From Perkinsela sp. CCAP 1560/9 (lineage: Eukaryota > Protista > Euglenozoa: Kinetoplastea): DNA of 64,000 bases. The stretch is taken from contig CBFFSA010000001.1 in NCBI GenBank assembly GCA_965644495.1, positions 682,001 through 746,000 on the forward strand, in the 5' to 3' direction. The position numbers and the translations under genes were made by a program. The notes below the pieces were generated by a model that made no database searches, was not told the origin of the DNA, and saw only the letters and a list, made by a program, of their open reading frames with translations. This document shows positions 1 to 64,000 of this stretch, piece by piece. Position 1 is the first letter of the stretch. Each line of letters opens with the position of its first letter.

Positions 1-190
1 GTGTGCACGGCTCGGAAAGCTTTCGAGGGCGTCCACCCTGCATCCTGAGAGTATCAGGCCTTTCTTTCTTTAATATCATAGAAATTGTTGAGATACTTAA
101 ATTTACAGTATCAGAGATGGACCTCATAGACACACCGCTGTCGTAGAGCTCTGCAATTTGTTTCCTTACGTAACGTGGTGTGGGCCTCAT
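1..190 (-). CDS. Tc1/mariner-like transposase, N-terminal HTH part (runs off window start)
   Basis: Manual translation from ATG at 190: MRPTPRYVRKQIAELYDSGVSMRSISDTVNLSISTISMILKKERPDTLRMQGGRPRKLS = paired-like HTH followed by the GRPR linker typical of Tc1 transposases. Confidence 0.75.
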   Translation of the reverse strand, partial: MRPTPRYVRKQIAELYDSGVSMRSISDTVNLSISTISMILKKERPDTLRMQGGRPRKLSEPCT

Positions 191-1305
191 ATAGAGTGCA
201 AAATGTAACAGTGTAAGATAAACAATGTAATAGTGTAAGATAAACTCTATAACCTAAAATTCTTCTTACCTAAAATTCTTATTTTCTATGAGGCCCACAC
301 CACGCTGAGTTCTGGCGGATGACTCAGTGTACTAGCTTTCTACGACGTTGTTTTCACAAGATACCCCTTCTTGAAGCCGTGACACGTCTCCCAAAATGAC
401 GCCCCCAAAAGTAGGTGTCCTGGCAAAACCTGGCAAAACCCGGCAAAAATTAACAGGTTTCAACCCTCTTAATTGTCACCGCTTTTTGGAGAAAAGGGGC
501 AAATAACTAGGGGGGTTGGATGTGTGACGAAAAACTAGGGGGGGGCGTTCGGTAGATGACAAATAACTAGGGGGTTGGTGTCGTTGGGCGCGATCAAAAT
601 ATAAACATTTTGGGTGCAGACAAAATACTTTCTTTGGACCAGTTTTCTGAATAATACCCTCGTTTCCTCTTGTACATTCGAAAAATAGAGAGCCTAACTG
701 CGCAGTCCCTTTCAAAACTTTGTGTATTCAATCCTTCTGCGACGTACGAAGAGTGACTCATTTCCCTTGTGTGGTATACCTGGTGGGTATACCTTGAGAC
801 TTCCCCTTGAGGACCACTGGGTGTGGCTCTGCCTCGTCTTATCGCGAGGCAGCGGTCGGTTGCAGTGCGCCCGTCCGGCTCCATAAAGAGAGGCGAGTTG
901 CCTGGACCTCTCTACCGACAGAGTCCATGGGACAAAAAGCCGTGGGACGAGGGATGTATGTTACTGTAAGTGTTGCGGGCCAGAAGAACATACCCCCCGG
1001 TATGTTATCCAATGTATAGGTATGTTAACCGGGAATGTGGTTTATTATAGAAAAAATAATAGGAAAAATATTCTGCAATATTTGGGTTCGAGACCCGATC
1101 CTCGACGCTACTCTAGAAGGGGGCATCTTTTTTGCAAATGTTTATTCTTCGAAATTCAGCCCAGGGAAGTAATAGACTGTTGCTGCGACGATTTTCCGCT
1201 CATCCAAGGAGAGGCTTTAATGTGCTATGGGATCACACGTCCGCTTCTGGTGAGGTTCAATAGTTCCGGAGTAGCCCCCATATCCGACAAATACCACCCT
1301 CCATA

Positions 1306-2883
1306 CAGTGATGGGCAACGATATGTACCCCCCCCTACAGGTCTTGTATTTTGTCCGGTTTTGGAGATATTTGGTGTACCACCGTTTTTCGACCCAATCG
1401 TTCCGAATCCGAGGTCCTTTTCACTCGTGGAAAGCTGGTTCATATCGAAACCTCGAAAAAATGAGGAAAAAAACATGATTTTTCCAGAACACCCATATTG
1501 GGTCATTTTTTTTCTTTTTTTCGCTTTTAGATGACGAAACGACATCGTCCCGCGTGTCTTCCTTCACAACGCGTACGTCGTGAGATGCGCACGGCTTTAA
1601 TAGTCGATTATCAGCGTCTAAAGACATACAAAGCGGTCGCTAGGCTACATAAACTTAGCCCACGGACGGTAAGATACTGGGTTACCCACTTTGAAAACAG
1701 AGGTCACGTCGAAACCCCTCCGAGAAAAAGTAGAAACCCTAAGCTTACCATTAGATACCGTAAAGCTTGCGTTGCTACATGCAAGCTAATAGAAAAAGAC
1801 ACTGATGAGGGGTGTCCTACCTTTACGGAGATACACCGACAGGTGTCTCAATCTCACAGTGTATCTTTGAGAACCATGCGACGAGCCCTTTTTCTAGAGG
1901 GCCATGGACGCCTGCGCAAGGCTAAAAACCTTGGTCTTACTCGACGCCACATCCAACTGCGTCTTGAATATGTAAACAACATGCTCATGTGGAGCGACGC
2001 CGATTACCTGAACATTGTTTTTACGGATGAAAAATTATTCAATTGCGCCGTGAGTTCAACGAACGACTTTTACGTCGGTCGCATAAAAGCTCCACGCCTA
2101 AGGCAATCTGACCGCCGCAGAAAGCCTTTCGGTGGAAAGGGTATCATGGTGTGGATGGGCTATAGTTATAACTATGGCCTCTTCTACCATGTGTACAATG
2201 GTGCAGGTGGTGCATCAATTGACGCTGCAGCCATCTTGGGGGCGTACGAGGAGAGTGGTTTCGTTAATTTTTTTCGCACTCATCGTCGTGCCATCCTTCA
2301 AATGGATAATGCCCCTACCCACTCTACCGTAAAGAAAAAGTATGAAAGACGCCGTCTAGACTTCCCCCCGTTATCACCCGATCTTAACCGGTCGAAACCG
2401 TGTGGGCGAATATGGATCGGTACATTAAGGACGTTTTGAAACCTAGAAATCAAACCCAACTCAGGGAATCAATCCGAGAAACTTTTTCTTTCTTCCAACG
2501 TGATTCAGAAAAATTGCTCAAAAATATTTTTAGAAACTATCGAAAGCGTCTTTTGGCTGTTAAGAAGGCGAAGGGTCACTTAACGAAATACTAACGATCA
2601 ACTTCCTGTTTGTTTCCATCCGTTATACGTGGTATTCAAGTCTCAATTTTACGAAAAATATCCAAAAAATTATCTCAAAATTCGTGTTCACGTACATTTT
2701 GGCCCCTACCTGGCTAGGGGGGGTAGGGGGTCGCTCGAGTGAAAAGGACCTCGGATTCGGAACGATTGGGTCGAAAAACGGTGGTATACCAAATATCTCC
2801 AAAATCGGACAAAATACAAGACCTGTAGGGGGGAGGTACATATCGCTGCCCTAACGGGTACATATCGTTGCCCTAACGGGGTG
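1306..2883 (+). mobile_element. Tc1-like DNA transposon with ~115-bp TIRs, TA-flanked
   Basis: TA|CAGTG start at 1304-1310; inverted repeat 1313-1427 vs 2736-2851 nearly identical; 22-bp tandem duplication at right end (2835-2878); ends GTG|TA. Confidence 0.85.
1531..2594 (+). pseudogene. Tc1-like transposase, frameshifted near 2389
   Basis: HTH N-terminus, IVFTDEK, MVWMG, LQMDNAPTH, FPPLSPDLN then a 1-nt loss; restoring it gives PDLNPVETVWANM...KAKGHLTKY (ORF 2400..2594). Confidence 0.85.
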
Positions 2884-2904
2884 TATTTTTACAACTGCAA
2901 ATGA

Positions 2905-3609
2905 TCATGTTGTGAATAATTCGATATTACTGATTACGATTGGCAGCTCAGCAATCGCCACTCTAGGCACGTAGCCCTCGTTGCGTGGAGAAATTACGCT
3001 CAGCAGCACAACCGAAGTATTTATCGGCTGAAGACCTGTAAATTCGAGCATATTCGTCACGTGTTCGCTCTGTTGATCAACAGAATCTCTCTTCCATATC
3101 AGGCCTATTTCCCCGAAGTCACGACAAAATTTTAACTGCTGAGATACAGAAAAATTATGCACTACACCGCATATTGCAGCATACTCTTTTCTACGCTCAG
3201 CTACTCCGGAGAGCAATGGTACCATCTTTTCTCCGTTCCGTGTGTAGAAAACATTTTCAAACGAATTATGGACGGAAAGACACATCTCTGTTTCAAACGC
3301 GCTCAGAAGCAGAGATAGAAAAGGATCCTTGATTATATTTAGGTGTTTCAGCTTTTCTGAAAAAACTTCGACGAATGTTTCTGGAAATGCCGATGAATAC
3401 GAATTTGGCAAGGAATTTGAATTCATTGTTATTAATGCACGTATTATTAGAATATGAAATCTTAAATTGTGAGCAAAGAAGAAATAAAATCTACTTTGCT
3501 CTAATATGGCTTTATCCTCACAATGCTTTTTACATGTTGTACATGTATTGCTGTACTCCACAAAATAGGTCCAAAGGAGGGATTCAACTGGAAGATACTT
3601 CAATGACAT
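2905..3609 (-). CDS. hypothetical protein (start uncertain)
   Basis: 234-aa ORF co-oriented with the gene cluster; no recognisable motif. Confidence 0.45.
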   Translation of the reverse strand: MSLKYLPVESLLWTYFVEYSNTCTTCKKHCEDKAILEQSRFYFFFAHNLRFHILIIRALITMNSNSLPNSYSSAFPETFVEVFSEKLKHLNIIKDPFLSLLLSAFETEMCLSVHNSFENVFYTRNGEKMVPLLSGVAERRKEYAAICGVVHNFSVSQQLKFCRDFGEIGLIWKRDSVDQQSEHVTNMLEFTGLQPINTSVVLLSVISPRNEGYVPRVAIAELPIVISNIELFTT

Positions 3610-3654
3610 CCGTACATGATCTTCGCGACGCGGACGTTATAGTTGCTCCGGTCA

Positions 3655-4788
3655 TTAGCCATCCGCGGAGCAATTCCGCGAATCCGTTCTGACTAGCTTC
3701 GTCGGAACGAATTTTAACGGAGAACAATTGTCTGTCCTGCAAAACTTCTGAAACACATCATTTGACAGATTATTTCCGTTTATATGGATTATCGTTCCTT
3801 TTTCTAGCATTTGTAGTTTCTTCATCTTCGCTGCAAGCTTATACCCCATTGGATCAGTCATTCCTATGCAACTAAGGTCCAATATACGCAAATGAGAAAA
3901 GAAATGCAGATTCGGTACCATGATTTCAAGCATACTTTGATCGCCAAGATCGTTTCCTCCAAGGTCAAGAGAGCGCAAGGAATAGCACTGATACACCCCT
4001 TTTGCAAGAACGGTCATGCCTGATACTTGAATACGATTTACACTCAGGTTTAATTCAGAAAGTTGGCATGCGGGTGAACCCAAATATGCAGCAAGGGATA
4101 CGCAAGCGTCATTTCCAAAGTGGCAGTCACCCAAACTAAGTAGGCGCAGCGGCGTTGATTGACGTGACAAGCATTCACAAAGTATTCGTACGCCTTCATT
4201 ACCAATCGGATTGTAGTCTAGAGTGAGCTCTTCGATAGTTTGCGGAATGCTTCTTAAAATTTTCGACAAAGATACGAGACCTTTCGCGGTTATAAAATTT
4301 GTAACAAGGTTAAGACTCACCAGATTAGGGAGTATGTTTTCCTCGAGGACCAAGAGTCCTTCGTCGCCAATCATATTTTCGTTCAGAGACAACTTTTGAA
4401 GAGATTTGCGGCAGTGTTGCGCTAGCATAGAAAATAAAATACGAGCTCCCCTAGGTAATAACTTATTATCACGTATATCGAGCTCTCGCAAATTTGGAAG
4501 TAAAGCCAACCATTGGGGGAGTATATCTCGCGCTTGATCCGGACCCCATCGATTTCCCCCAATGTCAAGAACTAAAACATTCTCCATCAACTTACGTCTG
4601 TCTCCAAGCAAGTTTACGTGGGTCGAACAGTGTTCAGGTTGCATGCAACTTGTATAGCTCAGACACAACGATATAGGCTGTCCGCTTAGAGTCTTTTCGT
4701 ATTCATCGCAGTCAAAGGTGGAAGGATCTGACGATAAAAAAGACTCACCTATTTCTAACATCGGCGACAGTTGCAGGTTTTGCGTCAT
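3655..4788 (-). CDS. Leucine-rich repeat protein, RNI/NLRC3-like 28-aa repeats
   Basis: Repeats LQKLSLNENMIGDEG, IEELTLDYNPIGNEG, LRSLDLGGNDLGDQS. Confidence 0.85.
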   Translation of the reverse strand: MTQNLQLSPMLEIGESFLSSDPSTFDCDEYEKTLSGQPISLCLSYTSCMQPEHCSTHVNLLGDRRKLMENVLVLDIGGNRWGPDQARDILPQWLALLPNLRELDIRDNKLLPRGARILFSMLAQHCRKSLQKLSLNENMIGDEGLLVLEENILPNLVSLNLVTNFITAKGLVSLSKILRSIPQTIEELTLDYNPIGNEGVRILCECLSRQSTPLRLLSLGDCHFGNDACVSLAAYLGSPACQLSELNLSVNRIQVSGMTVLAKGVYQCYSLRSLDLGGNDLGDQSMLEIMVPNLHFFSHLRILDLSCIGMTDPMGYKLAAKMKKLQMLEKGTIIHINGNNLSNDVFQKFCRTDNCSPLKFVPTKLVRTDSRNCSADG

Positions 4789-5192
4789 GCATATACATGT
4801 ATGGGTAAACTTAGTGAATCGTTGTGCAAGATATCAGGACAATATAATCACTCATTTTAGTGTCCGCGTTCGAGACTAATATTACTCAAAGTGTCATGTA
4901 ATGTAAAAAGGCAGCGCATCTGCATCCTACGAATAAGTCTTCCTGCTATGTGACGTTCATTTCTGAACCACTTTCCATATCATGCTACTTGCCAAATTTC
5001 ATTGTGTATTGAAAATAGTCATGGCATTGCAATGGTCTGTCATGAGCCTTCACAACGAATCACAAACAACAAAATTCTAACTCAGTGTACATTTTGCAAA
5101 TATTTTTCACTTTTAACCGTCTCAAAGTGCGATTGAACATACTTGTGAAAAAACAAATATCATGCTTTTGTTGTATCCAGCGGCACTTTCCA

Positions 5193-6680
5193 TTACGCAA
5201 AGAAGAGGTCGATCTCGCGCAGCATGATTTGAAGCTCATAGGCAAACGTGGACAGCGGTCCATCCTCTCCAATCATCGGCGGAAGGTTTCCAATCCACCG
5301 AAACGGGTTCACCAGACTGAGCTTCACCCGCTCCTCAAAGCCATCCCCAAACCTCTCCTCCTTCACCCGTATCGCGGCCACAAACTGCGCATACATCCGG
5401 CTCGTACAAACATACGATATGAAATTCGGATCCTCCATGGCCTGCCGCTTCATCTCCGCCGCACTCATACCAAAAATCTTACTCGCGTGCTCATCAAACA
5501 CCGTAACCCAGTTTTGACTTGTCCCATCACTAATCATCAGCGCCACCAAATACCGTGGCTCCGAGACACTGTACGTCTTGTCACACTTCTCACACCGCAG
5601 TGCCGTCTCCATCCCCACCGGAATCAGCTTCTTGTGACACGTCGGGCACGCGTCGTACATTAAGCTATCCGCCTTAATGTGCGTAATCGTGGCCCGCACG
5701 TGGATGTAGTCCGGTTTCTCCCCCCTCCCCAGCCCCAGCCGGGGGATCTCCTCGAGCGTGTTGCGGTACTGCACCGGCCCACGCGAGCTCGAGGTGCCGT
5801 CGGAGAGCGACAGGTTGGGGACCTGGATGACACCGTCACAGCTGCGGAACCACTGCCGGAGGGTCTGGATGTGGGACTCCGGGGGGGAGCGCTCGAGGGT
5901 GGAGCTGTGGCCGAGGGAGAGGGTGAGCTCCCCGTTGAACTCCGAGAGCCGGGCGGACTTGATCCCGATGACCGCACCGACGGGGAGATCCCAGTTGGTG
6001 GCGAGAATGTCCCAGACGACGACGTCGATTTGAGCGGTCTGGTCCGCCAGGGAGATGTTGCGTTTGATCAGGGATTGGCCGATTTTGGTGGTAATGGTTT
6101 GGGGGTTTTGAATCGCGGTGATGAGACCGATGACGTCAAGGGTGCTGCCTTTTTCTTTGCCTTTCAAGGAGCCGATGGGGACGAAGTTGAACACTTTGAG
6201 GGGGAGAACCTTGTTGAGTGCATCTGACGCACGGACGGAGGTGATTTCAGTGTCTTTGTCAAAGGAGAGCTCGTACTCACAATTGACTGCGGAAAATTTT
6301 TTGTTTGCTGTCTTAATTTGACCTTTCGAAAAGGTGTACACATTGCCCTCCACCAGGGTTTCGTAAAACTTGTCCACACCCTCTTGAAACACTGTCGCAC
6401 GTATCGGCCCACTTTGGTCGACTAGGGTCATGGAGAAGAGCTTTCCCTGGCTGCGGGCATTGGACCACGTTCGGACAGGGGACTTATCTGTGACACGAGC
6501 TTTGATGACCCATCGGCCGCCAATGTAGGGAGAAAGTGATTCAATGGGTTGTATGTTCATGCTGTCTCCACCTGACGCGGTGGGATTCACACCAGCCTTT
6601 TTATTGGGGCAGTTGATGGGAGTGTGACCTGTTTGGCGACAGAACATACACGTACCCGCGGATGAGCCCTGGTACTGCAT
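5193..6680 (-). CDS. RPA1: Replication protein A large subunit (no 70N domain; N-terminal CCHC knuckle)
   Basis: PIESLSPY..WVIKARVTDKS..WSNARSQGKLFS (DBD-A), DVIG (DBD-B), C4 zinc finger YDACPTCHKK..CEKCDK in DBD-C. Confidence 0.95.
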   Translation of the reverse strand: MQYQGSSAGTCMFCRQTGHTPINCPNKKAGVNPTASGGDSMNIQPIESLSPYIGGRWVIKARVTDKSPVRTWSNARSQGKLFSMTLVDQSGPIRATVFQEGVDKFYETLVEGNVYTFSKGQIKTANKKFSAVNCEYELSFDKDTEITSVRASDALNKVLPLKVFNFVPIGSLKGKEKGSTLDVIGLITAIQNPQTITTKIGQSLIKRNISLADQTAQIDVVVWDILATNWDLPVGAVIGIKSARLSEFNGELTLSLGHSSTLERSPPESHIQTLRQWFRSCDGVIQVPNLSLSDGTSSSRGPVQYRNTLEEIPRLGLGRGEKPDYIHVRATITHIKADSLMYDACPTCHKKLIPVGMETALRCEKCDKTYSVSEPRYLVALMISDGTSQNWVTVFDEHASKIFGMSAAEMKRQAMEDPNFISYVCTSRMYAQFVAAIRVKEERFGDGFEERVKLSLVNPFRWIGNLPPMIGEDGPLSTFAYELQIMLREIDLFFA

Positions 6681-7064
6681 GTTGCGAGGAATCTAAATGT
6701 GTAAAGATAAGACTACAATCAAAAAAAAGCTTTTTCGTAATATGAAAATGTATTCGTAGTTGTACTGGTGTTTCACAATAAATGAATCGTGAATAAACGG
6801 GTAATCACTATAAATCATACCAAACATAAAACAATGGTCTGCGACTAATTAATAATGAAAACGTTGAAAGTAAATAATGAAAACTTTGAAACGTAAACAA
6901 TGTAAACATTGAATTACAAGGATATGGCAAGACATAGATATGCAAGTAAAAAATAGTTGCTAATTGGAATCCAAGCAAGAGATAGTGATCGATTTTTGAA
7001 CTGAATAACATAATTATTGCACGAGCAAATACCCTCCACTTCGAAAGCGGGTGTCCATCTGGTA

Positions 7065-9638
7065 TTAAAAATACTTCGCTCTGATGCTCCTCAGAGCATC
7101 GAAAATTATACTGCTTTCATGATTTCCATTAAGTACACCATGGATTTCCTGCAACACTTCCCGTTGTACTGTTTCTGGTCTTCCTTTCATAGAATCGCAT
7201 GATTGAGGAATGTTAGAGGATGCTTGTTCCCCACGGAGATCACGCTCTTCTTTCTGTGTTAGAAGAGTTCTGGCTTCGGTAAGAACCTCTTCTGGAAAGC
7301 CTAGCGTGGCTGCCAGATCAAGTCCATAGTGTGATTTTGGGCATGATCCATCGACGAGTACATGAGTAAACCGTAATCCATTTGGGGTTGCATGTACAAC
7401 GAAGTGTTGTACTTGTACTTGATAATACAAATTGGCGAGTGATACGAGCTCGGTGTAATGTGTAGTCATAAGTGATAAAACTCGCTGTTCTGCAAGATAG
7501 GATGCAATAGCGAACGCTATGGCACCACCGTCGTGATGGTTCGTACTGCGCCCCACTTCATCAATAAGCACTAAACTAGATTGTGTGCTGCACTGCAGGA
7601 TATGTGCAATCTCTATCATTTCTTGCGCAAATGTGCTTGCATCGTTTTCAATACTATCATCACACCCCATGCGGGAGCAAATCCTGTCTGAATTCGGAAT
7701 AACTGCCTCTTCCGCGGGTAACATGCTTCCAATACAAGCGAGAACACAGAGCTGCCCTGCTTGCTGCAAGTAACATGTCTTTCCTGACATGTTCGCTCCG
7801 CAAATTAATGAAAATGATTTGTCGGCCAAAGACAAATTCACATCGTTGTATTGCACCTCTCTTCTGTTCATGGCGCCTATATGGGATACCATTGTGGGAG
7901 ATTTTCCTTTGCGAATTCGAAGCTCTTGTTTTTCAAATTGGGGACGGCATACAAGGATCCCCCAACCAACAGCAGCTTGAGCGAGTGAACAAAGAAAGTC
8001 GAGAAGTGAAAGAGCGTCTATCACTTTAAAAAGTATGGAGCTGTTTGCTCGTATTTCCTTGCTTATGTCTTCAGCAATCAAATCTGCAGCATTCACTATT
8101 TTCCGTGTAAGATTGTCACTGTACAGATTGTGCGACATCATCTCTCTCGTAGTACATGATATTCTTTTCTTCCTTCTGTGCTGTCGAAGAAAAACGTGAT
8201 CTGGCACTCTTGCGGCATCTAAAACTTCCAAAGACCAATGAAAACCATCATTTTGAGCGTGCGCTACTCGTAGGCTTGGTATTGAATACTTTTCCTGTAA
8301 ACGAGAGCACTCTTCAAGCATGCGAGTCATCACTACAGAAAATTCACGCCGTGCGTCATCCAATTCAGGATTCAAATTTTCACGTAAACAGAAGTAATTT
8401 TGAGCGCATCGAAACGTGCCGGATCCTTCCTCAGAGAACACGTTGTCCGTTTCAGATAATGTAGGTTCAAAAAAGTCGTCAAGTTTTTGGGAAAATTCTC
8501 GTAGATGTGTTGAATCGCAGGCTTGTCGTATATTGCTTAAAAGCTCATTCGCATCTACAGCACTAAGTAAGACTTTGCTAACCCGTTCTACAAGCATCAT
8601 CGACTTTCGAATTGCGTTGGTCCTGCCAAGTTTCTGTGATGTATACTTCCGGTCTGTATTCGTTGGTTGTAAAGTAAAGAACGCAACAAGGCGATCGAGA
8701 TCTTGCACATTATTCAGAATCGATACGACCTCGTTTCGCACAGCCTGTGTGTGCATCAAATATTGCACCGCTCCGGTGCGCAGCTCTAAGGTTCGAATGT
8801 CTACTATAGGTTGAACAATCGACGCATACAAAAATCTCCTGCCCATCTGTGTTCTTGTGTGATCGATAGCATCCGCAAGACATATCTCATCGGGATCTAC
8901 CGCAAGCTCATTGCTTTGCGAAAAGTTCTGCTTAGAGCGCGGACCAACGGAACGATTGCTAGTCGAAGTTTCTGCAATATTCGTGCGACGTTGGGGTAAT
9001 AACTGCAGAGCTTGCATTGTGCTGCGACTAAGCTCCATGTATTTCTCACGCCGATGATACTCAACACGCAACGTACCCGGAATAAATCGTATCTTGTGTA
9101 GCTCCGTAAGATAGCGCAACACAGCGGCTAGTGAAGCAAGGCACAAATATTTGTCCTTTGCATCGATATACACAGAGCTCTCAGGGGAGAGATAACACAG
9201 ACCGTCCGAGTCGCTAAATAACTTTCTAGCCACGGCAACAAATTCGACATCATGAAACCACACTCTCAAAGTGGTCAAGAAAGAACTCTCCACGCATGTC
9301 GAAGGTATAAGAATTTCTTGCACGGAGCATGCAGACAGCTGTTGCAGAGTTCCTGAGAATGAGGAGTCGTCCAGCATCTGTGTGATGACAAAATGCATAG
9401 TGCGTGTGTAGCATTTCGCCAAGCCTACTTCTCGTGCACGATTATAAATGAGTCCCACAACGCACGGGTCTTCGTTAATGTGTTTTTGAATTTCTACCAG
9501 TGGGGTGATCACGGAGGCATGTGTTCGCGGAGATGTAAGCAGTCCACTTTCATCAAGAACAGTTTTAATGCCGAAGTTCGTCGTATCCGAACGCGAGGAA
9601 GAAACGTTTCGATCTGAAAATATTGGATCATAGCCCAT
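7065..9638 (-). CDS. MSH4: MutS homolog 4 (meiosis-specific MutS-gamma)
   Basis: No mismatch-binding domain I; AREVGLA, Walker A GANMSGKT, ENDASTFAQEMIEIAHIL, Walker B LIDEVGRST, HYGL; first ATG at 9638 (track start is GTG). Confidence 0.85.
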   Translation of the reverse strand: MGYDPIFSDRNVSSSRSDTTNFGIKTVLDESGLLTSPRTHASVITPLVEIQKHINEDPCVVGLIYNRAREVGLAKCYTRTMHFVITQMLDDSSFSGTLQQLSACSVQEILIPSTCVESSFLTTLRVWFHDVEFVAVARKLFSDSDGLCYLSPESSVYIDAKDKYLCLASLAAVLRYLTELHKIRFIPGTLRVEYHRREKYMELSRSTMQALQLLPQRRTNIAETSTSNRSVGPRSKQNFSQSNELAVDPDEICLADAIDHTRTQMGRRFLYASIVQPIVDIRTLELRTGAVQYLMHTQAVRNEVVSILNNVQDLDRLVAFFTLQPTNTDRKYTSQKLGRTNAIRKSMMLVERVSKVLLSAVDANELLSNIRQACDSTHLREFSQKLDDFFEPTLSETDNVFSEEGSGTFRCAQNYFCLRENLNPELDDARREFSVVMTRMLEECSRLQEKYSIPSLRVAHAQNDGFHWSLEVLDAARVPDHVFLRQHRRKKRISCTTREMMSHNLYSDNLTRKIVNAADLIAEDISKEIRANSSILFKVIDALSLLDFLCSLAQAAVGWGILVCRPQFEKQELRIRKGKSPTMVSHIGAMNRREVQYNDVNLSLADKSFSLICGANMSGKTCYLQQAGQLCVLACIGSMLPAEEAVIPNSDRICSRMGCDDSIENDASTFAQEMIEIAHILQCSTQSSLVLIDEVGRSTNHHDGGAIAFAIASYLAEQRVLSLMTTHYTELVSLANLYYQVQVQHFVVHATPNGLRFTHVLVDGSCPKSHYGLDLAATLGFPEEVLTEARTLLTQKEERDLRGEQASSNIPQSCDSMKGRPETVQREVLQEIHGVLNGNHESSIIFDALRSIRAKYF

Positions 9639-9902
9639 TTCACAATTTTCCACGGAAATGAATAACTAAAGAATAACTAAATGACACTATACCAATGACA
9701 AAGGCACACAAGATCGTCCATAATCCTTTCGATGACTGTATTATCCCCATTTATGGCATTTTACAAAGACTCATCATTTTTTTCTCAGAAATATAAGAAT
9801 ATCGGTTTTACTGCGATACGTAGTGCACGTCTTTACTGTAAAGAGAAAATCAATTTTTTGAAGCGGGAGATTCTTTTTGCTGACCTATTGGTTAGAATTG
9901 GT

Positions 9903-10658
9903 TCAAGGGTACAGAAGATCGTAATGTCCAGGACGATATAGTAAATTGAGGACCGTTGGCACGCCCTCAGGAACAACGTAGCTGTTAAGTGTGGGGGAAT
10001 TGTCTGCATAAACAATACGGATGCCGACTCCGATGCTTTTGCAAAGAGCAAGTATTTGAACATGATCAAAATCGCGTCCCGGAATATTTACTTCATTCTG
10101 GCAAAATACGTCCATTGTAATTTCTTCCGGAAGGAACACTTCATAATTTTGAGTGTGGGTCAACAAATATTCTGATGTCAGATATCTGAAAAACTGTACT
10201 ATGTAATTTCCTACAGAAGATCGAAAAAAGTGCTCAAGAGTGGATACGCTTTCTTCTTCACGTGCTATACGACTAAATAAATTATAAGTCGCTTCATAGA
10301 AGTCGAGAAAATATTCGCCATGCCTTGCAAGTATTGAATCTCGCACATTTTCAATATTCTGAACTACATGTAAGGCCAAACTCTTTGACTTGGGCGCATT
10401 CAGTATCTGATATTCTGCCAGGCCGAAAGCAAAACATCGGGGAAAGCAATCTCCATCCCCACGAATCGGCCGCCATTTTGCATAGCTGTTTCTCAAACTC
10501 TTTACATTTTTGCTCACGAAATTTTCACTTGTGTATTCGATCTCTAGTGATTCAAGCGATTGCAGATCGCCCACAGGTTCCCGTTTGCTAAATTCGTTAT
10601 ACAGAGCTTCATTTTCCGATAGTTGTGTCGTTTGTTCATCACTGTTTTCCTCCTTCAT
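9903..10658 (-). CDS. Otubain-like deubiquitinase (peptidase C65)
   Basis: RPIRGDGDCFPRCF catalytic Cys motif, DHVQILALC, LLYRPGHYDLLY; first ATG at 10658. Confidence 0.9.
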   Translation of the reverse strand: MKEENSDEQTTQLSENEALYNEFSKREPVGDLQSLESLEIEYTSENFVSKNVKSLRNSYAKWRPIRGDGDCFPRCFAFGLAEYQILNAPKSKSLALHVVQNIENVRDSILARHGEYFLDFYEATYNLFSRIAREEESVSTLEHFFRSSVGNYIVQFFRYLTSEYLLTHTQNYEVFLPEEITMDVFCQNEVNIPGRDFDHVQILALCKSIGVGIRIVYADNSPTLNSYVVPEGVPTVLNLLYRPGHYDLLYP

Positions 10659-11373
10659 GCGATCACTGAAGGTATTTTTCAAAGAGAAAAGGTGTTTAAA
10701 AATGCTGTCTTTGATTTAGAGTCTCCGTAAATTTTTGTGCATTAAAACTAAAGGGGGGTTCATCTGTTATTAACAACCGTCTATTAATAACAATAGGTTA
10801 TTGTTTACAATAACCTATCCAAAATCCGCATCTAAAATCCCATTGTAATGGGGGGCCCACCCCGCTCTCCCGTGGGACCCTGATCGAGCACATCGCGGCG
10901 GCCGCCAATATTCCCAAAATTTCTCAGCGGACGACGGGAGAGGGGGGGGCATCGGAGGTGGGAGGGTGTCTTCCATCACACGAAACAAGCAATCCACCAC
11001 GACAACCCAGGGCGCTCCAGTTGAGGAGCGAGGACAAGCCCCTTCCCCCGAAAACTTAGCAGAGCTCCTTGGGAGGGGGTCCTTACGTAAACTATATGGA
11101 GATATACACTCCAATACCCGGCTTGGAAGGAATACACTGCCAGTGTATGCCATGATTTTATAAACAAGTCAGTGGAGGGCAAGGTCGAGAAGGCCTGGAA
11201 CCTCCACCTCGCCGTTAAACGTTTCCTTTTTCTCCCCGAGGACAAGCTGTCGCAACGCCAGCTAGCGCGCGAACTCAGAATGCGTGCCCATCTAGAGGGT
11301 TCGGAGGCCTTGGCTCCATCCCCGAGTCAGGCCAGCGGTCCCCCGTGGTCTGTCAAAAACTGGAGCCAATATA

Positions 11374-12881
11374 CTCCCTTTCTCATTAATTTTTATAAAT
11401 GGATTTCGAGTTATAAAAATTTAGTTTATGCGGGATCATTAAGTTTTATAAATCAGAAATTAATTGAACGCTATTTCTTAATCTTTTTCTAAACCAAAGA
11501 ATTGTTTCTTTTATTCTACTTAAGATGTATTATTTTGTGAACGTGGATGGACGCCCCTCGAAGAAATTTCAGAAAAGCGCAAATGGTTGATTTCTATGCT
11601 GGAGGCAGATGGTGAGAAAATACAAACTTTATTTAGTAATTTATGGGAAGACTATCTCCGTTCAGCACGTGCTGTCATGTTTAGTGCAGGAGAAAGTATG
11701 ATGGAGGGAATACATGGCCAATGCTTTATAGAACACTCAAAGGAAACTTTGAGAAAGTAGGAAACTTTGAGAAAGTATGATGGAGGGGATACATGGCCAA
11801 TACTTTATAGAACACTCAAAGGAAACTTTGAGTTAAACTCCTTTATAGAACACTCAAGGGGTTCAGTACCAGACAGAAAACCACTACGTTTCAACCAATG
11901 CTCTTTTGGAATATATTGATCGTGTTGTTCAGCCTTACTACATTAAAGTCACTGAAGAGCTGAAAATTATCGGAAAACCCTTATTTCTTCTCTTAGATTG
12001 CTGCAGTGTACATGTTTCTCGCACGACCAACGAACAGATAATTTCTCAGTGTTGCTCAGGGGGGAAGTATTTTTGGTTGCGATTGGTTTATGTTCCAGCG
12101 GGGTGCACTTCGCTTTATCAACCTTGTGATGTTGGGTTTTTTAATCGACTGAAACCAAAGATCGCACGATGTCAATACTGCAGTATTGCAGACAGCAACG
12201 CCAAAAAGGAGAACGCATAGGCACTGCTAAGGCCTTGGGCGCTAAAATTGCGAAAGGGCAACTCTTAGAATGTGTCGAGAAGGCGTACAAGGATATGGAT
12301 GATCCGCTTTTCAAAAATGCAACAATATCTGCATGGGCCAAATGCGGAATCACGACCGAAACTCTTAAAGATTCAACTAATTCTTTCGAAGCCCAGACTC
12401 GTCGACGTGATTTATTCTCCTATGTGGCGGAAGATGCAGATGAGTCAGAGCATGAGGATGCTCTGACTATGCCTGAAGAACTTGACTCACAGCTTCAGAT
12501 AGGTATTGATATTCGTTTATAGTACATTACCTCTATGTGATTTCTTTTGCTTATTTGACTCTCAGCTTCAGATATTGATTCATGAAAAAATGCTCATGTA
12601 GGGGAAAAGACAATCTTTTTGGGGGGGATTTTCTTTCTGAGATGATGATACTGATTTTTGTAAAACGCGATTCGCTGAAAAAAATCTGCATGGGGAAGCA
12701 TGGCCGGGACCTACTCGCGGTCTTCCCTGGCACTACCATCTTACAGATCGTACTAGCGCCGACCTTTTGGAATAGCGGTCATTTATACGGGATCATTAAT
12801 TTTTATAATTATAATTATAATTATAATTATAACTCACTTTTTGTTATAATTTATAATTTATAAAAATTAAGAGAGGGAGAG
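11374..12881 (+). mobile_element. Decayed pogo-like DNA transposon, imperfect ~27-bp TIRs, TA-flanked
   Basis: TA|CTCCCTTTCTCATTAATTTTTATAAAT vs ATTTATAAAAATTAAGAGAGGGAGAG|TA; internal duplications 11689-11860; contains a DDE_1 remnant. Confidence 0.65.
11862..12522 (+). pseudogene. pogo/Tigger DDE_1 transposase remnant (C-terminal half, frameshifted)
   Basis: QTENHY..EYIDRVVQPY..LLLDCCSVH..YVPAGCTSLYQPCDVGFF..LK, continuing in another frame with ISAWAKCGI and an acidic tail. Confidence 0.8.
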
Positions 12882-13451
12882 TATTTTATTTGACAGGTAA
12901 TCATTTTCCCGAAAATTGAATTTGTGCTGTGTTAATATTGTCAAAGGATTGTTATGTGTAACTGAGTTTTCATGAAGTTCCTTCATGTTCAAAGGTTCAT
13001 GTGAGGGGCTGCGGATGACGTAAAGCGCTGTTTCGCGGTGTTTCGCGCTGTTTCACGCTGTTTCGCGGCGTTTCAACACTAGGTAAGTCAAAAAGGAAAT
13101 AAGTAGCTATTTTTTATTTGAAATAACCTATGAATGAAAGCAGAGTAGGCACTCGAGGGGGGCAAAGTTTGGGAGTATACCGCGGTGATCTCCATGCATA
13201 AAAAAGATTAAAATATTAATGTACTATACAGTTCAAAACTGATCTTCAGCACTCATTCGCAAATATTAAAAAAGTTGAACACATTTCAAATACTGTGACC
13301 CCCTTTAACGTAGAATAATGCGTCTTGTCTCTATGATAGGGGGGTTTGGGGGGAGTGTATATTAAAGGCGGGTTAAAGTACTGTACTTAGTGCTGATCTT
13401 CTCCACTTTACACTTTCGCACTTCGTATTCCTTTTTTCGCCCCATAGCGTT

Positions 13452-14110
13452 TTACTCGAGCTCGGGAAATCGAAAGACCCTGCCCGATAGGCCCTTTGCA
13501 GGGCTTTCCACTTGGTCACTTTCCACTTGGCTGCTTTCAGCGCTTGCTTCGAGGGAAGTGGAAGCTTTCATCCTTTTTTGGCGCCATGCTGCGCAAGCGC
13601 GAGACCGTTGTCCCGTGATCGAGCGCCACAAGCTCTCGACAAAGTCTCCCACCTTGCCTTTTCGTCGCGGAGCATATAATGGTTGCTCCTCAAGGTAGCT
13701 TTACATGTCTTGGGCAACTTCACCCAGAAAGTACAGTTCACGTGGACGCACATCGAGTAGGAGATGTCCTCGGTGCTGTAACAGGAAAAGAACTGTGCGA
13801 CGAAGAATAGAGGAGCCAACAGGAACATTACCAATGCTCCTCTTTCCCACAGAAAAACATTCCAGGGCCCTGTTTACCCGTTCCATGATGCTTGTCACCT
13901 TCTCACCAAGCTCTTCAGGAGAAATCTGGAGGATTAGCTTATCAAACACAGTTACGCGTTTCGTGAAAACCTTTTTCGTCGAGCTAACGACGAGCTCAAT
14001 GATGATATCATTGAGCTCGTCGTTTGATTGATATCATCTTCTGCCACCTCGTCGTCTTCAAATTCACGAAGGATCGTTTTCTTTAAAGATTTGTTGTCCT
14101 CTGCGTCCAT
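13452..14110 (-). pseudogene. Disrupted unknown ORF
   Basis: ORFs 13701..13949 and 13452..13652 are in one frame separated by a single TAA; the upstream part from ATG at 14110 is shifted at a perfect 18-bp hairpin (13986-14024). Confidence 0.35.
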
Positions 14111-14668
14111 ATCCTACAGAAGGAATATTGTACTAAAAAGAATGCTAAAAAATGTGAAAAATAAAAATATTCGTGTCGACATCTATTCGTATGGTGTAGT
14201 AAGCTGTAGTTATTTTATTCGTGCCGACATCTACTCGTATGGTGTAGTTATCTTATTAAACTTAAATACGATCATATTTCTATTCAGACAACTCCTTCTT
14301 CTTCTTACCTTTACCTGGCTTCTTTGGGTTATACGGCACATGATGAATGTGCTCCTTAAGAAACTGGGTGGGAGTGTCTGGGAGCGCCTGAGAGCCGCAC
14401 CTTATCCTTTTTGTACGCCACCAATGCCAAGCAGACCAATGTAGTACATCCTGGGCGGTCCATTGAGTATTCCAATCATTGAAATATAAGTTGAAACGTC
14501 ATGAGTATGAGTGGAAACGTTTTAAAGAGTCACGAAAAGGTTTTTTTGAACAGAAAAAAATGGATTTCAACCTACATTTATAGTGCCGGTTACCAGAAAG
14601 GAAGTTCATATAAAGAAGTCCGACTTGTACTCAATATCACCATAGTATGATACACTGACCATCGTCTA

Positions 14669-16627
14669 TTAATATTTTGACGTGATAGATGGGCGGTACG
14701 CTTCTCGTCGCGACTGCATCAAGGCAACGTCGCCTCCTTCGGTGCCATTGGCAATGTGTTTAAAGCTCCGATTGAATGGTCCGTGACGCGCGCAGCCAAA
14801 TTTCGCACTCCCTTTCTTGACTCCGGCAAGATGCCCACGTCGGGCCTCCCAGGCCCTATACGCCTCTCGGTCCTGTTTCTTTTCCGTCTGACGAGGAGGG
14901 ACACCTTTGTGAAACTCTACCGTCCTTGGGTGAAACGGAGGAGCAAATGTTCCGCTCGTTTTGAGATACGTCTTCTCTAAATGGGGCGCTACGGCTCTCC
15001 GAAGAATAATTCGAACAAACTTACGCGTCATCTTATTTCGTCGTTTTTTGATCCATTGCTTAACGGTGGGTTTGTAGTAACCCCACCAGTTGCTCACATT
15101 TGTAAGAGGCAAATTTCGAAAAAGGAGATTCTTTAGCGCGCCGACGATCGTTCTTTGCCGAGATGTAAATAGAGAAATAACCGCTGCAGGTCTTCCACAT
15201 TGACCAGTGCGTCCGGCGCGTTGTAAATACAGTGCGCTATGATTAGGCATCGTGTAGTTTATAACGACATTCACACCCCCGTCTAAGCCTCGAGACATAA
15301 TGTCAGACGTACAAAGAATATTTACATCCCCTTTTAGCCATTTTTCATACGTTTCGGCACGTTCTTTTAGTGGTAAACGTGCATGAAATTGTGCCACAGG
15401 ATAGCCTCGGCCTTGTAACCTATAAAAGATACCGATCGTAGTTTTGATGTCGCTGCTAAAAATCAGGATTCTCTTTTTATTCGTGTCCTGGACACTTGTT
15501 TTGGAGCCAGTACCCGTGCTACTTGTTCGAGACGTGCTCCCAATAGGGGCTAATGATTTCTGTTCGCTGGATTGGGGAACGCTTGAGAGCTGACTTATGG
15601 GTGCATTACGTTGCTGTGGTCTGTAACCACACCGACGTAATATATACGCCAGCCAATCCAGTTTGTAATTTTCGCGTCTCATTTCGATAAATCGGTGACG
15701 CGTGTTGGCTGCTGGGCGATGAAGGTCCGATGAGACAAGACGTGGCATTTTGGGAAACGATTTGTCGAGAAATCGAGTCAGGGATTCTGTGACGACTGAG
15801 CTTACCAACACGATCTGTGTGTTTACTTCCCAGAGCCATTGATAGATGTTTCTATCCCGAATTCGATTAAGAATCCGTTGTGCGGTGTAGTCATGGGCAT
15901 AAGATATAAGGGTATCTGCCTCGTCCACAACGACATGGCGAATGTCATCGAGAAACAGCCTACGATTCTCTATCCGGGTACTCAATATTGCAGGAGTGGT
16001 AATAAGTACATCCATAAGCCGATGTGAGGACTGACGTAGGCGATTCCAGTGATGGCCAGAGCGTTTCATTCCCATAAACGTTACGGATTTAAGCCCAGTT
16101 GCGTTGTCAAATTCTTTACACCACCGAGAAATCTGTCTGCATAATTCTTGTGTGGGAACCAAGATAATTGCTCTTGGACGACACTCTCGTGTGGGAACTT
16201 TGTATATGTCCCGATCCTTCTGCATGCAAAGGTACATAGGAAGAAGATAGGACATCGTCTTACCAGTTCCGGAGGCGGCCGCTACGAGTACGCTAGTTCT
16301 CTGAAGTAAAGTAGGAAGGGTAAGCTTTTGTATTTGAGATGGGGTGGTAATCCCGAATTCTTTCTCAAGCATTACACGAATTGCTTTAGGAACGTGATAC
16401 TGCTCAAACGTTTCGTAAATAGGGGCCGGATGTGTGATCTCTCGCTTCGCCTCATTTCGATTTTGTGTGCTTCTGAGTACTTCCCATGGTAGCATGTGTC
16501 CTCCGCGAGTGGCATCGTTCGATGAAAAAACATCCCCATAAACCTTTCTCGCGGCGCGGACGGCTATGGTTCGAGTCTTATGTAGCCATACACGGTTACT
16601 CGGGGATAATGTATTTGGAAAAACCAT
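14669..16627 (-). CDS. DEAD-box RNA helicase, probably mitochondrial DDX28-like
   Basis: Q motif PSQIQ, AASGTGKT, PTQEL, TTP, DEAD, SDIMSRGLD, QRAGRTG; very basic N- and C-terminal extensions. Confidence 0.9.
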   Translation of the reverse strand: MVFPNTLSPSNRVWLHKTRTIAVRAARKVYGDVFSSNDATRGGHMLPWEVLRSTQNRNEAKREITHPAPIYETFEQYHVPKAIRVMLEKEFGITTPSQIQKLTLPTLLQRTSVLVAAASGTGKTMSYLLPMYLCMQKDRDIYKVPTRECRPRAIILVPTQELCRQISRWCKEFDNATGLKSVTFMGMKRSGHHWNRLRQSSHRLMDVLITTPAILSTRIENRRLFLDDIRHVVVDEADTLISYAHDYTAQRILNRIRDRNIYQWLWEVNTQIVLVSSVVTESLTRFLDKSFPKMPRLVSSDLHRPAANTRHRFIEMRRENYKLDWLAYILRRCGYRPQQRNAPISQLSSVPQSSEQKSLAPIGSTSRTSSTGTGSKTSVQDTNKKRILIFSSDIKTTIGIFYRLQGRGYPVAQFHARLPLKERAETYEKWLKGDVNILCTSDIMSRGLDGGVNVVINYTMPNHSALYLQRAGRTGQCGRPAAVISLFTSRQRTIVGALKNLLFRNLPLTNVSNWWGYYKPTVKQWIKKRRNKMTRKFVRIILRRAVAPHLEKTYLKTSGTFAPPFHPRTVEFHKGVPPRQTEKKQDREAYRAWEARRGHLAGVKKGSAKFGCARHGPFNRSFKHIANGTEGGDVALMQSRREAYRPSITSKY

Positions 16628-17095
16628 TGCAAAAAGGAGAAAATAGTAGAGGTACGACGAAAGTAAGAGGGTTATTTTCTTTTTTGAGCGTAGATTCTTT
16701 TTTTACACTTCTTTTACTCTCAAAGGAAACTTCAATATGATGAGTGTCAGCTATAAAGCAATTTTAATCTGTATATCAACATTTCCTGCATCCTTGACGA
16801 AAGTGTAAGTATTGAAGTGTAAGTATTAAAGGAGACAAGCGTTCTCAAACATTCATGAAATTGGAGGATCTGTCTCGGGAAAACGGTCCGCTCCGCCTTT
16901 CTGCTTCCATCGCAAGCGGAACGTTCAAGACATAGCCGAAATGGTACGGTACAAAACTTACCTCAATCGAACAGAATAGTAATATGACTTGATAAGGGTA
17001 AATGCAGCTGTTTACAACTGTAAGCTTTAATCTTGGAATTAAGGGATGGCGTAACTTCGCTGCAATCAGTGACGTAATACCACCGACACGACTCT

Positions 17096-18121
17096 CTAAA
17101 ACGGACGCCCCAGAGAGGACGGGACATAGTTATGTGTGCGAAATCTGTGCTTTTGTACGCTATCCATCTCGTCATACGTCTTCTCCCGAATCTCTCCTTG
17201 CAAACGAAAACTACGATTCATGGCCCTGCGCTGGATACGGTCATCCACGCCTGAAACCGCCGACGCACTGTTCGGCTCATTGTCGTCCTCCACATGACTC
17301 TCCAGCGTAAGCGCCTGCACGTCCTCAACCGTGTGCTGTAGCAGTACACTATGGGGGTTGCTCAAATCCACCGCCTGGTCCAGTTCAAGTTGTTCTGTCA
17401 GGAACGGCAACTCAGGTATTCCTTGAAGCTTTCCCACATTCGGGTGAAATGGCACACATTGGACGGCTTGGCGATACACCCAGTTCCCCTCCCCTCGGGT
17501 AACGTATTCTGTGGGAAACGCCAGTGCGCAGAGGCTAGACTCGTTGCAGTCAAAACCCTCAAGAGTGGGAGAATCAAGCAATCGTTGGCCTGTGTCCGAA
17601 ATCTGCAGGTCAAGCTTGCCGACTCCATTCTGTCCGTCGCACTTTGCTACGTAGTGGTCATATTTTTCCTCTTTTTCGTTGAATTTGGCGTCGATTCCCA
17701 CGGCTGCGTCAAACAGCGGCAACCCATAGACGACTCGGGGAATTCGACAATGGTACCAACTCTTCAGGAAAGTACCAAACTGCCATGAGCTTCGACACCA
17801 AAACACCCTGTCCTGGACGAGACAACGGTAGTTGATGCAATTGTAGCTCGGGGGATCAATGAGTTTTTGAAGCCGCGTGCGGTGTAGCGGTTCACAAACG
17901 GACAGGACGACACTCACGAAACCGAGCTGCTCGCCCGTTTCTCGTGTGAAGACATCACAACAGTAACGCTGGTGAAAGAATTTTTCCAAATATTTTGGAG
18001 GCACTGCATAGGTCACAATGGCATGGTGTTTGGAGTGAAATCGGGATTGAATAAATTCCGTGCCTCGCTCCAGTGGGGGCAGTGCGGCGTAGTCCAGGGC
18101 GCATCGTATGACGGATTTCAT
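17096..18121 (-). CDS. DUF2071/YqjF-like (acetoacetate decarboxylase-like fold) protein
   Basis: Pattern HHAIVTYAVPPKYL..GFVSVV..INYRCLV..PRVVYGLP resembles DUF2071; first ATG at 18121. Confidence 0.6.
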   Translation of the reverse strand: MKSVIRCALDYAALPPLERGTEFIQSRFHSKHHAIVTYAVPPKYLEKFFHQRYCCDVFTRETGEQLGFVSVVLSVCEPLHRTRLQKLIDPPSYNCINYRCLVQDRVFWCRSSWQFGTFLKSWYHCRIPRVVYGLPLFDAAVGIDAKFNEKEEKYDHYVAKCDGQNGVGKLDLQISDTGQRLLDSPTLEGFDCNESSLCALAFPTEYVTRGEGNWVYRQAVQCVPFHPNVGKLQGIPELPFLTEQLELDQAVDLSNPHSVLLQHTVEDVQALTLESHVEDDNEPNSASAVSGVDDRIQRRAMNRSFRLQGEIREKTYDEMDSVQKHRFRTHNYVPSSLGRPF

Positions 18122-18415
18122 TAAATGACAAGGAGCGCTGTCATCAAATATCAAGAAAAATCTTTCTACAATTTTTTTAGGACTTCGAATAAATGTATTT
18201 CTCCGAAAAACAAATTAGGCGATTGGTTTACAGGCTAGAAGTGAAAAAGAAACTCTTGATTTGAAATGACGGCTGATGAATGACAACATTTTATTTCACA
18301 TGAGGAAAAAAGAGAAGTGAAACTGGCTTCGTCCTGCCGTTCCTGAAGCTCGTATTTGTATAAACAAAAACGGTATTTGAAATACCGCAGAATATGACGA
18401 ATAGTCTTCTGTGCG

Positions 18416-19234
18416 TCAGGAGTTCTCTAAATATGAGTAAAGTGAAAGGAAAGAACGCGTTGTCAGGTGTGTCATAATCGTCTTTTTTATCCCATCCGGG
18501 AGCCACCAAGGGGGTTCGACATCCGCGCACGAAGTCATCGTAAGTTCTGTTCCAAGAATGTCATCTCGCTTACTACCGCATATTCGATATTCTTGGTAAA
18601 ATATTTGAGCCATAATGTCGTGCGACTCGTGGATATTCCATTCCAAATCCGGAGTACGATTCTTAAATTGAACACAATAGCCAGAAAGGCCATTTGATGC
18701 ATGCTCAGCGCAAGTGGGTTTCGTTTTGGGATTACTCTCTGCCTCCGAAAGAATTTTCTTCGCATCGGGGAATTCATTCGACAAACATGAAATAAACCGT
18801 TCGTAGCAGAATATTCGAGAATGAAATCCAATGGATCCGACATGAGGTAACCCCACACGATGGCAAAAAATGGGAGTTCGATCGCGTGGTGATATAAAAG
18901 ACTTTGTGTCGTACATGCCCATTGACTGCTCTAACGTTTCAGAATCGGAATTTGTCCATTTCACGTCGTCACAGCCCACTCGGCGAAACATGCGATAATT
19001 AATGTCCCAGGCCAATCGAGAAGATATATCGCACATAGCTTTCAGAACATGTTCCGGAGAAGTGTCGGGGAAGAAACACACGCAGCGAACGAATGGATAG
19101 GACAAGCGTTCTCCGGGTGGTGTCCACTTCTCTTTACTTCGGTAAACGCGTAAGTAACTATCACGTATGTGATTGGGAAGCGATACATTGCGCAACACTT
19201 CCCAATAATGGTCAGCAAAGTTCGGTTGAATCAT
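18416..19234 (-). CDS. START-domain lipid-binding protein
   Basis: SPEHVLKAMCDISSRLAWDINY, SRIFCYER, C-terminal PWWLPDGIKKTIM helix; first ATG at 19234. Confidence 0.7.
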   Translation of the reverse strand: MIQPNFADHYWEVLRNVSLPNHIRDSYLRVYRSKEKWTPPGERLSYPFVRCVCFFPDTSPEHVLKAMCDISSRLAWDINYRMFRRVGCDDVKWTNSDSETLEQSMGMYDTKSFISPRDRTPIFCHRVGLPHVGSIGFHSRIFCYERFISCLSNEFPDAKKILSEAESNPKTKPTCAEHASNGLSGYCVQFKNRTPDLEWNIHESHDIMAQIFYQEYRICGSKRDDILGTELTMTSCADVEPPWWLPDGIKKTIMTHLTTRSFLSLYSYLENS

Positions 19235-19741
19235 AAATTGTGCCAAACGATCTTCAGAAATTTCAGAGGCAGGATTTTATGTCTTGGGCGGACTGATTTA
19301 TCGATCGCAGTGTATGATACTTCTAAAAGGAATTACATGACACGGATACACGCTTGACCCTAGGTCGAGATAGCACTTCATAAACGAACAATGTTTGATT
19401 CAGTGGTCTAAAACGTCTCCCGAACATTGCTATCACACAATAAGAATGTCTCCGAAAACTAAGTTGATTAGAGAAGATGATATTACAGGCAAAGTATAGT
19501 ATACAAGTTCAATTTTTAGCTGATTTTTCGTAGTTTTAGCACAATATCGCCCACGAAACCTATACGAACATTTTATGTTCGCTCTCATGTCTCTAATAAT
19601 ATTTAATTGGCACTCTTTTTTGAAACCCCCAGGACTTCGGTAATGCGAATTAACCAGATTTTGACACATCCACAATTATTGGCATATTGTCAATATGTTT
19701 ATCATATATCGATGCCCTCATCGGAAAAAATAACTAGTTTT

Positions 19742-20881
19742 CTACTCCACTTTTGCTTTGTAAAGCGGCAAAGTCACGAATAGTGTTGGATCATTTTCGC
19801 GAGGAACCCTTATAGGCGATAAGCGTAGTGCACCATCTGTAGACTCCTTTCTAAGAAACTCGGATGTGTCTAAGGAAGAATCCCTCCACCGCTCCAACAC
19901 TGGAATGAGCATTCGCAGTGTTTGATCGTAATTCACATGAACATTGCTAACAGCTTCGAAATTGGGTATATTTCTATCAATGCTTGCCCCATTTTTCGGC
20001 TTTCGAAGAGTTGAAAGCCAACCTTGCGCTGTTAGGCTTAGGCGGGAGTTTGGAACGTGATTATCCATCACAATAGGATACCGGTAATCTGGGACCAAAA
20101 TGCAATGAGTGTGAGGCTCCACTACGGGGGCATTCTCAATCATCATTGTATCTTCTAGCAAGCGCCCAAGCTGGGCTAAGTCTTTGCGATACCACCTTTT
20201 AGGGCTGATTTGAAACCATGCAGAATCGCGAGCAATAATGTGATCGAACACAGCTTCAGGCAGTTTCGTTGCGCGAAGAATATTTCTTACGCACTCATTT
20301 GCATAACCGGGCGTTCCAGCTGTCCAAAGAACAACTTCAAAATTCTCTGACACATACTGGAGAAATTGAGCAAGGTAAGGGCGATGAATATGAATGTACG
20401 ACCTGTCTCTAAATTTGTGAAAACTGATGTCGTCGGGGGACACGTTCGCATCGGAAGCATTTCCCACAAGCATTTCATCCATGTCTAAGACTAAGGTACG
20501 CCGAAATTGTGTATCTTTCTTTTTCGGAGGTATTAAAATTCTTTTCCCTGAGTCTGTGTATTGGGGGAAATATTTAGTGTAAGCATGCTCCCAGGCAGCA
20601 CCCCCGTACGACCTTTGTTGCCACAAGCTTAGTGAGATGGTTGTAATTCCTATTCCGGTCACGACCCTGTGCAGACTTAAGGATCCGCGTGAAATGGATC
20701 GCATGGAGTTGTTTGTAATGTTTAGAAGGTTTTCAGCTTTTGACCAACCTTGGTGAAAATATGTAGACATGAAGTCTGTATTTCTACGTCGCCAAAGATG
20801 GGTGATATCAAGTTTTAGATCTCGTGCCTTAGAACTAAGAAGCTCAAGAATGCGCAAACGGGATGCTCTTGAGCTTGTCAT
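19742..20881 (-). CDS. NIF/FCP1-family (HAD) phosphatase, possibly TIM50-like
   Basis: TLVLDMDEML, HRPYLAQFL..FEVVLWTAG, YRKDLAQLGR..MMIEN. Confidence 0.85.
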   Translation of the reverse strand: MTSSRASRLRILELLSSKARDLKLDITHLWRRRNTDFMSTYFHQGWSKAENLLNITNNSMRSISRGSLSLHRVVTGIGITTISLSLWQQRSYGGAAWEHAYTKYFPQYTDSGKRILIPPKKKDTQFRRTLVLDMDEMLVGNASDANVSPDDISFHKFRDRSYIHIHRPYLAQFLQYVSENFEVVLWTAGTPGYANECVRNILRATKLPEAVFDHIIARDSAWFQISPKRWYRKDLAQLGRLLEDTMMIENAPVVEPHTHCILVPDYRYPIVMDNHVPNSRLSLTAQGWLSTLRKPKNGASIDRNIPNFEAVSNVHVNYDQTLRMLIPVLERWRDSSLDTSEFLRKESTDGALRLSPIRVPRENDPTLFVTLPLYKAKVE

Positions 20882-21058
20882 TCTACGAAATATTTAAGCA
20901 GAGACAAAAGCTTAAAAAACAACATATACCTCGAAAAAGAATTACGTGAAACTGAGCAGTACGTTATATCGTAAGAGTATACAGTAGTTCTTTTTCGTAC
21001 CTTCATTGAATACACGATAGCGCACATTTGTGAAAGAAATTTCAAGAAGTTGTCATTT

Positions 21059-21709
21059 TTACTTCCTGAAGTAGTCGCTCGCGTACCGACAGCAGACAAT
21101 AGCCACCATACTTAACAACACGAATTCTTCTCGCGAGAATCTTCTCCGATGGTGAACAGCACGTTTAATGCATGCTGGTTCCGCCGACTCTTGCAGGGAG
21201 AGACTAATGGAATGTGTCTCAGGAGAATGGGCCGCGTATTTGATTCCTCCAAGTTCTAGTAACCTGCGAGAGGCCACCCAGGAGGGCTCGTTGTGGTTCT
21301 TATCACTCAAGTATATCACCTCACAAATTCCACTTTGTATAATCAGCTTAGCACACTCGTTGCAGGGAAACAGAGTACAGTAAATAACACAGCCGCGCAA
21401 CTCCATGTTGGAGTTCATAATCGCGTTCAGCTCTGCATGACATACATAAGGATATTTCGTCTCAAGCATGGAATGTGTGACGGTCATCGGGGCGGATTCC
21501 TTGCGAGTTGGATCCTCCCGTCCCTTCCAGGGCAACACATCATCCGAGCAACCCGTGGGAAATCCGTTGTACCCGATCCCAACGATACGTTGAGAGGCGT
21601 TGACGATACATGCCCCAACTTGACGGTTGGGATCTTTGGAGCGTTGCGCAGACAACAGTGCCACACTCATAAAGTAGTCATCAAAGGAGAGAAACTCTTT
21701 CCTTTTCAT
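21059..21709 (-). CDS. DCTD: dCMP deaminase
   Basis: SKDPNRQVGACIV, GYNGFP, YVCHAELNAI, PCNECAKLIIQSGI; first ATG at 21709. Confidence 0.92.
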   Translation of the reverse strand: MKRKEFLSFDDYFMSVALLSAQRSKDPNRQVGACIVNASQRIVGIGYNGFPTGCSDDVLPWKGREDPTRKESAPMTVTHSMLETKYPYVCHAELNAIMNSNMELRGCVIYCTLFPCNECAKLIIQSGICEVIYLSDKNHNEPSWVASRRLLELGGIKYAAHSPETHSISLSLQESAEPACIKRAVHHRRRFSREEFVLLSMVAIVCCRYASDYFRK

Positions 21710-22019
21710 GGAAATTTTATAAAATCGCGTGTTAGATAAACTAAAATTCAAGAACAATGATTGAAAGTTACTTCATTGCACCACAATCTTTCGTTAATTC
21801 CAATTTTGTATGGATTTACTGAATGGATGACACAAATACATGTAGCCGATGACATACATGTAACGGTGGCTATACACACTTTCTAACCCGTCATGTACTG
21901 AGGTTCATGAGGTCGCAATATCACCCTCCATGTAGGTTTCGTCGTTGTATACACAGATATTAGCAGAAACGCCTTAATATACAGATACTAAAATAAAAAC
22001 TCACTTGTTTTTTCAGTTT

Positions 22020-23909
22020 CTACAACTTTTTCCTCGCGATACGATGTAATGCAAGAAATGCCAGTACACGCAACAGCACGAAAATCCCTGCCATTGACAA
22101 ATACAGTACCCAATACTCGTTGACTCGGGTATCAAATCCGTATGAGCGAATCACATCCGACCCTTTGTGAAACATACGCTCGCAGAGGCTTCCGTACTTC
22201 TCGATGTCACAGTCAATGTGATGCAGACTAGTAAATTCCAGACGCGACATTGCGACAAAGGCATATCGCACAATACTAATCTTTTCTAGCCATAACCAGT
22301 AAGGGTCTAATCGTCCCGAACTCGCGAGTAGTCCCCCACTGAGTAGCATGGGTACAATTACAACAGGAACTACCGCAGAGGCGACATGGAAATTCGGGCA
22401 GCACGTACTCACTAACATGCCAAGACTTGTGCCACAGAGGTAGGAGAGTACCATCGTACCACAGAGGGCAAAATATACCGTGGCTGTGGGACTGAGACCT
22501 GTGATAAGGTACACTATGGTGAACATGAGAACGGCAAGACCAATGTGGAAAGGGGTCTCAGCGATTCCTTTTCCCAGGAAGTACCACAACGGGGAGTACG
22601 CTCCTGCGTGTTGTTCACGAAGAAAAACAGCTTTTTCTTTGGAGATGGTATTCACAACACCCATTGCTCCGGAGAACATCGTGAATGTAGTCAACATGAA
22701 GAGCAATCCCATGCGATCTTGTACCGAAGTCTGATCGGTTCCCAACTTCATAAAGACCAGACCAATGATCAAACCGAATCCCATGGCTTGTACCATTTGC
22801 GCCGTCATAAAAAACCGGTCGCGTAGGAGATTGCGGTATGAACGTGTAGTGAGCTCGTACAGTTGTGTCATTGCGGTTGAAGTCTTGCTGCATTTCTCTA
22901 CTAGCGTGGAACTAGGTGTATCGATAGCGGTTGCGGCAGAGAAAGTAGCTGTACATTTGTTTTTTTGAGGTTTTTGCGTCTTCACGTTTTCATCAACTCT
23001 TGTTGTGGATCCAGCGGATAAGTCGCTTTTCTTTCGATTCTGCCAGTCTATTATCAGTTTTTCGCCTATGCTCTCATCTTGCATGAGTACCATAAAATAA
23101 TCTGTTGGAGTATGATGATCCGGACATACAAATCCCAATGCTGCGAAATACTGTATTGCGTGACGACATGGCCCATCATATATTACTTGTCCCTTCACGA
23201 GCAGAAGCAGGTCGTCAAATGTAGCAACAACATCAGCCGACGGTTGATGAATCGTGCACACAACGGTGTGTCCGCTGCGTGCCAGATCATGTAAAAGTTG
23301 CATAACTGTTTCAGCTGTTACAGAGTCAAGCCCGCTGGTTGGTTCATCAAGCAATAAAATCTTGGGGTTCGTGATGAGTTCCACAGCGATGTTGGTGCGC
23401 TTACGTTCCCCTCCCGAGAGTCCTCGAACCAATCCTGGGGTCCCAATAACGGTGTTCTTACAGTCTGAAAGCAAGAGTTGCTTTAATACCTCCTCCGTAC
23501 GCGCTTTGGCACGCTCGGGTGACATTCCTGCTCGAACGCGAGCCGAGAAATACAACTCTTCGAATGGAGTTGCAGTTTCGAACAGGATATCGTCTTGAGT
23601 TACGAAGGCAGCTAGGGAGCGATGTTTCGAAGTCCAGGGCTCTTGATCTAACGAAATGTTACCAGACAGTACGTGATTTTGATCTGTACGTAACCGATCA
23701 CTCAAAACATTCAAGAGGGTAGACTTCCCCGCCCCACTAGCGCCCATTACGGCGAGCAATCGAAAAGGTCGAGCTGTACCGCTCACATTTATTAATATAT
23801 TGCAAGGTGCTGTCTTCTTGTTTACTCTAACCGAGTAGTTCAAATGTTCCCAGGACAACACGACGCTTCCGGATTGCTTTGTCTCGTCTGGAGTATTAAA
23901 TTCGGTCAT
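22020..23909 (-). CDS. ABCG (White-like) half transporter
   Basis: GASGAGKST, LSGGERKR, LLLDEPTSGLD, TIHQPS, C-terminal 6-TM domain; likely start MTEF at 23909 (upstream in-frame ATG at 24029). Confidence 0.95.
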   Translation of the reverse strand: MTEFNTPDETKQSGSVVLSWEHLNYSVRVNKKTAPCNILINVSGTARPFRLLAVMGASGAGKSTLLNVLSDRLRTDQNHVLSGNISLDQEPWTSKHRSLAAFVTQDDILFETATPFEELYFSARVRAGMSPERAKARTEEVLKQLLLSDCKNTVIGTPGLVRGLSGGERKRTNIAVELITNPKILLLDEPTSGLDSVTAETVMQLLHDLARSGHTVVCTIHQPSADVVATFDDLLLLVKGQVIYDGPCRHAIQYFAALGFVCPDHHTPTDYFMVLMQDESIGEKLIIDWQNRKKSDLSAGSTTRVDENVKTQKPQKNKCTATFSAATAIDTPSSTLVEKCSKTSTAMTQLYELTTRSYRNLLRDRFFMTAQMVQAMGFGLIIGLVFMKLGTDQTSVQDRMGLLFMLTTFTMFSGAMGVVNTISKEKAVFLREQHAGAYSPLWYFLGKGIAETPFHIGLAVLMFTIVYLITGLSPTATVYFALCGTMVLSYLCGTSLGMLVSTCCPNFHVASAVVPVVIVPMLLSGGLLASSGRLDPYWLWLEKISIVRYAFVAMSRLEFTSLHHIDCDIEKYGSLCERMFHKGSDVIRSYGFDTRVNEYWVLYLSMAGIFVLLRVLAFLALHRIARKKL

Positions 23910-24112
23910 GAGGTATACCTCTAGATAAGTAGTTTCCAGTGAAAACCGAATGTACAAAGTAAAGAATGCTGTGACTAAAATATATTTTTTTTCATAAAAA
24001 GAGTGTAACAAATCTTTTTTACAATGCATCTCAACAATCTACAGGCTACGCGTTGTGATCACTAAACGTATCAGCTCAGATAGATACAAGTATAAAGATA
24101 AATACAGGTATA

Positions 24113-25722
24113 AACCTAGGGACATGATAAGTCACCCCCCTCTAAAATTTGTGTAAAGTCTTCGTTTGGGCTAATTTTTGTTGCATTTTGCAGATCTCGA
24201 TGACGCTTGTTTGCGCATATCATATAGCGAATAAAACTGGGAACCAATAAAATATGAATTTAGTATTACCATTTTTTCACTTTTTCGCCACCATTTTTTT
24301 TGCAAACTTCCAGCTTTTAGTCGAAACTTAAAACAGTGCGGTCAAGCTCAGATTCACCAATATTCGCAAAAGCTTTCTTTACGCACTTAATTAGAGAAAT
24401 AGTACAAGACGGATTCATTTCATTTACACTTTGTTGAATCATTTCCCACACGTTCTCAATAGGATTAAGGTCGGGAGAATTAGCCGGCCAGTTTGTTATG
24501 TATTCAATTTTTGAAGTAAGAAGTTAGTTTTTCGTATTTTTGGCCTTATGTGCACCCGCCCCATCTTGCTGAAAAATAAATTTACGAGGAAAGGGAACCT
24601 TACGCAGCGTTTCTACATAAGTTTCACTTGTGATTGCACTGTTGGATGGTAGAACCACAAGGTAACGCCATCCAACTCCAATGGCACCGCACACATGACA
24701 TTTGGGCGCCCAACGCATTCTCTGCCTGGGAACGGCCTTTTCTCCTGGGGCAACCCACATCTTTTGTCGTTTATCATTCGTATCAAAAATCTTCTCATTA
24801 GAAAAAATTATTATCTTTGAATCACCACTCCAAGTGGAAGCAAAATCAACTCTTCTTTCCTTTTGGCGAGTACTTAAAGCCATAGTAATAGGTCGTGGGG
24901 AATACGTGTACTTCATAGCTACTAAGCCACGCCTTACGGTCTTTTTGCTAACGAAAATACCTTTTCTTTTCAATTTACCTGCTATCTTTCTAGCGCTGCT
25001 GTGTATGGGCACTCCAGCAATATCTTTAGGAGAAATACTACTGCCCCCCCCCCTACTACTATCCGCCTTCTGCCTTTTTACCCTGCGCCGACGACTTCTT
25101 CGCATGGGAATCTGCAAGGATCTGCTTCGAAACTACGAAGTTGTCTTCAACACTGCGGAATTGTGGCGCTGTTAGGGCTCGATGAAAATGAAATTTCTGA
25201 AAATCTCTTATAGAATGCTTACACTTTCGAAAACGAATGGAGCCATTTTTTCTAAAAAAACAAACATTTTTTCTTTTTCGAACGGTTTTTGAAAAGCTGA
25301 ATTTTCCGAAAATCGTTCGTTAAGGGTTAAACGAACTGAGTGTCCGTTCGTTGAGTCTTCAACGAACTGAGTGCCCGTTCGTTGAACATTCAAAGAACGT
25401 GCCCTGAACCCCAATTTTGATAGAAACATTGAAATCCCGTGCTAGTCGCTTCTTTGGAATACCCTCTTGAAAGCGCATATGCAACAAGACTTTTCCCATC
25501 TGCGTTAACCCCCCTTTTGGGAGACGGTACTTGGATTTCACCATGCAAAAAAAAATCGTGTCGGATTTAAAAAAAAAAAAGTTTTGTTCTAATACTTTGA
25601 AAGTGGCTAAAAACAGCGGGAACGTGTAGATCTCGAAATTGTGAACGACAAAGTGGTGTCATAAACCCCTTAGGCCCCTTCATGCAAAAAGTAAGGGGGT
25701 GACTTATTCGTGTCCCTAGGTT
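24113..25722 (-). mobile_element. Tc1-like transposon family A, copy 1 (DD35E), ~28-bp TIRs
   Basis: TA|AACCTAGGGACATGATAAGTCACCCCC vs GGGGGTGACTTATTCGTGTCCCTAGGTT|CA. Confidence 0.85.
24266..25544 (-). pseudogene. Tc1-like transposase with stops and insertion
   Basis: HTH (KKRLARDFNVS), FSNEKIF (first D mutated to N), FQQDGAGAH, in-frame TAA at 24524, WPANSPDLNPIENVW, ends GEKVKKW. Confidence 0.85.
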
Positions 25723-25994
25723 CAAAGATAATTGGACACCCTAAGGGTGGTGCAAGGATCGTTTGCACAGCGGTCTGTACTACCACGAAGTGACGGAAGC
25801 ACCCGACGGGCCCTCTACACGGGGCGGGGGGCACGAAAACTGTTACACCTGGCATATTAGGTTCATGCGGCCATTTTAGGATTCGCAAAAACATTAAAAT
25901 CCTTGTTTTCGGTGTCCAAAGAATCACCCTAGGCCGTTTACTTTTGTATTCAGAACACGATGTTAACACTGAGATCTGCAAACTGTAACCATAA

Positions 25995-27496
25995 TTCTTT
26001 CTTAGACGCTTCGTTAAACGCGGTGGTTGTTTTCAACTTACAAGCCACTCATGCTGCGCGTTTCGCGTTGAAAACTACCTCTACGTTTTACGAAGCGTCT
26101 AAAAAAGAAAGCTCACCAAAAGATCATGAATAATCTATTTTCTTTTTTTCGTGAAAAAGCCCGTTTTTTAGGGGAGAATTGCGAAATTTTCTCCCCAAAT
26201 TTGGGCCGTTTTTGATACCTTACCAGTAGTGGTAGGAAGCGAATCTGTTAAAAACACGTCGTAGAACGGTAGCTGAGGTCCCAAACACTTAAATCGATTT
26301 TGGAAAAATAATATTTTTACTTTGGTCAAAAATTCGTTTTTTTTGGTCACCCCGAAATTTTCGGAAATTTTCGAACTTGTCGGACCCCTCCGGCGCGTAC
26401 CAGGGGGGTCACCCCCGAATGTAGGGGGGCGGGGGTGAAAAATCATCACAGCGGCATACTCTACCACTTCCCTGCGCTGGATTTTGAAAAGCAAACAAAT
26501 CTAAAAAAAATCGTGATGTATGCCCCCCCCTGGACCCCCCATTTTTTCGATATTTTTGACAGTTTTGGACTACCGGGGGCCCCTTTAATTTTTTATTCTT
26601 CGATTATACACTGTATTACTGTGTTCCTCATTATACACCCCTTAAAGGATAGCAGTCCCCCGCCTTAATTTTCGTACAGGTGGAGTTGAGAGCTCATCTT
26701 TTTTTTAAGAATGTGCAAAATAAAAAAAATAGAGCGTTTCCCACTATTTTTAGCTCAGTTTAGTTCACATAAAACCAAACGCCGGGCTTAGGTCAAAAAT
26801 AAATTATATGGATTTTTGACAATTTTTTTCTCCAAAAATTGACAATTTTTTCGTGAAAGAAAATCTAAAGTGCGCCGAAACCGTCAATTTAGTGGCCTGC
26901 GTGATCCCCTATATTCTCTATTACCAGATGCATAAGCTTCAAATAATTCTTACAGATGTTTTCTACAGAATCTACAGAATGTTTTCTACAGAATCTGTAT
27001 ATTTTCGTAACTTTTCACTTATTTTCACAGTTTTTTTGTCAATTTCTAAAATTTTTGCCACTTTGCTTATGGAAAGTAAATTACTGCACTCCACAACAAT
27101 TTTTACGCGCATATCATAAGTAATAGGTCCATGGTGAAGGTTCCGGGGTCGAGAGAAATGTTTTGTCGTGGGTTAAAAAGATGAATATCGGGCATAAACT
27201 ATTTTTTAGGAAAAAATATGGTGTTTCGTCAAAATGACGATTTTTGACCAGTATTTTTAATCTCATTTTTTTTTATCTTGAGTTTTTTTACCCTGATTCC
27301 TTCGGCAAACATACGACAAATTTCGAGATCTATCGAATGCCGGAGGAATTAGGTCAAAACCTCGTACGACGCAAAAATGAGGGGGGGGGGGGGCTGCTAT
27401 CCTTTAAGGGGTGTATATTGTATTATATTTTCACTGTTTTTGTTCAATTGTTTCAATAATTGAGGGTAGAGCGGTAGTTATACAACCACCGCAATT
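25995..27496 (+). repeat. Hairpin-ended non-coding repeat family D, copy 1
   Basis: Shares blocks with 33946-34803, 35788-35963, 40630-41097 (inverted) and ~1135-1200 (inverted); subterminal inverted motif GCGGTGGTTGT/ACAACCACCGC. Confidence 0.7.
26636..27413. mobile_element. TA-flanked MITE (20-bp perfect TIR CACCCCTTAAAGGATAGCAG)
   Basis: Perfect TIRs with TA on both sides; paralogous empty sites at ~34715 and ~35890. Confidence 0.9.
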
Positions 27497-27746
27497 AGCC
27501 TAAACGTCCAGACGAACCAAAAATGACAGGTATAACAATTTTCTTGCCCCCCCCCGTGTTCCTTCCACAGTAATTTTATTGTGTCGTTCTCAAACAATCG
27601 CAGATTGCTTCATCTACTCGCACTCCTTTTGGAACAAACATTGGTGTCATGGAGTCGAAACTGTTTTCACGAAAATCGTATAAAAATATTTTGCCGGGCA
27701 ACAGGCCAAGATCAAGAATCCCAGTAAATTGATTCCCACGAAGTGT

Positions 27747-28292
27747 TTTATCATGCACTTATAGTGCAGAGATTAGCTCACCATGTCCTTATCCCGCATA
27801 AGACGGGTGGATCATGTGAGGTTTCGTCCTCGCCGGAGGTGTGCGGGTGCGGAGAGCTGGCGTCCCAGGTGCAGAGAGCCGGATGCGTAATCCCCATATT
27901 ACAGTTTCGGGGGCAATCCGGGTGCAGAGAGCTGCGACAGAGCCGAGGTGCGGAGAGCTGGGCGACCGCCAGGTGCAGAGAACCGAGTCTCGTCGGCGGA
28001 GGACACGTCTAGTGGTCCTCAAGGGAGGCCACCGTGACGCATGGCCCTCTCGGAGAGGAAAAAGACAAGTCGAAAAAAGCCGAGAGGGGGAAGCACACTC
28101 ACTCCAGGGGAGTGAGTCGGGGAGGGGTGAAGTGGTGAAAGCGCGTCCCCTGCTTCAGCGACAAGAGGGACAGTTCCGACCTTAGTGCCGGCCGGCAACG
28201 GGCATGAAAATACAGTAAGAGTATGCCCGTTGCCGGGGAAAGAAAGGATGAACTAAGGAAAAAGTACCAACAAGGTACAGAAACTGTATCTT
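27747..28292 (-). mobile_element. SL-headed, structured, GC-rich non-coding insertion (retroposon-like)
   Basis: Interrupts the LRR frame; several perfect hairpins; five GGTGCRGAGA(G/A)C repeats at 27846-27983; short A-run at the 3' end. Confidence 0.55.
28264..28290 (-). ncRNA. Spliced-leader (SL/mini-exon)-like sequence: 3' part of exon plus GTAC donor
   Basis: Minus strand GATACAGTTTCTGTACCTTGTTG|GTAC vs trypanosomatid SL GATACAGTTTCTGTACTATATTG|GTAC. Confidence 0.7.
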
Positions 28293-29425
28293 TAGAAGTG
28301 AAAGTCCTTCGGGTAATTTTTGAAGATCTACGCATCCAGAAAAGTTATTTAAATCTAGCCGCAGTATTTCAAGACTCTTTGGAAGACTATCCAGAGATAT
28401 ATTGCCACTAAGAAAATTACGTGACACGTTTAGCATGGTTAACGTTTGAGGTAAAGAAAAGAGTCGCAAAGACTCAGTAAATCGATTATTAAAGACAAAG
28501 ACTTTTTGAAGGTTTGGAGGAAGAAATTCAAACAACAAGGCTCCTTTAAATTGATTTTCCGATAAACGCAGTTCTGTTAGATCACAAGGGAGAGAACTGA
28601 GCACTACGCTTCCAGAAAAATCGTTACATGTGATATCTAAAGAGCGAAGAAACGGGGGTAAAGCACCCAAGTCAGCTTCCCCAGAAAAGTGATTGCCCTG
28701 AACAAAAAACTCAAGAAGTGCGTGTGAGACTGAAGCAAACGGGATGTTTCCTGAAAAGCAGTTGACTCGCACTTCAGATTGAAGTTTTAGGTGCTGAACC
28801 GTTTGAGGCATGGAAGACCACTTCAGTTCGCCGCCAAATCCAAGGCCGATCAAACTAATTTGGGTTATCACGCGCTGGGAATTGCACGTTATGCCTTTCC
28901 ACGTGCATCCTTCGTATGATGGATTCCACGAGGTATGCTTTGGTGTTACGTTGGTGAAAAAAGAGTACAGGCTGAATTCCAAGGGATGAAGTCCGGTGAT
29001 CTTACCTATCCTTGAGGGACGAAGATCCGACATTAAAAATTGAAACATCCAAAGTTTGATGCTGAAATTTAAGGTAAAACAACTACTACTCCTCTCAGTA
29101 ATTTTGTAAATGATTCTTTTGAGAAATTTATTTCCCCCCCCCCTTAAGCGCACCCGCTCACCCCCCCCCCCCGTTTAAGCGCACCTTCCACGGAAAACGA
29201 GGACCGCCCAAAAAAAGTTTCAGCTTTTTTCCGGTGTGAAATAAAACTTGGGAAAATACGCATGTATCGTTTGATTTGCGAGTAGCATTCTCACTGACCT
29301 AGAACTTTCGATAAATTGTCACAGAAAGTACGAGGAAATTTTCTTTGAGTTCGGTTGATTTTCCAACCACAGAGAAAGATGCCACCATGTCCGCCGCTCA
29401 GAAATACTATTTCTGAGATGATGTA

Positions 29426-30178
29426 CACTAGCAATCAGCTATTAGTCCCCCTTCGAAATTTGAAAAACTGGTATGTTTTTTATCATCTTTTTTTTGAACG
29501 TGTAGAGAATTTTACATAGGTGCGTTTCCCGCTGTTTAAAATGGTTTTTCTCGACTCATTAGGATCGAATTATTTTTTGAAAAAAAGGAGCCGAACAAAT
29601 GATTTTTTTAAAAAAATGTTCCATTTTTTGATATATTTGCCGGGTAAAACCCCATAAATACAATCACTGCAGGAAAAGAAGATAACGCAAAGACAAGCTT
29701 AATATCCAATATGTCACCCCCCGTTCTCCAACACCTTGTTCATACTTTTTAAATACTCTGAACACATTTATTTTTCCATCGTACATTTTTACCCATTTTT
29801 GTACCGTTTTTTTATTAATTTTATATGTTTTAGAGATGGAAGTGGTGGAAGCACCGCATTTTCGTTCAATAACAAACGAAATGCGCATTGCCAGCGTCGT
29901 ACGCTCCGAGTTGAGGTAACTCGCTCTGTGGTTCCTCACCATGGGTATAAAAAGAGTAGTGTCAATGACAAAAAAAGGGAAAATTTGACTGTACATTGGA
30001 AAATGTCATTTTTGAACAGTATTTTGAGTGCCAAAAGCGTATATTAAGTTCTTACAAAAAAAGAAGACCGGCAAAGATAGGCTAGGGATCGAGATCTCTC
30101 GTTTGCCGCAGGAATTAGGTCAAACGGACGAGCGACCGAAAAATAAAGGGGGGGGGGACTTATAGCTGAACGACAGTG
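29426..30178 (-). mobile_element. Internally deleted Tc1-like element (family C)
   Basis: TA|CACT..TCAGCTATTAGTCCCCC vs GGGGGACTTATAGCTGA..AGTG|TA; HTH remnant from ATG 29942 (STTSISKTYKINKKTVQKWVK). Confidence 0.7.
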
Positions 30179-30182
30179 TATA

Positions 30183-31005
30183 CTTACCCTCGGCTACAAG
30201 TATGCGTCAAGGCCTTTGGCTCAAGGACTGACGGAGGTTCAGAAAAAGAAAAGGGTGTTGTTTGCTATACATTGGGAAAAATTAAAGTGGGACACCTCTC
30301 GTTTAGTTTTTACAGATGAGAAACTGTTTGATACAAATGACCATCGAGAAAAAATGTGGGTAGCTCCTGGGAAAACGCCTGCAAAGCGGCAAAGAGTGCG
30401 TTGGGCACCCAAATGTCATGTATGGGGTGTCGTGGGAGTAGGTTATAGACACCTTGTTATTCTCCAATCGAACTCTATTACATGCGATTCGTACATCAAT
30501 ACATTAAAAAAAAGTACAATTCCCTCAAAACTGTATTTTTCAGCAAGATGGAGCAACACCACACACTGCCAAGGTAACAAAAGCGTATCTTCAGGAAACC
30601 AAAATGCAATTGTTAAATAATTGGCCACCCAACTCCCCCGATCTCTCCCCAATAGAAAACGTTTGGAGCACGGTTCAAAATCTTGTAGATGAATATAATC
30701 CTTCAACTAAGGAAAAGCTAATAAAAACTGTACGTAAAGCTTGGCTTAAATTACCCCAAAATTATATCGATGATTCGGTTCTGAGCTTCGATGCTCGCCT
30801 AAAGTCTTGTGTTGCGAACAAAGGAGAAAAGGTGAAAAAATGGTAATTATTGTTTCAACTATACGCATTGGTCTTTTTTGTTTCGTTTCTTCACGCGCAA
30901 AGTCTTTGTGTTGAGATCTGCAAAATACAACAAAAATCAGCTCAAAAGGACATTTTACTGAAAAAGTACTAAGGGGGGGGGGCGCCTTATTGGTGTCTAG
31001 AGTTT
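30183..31005 (+). mobile_element. Tc1-like family A, copy 2 (5'-truncated, frameshifted transposase plus right TIR)
   Basis: LVFTDEKLFDTND, RWAPKCHVWG, frameshift in the A-run near 30510, QQDGATPH..WPPNSPDLSPIENVW..GEKVKKW; homologous to 24266-24900. Confidence 0.85.
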
Positions 31006-31262
31006 ATAAAAACTATATTTTGTTACTATTTTTCTTAGTAAGTTTTGCTTACAGTATTGCTTGAAATGCCGACTCGACGCAATTAATTTTTAGCACTCCC
31101 GTTTTCTTGAAAGATTTCTCTCTATTTTTCTCATCATTATGCCCAACAAGCGTCGTGGTTTCACACTTCGTTGAAGTCGATGGGGAAGTCAGCCTACTTT
31201 AATTTCAGATGTGTTCCAGCCCAGACTCCTTATCTTCTTAGGTCGCCTTTCCTGCCGAAGTA

Positions 31263-32447
31263 CAGTGGTTTCAGTTGATATTGCCCCCCCTCGGAATTTT
31301 GATTTTTTTATCAATTTTTGCTCACCTTTGCAGCATTGGAGAGATCTCGTTCCCCTAGCGAAGAGCTTTGCCGCCTTTTTTTCATAGAGACCCCCTGGTG
31401 CCCCCTGGGTGACCCAAAAGTTGACCAAAATAAAAAAAATGACATTTTTTTACCTTATCAAAAATGGAACAAAAAACGGATTTTATGTCCAAAAGTTAAC
31501 TCTGAAGGAAAAGAACTAGTATCCGGAATGGCCTCCATTGTTTTGCAACACTTTTTGAAGTCTATTAGGGACTGAATCAATTGTGTTGTACACTTTACGT
31601 TTTTCTTGAGGATGTTTTAGAATCTGAAAAGCTTTTTTAATGGCATCGGCGAGGGTAGCATGATTGTGGGGCTTAATTTTTTTCTTTATGATACCGTTCA
31701 TTTGTTTCCAAACATTTTCTATTGGATTTAAATCAGGCGAATTCGCTGGCCAAGACAATTGTTAAATACGATATTTCGTATTCATCGTACGTTTCGTTTT
31801 CATCATCCACAATTTTTTTTACAAGGTCCTTAAACCGCCTTGATGATTTTTTTCCTGGGGATTTTTGGAGTGTAAGATCTTCTCTTTCCTTCCACAGGTT
31901 AACAATTCTTCTTATGGTGCGACGGTCACGTCCGAAATTATTAGATAATTTATGTATGCTTAATCCCTTTTTGTGTTGCTTTATTATTTCTTTTCTCTCG
32001 CAAAGAGGTAATGCCACGGTTCCTTTGTGGGATATTGGGGGATTGTCTTCTCTTTTGTCATTTCATCCTTGTACGTACTCCCCCTGTTTGGGGTTCGAGG
32101 GTGTGGTCTGCATAATGTAGAGGTGTTGACTATATTAAATTAGGCGATAGGGATGGTACTAGACATAGAGCTTTCAAATGCTCAATTTAGAACACTATTA
32201 CTCGTACTTACATGTTCAAAATGTACAAAAAATCGGGAAAATGTGACAAAAAATGGTTGTGTACACAGAAAACGTCCAAAAAAAACAGAGTTTTTCGGAC
32301 CCAGGGGGCACCAGGGGGTCTCTATGAAAAAAAGGCGGCAAAGCTCTTTGCTAGGGGAACGAGATCTCTCCAACGCTGCAAAGATGAGCAAAAATGGATA
32401 AAAAAAATCAAAATTCCGAGGGGGGGCAAGATCAACTGAAACCACTA
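31263..32447 (-). mobile_element. Tc1-like family B with ~150-bp TIRs and internally deleted transposase
   Basis: TA|CAGTGGTTTCAGTTGAT.. 31263-31410 vs 32299-32447; HTH (31770-32017) fused directly to WPANSPDLNPIENVW..GGHSGY (31516-31758). Confidence 0.9.
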
Positions 32448-33295
32448 TATAATGTGTAAATGTGAAATAGCGGGTAAGTGATTCTTCAAATTTCTTCAAA
32501 AGATTATGAATTTTGCAGATATTGAATCTTGCAGGCTCTGCGATGTGTTTTTGTGTTTTATCTTGCCATTGATTACGCCACGTCTAGGATCCAACGAGTG
32601 ATCTAACGGGAACTGGTTGAAGGACAACTCTAACGCGGTTTGCACGGTACAAGGAAAGAGCATTATGGGAAGAACTTGTTGTGAGCTATAGCTTCCCGTC
32701 TTTTTCCATTTCTGCACAAAAACTACAACTCTTTTCCCTTTTTTCTACGCGTCAGCGTATGCACACCACTTGCTCCACCTGACATCACGTGACCCCTCTA
32801 AGCCTGTACACCTTCATCGGCTCTCTCCTGCCCCGCGAAATTCCTCCAGGTCCATCGACGATCTGTCTGCCGCGCGCCTTTCTGGACATGAAACACTGAT
32901 AAACACCATATAGATTTCATAGTATAGTGTTTATAGTACTATAAACGAGGTTTATAGTACTATAAATTTTCTTGAAACACTGTAAACTATCTATAAATAG
33001 TTTTAGGGACCTCTGCAAAAAAAACAAGAAAAGAAATCAACGAAAAATCAAGAACCTTTTCCTGAATCTGTTTGGGCCATATTATTTTTACAGATTTTCT
33101 TTGTTTTCAACTTACATTTATAGTGCCGGTGAACCAAAAAAAATTGGCGCCGCTTTGCGGCGCCGGACTCTTCCCTTCAACTTTATGTGCGCTTAAACGG
33201 GGGGGTCTGACTGGGTGCACTTAAGGGGAGGGGGGACAGTATTTTTTGCATCCTATTTAATACATCCTTTCGAAATATGGAAAGGAGTGGTAATA

Positions 33296-33833
33296 AACTC
33301 CTGGCCACCAATAAGGCACCTCCCCCCTCATCTTTTGCACGAGGGAGCATGGCAGGGTTATGATACCATATTTTCGTTCAGATTTTTGAGATCTGTACGT
33401 TCCCGCCATTTTTAGTCGATTAAAACCTTGGAACAAAAAATATATAAAAAACTTTCCACTTCTGTTTTCCAGGAATGCGCAATTCTGTGATCAGGGGCAC
33501 GAGGGGTCTCCCTATGAAAAAATGGCAGCAATCACCTTCGTGAGGGAAGCGAGATCTCTCGTTTGCAACAAAAATGAGCAAAAACACATGAAAAAAGCTG
33601 AATTTCTCAGAGGGGGCAGAGTTTTTCGTCTAAAAGGGCGTACTTTTTTTTGAAAATTTTAAGAGGGTGAAAATGTAGTAATCAGACCTTCAAATGTATG
33701 CATTTTGGATTTTTTGTTCCGTTTCTTAACGCGCAAACTCTTTGTGTTGAGATCTATAAAATGCTACAAAAATTAAGTCAAACAAGCGACACATTGAGAT
33801 TTTGGAGGGGGTACCTTATTTTGGCCAGGGGTT
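33296..33833 (+). mobile_element. Non-autonomous derivative of family A containing a family B-like TIR fragment
   Basis: TA|AACTCCTGGCCACCAATAAGG vs CCTTATTTTGGCCAGGGGTT|TA; subterminal regions match 25610-25700 and 30875-30960; 33494-33620 resembles the family B TIR. Confidence 0.75.
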
Positions 33834-33945
33834 TATAATCGAGACGAAAATACGGAAAACTAAGTTTCGCACCGTTTTGTCGAACTAGATTCACAATCGC
33901 GACGGTACTTTGGGGTGGGCACTGCAGAGCGGAACGTTCCCCGGT

Positions 33946-34803
33946 AAGATCATGAATAATCCATTTTTGGGGGGAGAAAAATCTCGATTTTTCGGTGAAA
34001 ATTGCGAAATTTTGGCCGTTTTTGATGCCTTACCAGTAGGGGTAGGAGGCGCATCTGACGGAAAAAACGTCACAGAATGATAGCTGAGATGCCGAACTCA
34101 CTAGATACGTTTTAGGAGTCGATTCTGAAAAAAAATTATTTTTGTTTTTTTCCTGTCAAAAAAAAAATTTTGGTCATCCCAAAAGTTTCGGAAATTTTGA
34201 CCTTGTCGGACCCCTCTTGCGCGTACCAGGGGGGTTACCCCCAAATATGGGGGTGGAAAGTCATCGCCGCGGCATACTCTACCATTTCCTTGCGCTCGAT
34301 TTTGAAAATCAAGATTTTGAAAATTTCAGAAAATAACGCTTCAAAAACATGGACCTCCCCATGGAACCCCCATTGTTTTGAAGTTTTCAGTTTGGGACCA
34401 CCGGGGCCCCCTTTTATACTTTTTTCCTTTATTACAGTAAACATCACTATTCTCAGAATGCTCAGTTGTACGTTGACACAAAAAAAACGGCTTTTTTATC
34501 GTTTTTCGTCACTATTCTCAGAATTGGTCTGTTGAACAGGCACTTTTTCATGAAGTCAAATCATAATTCTCATTTAAAAAAAAAAAACGTTTTGCAAGAA
34601 AATTGTTAGCAACGGAGCAACTGGCCGCTTTGGGTTGTACGTTGACAGCCCAATTCTCATTTTTAGCGACTATCAGAATAGTGAAGTTTACTGTATATTA
34701 CTGTGTTCCTCTTATAATATTATTATTATATTTAATATTTATTTATATTTATTTTCACTGCTTTTGTTCACTTTTTTTTCAATAATCGAGGGTAGAGCGG
34801 TAG
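33946..34803 (+). repeat. Repeat family D, copy 2
   Basis: Colinear with 26120-26635 plus 27414-27478. Confidence 0.75.
34435..34693. mobile_element. TA-flanked MITE with CAGTAAAC termini
   Basis: TA|CAGTAAACATCACTATTCT vs AGAATAGTGAAGTTTACTG|TA; absent from other family D copies. Confidence 0.8.
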
Positions 34804-34950
34804 TGCCCGATTTAATGCCCGATTTGTGGCCCGATTTCGTGCCCGATATTGTTTCAGATGTGTTTACAAAAACAAATTAACAAAGGCGTACGAATCGAAT
34901 TGAGTGACAAATCATTAGTTTTTAAAACAATTTCGATGGGTACCCTACCC

Positions 34951-35643
34951 AGTAGCGTACTAGTTTACAGAGAAAATTTTCAGAATCTTTTCCTAAAAAA
35001 GTCAGTAATAATTTTTTTAAGAGCTGTGCACAGTTTCTGGCAGTTTCTGGCAGTTTCTGGCGGACTCTGACAGTTTTTGTAGGTACTCTGATAGTTTTTC
35101 GAGTGGAGAACTAGAGGGGGTGTACTAGGCTAAATATGGGAACCGCAGTGGGTACACTACTATTGTGACTGGTGATGAGACTTCCGTGTTGGGAGCCCAC
35201 AAGTGAGATAACCTAAGAAATCCGTGGCAAAAGAGGGTGAAGGTAAAGACCATGAAGGTTAAGGCATGTATCAAAGAAAAGGCCATGATAAGACTTGTAC
35301 GCAAGCCACCCAACCGAGGCAGCTCTATCCCTTTTTCTTGATTTTAATGCCTCACTTGGACAGCGTGCAACTCCGTCGAAAAAAATACATCCTTTACTAT
35401 CCTATACTATACATACTTTTTGCTTTTTTTGGGCTCAAAAAAAATTTTGGTCATCCCAGAAATTTCGAACACTTTCGGCGCGGTTGTATCATGCTAAAAA
35501 CAACTTTTGGCGCAAAGGTCGCTCGAACTTCTTCTAGTACGCTACTTATCCTAGTATGCTGCTTATCCTAGTACGTTACTTATCCTCAAACTGCCCATTT
35601 CGGAGACGGAATGCGGGATATCTAAGGGGGGGGGGGGTAAAGG
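34951..35643 (+). mobile_element. pogo-like family E, truncated copy
   Basis: Matches 38590-38670, 39910-40045 and 40320-40576, including the right TIR GATATCTAAGGGGGGGGTAA. Confidence 0.75.
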
Positions 35644-35787
35644 TACCTACACTTTATATATACACTTTGGTTTCATTTGATATTGCTTCACCGTGCCGGT
35701 AATACACCTACAAAGGCCAAAATTTACCTGGAAATGTGTGACACGCAAGGCAGTAGAGCAGGGAGGGGGCGCAAGGCAAAAAGGGAG

Positions 35788-35963
35788 AAGGCGGAGGGCC
35801 CCTCATTTTTTTGATTTTTTTCAGTTTGGACCACCGGGGCCCCCTTTTACATATTTTTCTTTTATTGTATATTACTGTGTTCCTGTTTATATTTTCTCCG
35901 TTTTTGCTCACTTTTCTTTTCAATAATCGAGGGTAGGGCGGTAGGTATACAACCACCGCAATA
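35788..35963 (+). repeat. Repeat family D, 3' part (copy 3)
   Basis: GGACCACCGGGGCCCCC..TATTACTGTGTTCCT..TCAATAATCGAGGGTAG..ACAACCACCGCAAT. Confidence 0.7.
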
Positions 35964-36028
35964 TTTTTTAATACCAGAATGTCACCTGATGGTCTTTTTC
36001 AGCGTTTGCGTGCACATGCCTAGAACAA

Positions 36029-38410
36029 TTACATAAAATTCTTATCAAGGTCCGAAATATGTTTTTCGATTTCTCGTTGAAAGTGAAGCGGGGGACAAAA
36101 GTTTATCTGGGAGAACAATTTTAGCAGTCGCGGTAAGATCGATGTAATAAAGTAACGAAATTCATATTGAAACGCACTTGAGGTATCTTCTTTTTCATTC
36201 TCCAGGAAGTGATTTGTGCAAGAGAAATCGCGATTTCTTATGTCGTGTATACGATTAGGTACTGACGTGAGAATAAAAGTGGATCTATCGACTGGGCGTT
36301 CCCGCTGAATGTTCTCTGTAAAGTGAATTAACAACCTGTACACGTGCCCACACGATAAATAGCAAATTCGACGCGTAGATTCCTGCAAGGATGAAAGTTT
36401 CTCAGAATGAGGCAACTGACTATTTCCCACTCCGATTGGCTGGGCTTGATCATGATTAAAGAGAAAACACTTGCCTATCGCAAGCACGAGTTCACATGAT
36501 AAAACCAACTCTATCACCGATAGGGAACCTCGAGAAGTTAATTCCTTCTCTACAAGATACAATGCAGAGGAGACAATGCCATATGGCCATTGACGCATTA
36601 AAAGTTCATTGCTCTGGCAAGCAGTATGATAAATAAAATCTATGAATTGGGACACAAACCTTCCGTCCAGCATTTCTCGTTCTAAACCCTTAACAATTTC
36701 TTCGGATGCCTCCGCGAGCAATGATGGATTGATTCGAAGCGTGCGCAAAACATCTACGAGAGATTTTGGGTTTATTAGCTGAATCAAATGGTAAAAGCTC
36801 TTGGATTCGATGTACATCCCAGGTTGAACCAAGTAGGTAGCGCTGTACTCCCCAATATCCAAAAACATCCTGCGGATTGCAGCATTTTCGAAATCCAGGG
36901 AAGCGCTCTCCGGAGAGTACAAGAAACTGTGCAGTAGAAGAGCGACTGTCCGTTGCGTACTTCTGTAGACTTCTATGCTTGGAGTCCCCTGTTGACTAGT
37001 AATGTCAAGGCGTACGTGGCTTGCGTTCCATAAGGATCCACTAGCAAGCAATAGCCTGTCAAAATTGTCAGATGTACAGCAATACTGAAAGAGACAATAC
37101 CATAACAGATCGTATTGTTCCTTATGCGTGTCTATTCCGACATTGTTTAAGGCGCGTAAGATTCGGGATGCATCTCCCGGATTTAATTCCGAAGCGTTTC
37201 GGGAACAACAGAGATCATATAACAACAAAACGGTTCTTTTTTCACAAAAATAGGAAAGCGCTAGCAATGCACGTGCTGAGTACGACCTCCAAGTTAAATC
37301 TTCGTTTGGAAATGCAAGGTGCTTTCGTACCTTATTGAATAATGCGTACGACATCGTCCGCGTCATATCGTTCAACATCTTGCGGGGTATTTTGATTCCT
37401 TCGTACTGCAGTTGGCCGCAAGCTAAGAGAACTCGTGAAGCATATAACAAATGCCGCCACTCATTAGGCCCTAAACGCACACTATTCAATCCGAAGGTAT
37501 CATCCCAAATTTGAGATTTTAGATGGCTACACACACTTTGAAGAACTGTGCTGTAGAGCGCGAATAAATCGCGGTCTGTAAAAAAGAGTAAATGAGTTGA
37601 GCGGGATAGAGCACATATCACTCGAAGTGTGCTGCTGTGATCAAAATGTGACCACGAAACCGATAGAAGACTCTGCAGCAACAGTGGAAACCATTCTCTA
37701 CTGGTGCTCCCATAACGTAGTGGCTGAATCGTAAGCGCGTATAGTATTACAGTTAAGTCATCCGCACCTAATTCTTCTCTACACGCCGTTGCACGATTTA
37801 ACAACAGCATTAACATGGAATTTGACAGGGGAAATTTGGACGAATGATAACGGAGAATGTGGACGGCATCCGTCGCAGAACTCGTACGTAAGAGGTCTTT
37901 GAGTTGAGCTTCGATTGCTTTTTGGAGAACAGATGGAAAAATTAAATTATGATGGGCTGCAACAGCAAATAACAACGTTATAGATTTTAACGTTGATTTC
38001 CCAATGAGCAAGTTTATGTCCTGCAGGTGTCTGAGAGCACTTTTTTTATGCGGAGAACGAAACAATTTATGAATCTTGTATTCTAGGGAACCTTCAATGG
38101 GCAGATAATCGCTCTTGCTACAAATGCAATAGTCAAGCACTGATTTGACGGTATTTCGCCATTTTGATCTTATTTGATCTCGTATTACAGAAAGTCGGGG
38201 ATTATTTTCCCGACATACATGTTTCTTCCTAGTGCTGCGGATTTCAAGTTCGCACACATCTAGAATACGTGGCTTTCTGACGAGTGATTCAAAAATGCCA
38301 CGAGTGCCCAGTGGAAACTCTGGCGAGTATATTTCTTTCCAAAGCTGTTTAGAGAAAAATGTGTGTATTCTGTCACGACAATGAGTTGTAAAAGCGGTGG
38401 AGGACTGCAT
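36029..38410 (-). CDS. Hypothetical all-helical repeat protein (possibly mitochondrial RNA-binding)
   Basis: 793-aa ORF on the coding strand; Leu-rich helices such as LGADDLTVILYAL and LNPGDASRILRAL. Confidence 0.7.
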   Translation of the reverse strand: MQSSTAFTTHCRDRIHTFFSKQLWKEIYSPEFPLGTRGIFESLVRKPRILDVCELEIRSTRKKHVCRENNPRLSVIRDQIRSKWRNTVKSVLDYCICSKSDYLPIEGSLEYKIHKLFRSPHKKSALRHLQDINLLIGKSTLKSITLLFAVAAHHNLIFPSVLQKAIEAQLKDLLRTSSATDAVHILRYHSSKFPLSNSMLMLLLNRATACREELGADDLTVILYALTIQPLRYGSTSREWFPLLLQSLLSVSWSHFDHSSTLRVICALSRSTHLLFFTDRDLFALYSTVLQSVCSHLKSQIWDDTFGLNSVRLGPNEWRHLLYASRVLLACGQLQYEGIKIPRKMLNDMTRTMSYALFNKVRKHLAFPNEDLTWRSYSARALLALSYFCEKRTVLLLYDLCCSRNASELNPGDASRILRALNNVGIDTHKEQYDLLWYCLFQYCCTSDNFDRLLLASGSLWNASHVRLDITSQQGTPSIEVYRSTQRTVALLLHSFLYSPESASLDFENAAIRRMFLDIGEYSATYLVQPGMYIESKSFYHLIQLINPKSLVDVLRTLRINPSLLAEASEEIVKGLEREMLDGRFVSQFIDFIYHTACQSNELLMRQWPYGIVSSALYLVEKELTSRGSLSVIELVLSCELVLAIGKCFLFNHDQAQPIGVGNSQLPHSEKLSSLQESTRRICYLSCGHVYRLLIHFTENIQRERPVDRSTFILTSVPNRIHDIRNRDFSCTNHFLENEKEDTSSAFQYEFRYFITSILPRLLKLFSQINFCPPLHFQREIEKHISDLDKNFM

Positions 38411-38512
38411 CGGAAGAGTGGAGCGCGAATATTAATTCGTACTTTAGTACTATTGCTTCTAATTTCAATTTTTTTTTGATTTGAATATAGATATTATTTA
38501 ATATTGTAACTA

Positions 38513-40576
38513 CCGTTACCCCCCCTTAGAAATCCCAGTACGCTACTTATCCTCTTTTGTGATGAAACCTTTGGGTCACGAGAGGATAAGCAGCGTACTA
38601 GTTTACAGAGAAAATTTTGAGAATATTTTCTTAAAAAAAATTCAGTAGTATTTTTTTTAAAGTTGTGCACAGTTATATTCAGAATAGAAATACATCGATA
38701 GATACGTCATGTAACATGCGCATGTACAAAAAAAACGGGTCACCGACAGTATAAATGTAGGTTGAAAAAAAAAATTTTGGAAAAAAATCTTTTAATAATT
38801 TTTACCCTAAAATGGTTGTTCTATTGTATTTAAACGTTCGGTAAACGGTTTTAGCGGCGTTCAAAGTAGCATTTCAACTCTTTTACACTCGACTTTACAC
38901 TGACTGTCTCCCCCTATTTAGTGTTTTTTCTTCTTTAGATTCCTTCTTGATTCCCTCAAATATTGCTCTCTAGATGTCATCACTTACTTGAGGGGCTTCG
39001 GGAGGCGAGATTTCACGACATCTCGCGAAGCTTCACCAGGGGTTTATTATTATGTTCTCAACGTTTCGCGAGATTTCACCGAGGTTTCGCGAAGTTTCAT
39101 CGAAGTTCCGAAAGGTGTCATCGAGGTTTCTTGAGGCTGCATCCAGGTTTCACCAAAGTTTGGGAGAAGTTTCTCGAGGTTTTACCCGCAGCCCCCTACT
39201 TGAAGCTTTTTTATCAGGGTGGACACAACATTCGCAAGGGGTGTTTAACCCGAAGCAGTGGTTTCGCGGCCAATACACCGTTTTTTCCGCCTTTAACGGC
39301 GAAATTGAGGGCGCTGGCAGCAAATAGGCCAAAGTAGTACACGTTGTACAGAACATTTGAGAAGTAAAAAAGGTCCGAAATATAGGGAGTATGTTTCCAA
39401 AGATGTTCGAATTCCTATTGAAATAATTTCTCCTGCGCATTTCCCTCAAAAAAATTGAATTCGAAAAATATTGAAAAATATCACTTCCAACTTATATTTA
39501 CACTGCATATTACCCAAAAAAACTTCTGTTCACCATACACTATACAGATGCTTCTATACTATTTCTACACTGTATGCTACAACTCTACTACTACCAAATG
39601 CGTCAACCATTGCCTCCACTTAGTTTTAGCGCGAATCAGGTTAGGGGTGCTCTAATGCCTCAAGACCCTGTCGTTGTTGTTACTGCCCCAGAGAATATTA
39701 CTCACTAGAGTTACGAAGAGAATGATGTTTTCGTTTTTCTCTGGTAACTCAGCTCACTTTCGGGTCTTGTCAGAGTCCGGCAAAGACAAGTTCTGGCTAC
39801 GCTTTTGTCAATTTGCCGACGCCGGGTGAACAGTTGTACACAACTTGTTCCTACCGACCCCGAAGAATCAGTCAGCAAATTGCTTGATACGATCGCTCTT
39901 ATGAATGCCGACCGCGGTGGGTACACTACTATTGTGACTGGTGATTAGACTTCGGTGTGTTGGGAGCCCATAAGTGAGATAACCTCCGAAATCCGTGGTA
40001 CAAAGAGGGTGAAGGTTAAGACATGTCACAAAGAAAAGGCTATGGTAACAGCTTGGTTTTGGGCGTCTGTGCTTTTTCCCGGTTCCTCCCCAGGACAAAG
40101 TATTGGGAACACCGTTTGTTTCCACCACCTGTTGCGGAGCGCTCAATTTTGTGAAGGTCGAGGTGCACGGGAAACGAAGGCAGCATCAGACCTGTACGGT
40201 TGCACTTCAACCGTTACAGGATCAGGCTGGATGACAGGAGATTCCTTTTTTCAAAGAATGATAAAGGATTTTTTTGACACAAGCAAGTATCCACTCGAGA
40301 AGACTTTATTCGTGCTGGACTTGTACGCAAGTCACCCAACCGAGGGAGTCCTATCCCTTTTTCTTGATTTTGATGCCTCACTTGGACAGCATGCAACTCC
40401 GACGAAAAGAAATCATCGGGGAATACTTTCGGCGCGGTTGTAACATGCTAAAAACAATTTTTGGCGCAAAGGTCACTCGAACTTCTTCTAGTACGCTACT
40501 TATCCTAGTACGTTACTTATCCTCAAACTACCCATTTCGGAGACGGAATGCGGGATATCTAAGGGGGGGGTAACGG
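38513..40576 (+). mobile_element. pogo-like family E, copy 1, TA-flanked
   Basis: TA|CCGTTACCCCCCCTTAGA.ATCCC vs GGGATATCTAAGGGGGGGGTAACGG|TA; remnant TGD(E)TSV..TSEIRGTKRVKVKT..EK..SGWM..LFVLDLYASH at 39910-40443. Confidence 0.85.
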
Positions 40577-40629
40577 TACTCCCAATAATTCCCCCAATAC
40601 GTAATTATCCCCCCAATATTATAGAAAGA

Positions 40630-41097
40630 ATTGCGGTGACTGTAAAACTACTTCTCTACCCTCGATTATAATAAAACAAAAGTGAACAAAAACAGTGAAA
40701 ACGCCTCCCAAAATGGCCCATTTTTGACCAAAAATTGCGAAAAGGTAATTTTCGGACCTAAATGGGTCTTTTTATGTCAAAAGAATGGTGTGGTTGGAGT
40801 CGCATTCTCTACCCAATACGTTCAGTAAGCTTTCATTCACGCCTACGAGTGATTTCTCACACGCATATATCGGATTTAGTGCTCTGAGAGCAAAAATACC
40901 CAAAAATCACCCCATTTTTACCTGAAAATCGGCTAATTTTGGCTATAATCTTTGTGTTTCCTTTAGCTTTCCAGGCCGAATTTTCTTTTTTAGGCTCTTC
41001 GTTAAACGCCGTGGTAGTTTTCAACGCGAAGCGCGCAGCATGAGTGACTTCTAAGTTGAAAACAACCACCGCGTTGAACGATGAGCCTAAAAAAGAA
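40630..41097 (-). repeat. Repeat family D, internally deleted inverted copy
   Basis: Both ends of family D present (40630-40700 and hairpin 40983-41097). Confidence 0.65.
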
Positions 41098-41161
41098 TTT
41101 TGTAATCAAAATGTAGAAAAGTCAAAAACTTCTGAAGATGCTTATGGATGAAATTACAATA

Positions 41162-43269
41162 CCGTTACCCCCCCTTAGATATCCCGCATTCCGTCTCCGA
41201 AATGGGCAGTTTGAGGATAAGTAACATACTAGGATAAGTAGCATACTAGGATAAGTAGCGTACTAGAAGAAGTTCGCGCGACATTTGCGCCAGAAGTTGT
41301 TTTTAGCATGATACAACCGCGCCGAAAGTTTTCGCCGATGTGTTCTTTTGGACGGAGTTGCACGCTGTCCAAGTGAGGCATCAAAATCGAGAAAAAGGAA
41401 TTGCGTACAAGTCTAGCACGAATAAAGTCTTGCCGGGTGGATACTTGCTCGTGTCAAAATAAATCCTCTATCATTCATTGAAAAAAGGAAGCTCCTGTTA
41501 TCCAGCCTGATCCTGTAACGGTTGAAGTGCAACAGTACAGATCTGATGCTGCTTTCGTTTCCCGTGCAACTCGACCTTGACAAGACTGAGCGCTCCACAA
41601 CAGGTGCAGTGGAAACAAACGATGTTCCCAAGTACGTTGTTCTGGGGAGGAACCGGGAAAAAGCACAGACATTGGACACTATGAAGATTTGGATGGCACT
41701 GGATGGCAGCGGATGGCACTGGATGGCACTGGATAACTAATTTTTGTGTCCAAAAAAAATTATGTACTTGTGTACTAAAAAACTTGTCTACTACAAGTAA
41801 CCAAAACTAAAATTTGTGGGACGGTTTGCGCACATCTGAATAAAAGTAAGGAAGTAATCGAGACAATTTTTTTCTAAAGCTTACGTGCTTACATCGCCTC
41901 CGACAAATACTGGAAACAGAGTCAAGAACTTTCCCACCCTCGTGATCGTGAAGACATTTCTCTTCGGTCACAACGCAAAAAATCTTTAAAAGTTTTTGGT
42001 GTGTCTCCATCATGCTTTCACTTTAAAATTCAACTCAGGCCCGCACATGTACATGACAGAGAACGCACAAGAAGAGACCGAGAAAATATCTTATTTTGCA
42101 AAAGGAAAGGAAAAGTCGTGTTTTTGAAAAATGAGTACAATTGAATCCGACATTAGCCGCTTTTTCATATCAAGGCCATCACTTGTCCTACAACATCCGG
42201 CGGAAATGGAAAGTTCTTCGGTCCTCAAAAAAATCAAAAAAAGGGTCTTCGGGCCTCGCTCATATCTCCGTTTTGGATGGCACTGGATGGCACTGGATGG
42301 CAGCGCATGGCACCGGATGGCAGTGGACAACTGCATAGTGTCCATTGTCCAAAACGAAGATGTTACCATGGCCTTTTCTTTGATACATGTCTTAACCTTC
42401 ATGTCTTAATCTTCACGCTCTTTGTGCCACGGATTTCTTAGGTTATTTCATTTGTGGGCTCCCGGCACACCGAAGTCTCATCACCAGTCACAATATATTT
42501 ATATATTGTACACAATATACATACACCGCGGTACCTGTGTATAACCACCGCGGTTCCCTTATTTAGTCTAGTACACCCCCTCTAGCTCTCCACTCTAAAA
42601 AAATACCTACAGAAACTGTCAGAGTCCGCGAGTTCCCGCCAGAAACTGCCAGCGACCTACAGCGATCTATAGGTACCGTCTACATACTCTCCATTTTCTT
42701 CGCGAAGTAAAGACACCTTTTCTGAAAAACATGCTTCACTGAAGCCTGACAAACTCAGCATGGGGAAGCATGGTCGGGACCTCATCGCGGTCTTCCCTGG
42801 CACTACCATTTTGCAGATGATATTTACTCAGACTTACATTTTGTACAACGTACTCAAACGACAGAAATACCGTATCTGCAAAAATTAATTTTACCAAGTT
42901 GGCAAACTTTTTGGGGGCAGTGCAAAAATTAGTAAATTTTTAATTAGTAAAACTTTTTTATTATTTTACAATAAAAGTTTTAATAATTTTTGCGAGCACT
43001 GTATCTTTCGTCGAAAATGAACGCCGTACTCACTGACAAACGTTTGCTTCCTATCTACGAATCATGATTCTCATTGTTCTCAGAACACCGAGAATTTTAT
43101 TCTGAATATAACTGTGCACAACTCTTAAAATTTTACTACTGATTTTTTAAGAAAAGATTCTGAAAATATTCTCTGTAAACTAGTATGCTACTTATCCTCT
43201 CGTGACCCAGAGGTTTCATCAAAAAGAGGATAAGTAGCGTACTAGGATATCTAAGGGGGGGGGGGGGGG
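41162..43269 (-). mobile_element. pogo-like family E, copy 2 (inverted relative to copy 1)
   Basis: Same TIRs; 41162-41670 is the reverse complement of ~40065-40576, and 43100-43245 of 38535-38688. Confidence 0.85.
41674..42343. mobile_element. MITE with 10-bp TIR GGACACTATG, flanked by ATT, with (GGATGGCACT)n subterminal arrays
   Basis: ATT|GGACACTATG ... CATAGTGTCC|ATT; absent from family E copy 1. Confidence 0.75.
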
Positions 43270-43959
43270 TACTTTCATTATTGTGAGCTTTTCAAGATCC
43301 ACCAACAATCAGCTAATACAGGAAATTGCATAGCGAAGCCTAGCGTAGTGCCACGTTAAAATATTTCATTGGTTTAAAATGAGGAATTCGATATTCTTCG
43401 CAACTGATCCCTCCGACAGCAAAGATTGTCATGTATGACATGAAGCGCCGCATTCCAATTTTTCTCGTAGGTGGCTAAATCATTCTCGTCTAATGGTTTA
43501 TGTACAGTCGCATCACACAATTTTTTAAATATTTCAATGGCGTCTGCAATATCTCTTGCTGCTCCCCATCCAGCGTTGAACTCTGATAGCCCCACAATTT
43601 TAGGATCTCTTTCCATTGCTTATACAAATCGCAACATAAATTTTGAATCAAGTGTATAACTTTAGCTAAAATTCCTATTTATAATGGTCATCGAAAATTT
43701 GATGCATATCAAAGGAATTTCCAATGAAAGTTGGGAGTGTGTTATCAGGATATGTTATTCAGGATATGGTGGTAAAACTCAAGCCTACATCCGCTGAAAC
43801 AATTAGTACAGTTCTGCGGCGACGTAAATTCACACCAAATCAGATTTCTAACTTGAAGGTCACAGATTGTCGACGGAGTCGCAATCCCGAAATACCGGTC
43901 TAAACTTAATTACGCCCAAACTTAATTAAGCCCAAAATCTGTCTTTGGCCGCAAAAGTA

Positions 43960-44504
43960 CAGTCCGCGTCATATTGATCCCCCCTCCGGAAATTCGATTT
44001 TGCTCTTCTATGCAGCATTCGAGAGATCTTGTTCCCATGGCAAAGTATTTTGCCGCAATAAAACGTAACGAGGGGGGGTGCCACCTGGAGAGAAGCCCAA
44101 AGTTAGGAAAAAACAGAAAAAGTTAGGAAAATGACAAAAAATTAATGATATCAAGTGTGATCGCCGCTTAGCTACAAAGCGTCTTTTTGGGGAATTCGTA
44201 TTTTTTATGTAACTAAAGGTGTTTTTAAGGGATTCAGACGACAATACGTGCCGTTTCGGCCTCTTCGGGGTGCTGCAAGAGGAAAAAGTCATGAAAAAAT
44301 AAGCAATTTTTAAATCTATTCAAAATTTTGGTAAAAAAACGTGCAATTTTCCACTTTTTCGAAGCGTCTGGCTAAAAGGTAAAAACAGTGGTAAAAACAC
44401 TACTTTCCTATGGGAACGATATCTCTCGAATGCTGCATAGATGAGAAAAATCGAATAGGAAAACTAAGATTTCCTGGGAGGGGGGGTCAGTATGACGCGG
44501 ACTG
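43960..44504. mobile_element. Tc1-type MITE with ~80-bp imperfect TIRs
   Basis: TA|CAGTCCGCGTCATATTGA.. vs ..TCAGTATGACGCGGACTG|CA; inner IR 44008-44040 vs 44408-44440 resembles the family B subterminal motif. Confidence 0.8.
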
Positions 44505-44509
44505 CATGT

Positions 44510-45336
44510 TACAAGGCAGCGCACAAGGTGCCCTACACTATGCACATCACTGGCGAGAAGTGGAGGTGTACTAAAAGGTGCAAGGGAATGTACGCCACTT
44601 GGGACCACTCATACCAGGAAGGGCACAACGGAGCACATAGCAAACTATAAAGTACATAATCTTGTACGCTCGTGGTGGACGACACGTTGATTCGGCAGCG
44701 GAGATAGGGCTTAGTAAGCAGAGCATCGTATCCTTAAGTCAATGGATGGATGGCATGATGGTCACAGCTCACGTTCGCCGGCGTATCAGGAATCGAGGCA
44801 GTGTTGATTCCATGCTATGTGACAAGACGTTTTTTTCTGTGCGGAAACGTCACCGAGGTTCCCACGGTGCAAAACGTGTGCGAGATGATGGTACAGAAGT
44901 TGCACAGACCATTGCTGTGACTACTCGAACGTACAAATTATCTCAAATATTCATGGAAGTAGTACCTGATCGCAAGGCGAGCACTTTGATTCCTCGCATT
45001 GAAGATCTGGCGTGCGGGGGGAGGACTAGAATTTGGACCGATGGGGCGCGGCACAATATCCGCCTTGGTGAACGTTATAAGTGGAACAGTGTAAATCACC
45101 TCCGTCAATGGGTCACGGCAGAGGGTGTTCACAAGAACACCGTAGAGTGTGCGAATTCTGTGGCGAAAAAGCGCCTGAATCGAAAAGGAAATGTGTTTGG
45201 AAGAAAAGTGAGAAGGGCAGATCGTGTGCAAGCCAATGCTGAAAAATGCAACGGCAGTCTACGATGCAATGGCGGCGATGTGATGCTGCGCATCTTAGAG
45301 AATCTGCAAGATCATTGTCGTTGTATTCATTTGTAA
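44510..45336 (+). pseudogene. Merlin/IS1595-family transposase, degenerate
   Basis: WRCTKRC zinc-ribbon remnant (44560-44583, other frame), CDKTFFSVRKRHRG, VPDRKASTLIP, IWTDG, SVNH..GVHKNTVE. Confidence 0.85.
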
Positions 45337-45350
45337 GTCTTGTGTACGTA

Positions 45351-46068
45351 CTGTCATACCCCCCCACTTTATACTTCCGCCGGTTTCGGTACTTTTGGAA
45401 GTAGAAAGGGGGGGGTCTCACTTTCGGAAGTATAAAGGGGGGGTCTGATTTTTTGAAAAATCCACAAAACAAATGTTTTGAAAAGGGGGCAAAAAAAAAG
45501 AATGCGCCGCTTCGCGGCGCTGGTTTTCTATTATTCTAGATAAAAATCAATCATCTAATCTCCAAACATGCAGGGCATAATAACCCCATCGCGCTTGCGA
45601 CCACGATAGATTTATTTTTTTCTGGAAAAAACCGACACCATTCTTCCGGACGGAGCGGATGGTTCGAGATCAGACGCCGTACATCTCGCTGATTTGTTGA
45701 GCACTGCTACTCGAATGACACACATTCAACTTCTCCTACATTGTTGGGTTCTTTCCTCCTTGGGGTGAGCCGATGGACACTGGTAACGTCGCAGGCTCCG
45801 CGCTTGAAACTATTATTTCGTTGGGAGTCCCAACGCGATGAAGAGGGGTATAATGCTTAACTGACTGTGAGTAATGGCATGGGAACAAATTTATATCTAG
45901 GAATACCTCTACACACATCTCTAACTTTTAATACAAAAACATGTGGAAAATGGTTTTAAAAAAAATTGACCGGAAGTATAAATGGGGGGGTGCTGATTTT
46001 TAGTCGGGATGAAAACGAAAGTATAAAGGGGGGGTTCACCCCCCTGAAGTATAAAGGGGGGGTGACAG
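45351..46068. mobile_element. TA-flanked MITE with repeated GAAGTATAAAGGGGGG motifs
   Basis: TA|CTGTCA..CCCCCC..TTTATACTTC vs GAAGTATAAAGGGGGGGTGACAG|TA; motif repeated at 45398-45445 and 45972-46062. Confidence 0.75.
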
Positions 46069-47144
46069 TATTTATGCTGGAATCTAGAAGCTGAAAGTTG
46101 TTTTTTCTACTTAAAACATTAAAAAAATTGAAATTTTTGAAAAATGCGAATTTTGCTTTAATAAACAAATTTCTTCCATTTTGTTAACTTTACGATTCTG
46201 AAGGTGGTGCTTGAGGTTTCGTCTTTGCAAACGGTGAACAAGCGTAAGCGTCACAAGGATCCCGAAATCATAAAAGAATGACAGAGTATGCACATTTGCT
46301 ATTGGAATGAATGGATTTTATTAAAAAATATTTTTTATCCCACATATTTTCAGCGATCTTTCTTCTTCTTCGAAAGAAATCTTTCTTCTTCTTACGAAAG
46401 AAAAACTTACGAATTATTCTATGCACTAGAATTCGGGAAACGCGGATTTCACTCGTCCAATACCAGTGATGATATTCCAATACCAAGGATACAATACCAT
46501 AATATTCCAATACCAAGGATGATATTCGTACAGTTCATATTTGAGTTCTGTTTTCACACCTCGAATTGCTCGGCTGCTATAATGTCCAGCACTGTTTCAG
46601 CGACCGAAACTGGAATAAACACACATTGCCTATCGTCCAGAACCTTTGGTTTCACATCAACTTTCAGTAATGCATGCTTGATGATTTCCAGAGCGCCTTT
46701 GTCTTCAAATCTAATGAAGAAGCCTTCTGTACTACATACCATAAATTATAATCAGAACCTTGTAGTTCAATATTAATAAAAACATTATTTTCTTGTTCTC
46801 ATTATACTGGTAGTGAGTACACATCATCTTGTAACTACCACAGCTTGAATTACCAGAGCTTTAATTACTGATTAAACTACCTGCTTAAATATTTGAGAAA
46901 ATGGTTGAGCACACTACAGAAGCCTTGTACACTGTACATATTATCAGGAATGATAGTCAGCCTACATTCGTATATCTAAACCGCTTTGTATAATTGCCAT
47001 CATGATGTCAAGTAGTGCGATCATACGGCAGGATTAGGAAAAGGTCGTTCTCGCATGGGTAATTCGGCCGAAAACTTGGAAAACGTCACCCTGGGAGAGC
47101 AAGGTGGTACTGCATCAACAACAACAGGTGGAAACAAAGATCTC

Positions 47145-47200
47145 TTTTTTCGCAAGGGAGGAACTTTTTTCGCAAGGGTGGAACTTTTTCCGCAAGGGAG
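47145..47200. repeat. 20-bp tandem repeat, about 3 copies (CTTTTTTCGCAAGGGWGGAA)
   Basis: Direct reading of the sequence. Confidence 0.7.
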
Positions 47201-47376
47201 TGTAGATAAACGTTTCTAACACACCATAAAATTGTAGTCGTGAACTCCGAAAATTGTGTCGTTACTGGTACGTGATTAAATGCTCACGTATCTTGTAAAA
47301 CTGAACAACATACCGTCACATGACCAGTTAGCATAGTATACACATGCTTTCCACTAACCGAGCGCAAATCAAAGAG

Positions 47377-49275
47377 TCAACCAGAACCGGTACAACGATG
47401 CACGCACAGAACAAAAGTACACGACGTTTCAGGTGCACGATAATCATTTACCAACATAACATAATAACATAAAGGTGTTGGAATCTCTTTTAACATTTTT
47501 CCGTTTCGATTTTCTTTGGTATCGGTTTCATCAGTCGTAGATATCTGATTCAACTGTGCGCAATATGTTCTTTCCTCGGTCAGAAACTCACTCGCGTTAA
47601 CCCGTATAAGACTCTCACAATTGTTTTTCCATGCAACCCGGGCTCTCTGCGCGTAGACGCCCTGGATCTCTTCAATGTGCACAACTGAACGACACAGAGG
47701 ACAGCGAAACTCATCAGACAGCTGATGTGTAGACGTAAGTTCCGAACGACGGACTTTCTGCAAACAACCCTCGTGAAAGTAATGTTTACAAGGCGTGACG
47801 ACAGCGCTTAGTTTGCCACCCGCTCCATCGCTCAGTGGCTCGGTGCACAAACAGCATTCCTCAACCGATGTGGGCGATTCTGCATAGTCAACGTGATAGA
47901 GAGAACACACCACATCCCAAGCCATACGAGGGTCGGGAAGGGGAATAATGCTGTACTGCCCTATCACAGAAAACCCTTGATCAGATGCAGTGTTCTCCGT
48001 GCGAGAACTCGATCTCGTCCTATGCGATTCCAATCTCATTGGTCCGGTTTCGTCGGAAGACATGCTGCTTCCTTCAGACTGGTTATTCGACGGTGCGTCA
48101 TCCTCCATGGTGACCACAATTGTATCTTCCGAACTGGAGGATTCCTCTGTTTCCCAATCCTCGGAGTCACCTTGCGGCGCGGAAGCGTCGCTCGTAGGCT
48201 CTTCGCATTGGGGTTCCTCGCGCTTGTTTGCTCCACGGATGCGCTCTTCTTCTGTACCTTTAGAGGGGCTTAACTCAAGTTTCTTTTTAGTTCTCTTCTC
48301 CATTTCGATTTCTTTTTCCAGACGCTGTGTCTGTACCTTTTCATTTAGCGCTGCCCGATCCCGACAATGGTCTATTAAATGATGAAACAGAAAGTCGGGT
48401 ACAACAATAATTTTCTTCCCCACGGGAAAGATCTCAAACTCCATCACATCCTCCATCCATGACGTACCCAACTTATTGCTACACAGTCGAATGTTATGCC
48501 CAATATCCCCACACGGGTAGTACACATCCTCTGATGAGGCCACGAACTCCGCTACAGGATCCGACGAACGTTCTGTCCCCTCTACCTGTGCTTCCTCTAC
48601 GGGTTTTCTCCCCCTCTCCCCCTCCCTCCCTGCCCTCGACGGGCGTCTCACCACCCACCTCTCCTCCCCGTCTGCACGAACGATTTCCTCCATCTCCTCT
48701 TTCGAGAGTTCCAACAGAATCGCGGGGTCGTCTCCGACCCAGCTCAGAAAGTGCCGCCAGTGTCGTCGCCAGTGCGTCGTGGCACACCCGAGGCAGAGGT
48801 CGAACCCACTGAAGCCGACATCGAAGCTCGTCGCGTCGCGCTCCCCGGCGTCATCCACGCACTGGTACCCCAGCACGAGCTTGTGGTCGCACTGGTCACA
48901 GATGAGATCCGCGTTGGGGACCGGCAGCGGGTTGAAGAAGCGAAGCACAATCAGGCCGTACCGCGGGTGGTGGTAGTACATGAGCTCGTGGCAGATGACG
49001 TTGTTGGGGAGCGGCAGGGGGTGGGTGGGCCACAGCGCTTTGCGTCGCACGGAGCGCAGTAGGGTGCGGGCGGCCTCGTGGGCGGAGAGCATGGTGCCGA
49101 GGTCGTGGTGCTCGGTGTCCGCGACACGGCTGATCATGTCGCACATTTCGAGATCCGCGGCACGGGAGGGTTCCGGGAGGTCCGCGAGGAGAACTCGGAT
49201 TTGGGCGAGGGTGGCGAGGAGGCGTTCACGAGAGCGCTCGGGGCCCATGTTGAGAACGCGGTTGAAGAGGTTCAT
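47377..49275 (-). CDS. RING-H2 zinc finger protein with N-terminal ZZ-like finger (putative E3 ligase)
   Basis: CDQC..YQC..FDLCLGC; CCLC..PCKHYFHEGC..CPLCR. Confidence 0.85.
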   Translation of the reverse strand: MNLFNRVLNMGPERSRERLLATLAQIRVLLADLPEPSRAADLEMCDMISRVADTEHHDLGTMLSAHEAARTLLRSVRRKALWPTHPLPLPNNVICHELMYYHHPRYGLIVLRFFNPLPVPNADLICDQCDHKLVLGYQCVDDAGERDATSFDVGFSGFDLCLGCATTHWRRHWRHFLSWVGDDPAILLELSKEEMEEIVRADGEERWVVRRPSRAGREGERGRKPVEEAQVEGTERSSDPVAEFVASSEDVYYPCGDIGHNIRLCSNKLGTSWMEDVMEFEIFPVGKKIIVVPDFLFHHLIDHCRDRAALNEKVQTQRLEKEIEMEKRTKKKLELSPSKGTEEERIRGANKREEPQCEEPTSDASAPQGDSEDWETEESSSSEDTIVVTMEDDAPSNNQSEGSSMSSDETGPMRLESHRTRSSSRTENTASDQGFSVIGQYSIIPLPDPRMAWDVVCSLYHVDYAESPTSVEECCLCTEPLSDGAGGKLSAVVTPCKHYFHEGCLQKVRRSELTSTHQLSDEFRCPLCRSVVHIEEIQGVYAQRARVAWKNNCESLIRVNASEFLTEERTYCAQLNQISTTDETDTKENRNGKMLKEIPTPLCYYVMLVNDYRAPETSCTFVLCVHRCTGSG

Positions 49276-49560
49276 GGGGGAATGTAGACAAAGGAAAGAA
49301 AGTTTATGTCGAATGGTTGATATCCATGTTTTTTAGTGATATCATATACAGGACAAAATCACAATATTGGAGAATTTAATGTGCAATCGCGAAAGCATAC
49401 GACACATAAAGGATCCATTTTTGTATTAGCTCAGCTCAAGCAAAGAAGTAGAAAGTTTTAACTAATGATCTCTTAACGGGAAATTAACTTGTAATTTTGA
49501 CGTAAATTAAAATGTTTTTCCACAATTACGGACAACAATGGAATATTCAGTTCGTTAATA

Positions 49561-51207
49561 CTACGCTTCGTCAACAGGCGCCGAGGGACCTGAGGATTTG
49601 CTCTCCTTTCCCTTTATGCCAGAAACGACATCATCAATGCGTAGCATAATACAGGCCGCTTCAACCGCTGTCTTCAAGCACTGAAGTTTCACGACCAAGG
49701 GCTCAATCACTTTCAACTCTCGTACATCCGAAACCTCTCCGGTAACACCGTCCACTCCCCAAGTGGCGCCCCTACCTGGAGTAGCATGCTTGGCGCGAAC
49801 TTCAGTGAGTGTTCGTATGGTGTTTGCACCACAGTTCTGAATTAGCGTTCGCGGAATCACTTCCAGCGCTTTCGCAACGGCTTGGTAGGCAAGTTGTTCT
49901 TCCCCCGCAATGGATTTCGACTTTTCCATCAGCCGTGAGGAGAGCTCTAACTCCAATGCGCCCGCACCAAACACAACATGGGGAGTCACGAATACATTAC
50001 GTGCCACACAAAGCGCATCGCGTAGATTTCGCTCCGTCTCGTTAAGCACATCCTTGGATGCGCCTCGTAGCACAATACTGCACGCCTTCGGGTTTTCACA
50101 TTTCTCAAAGTAGGAGAAGTACTCATCACCGATTTTTCGCACCTCGAAGAGACCGCACTGGGTGCCGACGGCCTCGTCAGTGAGATCCTCTACGGAGCTT
50201 ACAATTGTAGCCCCGCAGGCACGTGCCAGGCGGTTGTTATCTGTCTTTCGTAGTCGACGGATCACGGAAACGCCAGCCCGGGCAAGGAAATGAGCTGCCA
50301 AATCTGACACTCCCTTTTCTGTGATGACAATGGATGGTTCATATGCCGCCAGTTTAGAGCACAATCCGCGGATAAAGTCTTCTTCCTGTCGGATTAGCAG
50401 TTCAAAATCCGTGTCTTTGGTTATTTCAACGTTGAAACTTGTCTCAGGCTTCTTGTACTCCAGAGGACAGTCCAGCAGCAGGATGCGTGGGTTCACTATG
50501 CGACGACTCATTTTCGGGTGCACCACATCCTTGTTGAACATCACTCCGACAAGAACCTCACTGTCTTCTAATGAACCTCCTGGGATTTTCTCGATCTTCA
50601 CATAGCGCTTTAAATCGACTTCCAGCGATGCGGAATTTTTCTCTCCCTTCTGGATACATCGGACAGAAGTCACGGCGAGTTTCGACATAATCATATCCTG
50701 TCTGGAGGTTACCTTCGTCCCCACACAGGTACGGATTAGCTCCTGCAGCTTCGTCTCATTTTCCAAATCAATCGTCTCCGACATATCCGGCAGACGAAGA
50801 ATCTCAAGCCCATCATGTAGAGCGCGATAAAAGCCTCGGACAATTGTTAGGGGGTGCATGCTGTCTTCCAGGAGTGCGGGACAAAGTCCTAGGAGTTCCC
50901 CTGTGAGCACAATCACAGAGGTGGTGCCATCCCCGACCTCATCATCCTGGACGCGGCTGAGTTCAATCATATGCTTCGCGGAGGGATGCACAACGTCGAT
51001 TTCACGAAGAATACTATTCCCGTCGTTGGTGAGGGTAATGCCCCCCATGGGGTCGAGGACCATTTTCAGCATCGCACAGGGACCCAGAGTGGAACGAATG
51101 AGCTCACTGACGGCTTGGGCGGCCTGGATATTGTTGAGCTGCGCCTTGCGACCACTCTCACGTTGGGTGTTCGCATTGAGGACGACAACAGGCTGGGCCA
51201 TAGACAT
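49561..51207 (-). CDS. CCT3: T-complex protein 1 subunit gamma
   Basis: RESGRKAQLNNI, TNDGNSILREIDVVHP, VGDGTTSV, RRLRKTDNNR, LRIDDVVSG. Confidence 0.97.
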   Translation of the reverse strand: MSMAQPVVVLNANTQRESGRKAQLNNIQAAQAVSELIRSTLGPCAMLKMVLDPMGGITLTNDGNSILREIDVVHPSAKHMIELSRVQDDEVGDGTTSVIVLTGELLGLCPALLEDSMHPLTIVRGFYRALHDGLEILRLPDMSETIDLENETKLQELIRTCVGTKVTSRQDMIMSKLAVTSVRCIQKGEKNSASLEVDLKRYVKIEKIPGGSLEDSEVLVGVMFNKDVVHPKMSRRIVNPRILLLDCPLEYKKPETSFNVEITKDTDFELLIRQEEDFIRGLCSKLAAYEPSIVITEKGVSDLAAHFLARAGVSVIRRLRKTDNNRLARACGATIVSSVEDLTDEAVGTQCGLFEVRKIGDEYFSYFEKCENPKACSIVLRGASKDVLNETERNLRDALCVARNVFVTPHVVFGAGALELELSSRLMEKSKSIAGEEQLAYQAVAKALEVIPRTLIQNCGANTIRTLTEVRAKHATPGRGATWGVDGVTGEVSDVRELKVIEPLVVKLQCLKTAVEAACIMLRIDDVVSGIKGKESKSSGPSAPVDEA

Positions 51208-51335
51208 CGTTGCGAAGAATTGAAAAGGGAGATGAATACTAAATGATTAAATGTTGTAGTGAAATGATCTTAATGTGTAAAATACACATGTTATACATTA
51301 ACACAACTCCCTATTAAATAAAGTTAGGTCTTGCG

Positions 51336-52676
51336 TCACGCATTAATACCACCCAAGCAACCTCGAAGAGCGTGGGAAATGTGAAACATCGCAATAGCAC
51401 CGGCCACGCATGCGGGCAAACCTCTTCCCTTGGCGAATATTTGTTCTTTGTACTTGTCACTGACTATTTGCACAATAAATCGCGCGTGAGGAATTAATGT
51501 CTCTGAGGGATATAGGTTTTCTTGGCAAAGCACCAACAGAATATCTTTTTCAGAACGACGGTTGGCTAAATACGAGAGAAGTGTTTGAGTATCATCAAGA
51601 AATATACAGGGTAATTGTGCTTTGTCCCAGGCATCCTTCCTAACGTCATTGTCCAACAATGAAAAATTCTGCGAAGGGGTGTAAGTTGGTAGCAAAACCA
51701 AAATTTCATGTTTCTTTAGGATATCCTCAATGATAGTAGCATCGTCTAGAAATACAGAATCAACGAAGAAATAAGATCCTACGGCGCCTTGTCGATTAAT
51801 TTTACGTTTGCCAGAGTAGTAGACTGTTTTGATACCAAAGGCGTTGGCATTACGGATGCTTCCTCCGAGAGTTCTAAAATCTATAGTATTTTCGTAATAG
51901 ATGGAAAAATTTCCTAATCGATTTTTCTTTGCATATTTAAGCACGTCTGTATTCGGACGTTGATAAAGAGATGGTCGAACGGGGCGCAAATCTCCGTTTC
52001 GTTCCGGCCGTTTTTCAGCAAAGTCGTCGCACATGAAATTTTGCGTCGCAGAAGTATTCCCTATTATTAAGCGGCTTCGGGATACGTTGTGTGAAATGTG
52101 CAGGCAATGCAACGCGATGGCTAACGCCGTGACGACGTTCAGTGAGGAAATGGTTCCCTGTTGAGGAATGTAAACGGTGTCATCAGAGCTAGAAATGGTA
52201 GCTGAACTCACACCGGCATTCTCATCGCCAATTACCAGCGAACAGAGTGGAGGCCAGGCATAGCGCAGTATATTTTGAGCTCCCTCAATGTAGTTCTCAA
52301 GGGCAACTTTTTTCCCAGCAAGCACATTGATCTCGTTATGTTCGTTGAATTTTTTGCATATCGTCCTCTCGGTTTCTACCATTCCATCTGTGCCAAATCT
52401 TGCAATCACTGAAGGTTCCGCAGAATCCGAGTTGCTCGGCTTATGATGCCACAGTCCTTGGACATCGGAAAATCCGTTTCTTAAACTCGAAAAGACGGGT
52501 GGAGCAGTTTGAAAAAAGAGACACACGCGTATGAAATTCGTGTGGTTGAGCGCCGTGCGGCAGCCCTGAGCGATCGGAGTGCAAAAAAGGCCTTGCTTCT
52601 CGGGCCATGCTAGATTTCTCGACCAGGCGGTAACACTCTGAACGAACGGATTTTTAGCCTTCAGTGTTCTTAGTAT
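51336..52676 (-). CDS. Tandem SpoU/TrmH-like (SPOUT) RNA methyltransferase; no in-frame ATG for the N-terminus
   Basis: LVIGDENAGVS, YIPQQGTISSLNVVTA; second unit LGGSIRNANAFG..GLPACVAGAIAMF; frame open up to 52694, putative start ATA at 52676. Confidence 0.75.
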   Translation of the reverse strand: MLRTLKAKNPFVQSVTAWSRNLAWPEKQGLFCTPIAQGCRTALNHTNFIRVCLFFQTAPPVFSSLRNGFSDVQGLWHHKPSNSDSAEPSVIARFGTDGMVETERTICKKFNEHNEINVLAGKKVALENYIEGAQNILRYAWPPLCSLVIGDENAGVSSATISSSDDTVYIPQQGTISSLNVVTALAIALHCLHISHNVSRSRLIIGNTSATQNFMCDDFAEKRPERNGDLRPVRPSLYQRPNTDVLKYAKKNRLGNFSIYYENTIDFRTLGGSIRNANAFGIKTVYYSGKRKINRQGAVGSYFFVDSVFLDDATIIEDILKKHEILVLLPTYTPSQNFSLLDNDVRKDAWDKAQLPCIFLDDTQTLLSYLANRRSEKDILLVLCQENLYPSETLIPHARFIVQIVSDKYKEQIFAKGRGLPACVAGAIAMFHISHALRGCLGGINA

Positions 52677-53099
52677 CTCTCGGAGATAGGAAGTTTAAAA
52701 GATGAAGAGCATGTTACAACAGAAAGTCTTCAAAGTTGAAAGAACTAATCTAAATCTCGGATCTACATATTACACTAACTAGGAATAATTATTTTTAGAT
52801 TAGAGGTAAGAAATCATGCACAACTACGACTAATTCAAGTAGAAATTTTTCAGAAACACAAAACATACTTAACGCAGAAAAATAGATTCAGGAATAGAGT
52901 TTAGTTTGATACTAAAATAAAATTGCGTTGAAAGTCATGTTACAGTGTGTTCGTTTAAACGCAAAAGTGTGTATGTTGAAAGGAATAGATGCGAAAACAG
53001 AATTCAACCCAGTAGAACCCAGTAGAAAAGCTGTCCAACAAGTCCACCCAAGATTAAAATTTATCTTCAAGATTCATGCATGAGGGGAATTTGTTTAGG

Positions 53100-56000
53100 T
53101 TAAGTATTTTGATCTTTTGACATTTTCTCAGATGAATCCCTTGTCTCGCGTTTGCGGTCTTTCGGCTTCCGAGATCGCATCTCCAATAGAGGATGAAGGT
53201 ATTCCTGATTCATCTTTTCCATTGTAAAAGTCTTGCTCTCCGTCCACATGTTGCGATAAATGGATATTCCTTCCAATGTTTCGTCGTCAATGTCCCAGGA
53301 TGATACCGTAACAGCAAAGAGTAGTCGACTCATAGTTTCCATTGCAGTACTGACGTAGGACTGAGCCGTGGTAACCCCCGATAAATGCTCAATAGCTCTT
53401 TTTTCATAAAACTCGCTCAAATCCTTGCTGTCGGACGCCAGAAATGTCAATAATCGGTATCTTCTCCACAAATGTCTCCGCCTCTTGATGCTTCCTAAAA
53501 GCCTGGCCCGTGGCCATGCTACTGTATACGTGTTCACTATTTCTTGCCATTTCGTGTTCGCTGGTGCGTTTCGAGGAATCGGAAGCAACTCGTCACAGAG
53601 AGCTGCGAGGGATTCAAGAAACACCCCAAACGCACTGGTATCAACCCAAACATGCTGAAAATAAAACCGATACCCAGACTTAAACACAGCTGTGTCATGT
53701 GACCGATCTTCCCACTTTCCATGACACTCCGTCACCGCGACCGTGACATCCACATTGGGGAAACACGCCGCTGTGTGGGTTAACAGCAACGCAGGAAATT
53801 TCGTATCCTGCAGATGTACCTTCCGTGCCACCGTGGAACGAAAATCGACATCCACATAGAGTCGAAACAGCTCCGAGCGCACCTCCTCGACACAGAATGG
53901 TGTCTGGTCAGCGTGTCGTATGGCACTCTCCCACTGCAGGAGATACGAACCTAATTTATTTTTTGGGATATGATACATCGCCCCTCGTTGTGACACGTGC
54001 GTGGGTTGAGGCCTTGCGAGTTCCAGCACGGTGTTCTCAGCCATCCACTTCTCTAGACCATCACGCGGCCAATAACTCTCTGGAGCTTTTTTCGAGGTCC
54101 CGGGGAGAGTTTCCAGGACCATGGGAGGGGGAAGCTCCGGTTCCGGGGGAAAGTCTTCTAAGTTGTCCACGGAGGGAACTGTGACAAGGGGAGAGGCGGT
54201 GACCGAGGAAGGAGAGGATTGTGATAATGCGCCAAGAGCTACGGAATGGATTATGTTACAGCATTGATGGCTGCTCTCACGATACACCAGATGAAGGTGC
54301 GTGACCTCAAAGATAAGAGGGACCCAATTCGCGAATAGCTCGGCGCGAACACGCTCGGCCTCCTCAGGGGGGTATTGACCAATGGAGAGTAGCGCGGGGC
54401 TGTGGTCGACAGTACACATGGAGTAGGCCCAGAGCAGAAGCTCACGTAATTTGTGGACCGCGGCCTCAAAGGGGGGCAGGGGTTCCAGTTTCAACCCTAC
54501 GGTGGTACGCCCGAAATTTGCCTTGGAGTCAAAGTTGTGAAGCCGCGCGCGAAAAGGAGGACAGCGGGCGGCGATGGATGAAAGAGCTTTCATAACAACG
54601 GGGAGCTGTTCGCCTTGTAAAGATATAAAAGGATGGCAGATCTTTATATGGGGCATCCAACGAGGATAATAAGGATCACCATTAAGTCTCAGTTTGTCTA
54701 TAGATTTCCACGTTCCCACGGGTGGCAAAATGACAACCGCGGTATTTGAATCCAGTTGGACTGGGCGCACAAAGGGCTGGAAAGATTCTTCCATGTGTAT
54801 TACAGATCGTACAGCATAGTGACTACTCAGGAATAACCCACTTGCATCCGGAGTTCTTGCTACAATCTGGGTTTCCGTAGGAATCAGCAGACCACGCACC
54901 ATTATACGATCCAGACGGCGTGATTCCTTTCGTGGTCCACATGACAAATGTGACAGTGGGTTATTTTCATAGTCAAAGGTAACACCTGCCTCGCTTCCTC
55001 GGAGAGTCTTCCAGCTGTCCAGAAAAGCGGCTAAAGGCTCCGACGTTGTCTCAGTATCTGCGTCACCAAAGTTAAAATCGCCGAGAAGAATCTGATCAGT
55101 GCCATCTGTAAAGGTTTTGCATATTGCAGCTAACTCTTCGACACGTCTTGAGCTGGATTCGCGGGCAAAATCACTAATTAACTGAATGTTTGCTATTGAA
55201 AGCGTGCGGTTCTTCTGGGATTCCAATACTATGAATACAGCATGCTTTTGGGGTGAGAGACGAAGTACTTGAGCGTTCGAAATTTTGAGCCTAGAGAGAA
55301 TAACTTGCCCGATAGCAACGTCAGAAGGTAAATATGTCAGAGAATACTGAGATATCAAGGGTTCATAATCCGATAAAGCCTTCCAAAACTTGGGCGTAAT
55401 TTCCTGAAGCGCAATGATATCACAGTTGCTTAAAGCCAGAAACTTAAGTTGTAAAGGGAGTCGCTCTTCGCTCCTACGCAAATTATTTTCATCAAAGAGA
55501 TCACACAAAACATTCCAACTTAACAACGAAAGCGAACTTTTACTGAGGCATCTGTTTTGAGGGCACGTCAACATTTGCAATGACTCTACTAATGGATATC
55601 CTCCATGAGTCTTAAATGGGCGCGATAGATGAATATTTTGGAAACTTTGTGGCTTCGAAACTGTAGCGGAATTTTCGACTGATTTATCTTTCGATGTCAT
55701 AAATATTTCATCTGCGAATGGCGCGCCAGAGCTTAGTTGTGCACTTTCTGTTGCCAAAGGTATGGAATTCGACGCGGTTATGTTTAAAGGCTTTTCGAAA
55801 GGGTTTTTCTTTCCTGTGCTTTGAGTTGATTTCGGCCGCATGGGAATCTGGCTTTTGTGTTGGTCCACGGAAAACCGAAATGTTTGGCATATCACAAAAA
55901 GCATGCATTCCCCAGGAAGAATGTCGCTAAGCACATCGTTGCATCGCAAGTAGCATTCCTCAAGATGGGGATCAATGTCTAGATGAATTGAGATCGTATG

Positions 56001-56171
56001 GTGTGGATATTCGTCAGGAACTTGGAAAGATAACTTCACTCCCTGGTACACAGTAGTAAACAGTCGGCTTTCTTCTAGAAAAAACGCTTCTTGATCAGAC
56101 CCCAATGAAGTAGAAACAAGAGAAAGCTCTTCCCGTAAACGGTCGTGGTCGATCTCAGAAAAGGAATCCAT
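53100..56171 (-). CDS. Multidomain RWD-like / EEP nuclease-phosphatase / 2H phosphoesterase / AEP primase-like protein
   Basis: VPDEYP (RWD); SWNVL, IALQEI, LGDFN, RLDRI, SSHYAV (EEP); RWMPHIKICHPF (2H/LENG9-like); FRLYVDVDF..KSGYRFYF (AEP-like). Confidence 0.8.
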   Translation of the reverse strand: MDSFSEIDHDRLREELSLVSTSLGSDQEAFFLEESRLFTTVYQGVKLSFQVPDEYPHHTISIHLDIDPHLEECYLRCNDVLSDILPGECMLFVICQTFRFSVDQHKSQIPMRPKSTQSTGKKNPFEKPLNITASNSIPLATESAQLSSGAPFADEIFMTSKDKSVENSATVSKPQSFQNIHLSRPFKTHGGYPLVESLQMLTCPQNRCLSKSSLSLLSWNVLCDLFDENNLRRSEERLPLQLKFLALSNCDIIALQEITPKFWKALSDYEPLISQYSLTYLPSDVAIGQVILSRLKISNAQVLRLSPQKHAVFIVLESQKNRTLSIANIQLISDFARESSSRRVEELAAICKTFTDGTDQILLGDFNFGDADTETTSEPLAAFLDSWKTLRGSEAGVTFDYENNPLSHLSCGPRKESRRLDRIMVRGLLIPTETQIVARTPDASGLFLSSHYAVRSVIHMEESFQPFVRPVQLDSNTAVVILPPVGTWKSIDKLRLNGDPYYPRWMPHIKICHPFISLQGEQLPVVMKALSSIAARCPPFRARLHNFDSKANFGRTTVGLKLEPLPPFEAAVHKLRELLLWAYSMCTVDHSPALLSIGQYPPEEAERVRAELFANWVPLIFEVTHLHLVYRESSHQCCNIIHSVALGALSQSSPSSVTASPLVTVPSVDNLEDFPPEPELPPPMVLETLPGTSKKAPESYWPRDGLEKWMAENTVLELARPQPTHVSQRGAMYHIPKNKLGSYLLQWESAIRHADQTPFCVEEVRSELFRLYVDVDFRSTVARKVHLQDTKFPALLLTHTAACFPNVDVTVAVTECHGKWEDRSHDTAVFKSGYRFYFQHVWVDTSAFGVFLESLAALCDELLPIPRNAPANTKWQEIVNTYTVAWPRARLLGSIKRRRHLWRRYRLLTFLASDSKDLSEFYEKRAIEHLSGVTTAQSYVSTAMETMSRLLFAVTVSSWDIDDETLEGISIYRNMWTESKTFTMEKMNQEYLHPLLEMRSRKPKDRKRETRDSSEKMSKDQNT

Positions 56172-56441
56172 GATGCGGATTAACTTTCAAAAAAGAAATA
56201 GACTATGAAAAATGGTAATTCATCAGCACAGCAAAATCCTGTATACAAAGTGATAAAAATTCTTCATTCAAAAAATACTGATGAGTTTCGGCGTGCAATC
56301 ACATCGCAAGGTCCATGCAAATATTTACAGTCTTGTAATAGTGTTCAACAACAGAACTTATTTTATAGTATGCCTAAGTGCAAACTTTGCATTGCTCTGT
56401 CAATGTATACCTAAATACGCAATAGAAAGTTATTCTAGTGA

Positions 56442-56672
56442 CTATGTGCGCGAAGGCTCTAGACCAAGAACGGATCGTCTCCATGCTTCTCGCTTGATAT
56501 CTCGAGTTATGGACTGGTGTCTTTTTCTTTTTGTGTACTCTTCATTCCACCATACCATATAAGCAATACTAAATGCTATGATGGAGCTAATGGGCACAAG
56601 ATAGTGGCCGATCGAGAAATACGGAGTGGATAGAGTACGACTTCGTTTTAAATTCCGGTGACATGAGCTCAT
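56442..56672 (-). CDS. Small single-TM protein, PET117-like cytochrome c oxidase assembly factor
   Basis: ATG start, TM segment LVPISSIIAFSIAYMVWW, then KRHQSITRDIKRE resembling the PET117 HxGxxxDxxR motif. Confidence 0.5.
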   Translation of the reverse strand: MSSCHRNLKRSRTLSTPYFSIGHYLVPISSIIAFSIAYMVWWNEEYTKRKRHQSITRDIKREAWRRSVLGLEPSRT

Positions 56673-56951
56673 GCGACACGAAATTCGATGAATATCAAGA
56701 GTGTGTGCTCAGACTTTCAAGCTTCATTTACATGTACTGTAGTTTTGAATCAAAGTTGATTATAGTTGTTTTGGGTGTTTCGGAGGCATAAATAATGTTA
56801 AAAGAAATAAAACCGTATACGTCATCTGTTCGGTTAGTTTTTGGGATGTACAGAACTAAGCATAGATGCCTTAAAAAAGTCAAAACGAAAGTCTGATACG
56901 CCTTTTCATAAAGTACTCTTGCTATATAAATATCGAAACCCCAGCTTTTTC

Positions 56952-59900
56952 CTATATTCTTTCTGAACGCGTATTCAGATGTGGTGACAGCGGCGAGACC
57001 GGAGGAAATCCCACAAGCGCACATGCGGAGCATCGACAGTGCTTGTAATGTAATCGAGGTGAACTCCGAGGGGTCCCTCCGTGGTACGCAGGTCTTGAAG
57101 TACTTCGCCTCACTGAGTTACTCCGTGGCAAATGTGTCATCGATAAGGGAAGCGATTCTGAACCCGTTGGGCTGTAAGCACGAGGGGAGTCGTCCCTATA
57201 TCCCGCACGAGTATTCAAATTCCGCGGAGCAGAGGAAATATTCGATGGTCTACTCTGGTAGCGTACACTGGGAGAATGCGAACGACTTCCCACGCTGCTG
57301 GAGGCAGAGGACATGTAGCGGTCGGTACTGGGTCGATGTTTAGTGCTCTCGGTTGCATCTTGTAGGTAAGGTTTCAGGCTCCGTCGAGAGTTCGATCTAC
57401 GGGGGGAACAGGCTAAGGATTTTAAAAAGGATTCAAAGCCACCACCCCGGAGGATGTCGACAGGCGTGTCTGAGGCTGGGTTCAAGTCTACGATTCCTTT
57501 TGCGTGAAGCACTCGGGCAACAGTCTCGCACCGAGCCTTCCATAAGTTCAATTGAGACTGGATGGCGTGGGATTCGAACTCCTTCGTAGTCAACATGTCA
57601 CGACAGGCCAGTATCTCTTGCTGAAGTGAGTCTTCACGTTTTTTACAGCGCTCCTTCAGATTTTCTACTTCATTTTCACGGAGGCTGCGAAAAGAGGTAT
57701 GATCTTCAAGTATCTTTTGGATCGATTTTTCTAACGTAGCAGCGTGTTTTATGGTTTTATCCAATTTTGAAAAAGCTCCTTCCTTTATGTCAAGCATGGC
57801 AGCAAACACGGCACTAACACGTTCACCGGACTCCGTTAAGAGAAGTTCGTGAATGGTTTCCTTTTCATGCCGCCTAAAAGAACCAACTTCAAATTGTTTT
57901 TCTAGGGTGCCACTTACTAGATTCCATCTTTCGCCCGATAAGTCGACTATAGACTCCTGCAAGGCGGCAAAGTTGTTCAAAGCACTTGTCATATCAGTTT
58001 GAGCTACTCTGAAACTGGATGCCTCTCTAAGTTGTATTTCGTACTGACTCGTCAGTTGTGCCGCATGAGCACGCATTATCTCTGTAAAGGTAGAAAACGC
58101 GGTAATCATGATCAGAGCTCGTCTACTAGGTTCCACTGTAGAGAGTAGGTGATTGCTATACAAGAACCATTGCAATTCAGTACTATGCACACTAAAATAC
58201 GTCTGAGCCACATTTAGTTGGTGGGATATCAGTATATTTCTCGCCTCTTCCTCACTAAATTGTAATCTCACCAGTTCGTTCATCTCTGTAGATAAAGAAA
58301 GTTCATCTTGAAATCGAACAGTTGCGTTCATTGCAATATCCAACTCATCGCGAACCTCCGCTATTTCAAGTAAAAGATTGTTGCGTGATGCGTCCCGATC
58401 CTTTTTTACTTCATCTACAGAGATCGAATGGAGCCGCTGTGTCCCCTCCAGTAAAAAATCGAAATTTGAAGCGTGCATTATCGATTGAAGTTGTTGACGT
58501 TCCTGGGATTCTTGAAACCCTAAGTTCAGGTATGCAAGACTTTGTTTTAGATCGCAGATTTCCGATTTGTGATGATCTGTTACTTTCTTGCATTCCTCTA
58601 GAAGAGACAGAGATGGGATGTGACCAATATTTTTCAACAAACCAATTTCCTGTGAAGCTTCGTGGCTCTCTTCCGTGGCTAAGAATGATGCTGAAATGCA
58701 AGATAATTCACGTTTGGCAAGTATTTCTCGGAAAGTCTGGGAAATTGAAGAAAACCACTTATCTTCCATACGTTCAAGATTTCTACGACTCTCCTGTTCA
58801 TATTCTAATGTTAGAATGATTTCCTTGTAGTGAGCTTCAAGACAACTGCGCAATTGTGTTGTTATGGGTGACATACTGATGAATGTGTGGTGCTGATCAG
58901 TTAACTGAGCTCGAGGTGGAGACTCTATAGAATTTGTGTCAGTTGGTACATTAAAGGGCTCCGCGCCTCCCAAAGGAAGACTCCATCGCATATTATCACC
59001 TTCAAAAGTGGTTTCAAGCCTCAGTTCCTCAGACTGAGTTTCTTGATGTAGATTTCCTCCTTTGGCATACTCCGGAGGAAAACTATACACAGAGTCTGTA
59101 GACACATAAGTAAGTGAAGTGTCGATGGATAGATCTGACACCACAGACGTCGGAGGCTCCGAGGGAAGATTAGTGTGGATTAATTCACCCCGTATACTGT
59201 CTATTGCGTGGCTCATACGTTCTCTTAGTAAACCGAACCAATGATCGTCATTCGGGGCACGCTGTGCAGTATGCGAATGTTCGCCACGCTCCCGTAACGA
59301 TTGAAGTTCCAACGTAACCTTTTGCACTTCTATCTGTTTCTCCGATAGCTCGCTTTGGAGCTCATCAACCGTATATTTTGCTGCCTCTAACTCACTCTCC
59401 GTCGCTTCCAGCTGTCGCCACAGCTTCCCATATCTCTCATGCAACTCCTCATAGGACCTTCTGTGGTCCATTGTAGAGGCTTGCACAGTTCGCGCCCGAT
59501 CCTGCAGGACCCGGACCTCATGCTCGTGTACCGCTTTGAGGTTTGAGATTTGCTGTTCCAGTTTTTCCTCATATTGCAGTCGCAGAGATCTTCGTCGGGC
59601 TTGGTCTGCTGCGCTGTGTCGCTGTATGACCACTTTCCTAGCTACTGTGGCGAAATGTAACGTGCATCGGGTCTCGTCCTCATCCAGCACCTCCGGGGAA
59701 ACACAACACAAGAGCACGAATAAGGAATTTGACAAGGCGTCACGTAGAAAGTAAGTGAGCGCTGACTCACGATAGGGAACCATCGCTTGTCGCTGTGCCA
59801 TACACTCCAGACATTTGGCTAAACAGCTCAGGGATTTGTTGATATTACAGCCCTCATCGAAGGTGTTGCCCGCGGAGAGGGTACGGTAGAGACGTTCGCT

Positions 59901-60587
59901 GCCGGCGAGATCTACAATGTATAATTTTGGATAAAGTAGTTGGCCTTCTTCGGTTTGCAGCTCCACATGGAGAATGAAAACCGTGTGTGAACGACTGCTA
60001 CGTCGGTTTAAGGCGTGCTCGGATAATTTTCTGTGTTTTCGTGCTTGCAGCAGTAAGTGGTGTACTTTGTGAGCCGACATGGACTCCGGTATCGGAAATG
60101 CGGTTGTGTCCGAGGCTCGAGATTTTGCAATGGAGCGATTTTCGTTTAACAAATCATAAATCCCATCCATGTAAATTTGTACGTAGGATATGGCGATGAC
60201 CTTAGCACTACTGAGTAGTCCGTCTTGCATCTCTCCGAAAACGGTGGGAAGAAGCTCCTCGAGGTACGCGTCTACCGTATATGTCTTACCACTCCCTGTT
60301 TGCCCATACACGCAGAACACGCCATGGTAGCCTTGTAAAAGATTCTCTCGAAGCATAGGCCACGAGTGCAGAAATACTTCAGAAGAAGGAGAGCCAGCGT
60401 TAAAGATTCGGTCGAAGAGGTATTTGCTCTCTGACTTCGTGCTGTGTGCGGATGACATCATGGGTATTTCCTTTACAATGCGTAACTTTGTGTGCGTAGC
60501 GTCAATGTCAAGTGGTATGGTCGGCTCATCCGGGGCCAATAGTGGAGGTCGTACGCGAATGCACGTATACACTCGAGCGCTAGCCAT
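56952..60587 (-). CDS. Kinesin motor protein with long coiled coil
   Basis: IRVRP, YGQTGSGKTYT, NRRSSRSH, VDLAGSER, INKSL, VPYRES; EExxRxxL coiled-coil repeats. Confidence 0.95.
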   Translation of the reverse strand: MASARVYTCIRVRPPLLAPDEPTIPLDIDATHTKLRIVKEIPMMSSAHSTKSESKYLFDRIFNAGSPSSEVFLHSWPMLRENLLQGYHGVFCVYGQTGSGKTYTVDAYLEELLPTVFGEMQDGLLSSAKVIAISYVQIYMDGIYDLLNENRSIAKSRASDTTAFPIPESMSAHKVHHLLLQARKHRKLSEHALNRRSSRSHTVFILHVELQTEEGQLLYPKLYIVDLAGSERLYRTLSAGNTFDEGCNINKSLSCLAKCLECMAQRQAMVPYRESALTYFLRDALSNSLFVLLCCVSPEVLDEDETRCTLHFATVARKVVIQRHSAADQARRRSLRLQYEEKLEQQISNLKAVHEHEVRVLQDRARTVQASTMDHRRSYEELHERYGKLWRQLEATESELEAAKYTVDELQSELSEKQIEVQKVTLELQSLRERGEHSHTAQRAPNDDHWFGLLRERMSHAIDSIRGELIHTNLPSEPPTSVVSDLSIDTSLTYVSTDSVYSFPPEYAKGGNLHQETQSEELRLETTFEGDNMRWSLPLGGAEPFNVPTDTNSIESPPRAQLTDQHHTFISMSPITTQLRSCLEAHYKEIILTLEYEQESRRNLERMEDKWFSSISQTFREILAKRELSCISASFLATEESHEASQEIGLLKNIGHIPSLSLLEECKKVTDHHKSEICDLKQSLAYLNLGFQESQERQQLQSIMHASNFDFLLEGTQRLHSISVDEVKKDRDASRNNLLLEIAEVRDELDIAMNATVRFQDELSLSTEMNELVRLQFSEEEARNILISHQLNVAQTYFSVHSTELQWFLYSNHLLSTVEPSRRALIMITAFSTFTEIMRAHAAQLTSQYEIQLREASSFRVAQTDMTSALNNFAALQESIVDLSGERWNLVSGTLEKQFEVGSFRRHEKETIHELLLTESGERVSAVFAAMLDIKEGAFSKLDKTIKHAATLEKSIQKILEDHTSFRSLRENEVENLKERCKKREDSLQQEILACRDMLTTKEFESHAIQSQLNLWKARCETVARVLHAKGIVDLNPASDTPVDILRGGGFESFLKSLACSPRRSNSRRSLKPYLQDATESTKHRPSTDRYMSSASSSVGSRSHSPSVRYQSRPSNISSAPRNLNTRAGYRDDSPRAYSPTGSESLPLSMTHLPRSNSVRRSTSRPAYHGGTPRSSPRLHYKHCRCSACALVGFPPVSPLSPHLNTRSERI

Positions 60588-60939
60588 TTAGGGTGTTGCT
60601 TATTATATTTGATACCTATTACACTACGTTGTTAAAGGGATTCGATATTGTAGAAAAATTAGAAACGAACTCATTTTCCCACGATTACGATGAAACATGT
60701 ATTCACTTAAAAATGTTTTAAAATTAGTACTAGAAGTCAGTAGTAGTATTTCAAATCACAAGTATCATTATTTGACGCACAAGACATGATTTCAAAATCA
60801 GAATAACGTCGTACGAAGGTTTTTTTAATTAGCTATATTGTTAATGTGTTTCGAGCGGAGCGCTTCATGAAAGGAACGTTCTTGTTAGTAGACGACGAAA
60901 ATGAAGTACCTTAAGCTTCTATACGTTATTCTGTACGTG

Positions 60940-63468
60940 TCACTTACTGATCGTTATGGCGTCATTCTTCGCAAAAGTACATGCGATCTCGCTTAATTTA
61001 TGTTGCATTTCATCAATACCATAGCAGCCATGACGGACATTATCACGTGTTCGCACATTCACCGTACGATTCGCCTCTTCTTGTGCCCCAACGACAAAGA
61101 TAAAATTATACTGCGCCATTTGTCCGTTTCGTATCTTCTTTTCCATCTTTATCTCGCTGAGGTCCACATCGGCATGGAACTCCGCATGGAAGATGTCCTT
61201 TATCTCCTGCGCGTACGTATAGGTCGCATTGGACACCGGAACCACTAAAATTTGACGTGGGCTAATCCAAAAGGGCCATTTGCCGCGATAGTGTTCGGCA
61301 AGAATTGCCACACAACGTTCCAGGGAGCCGAATATGGCGCGATGAATCATGACGGGGCGTTTGTGTGACGCATCCAGTGGACGTTCCAATGAATGAGACT
61401 CCTTAACCTCTTCCTTTGTCTCTTTCGTCTCCTCTACTACTCTCGTTTCATTAGCTGGGTTTGTGGGTGTACTCATATCGGAGTTTGCCGTTTGACCTCC
61501 CTCGCCGTTTTCGTTTGAAACCACAGTATTTGGAGAGGCACACACGTAGGTAAGGTTAAAGCGCAGCGGGAGTTGAAAGTCTAACTGCAGCGTGCCCAAT
61601 TGATGTTTACGCCCCAGGGCATCGGTCACGCATAAATCAATTTTAGGACCGTAAAAGGCACCATCCTCGGGGTGGAGTTCCCATGTGCGCACGACTGCTG
61701 ACGTCTGTCGGTGGGCGACCAGCTTTCGTAGCTTTCGGTGGGCGTCGGGGGTGCCATCGTATTGAAATTGTGCCCCCGACGAGTTTGGATCTGGCAGTGT
61801 CTCGGGAATCCCGCAAAACTCGTTGAGCGCTTTTCGCAAGTGGTCTTCGCTGCGATTCCACGCCTCCACCTCACCAAGGTAGAGTTTCGGTCGTGTGGCT
61901 AAGGCCAAGGAAAATGTGAACCCCAGGATTTCGTACACGTCGCGAAGAAACGTCAGTGCGGCCCGTATTTCTTTCCCAAGTTGGCCTTCGGTACAAAAGA
62001 TATGGGCGTCATCCTGCTGGAACCGTCGCACGCGGGTAAGACCGGAGAGCGCCCCGCTGATTTCATTGCGATGCAACACCCCAAAATCGGCCAAACGCAT
62101 CGGAAGCTCACGATAGCTACGAGGACGCATTTTATACAATAGGCAGTGTCCGGGACAGTTCATCGGTTTCAGGGCATACGCCGCGGATTCGTTCTCGGAA
62201 GCTGCTTTGCACCCGTCATTGCAGAAAAATAAATTCTCTTTGTACTTGTCATAGTGCCCGCTGATTTGCCATAATTTTGTGTGGTACATGTTTGGGGTAA
62301 TCACCTCTTCAAACCCACGGCGTCGGTACTGTTTGCGCATAAAATCGACGAGAGCAAGGTAGATGCGTGCGCCGTAGGGGTGCCAAAAGGTGGAACCTGG
62401 GCTGAGGTCGGAGTTCCAGTTCCATAGTTCTTGCTTCTTTCCCAGCACGCGGTGGTCGTATAACGCGGCATCAGCGACCCGTGCCTTCCATTCCTTCATA
62501 AGGGACTCTTTCGGAAATGACATGGCATAGACACGCTGCAGGGAAGCGTTCTCGACGTTGCCCTGGAAATAACTAGAGCTGTTTTTGGTGACACAGAACG
62601 AACGAACGCGGCCAGTGTGAGGTAGATGGGGTCCTCGACACGGGTCAATAAGATTTCCACAACGATACACCACGCAGTGAGCACCGTCTTGTACTTTACT
62701 TGAGAGAATGGTACTTTTGAAGGGGTTGTAACCAAACATTGCGATGGCGTTTTCCTTTGTAAGCACGAGGCGCTGAAAAGGGTGCGTCCCTTGAACGATC
62801 GCACGTACCGACTTTTCCAGACTGGGATAGTCCTGGTCCGTAATGGGTCGTTTCACGTCGCCTTCGTAAAAGAATCCGCCCTCGGCAAGCGGTGGGCCTA
62901 CGCTTAGCTTACACTCAAGCACTTGTTCCAATGCATAGCCCAGAACGTGGGCAGAACTGTGCCAAAACACGTACTGTGCCTCACTCCCGGATTCCCAGTC
63001 CAGAAGTTCCACCGTGCAGTCCCGCTCCAGCGGACGGGTGAGGTCCCATACAGCGTCGTCGACTTTGGCAACAATAAAATTCTCGGTCGCCTTTTTAAGG
63101 GCGCTACGAGGCACACGGTCTTTGTAATACTCCAACAAATCGAATGGGGTGGTGCAATAGGCAGTCCCAGTTAACTGTACTACATGAGGCATGTCCTGTT
63201 CAGACTCATTGCCTGTTTCTGTGAACGATACGCCAACCAATTCAACCGTAATGGGACGTTCTTTCTGCTTGTATTCGAGTTCTTGCTTGGCAAACAACGT
63301 TTCGAAAAGTTCCAGTCGTGGAGACCAAAAGGTGGGGCCTTTGGATGAATCCATTGTTTTGGTGTGGATATTCGTGTTTTCATGCTGCTCACGGGTTTCA
63401 ACATCGTCTTTGTGATCAACTTTTATCTTATTCATGGCTTCGGTTACTTTGTCTGAGTTTGGTGGCAT
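60940..63468 (-). CDS. TARS: Threonyl-tRNA synthetase
   Basis: TGS (VWDLTRPLE), editing WHSSAH and DPCRGPH, KPMNCPGH, RFQQDDAH, FYGPKID, HRAIFGSLER; first ATG at 63468, frame open upstream to 63615. Confidence 0.97.
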   Translation of the reverse strand: MPPNSDKVTEAMNKIKVDHKDDVETREQHENTNIHTKTMDSSKGPTFWSPRLELFETLFAKQELEYKQKERPITVELVGVSFTETGNESEQDMPHVVQLTGTAYCTTPFDLLEYYKDRVPRSALKKATENFIVAKVDDAVWDLTRPLERDCTVELLDWESGSEAQYVFWHSSAHVLGYALEQVLECKLSVGPPLAEGGFFYEGDVKRPITDQDYPSLEKSVRAIVQGTHPFQRLVLTKENAIAMFGYNPFKSTILSSKVQDGAHCVVYRCGNLIDPCRGPHLPHTGRVRSFCVTKNSSSYFQGNVENASLQRVYAMSFPKESLMKEWKARVADAALYDHRVLGKKQELWNWNSDLSPGSTFWHPYGARIYLALVDFMRKQYRRRGFEEVITPNMYHTKLWQISGHYDKYKENLFFCNDGCKAASENESAAYALKPMNCPGHCLLYKMRPRSYRELPMRLADFGVLHRNEISGALSGLTRVRRFQQDDAHIFCTEGQLGKEIRAALTFLRDVYEILGFTFSLALATRPKLYLGEVEAWNRSEDHLRKALNEFCGIPETLPDPNSSGAQFQYDGTPDAHRKLRKLVAHRQTSAVVRTWELHPEDGAFYGPKIDLCVTDALGRKHQLGTLQLDFQLPLRFNLTYVCASPNTVVSNENGEGGQTANSDMSTPTNPANETRVVEETKETKEEVKESHSLERPLDASHKRPVMIHRAIFGSLERCVAILAEHYRGKWPFWISPRQILVVPVSNATYTYAQEIKDIFHAEFHADVDLSEIKMEKKIRNGQMAQYNFIFVVGAQEEANRTVNVRTRDNVRHGCYGIDEMQHKLSEIACTFAKNDAITISK

Positions 63469-63746
63469 CAACTCTTTGACAGGGTGTAGCAGAGGGCGTG
63501 ATAAAAAGCGCCAAAGTTGGCGTCTCGTTGTTGAGAGAATATTTAAAAAGTTTCTTCGTGTTAATAAACAACAATTACGCAAAACACACCTTATGACGCT
63601 TTTACATCTTTTGGCTTATCGCACAGCTTATTTTTGTACAAGAAGCCGCTTCCTTGACTCGAAACCCTCTTGTGTGCTTCGCATAGAATACCTTTTGCAA
63701 AAAAAAAGGAAAATGGATTTAATACTATACATGCCCCAAAGCATTT

Positions 63747-63998
63747 CTATCTATCATTAAAAAGGGAAAGTAATTCTGAATATTCCACACGGGGAAGCTG
63801 AACACTCCCCTTGATCTCCCTCCCTTTCTTCCACTCTACTCCCACACCAAACTCAAAAAAGGTCGAAACCGAAGTTCGCCCCACGAGGGTGTTTTCGCAT
63901 AGTTTACCCTCGCATTCGATGCACCACTCCCGGTAGTGCACTCCTTTCCTCCGATCACCACACCAAAGGTACATGTACCCTGCGGGGAGCGTTCCCAC
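63747..63998 (-). CDS. Possible C-terminal end of a gene continuing beyond the window
   Basis: Open frame reaching the window edge on the coding strand; no motif. Confidence 0.3.
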   Translation of the reverse strand: MGTLPAGYMYLWCGDRRKGVHYREWCIECEGKLCENTLVGRTSVSTFFEFGVGVEWKKGREIKGSVQLPRVEYSELLSLFNDR

Positions 63999-64000
63999 AT

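What the first reader, a model, noticed from the sequence alone, without database searches (positions are those of the whole stretch)
27747..28292. Spliced-leader-headed structured RNA element inserted into an LRR gene
Seen: the insert begins (minus strand) with GATACAGTTTCTGTACCTTGTTG-GTAC, identical over 16 nt to the trypanosomatid SL core with the TTG|GT donor in register. It then has a 14-bp perfect stem (28192-28205/28223-28236) inside a 7-bp outer stem, further hairpins (ACTCACTCC/GGAGTGAGT), a T-tract, five 12-bp GC-rich repeats closed by a GTCCT-CGCCG stem, and ends in a few As. Deleting it restores the LRR frame exactly. Known: kinetoplastid mRNAs are SL trans-spliced, and CRE/SLACS/CZAR retrotransposons target SL genes and duplicate part of the exon. 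Inference, one of three: a retro-copied trans-spliced non-coding RNA/SINE, the 5' junction of an SL-targeting retroposon, or an SL gene orphon. Loss of stem-loop I complementarity after GTAC argues against a plain SL gene. A mobile unit carrying its own SL donor could also rewire trans-splicing of neighbouring genes.
Basis: partly seen in the sequence, partly recalled or inferred. Interest (0 to 1): 0.85.

Follow-up and report, generated by a model that had tools for sequence, protein, structure and literature searches.

The report
Spliced-leader-headed retroposon inside an LRR gene
The insert is a young copy of a short, non-coding "jumping" element that was copied back into DNA from a trans-spliced RNA (hence the spliced-leader relic at its head). 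Enzymes of a related R2-like retrotransposon probably placed it at one exact codon boundary of a leucine-rich-repeat gene family with over a thousand members.

Summary
Window 27744-28292 (minus strand) is a structured, GC-rich, 549-bp insert. It starts with the last 25 nt of this organism's own spliced leader (SL) and interrupts an LRR gene in frame.

- **Not an SL gene or an SL-gene junction.** The real SL RNA genes lie 21 kb upstream of the window, next to a 5S rRNA gene. Their intron does not resemble the insert.
- **A non-autonomous retroposon.** About 50 copies carry its tail. The 3' end is constant and the 5' end is variably truncated. The window copy is 99.5% identical to its nearest relative.
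- **Part of a superfamily.** Families A, B1, B2 and B3 share the SL-plus-hairpin head.
- **Likely partner.** The 28-nt terminal hairpin is shared (26 of 28) with an SL-headed LINE. These LINEs encode RT plus a CCHC/PD-ExK endonuclease, and one of them has silkworm R2 as its best solved relative.
- **Trans-splicing made the head.** One subfamily lacks exactly the 15 nt between the SL and a pyrimidine-tract AG.
- **Codon-precise target.** Copies sit in sense orientation, exactly after codon 8 of LPxxLxxL in a 23-residue LRR unit. The family has at least 1359 candidate members.

No functional SL donor is supported. RNA reads could not be obtained. Other first-stage notes on this genome describe similar SL-headed elements; those notes are unchecked.

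The parts
27744..28292 (-). One copy (549 bp) of a non-autonomous, SL-headed retroposon, family A
   Evidence: 48 scored matches out of 262 candidates in the genome. The 3' end is constant and the 5' ends vary. It is 99.5% identical to the nearest copy, L002, and lacks one 28-bp repeat unit that most copies have.
28268..28292 (-). Spliced-leader relic: the last 25 nt of the organism's SL exon
   Evidence: Identical to the 3' part of the exon of the SL RNA genes at G000:C1:661317 and 661614. The length of the relic differs between copies, with 4 to 19 nt kept upstream of TGTACC (about 16 to 31 nt of the SL), while the target junction is fixed.
28253..28267 (-). 15-nt segment GTAC + pyrimidine tract + AG, an internal trans-splice acceptor
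   Evidence: Subfamily L010/L017/L018/L019 lacks exactly these 15 nt, so the SL's last G is joined to the base after the AG.
28192..28236 (-). Hairpin with a 14-bp perfect stem in the shared head
   Evidence: I1. It is conserved in all families, with a compensatory C:G to A:U change at one pair (15 against 6 sequences).
28170..28177 (-). GGAACTGT, the internal complement of the SL core ACAGTTTC
   Evidence: This 8-bp long-range helix is predicted in the consensus fold of 21 copies from all families and in the single-sequence fold.
28097..28117 (-). Hairpin ACTCACTCC / GGAGTGAGT
   Evidence: I5. One pair covaries, A:U in 8 sequences and G:C in 7.
27843..27985 (-). Five copies of a 17-nt unit containing CTCTGCAC, the core of the tail motif
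   Evidence: D1, D2. Most other copies have one unit more.
27744..27774 (-). 3' tail: AATCTCTG, then the TGCAC/GTGCA hairpin, then ATGATAAAACA
   Evidence: 51 genomic matches at up to 1 mismatch. 26 of 28 nt are shared with the 3' end of the SL-headed LINE at G000:C1:3742185-3747220.
28293..29153 (-). Upstream part of the interrupted LRR gene, ending at codon 8 (Leu) of an LPxxLxxL unit
   Evidence: Pfam LRRNT_2 and LRR hits; translation. At least 1359 candidate paralogues in the genome.
27576..27743 (-). Downstream part of the LRR gene (LRGNQFTG... to the stop codon)
   Evidence: Translation of the flank on its own.

Best explanation
The insert is a young copy of a SINE-like, non-coding retroposon.

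- **RNA stage (inferred).** Like other RNA polymerase II transcripts of a kinetoplastid-type cell, its RNA is made by read-through transcription and receives the spliced leader by trans-splicing. The SL therefore becomes the 5' end of the RNA.
- **Copying (inferred).** A reverse transcriptase supplied in trans recognises the terminal hairpin tail that the element shares with SL-headed LINEs. These LINEs encode RT plus a C-terminal CCHC and PD-(D/E)xK endonuclease, and one tested ORF2 has silkworm R2 as its best solved relative.
- **Integration (shown for the junctions, inferred for the mechanism).** Copying is primed on a nicked target, which is a fixed position in the DNA encoding a 23-residue LRR unit. 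The upstream junction falls exactly after codon 8 of LPxxLxxL. The downstream junction falls 8-12 nt before the Asn codon, so 0-4 bp of target are lost and there is no duplication.
- **5' end (shown).** Copying usually stops or slips inside the SL, leaving a relic of variable length, 25 nt here.
- **Consequence (shown from the sequence).** The LRR reading frame runs into the insert and stops at 28182-28184, so this gene copy is truncated.
- **What the GT is not.** The SL relic plus GT is a fossil of the RNA intermediate, not a working splice donor.

Shown: family structure, junction precision, shared tail, LINE domains, alternative-acceptor isoform. Inferred: trans-mobilisation by that LINE, target-primed reverse transcription, and current transcription.
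For: - **Family and retroposon hallmarks:**
- **Young age:** 98-99.5% identity to many copies.
- **Genuine SL RNA genes elsewhere:** they have a different intron and lie beside a 5S rRNA gene.
- **SL added by trans-splicing:**
  - Near-full SL occurs 305 times, in front of unrelated 5' UTRs and ORFs.
  - One subfamily lacks exactly the 15 nt between the SL and a pyrimidine-tract AG.
  - A related copy (L058) carries the full SL.
  - SL position 2 reads T in about two thirds of the first 100 listed full-SL copies, but A in the two SL RNA genes read. This fits reverse transcription of a modified cap-proximal base.
- **Reverse-transcriptase slippage at 5' junctions:** duplicated SL fragments in L003, L009 and L083.
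- **Partner LINEs:**
  - They are SL-headed and have RT by Pfam.
  - The best solved relative is R2 of Bombyx (8gh6), at E 2e-32 and 4e-27.
  - The CCHC (three of the four) and the RPD...ELT...K motifs are at the C-terminus.
  - One LINE shares 26 of 28 terminal nt with family A and sits in an LRR site itself.
  - Another LINE's 3' UTR equals the 3' half of family B3.
- **Target:**
  - 14 of 30 family-A loci and about 14 of 40 family-B loci lie in LRR coding sequence, all in sense orientation.
  - At least 13 copies have the SL relic starting directly after codon 8.
  - In 17 copies the Asn codon lies 12 nt or less after the tail.
- **LRR family size:** at least 1359 candidates, which I estimate at about 6% of the genome.
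Against:
- No SL-less source locus exists in the assembly, so the origin of the long isoform's SL-GTAC junction is not shown.
- Nearly all SINE copies keep only 16-31 nt of the SL, whereas more than half of all genomic occurrences of the SL core extend to at least 35 nt of the SL. Simple random 5' truncation does not explain this.
- Family A and its LINE share only 28 nt, and no biochemical link was tested.
- The RLE assignment for the LINE with the family-A tail rests on motifs read by eye. Its C-terminal 475 residues alone gave no hit to solved structures.
Confidence: 0.85

Rival explanations
1. The head descends from an SL RNA gene itself (exon plus the first intron bases). For example, an ancestor inserted just inside the SL intron and is transcribed from the SL promoter, so the SL is carried along as DNA rather than added by trans-splicing.
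For: All SINE families keep GTA(C) directly after the SL, as the real gene keeps GTA(T). GTACC and GGTAC form a small hairpin across the junction, as in SL RNA. No SL-less source locus exists. An unchecked first-stage note reports an element inserted in an SL sequence.
Against: There is no similarity to the SL intron beyond 3 nt. No sampled copy has SL promoter sequence upstream. The one full-SL SINE copy (L058) lies in an LRR site and starts with the TCTTT form typical of retrocopies. The short isoform needs a fresh trans-splicing event. LINEs and many unrelated units are SL-headed too.
Confidence: 0.08
2. The insert is an intron-like element (an introner) that is removed from the LRR pre-mRNA, so the gene stays functional.
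For: The insert is in sense orientation and adds a multiple of 3. A GT at 28267 and an AG at 27758 would delimit 510 nt.
Against: The boundaries that restore the LRR unit are not GT...AG. The GT...AG pair would leave 36 foreign nt. Copies show variable 5' truncation and stutter, which would destroy a donor. About 60% of sampled copies lie outside genes. From general knowledge, cis-splicing is very rare in kinetoplastids.
Confidence: 0.03
3. The insert is an SL RNA gene orphon, or a mobile unit with a functional SL donor that supplies leaders in trans.
For: The SL 3' part is followed by GT in register.
Against: Only 25 of about 38 exon nt are present and there is no promoter. The SL RNA intron, its stem-loops and its T-tract terminator context are absent. 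Rfam and ARAGORN find nothing.
Confidence: 0.01
4. The insert is the 5' junction of a CRE/SLACS/CZAR-type element inserted in an SL gene.
For: The partner LINEs are RLE-type, like CRE elements.
Against: Both flanks are LRR coding sequence. The SL part is the 3' part of the exon, not a duplicated exon segment around nt 11/12, and no RT ORF adjoins it in the window.
Confidence: 0.01

Closest known systems
Site-specific RLE non-LTR retrotransposons (R2 in 28S rDNA; CRE1/2, SLACS and CZAR in kinetoplastid SL genes; NeSL)
   Same: The partner LINEs have RT followed by CCHC and a PD-(D/E)xK endonuclease. Insertion is at one defined target position, in one orientation, with small target deletions and no duplication. 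The target is a multi-copy sequence (CRE description in PMC12278014).
   Different: The target is a protein-coding repeat (an LRR unit) rather than an RNA gene. Copies carry a trans-spliced SL at the 5' end. Clade membership (CRE or another) was not resolved, because the nearest database relatives outside this genome are about 25% identical.
RIME/ingi insertions in the RHS (retrotransposon hot spot) multigene family of Trypanosoma brucei (from my own knowledge, Bringaud et al. 2002; not read here)
   Same: Retroposons occupy one fixed, in-frame position of a large, dispensable gene family and leave many pseudogenes.
   Different: ingi/RIME use an APE endonuclease and make target-site duplications. 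Their transcripts come from the Pr77 internal promoter and are unspliced (PMC1874656), so they carry no SL relic.
Relict spliced leaders in dinoflagellate retrogenes
   Same: Genomic copies begin with the SL because processed, trans-spliced RNAs were reverse-transcribed (PMC6050394, PMC5585692).
   Different: Here the SL-headed units are retrotransposons and a SINE-like passenger in a kinetoplastid-type genome, with a defined partner LINE and a specific target.
Stringent LINE/SINE pairs that share a 3' stem-loop (for example UnaL2/UnaSINE1; from my own knowledge)
   Same: A short shared 3' hairpin tail, a non-coding passenger and 5' truncation.
   Different: There is no tRNA, 7SL or 5S-derived Pol III head. 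An internal T6 tract argues against Pol III. The head is an SL plus structured RNA.

Membership tests
Kinetoplastid SL RNA gene | Full exon behind its promoter, followed by the conserved intron (GTATGAGAAGC..., stem-loops, T-tract) | tested here: not met
   Only 25 exon nt are present. The intron alignment scores no better than shuffles.
Kinetoplastid SL RNA gene | Genomic context of SL genes (tandem copies, 5S rRNA linkage in bodonids) | tested here: not met
   The genuine genes are two tandem copies beside a 5S rRNA gene at G000:C1:661 kb. The insert lies in an LRR ORF.
CRE/SLACS/CZAR insertion junction | Element inserted inside an SL exon, flanked by SL gene sequence | tested here: not met
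   The flanks translate as an LRR unit.
Non-LTR retroposon (target-primed reverse transcription product) | Constant 3' end, variable 5' truncation, dispersed copies | tested here: met
Non-autonomous partner of a LINE (SINE-like) | 3' tail shared with an autonomous RT-encoding element in the same genome | tested here: met
   26 of 28 terminal nt are shared with the LINE at C1:3742185-3747220. The 3' half of family B3 equals the L074 LINE 3' UTR.
Classical SINE | Head derived from tRNA, 7SL or 5S with an internal Pol III promoter | tested here: not met
   No Rfam or ARAGORN match. There is an internal T6 tract.
R2/CRE-type (RLE) LINE, for the partner | RT, then CCHC, then a PD-(D/E)xK endonuclease at the C-terminus, with no N-terminal APE | tested here: met
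   Pfam RVT_1 and zf-RVT with no Exo_endo_phos hit. R2Bm is the top solved relative. Motifs were read in four elements (CCHC in three). The endonuclease fold was not modelled.
R2/CRE-type (RLE) LINE, for the partner | Site- and orientation-specific insertion | tested here: met
Spliceosomal intron / introner | GT...AG at the boundaries that restore the host frame | tested here: not met
   The restoring boundaries read AA(G)...AA(A)/ACA.
Retrocopy of a trans-spliced RNA (relict SL) | SL exon joined directly to the body at an acceptor, with no intron | tested here: met
   The RNA itself was not observed.

The most novel reading that the evidence does not exclude
In this kinetoplastid-type genome a whole guild of promoter-less retroelements (RLE LINEs plus SINE-like passengers) may live off polycistronic transcription.

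- Trans-splicing would give them a cap and a defined 5' end.
- The SL would have become a built-in part of the passenger's RNA fold, since its core pairs with a conserved internal complement.
- The endonuclease would have been retargeted from RNA genes to one codon boundary of an LRR gene family with more than 1000 members. That family would then serve as a renewable safe haven, while the elements continually truncate and reshuffle it.
Probability: 0.35. Interest if true: 0.85.

Novelty: new variant of a known kind. Interest (0 to 1): 0.7.

Why it matters
- **How promoter-less retroelements cope.** It shows how they can persist in a genome that transcribes polycistronically, by letting trans-splicing make their 5' ends. 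The SL relic then gives a built-in marker for every RNA-derived insertion, as DinoSL does in dinoflagellates.
- **An unusual target.** It adds a codon-precise, protein-coding target to the short list of targets of site-specific RLE retrotransposons (rDNA, SL genes, microsatellites). I found no description of this in the searched literature.
- **A parallel to trypanosomes.** It resembles the RHS hot spot of African trypanosomes. Large contingency-type gene families may repeatedly become landing pads.
- **Practical use.** The element family explains many broken LRR genes in this assembly and should be masked before gene calling.

Tried and rejected
- **Rfam and tRNA scans:** Rfam on the region gave only chance-level hits. 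ARAGORN found no tRNA-like head.
- **SL-less source gene:** a search for the body preceded by anything other than the SL's T found no match.
- **Literature by SL sequence:** no paper holds this organism's SL 3' part. Searches for SL-headed LINEs or SINEs, or for LRR-targeting elements, in kinetoplastids found nothing relevant.
- **Organism identification:** a MutS homologue found only itself and relatives at 27-31% identity, so the lineage is not named.
- **LINE clade by sequence neighbours:** only paralogues from the same source were close.
- **Solved-structure search** with the C-terminal 475 residues of the tail-matched LINE gave no hit.
- **Target-site duplication:** I looked for one and rejected a 6-bp CACTTC candidate, because it would shorten the LRR unit to 20 residues.
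- **Sequences not built:** I did not build the joined, insert-free gene or any consensus or repaired element. The alignment tool prints a majority line by itself, and I did not use it.

Full report
**1. What is there**

On the minus strand the insert reads from 28292 as the last 25 nt of a spliced leader, then GTAC, a pyrimidine tract and AG. A set of hairpins follows, then a T6 tract, five 17-nt GC-rich units, and an A-rich end at about 27744.
- It is 52-65% G+C in surroundings of about 36-42%.
- As RNA it folds at -196.4 kcal/mol, z = -4.5 against dinucleotide shuffles.
- Upstream, the LRR reading frame (Pfam LRRNT_2 and LRR) runs into the insert and stops at 28182-28184.
- Downstream, the same frame resumes with LRGNQFTG and ends at 27576.
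- Translated separately, the flanks make one regular 23-residue unit like its neighbours.
- I did not build the joined gene.

**2. It is a repeat family with retroposon hallmarks**

- The 546 bp match 48 scored places out of 262 candidates in this 21-Mb genome.
- Copies end at the same 3' sequence (...CTCTGCACTATAAGTGCATGATAAAAC plus 1-2 variable bases).
- Copies begin at different points: inside the SL, or deeper at positions 179, 190, 194 and 260.
- Leaving indels aside, the window copy is 99.5% identical to L002 and 98-99% identical to a dozen others. It lacks one 28-bp repeat unit.
- The tail motif occurs 51 times at up to one mismatch.

**3. The organism's real SL**

- The SL core 12-mer occurs 533 times (reversed control: 5). 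A 35-nt near-full SL occurs 305 times, dispersed, each in front of a different 5' UTR and ATG.
- Two tandem units 297 bp apart at G000:C1:661317 and 661614, 21 kb upstream of the window, have the full exon followed by GTATGAGAAGC..., two stem-loops and a T-tract.
- A 5S rRNA gene lies beside them (99 bits). A paper's reference list cites the same linkage for bodonid SL arrays (PMC2621209).
- These are the genuine SL RNA genes.
- Their intron does not resemble the insert's body: local score 14 against 14.5 +/- 2.2 for shuffles.
- So the insert is neither an SL gene copy nor a junction with one.

**4. The SL head comes from trans-splicing of an RNA intermediate**

- Subfamily L010/L017/L018/L019 lacks exactly the 15 nt between the SL's last G and the AG that follows the pyrimidine tract. 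This is the product expected if a transcript of a long-form copy were trans-spliced again at that acceptor.
- A more distant relative (L058) has the full SL in front of the same head.
- In the first 100 listed full-SL sites, the base at SL position 2 is T in about two thirds. It is A in the two SL RNA genes I read and in about a quarter of the listed sites. I read this as a reverse-transcription error at a modified cap-proximal base. That is inference.
- Some 5' junctions carry duplicated SL fragments (L003, L009, L083), as template slippage would give.
- No copy of the body without an SL exists in the assembly.

**5. A superfamily and its partners**

- Forty further sites with the same SL-GTA start turned out to be mainly sister families B1, B2 and B3. 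They share the first 215-290 nt (the head) but have other 3' halves and tails of the same design: TCTCTG, a hairpin, then ATGA and a short A-rich end.
- Across 21 copies the head keeps its helices. Three pairs show compensatory changes. The SL core ACAGUUUC pairs with a conserved internal GGAACUGU. This covariation is modest.
- The genome holds more than 1000 RT candidates.
- LINEs of about 4.5-5.5 kb are themselves SL-headed. They encode RT and zf-RVT with no APE hit.
- The best solved relative of the L077 ORF2 is Bombyx R2. That alignment runs past the RT. For the L074 ORF2 the R2 match covers the RT region only.
- The C-terminal ends of four elements carry RH(N/D) and RPD...ELT...K, which is the restriction-like endonuclease signature; the CCHC motif was found in three of them.
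- The LINE at C1:3742185-3747220 ends in a hairpin identical to family A's tail at 26 of 28 nt.
- The 3' UTR of the L074 LINE is the 3' half of family B3.
- Tails abutting the next element's SL (L004, L006, L012, L082, L100/L101) show head-to-tail stacking.

**6. The target**

- Fourteen of 30 family-A loci, about 14 of 40 family-B loci and the tail-matched LINE lie in LRR coding sequence, always in sense orientation.
- In at least 13 copies the SL relic starts directly after the eighth codon of LPxxLxxL, although the relic's own length varies: 4 to 19 nt are kept upstream of TGTACC, about 16 to 31 nt of the SL.
- Downstream, target sequence resumes 8-12 nt before the Asn codon of NxFxG. So 0-4 bp are lost and nothing is duplicated.
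- The LRR family has at least 1359 candidates. I estimate this at about 6% of the genome, so occupancy near 40%, one strand and one register are far from chance.
- The flanks differ strongly between copies while the elements are nearly identical, so these are separate insertions.
- The best-conserved DNA near the site is GATCT (Asp-Leu) with CTNCC (Leu-Pro), 20-40 nt upstream. Whether this is the recognition site is untested.

**7. Verdict**

What remains open:
- why passengers nearly always keep only 16-31 nt of the SL;
- the origin of the SL-GTAC junction;
- the LINE's clade.

Other first-stage notes on this genome describe SL-headed LINEs, LINE/SINE pairs, stacks and an LRR-disrupting insertion. 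I saw them after forming this reading. They agree with it but are unchecked.

In the searched literature, trypanosomatid retroposons are described as having a Pr77 promoter and unspliced transcripts (PMC1874656, PMC8190864), and site-specific CRE elements as targeting SL genes (PMC12278014). SL relics are described for dinoflagellate retrogenes (PMC6050394). I found no description of this combination.

Noticed in passing
G000:C1:661317-661650 (L051, L052), 21 kb upstream of the window: The genuine SL RNA genes are two tandem copies 297 bp apart, with a 5S rRNA gene beside them (L051:2227-2345). This fits the bodonid-type SL/5S linkage.
   Followed up: partly
Whole genome: There are 533 copies of the SL core and 305 of a near-full SL, dispersed, each in front of a different 5' UTR and ORF. 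This is large-scale retroposition of trans-spliced RNAs, as in dinoflagellates.
   Followed up: partly
L053 (G000:C2:801576) and L060 (G000:C25:23940): These are retro-pseudogenes of the SL RNA itself: exon plus intron up to the last stem-loop, followed by an A-rich tail instead of the T-tract.
   Followed up: no
Full-length SL heads genome-wide: SL position 2 reads T in about two thirds of the first 100 listed full-SL copies, but A in the two SL RNA genes read. This may be a genomic footprint of a modified cap-4 nucleotide misread by reverse transcriptase.
   Followed up: partly
Whole genome: The first look found 1072 RT (PF00078) candidates and at least 1359 LRR-gene candidates in 21 Mb. Many RT frames are open for 1000-2800 residues.
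   Followed up: no
L004, L006, L012, L082, L100/L101: Elements form head-to-tail stacks: the 3' tail of one element is followed at once by the SL of the next. This suggests template switching or re-use of the same landing site.
   Followed up: partly
window 53100-56171 (-): A 1023-residue ORF combines an endonuclease/exonuclease/phosphatase domain, a 2'-5' RNA ligase-like domain and a PrimPol (PPL4/AEP) domain.
   Followed up: no
window 7065-9653 (-): A MutS-family protein's closest relatives among 5.8 billion proteins, apart from itself, are only 27-31% identical. The lineage is poorly sampled.
   Followed up: no
window 24000-36000: The LRR gene and the insert lie in a gap of long ORFs within an otherwise minus-strand gene run. 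First-stage notes call this region a nest of Tc1- and pogo-like transposons, which I did not check.
   Followed up: no
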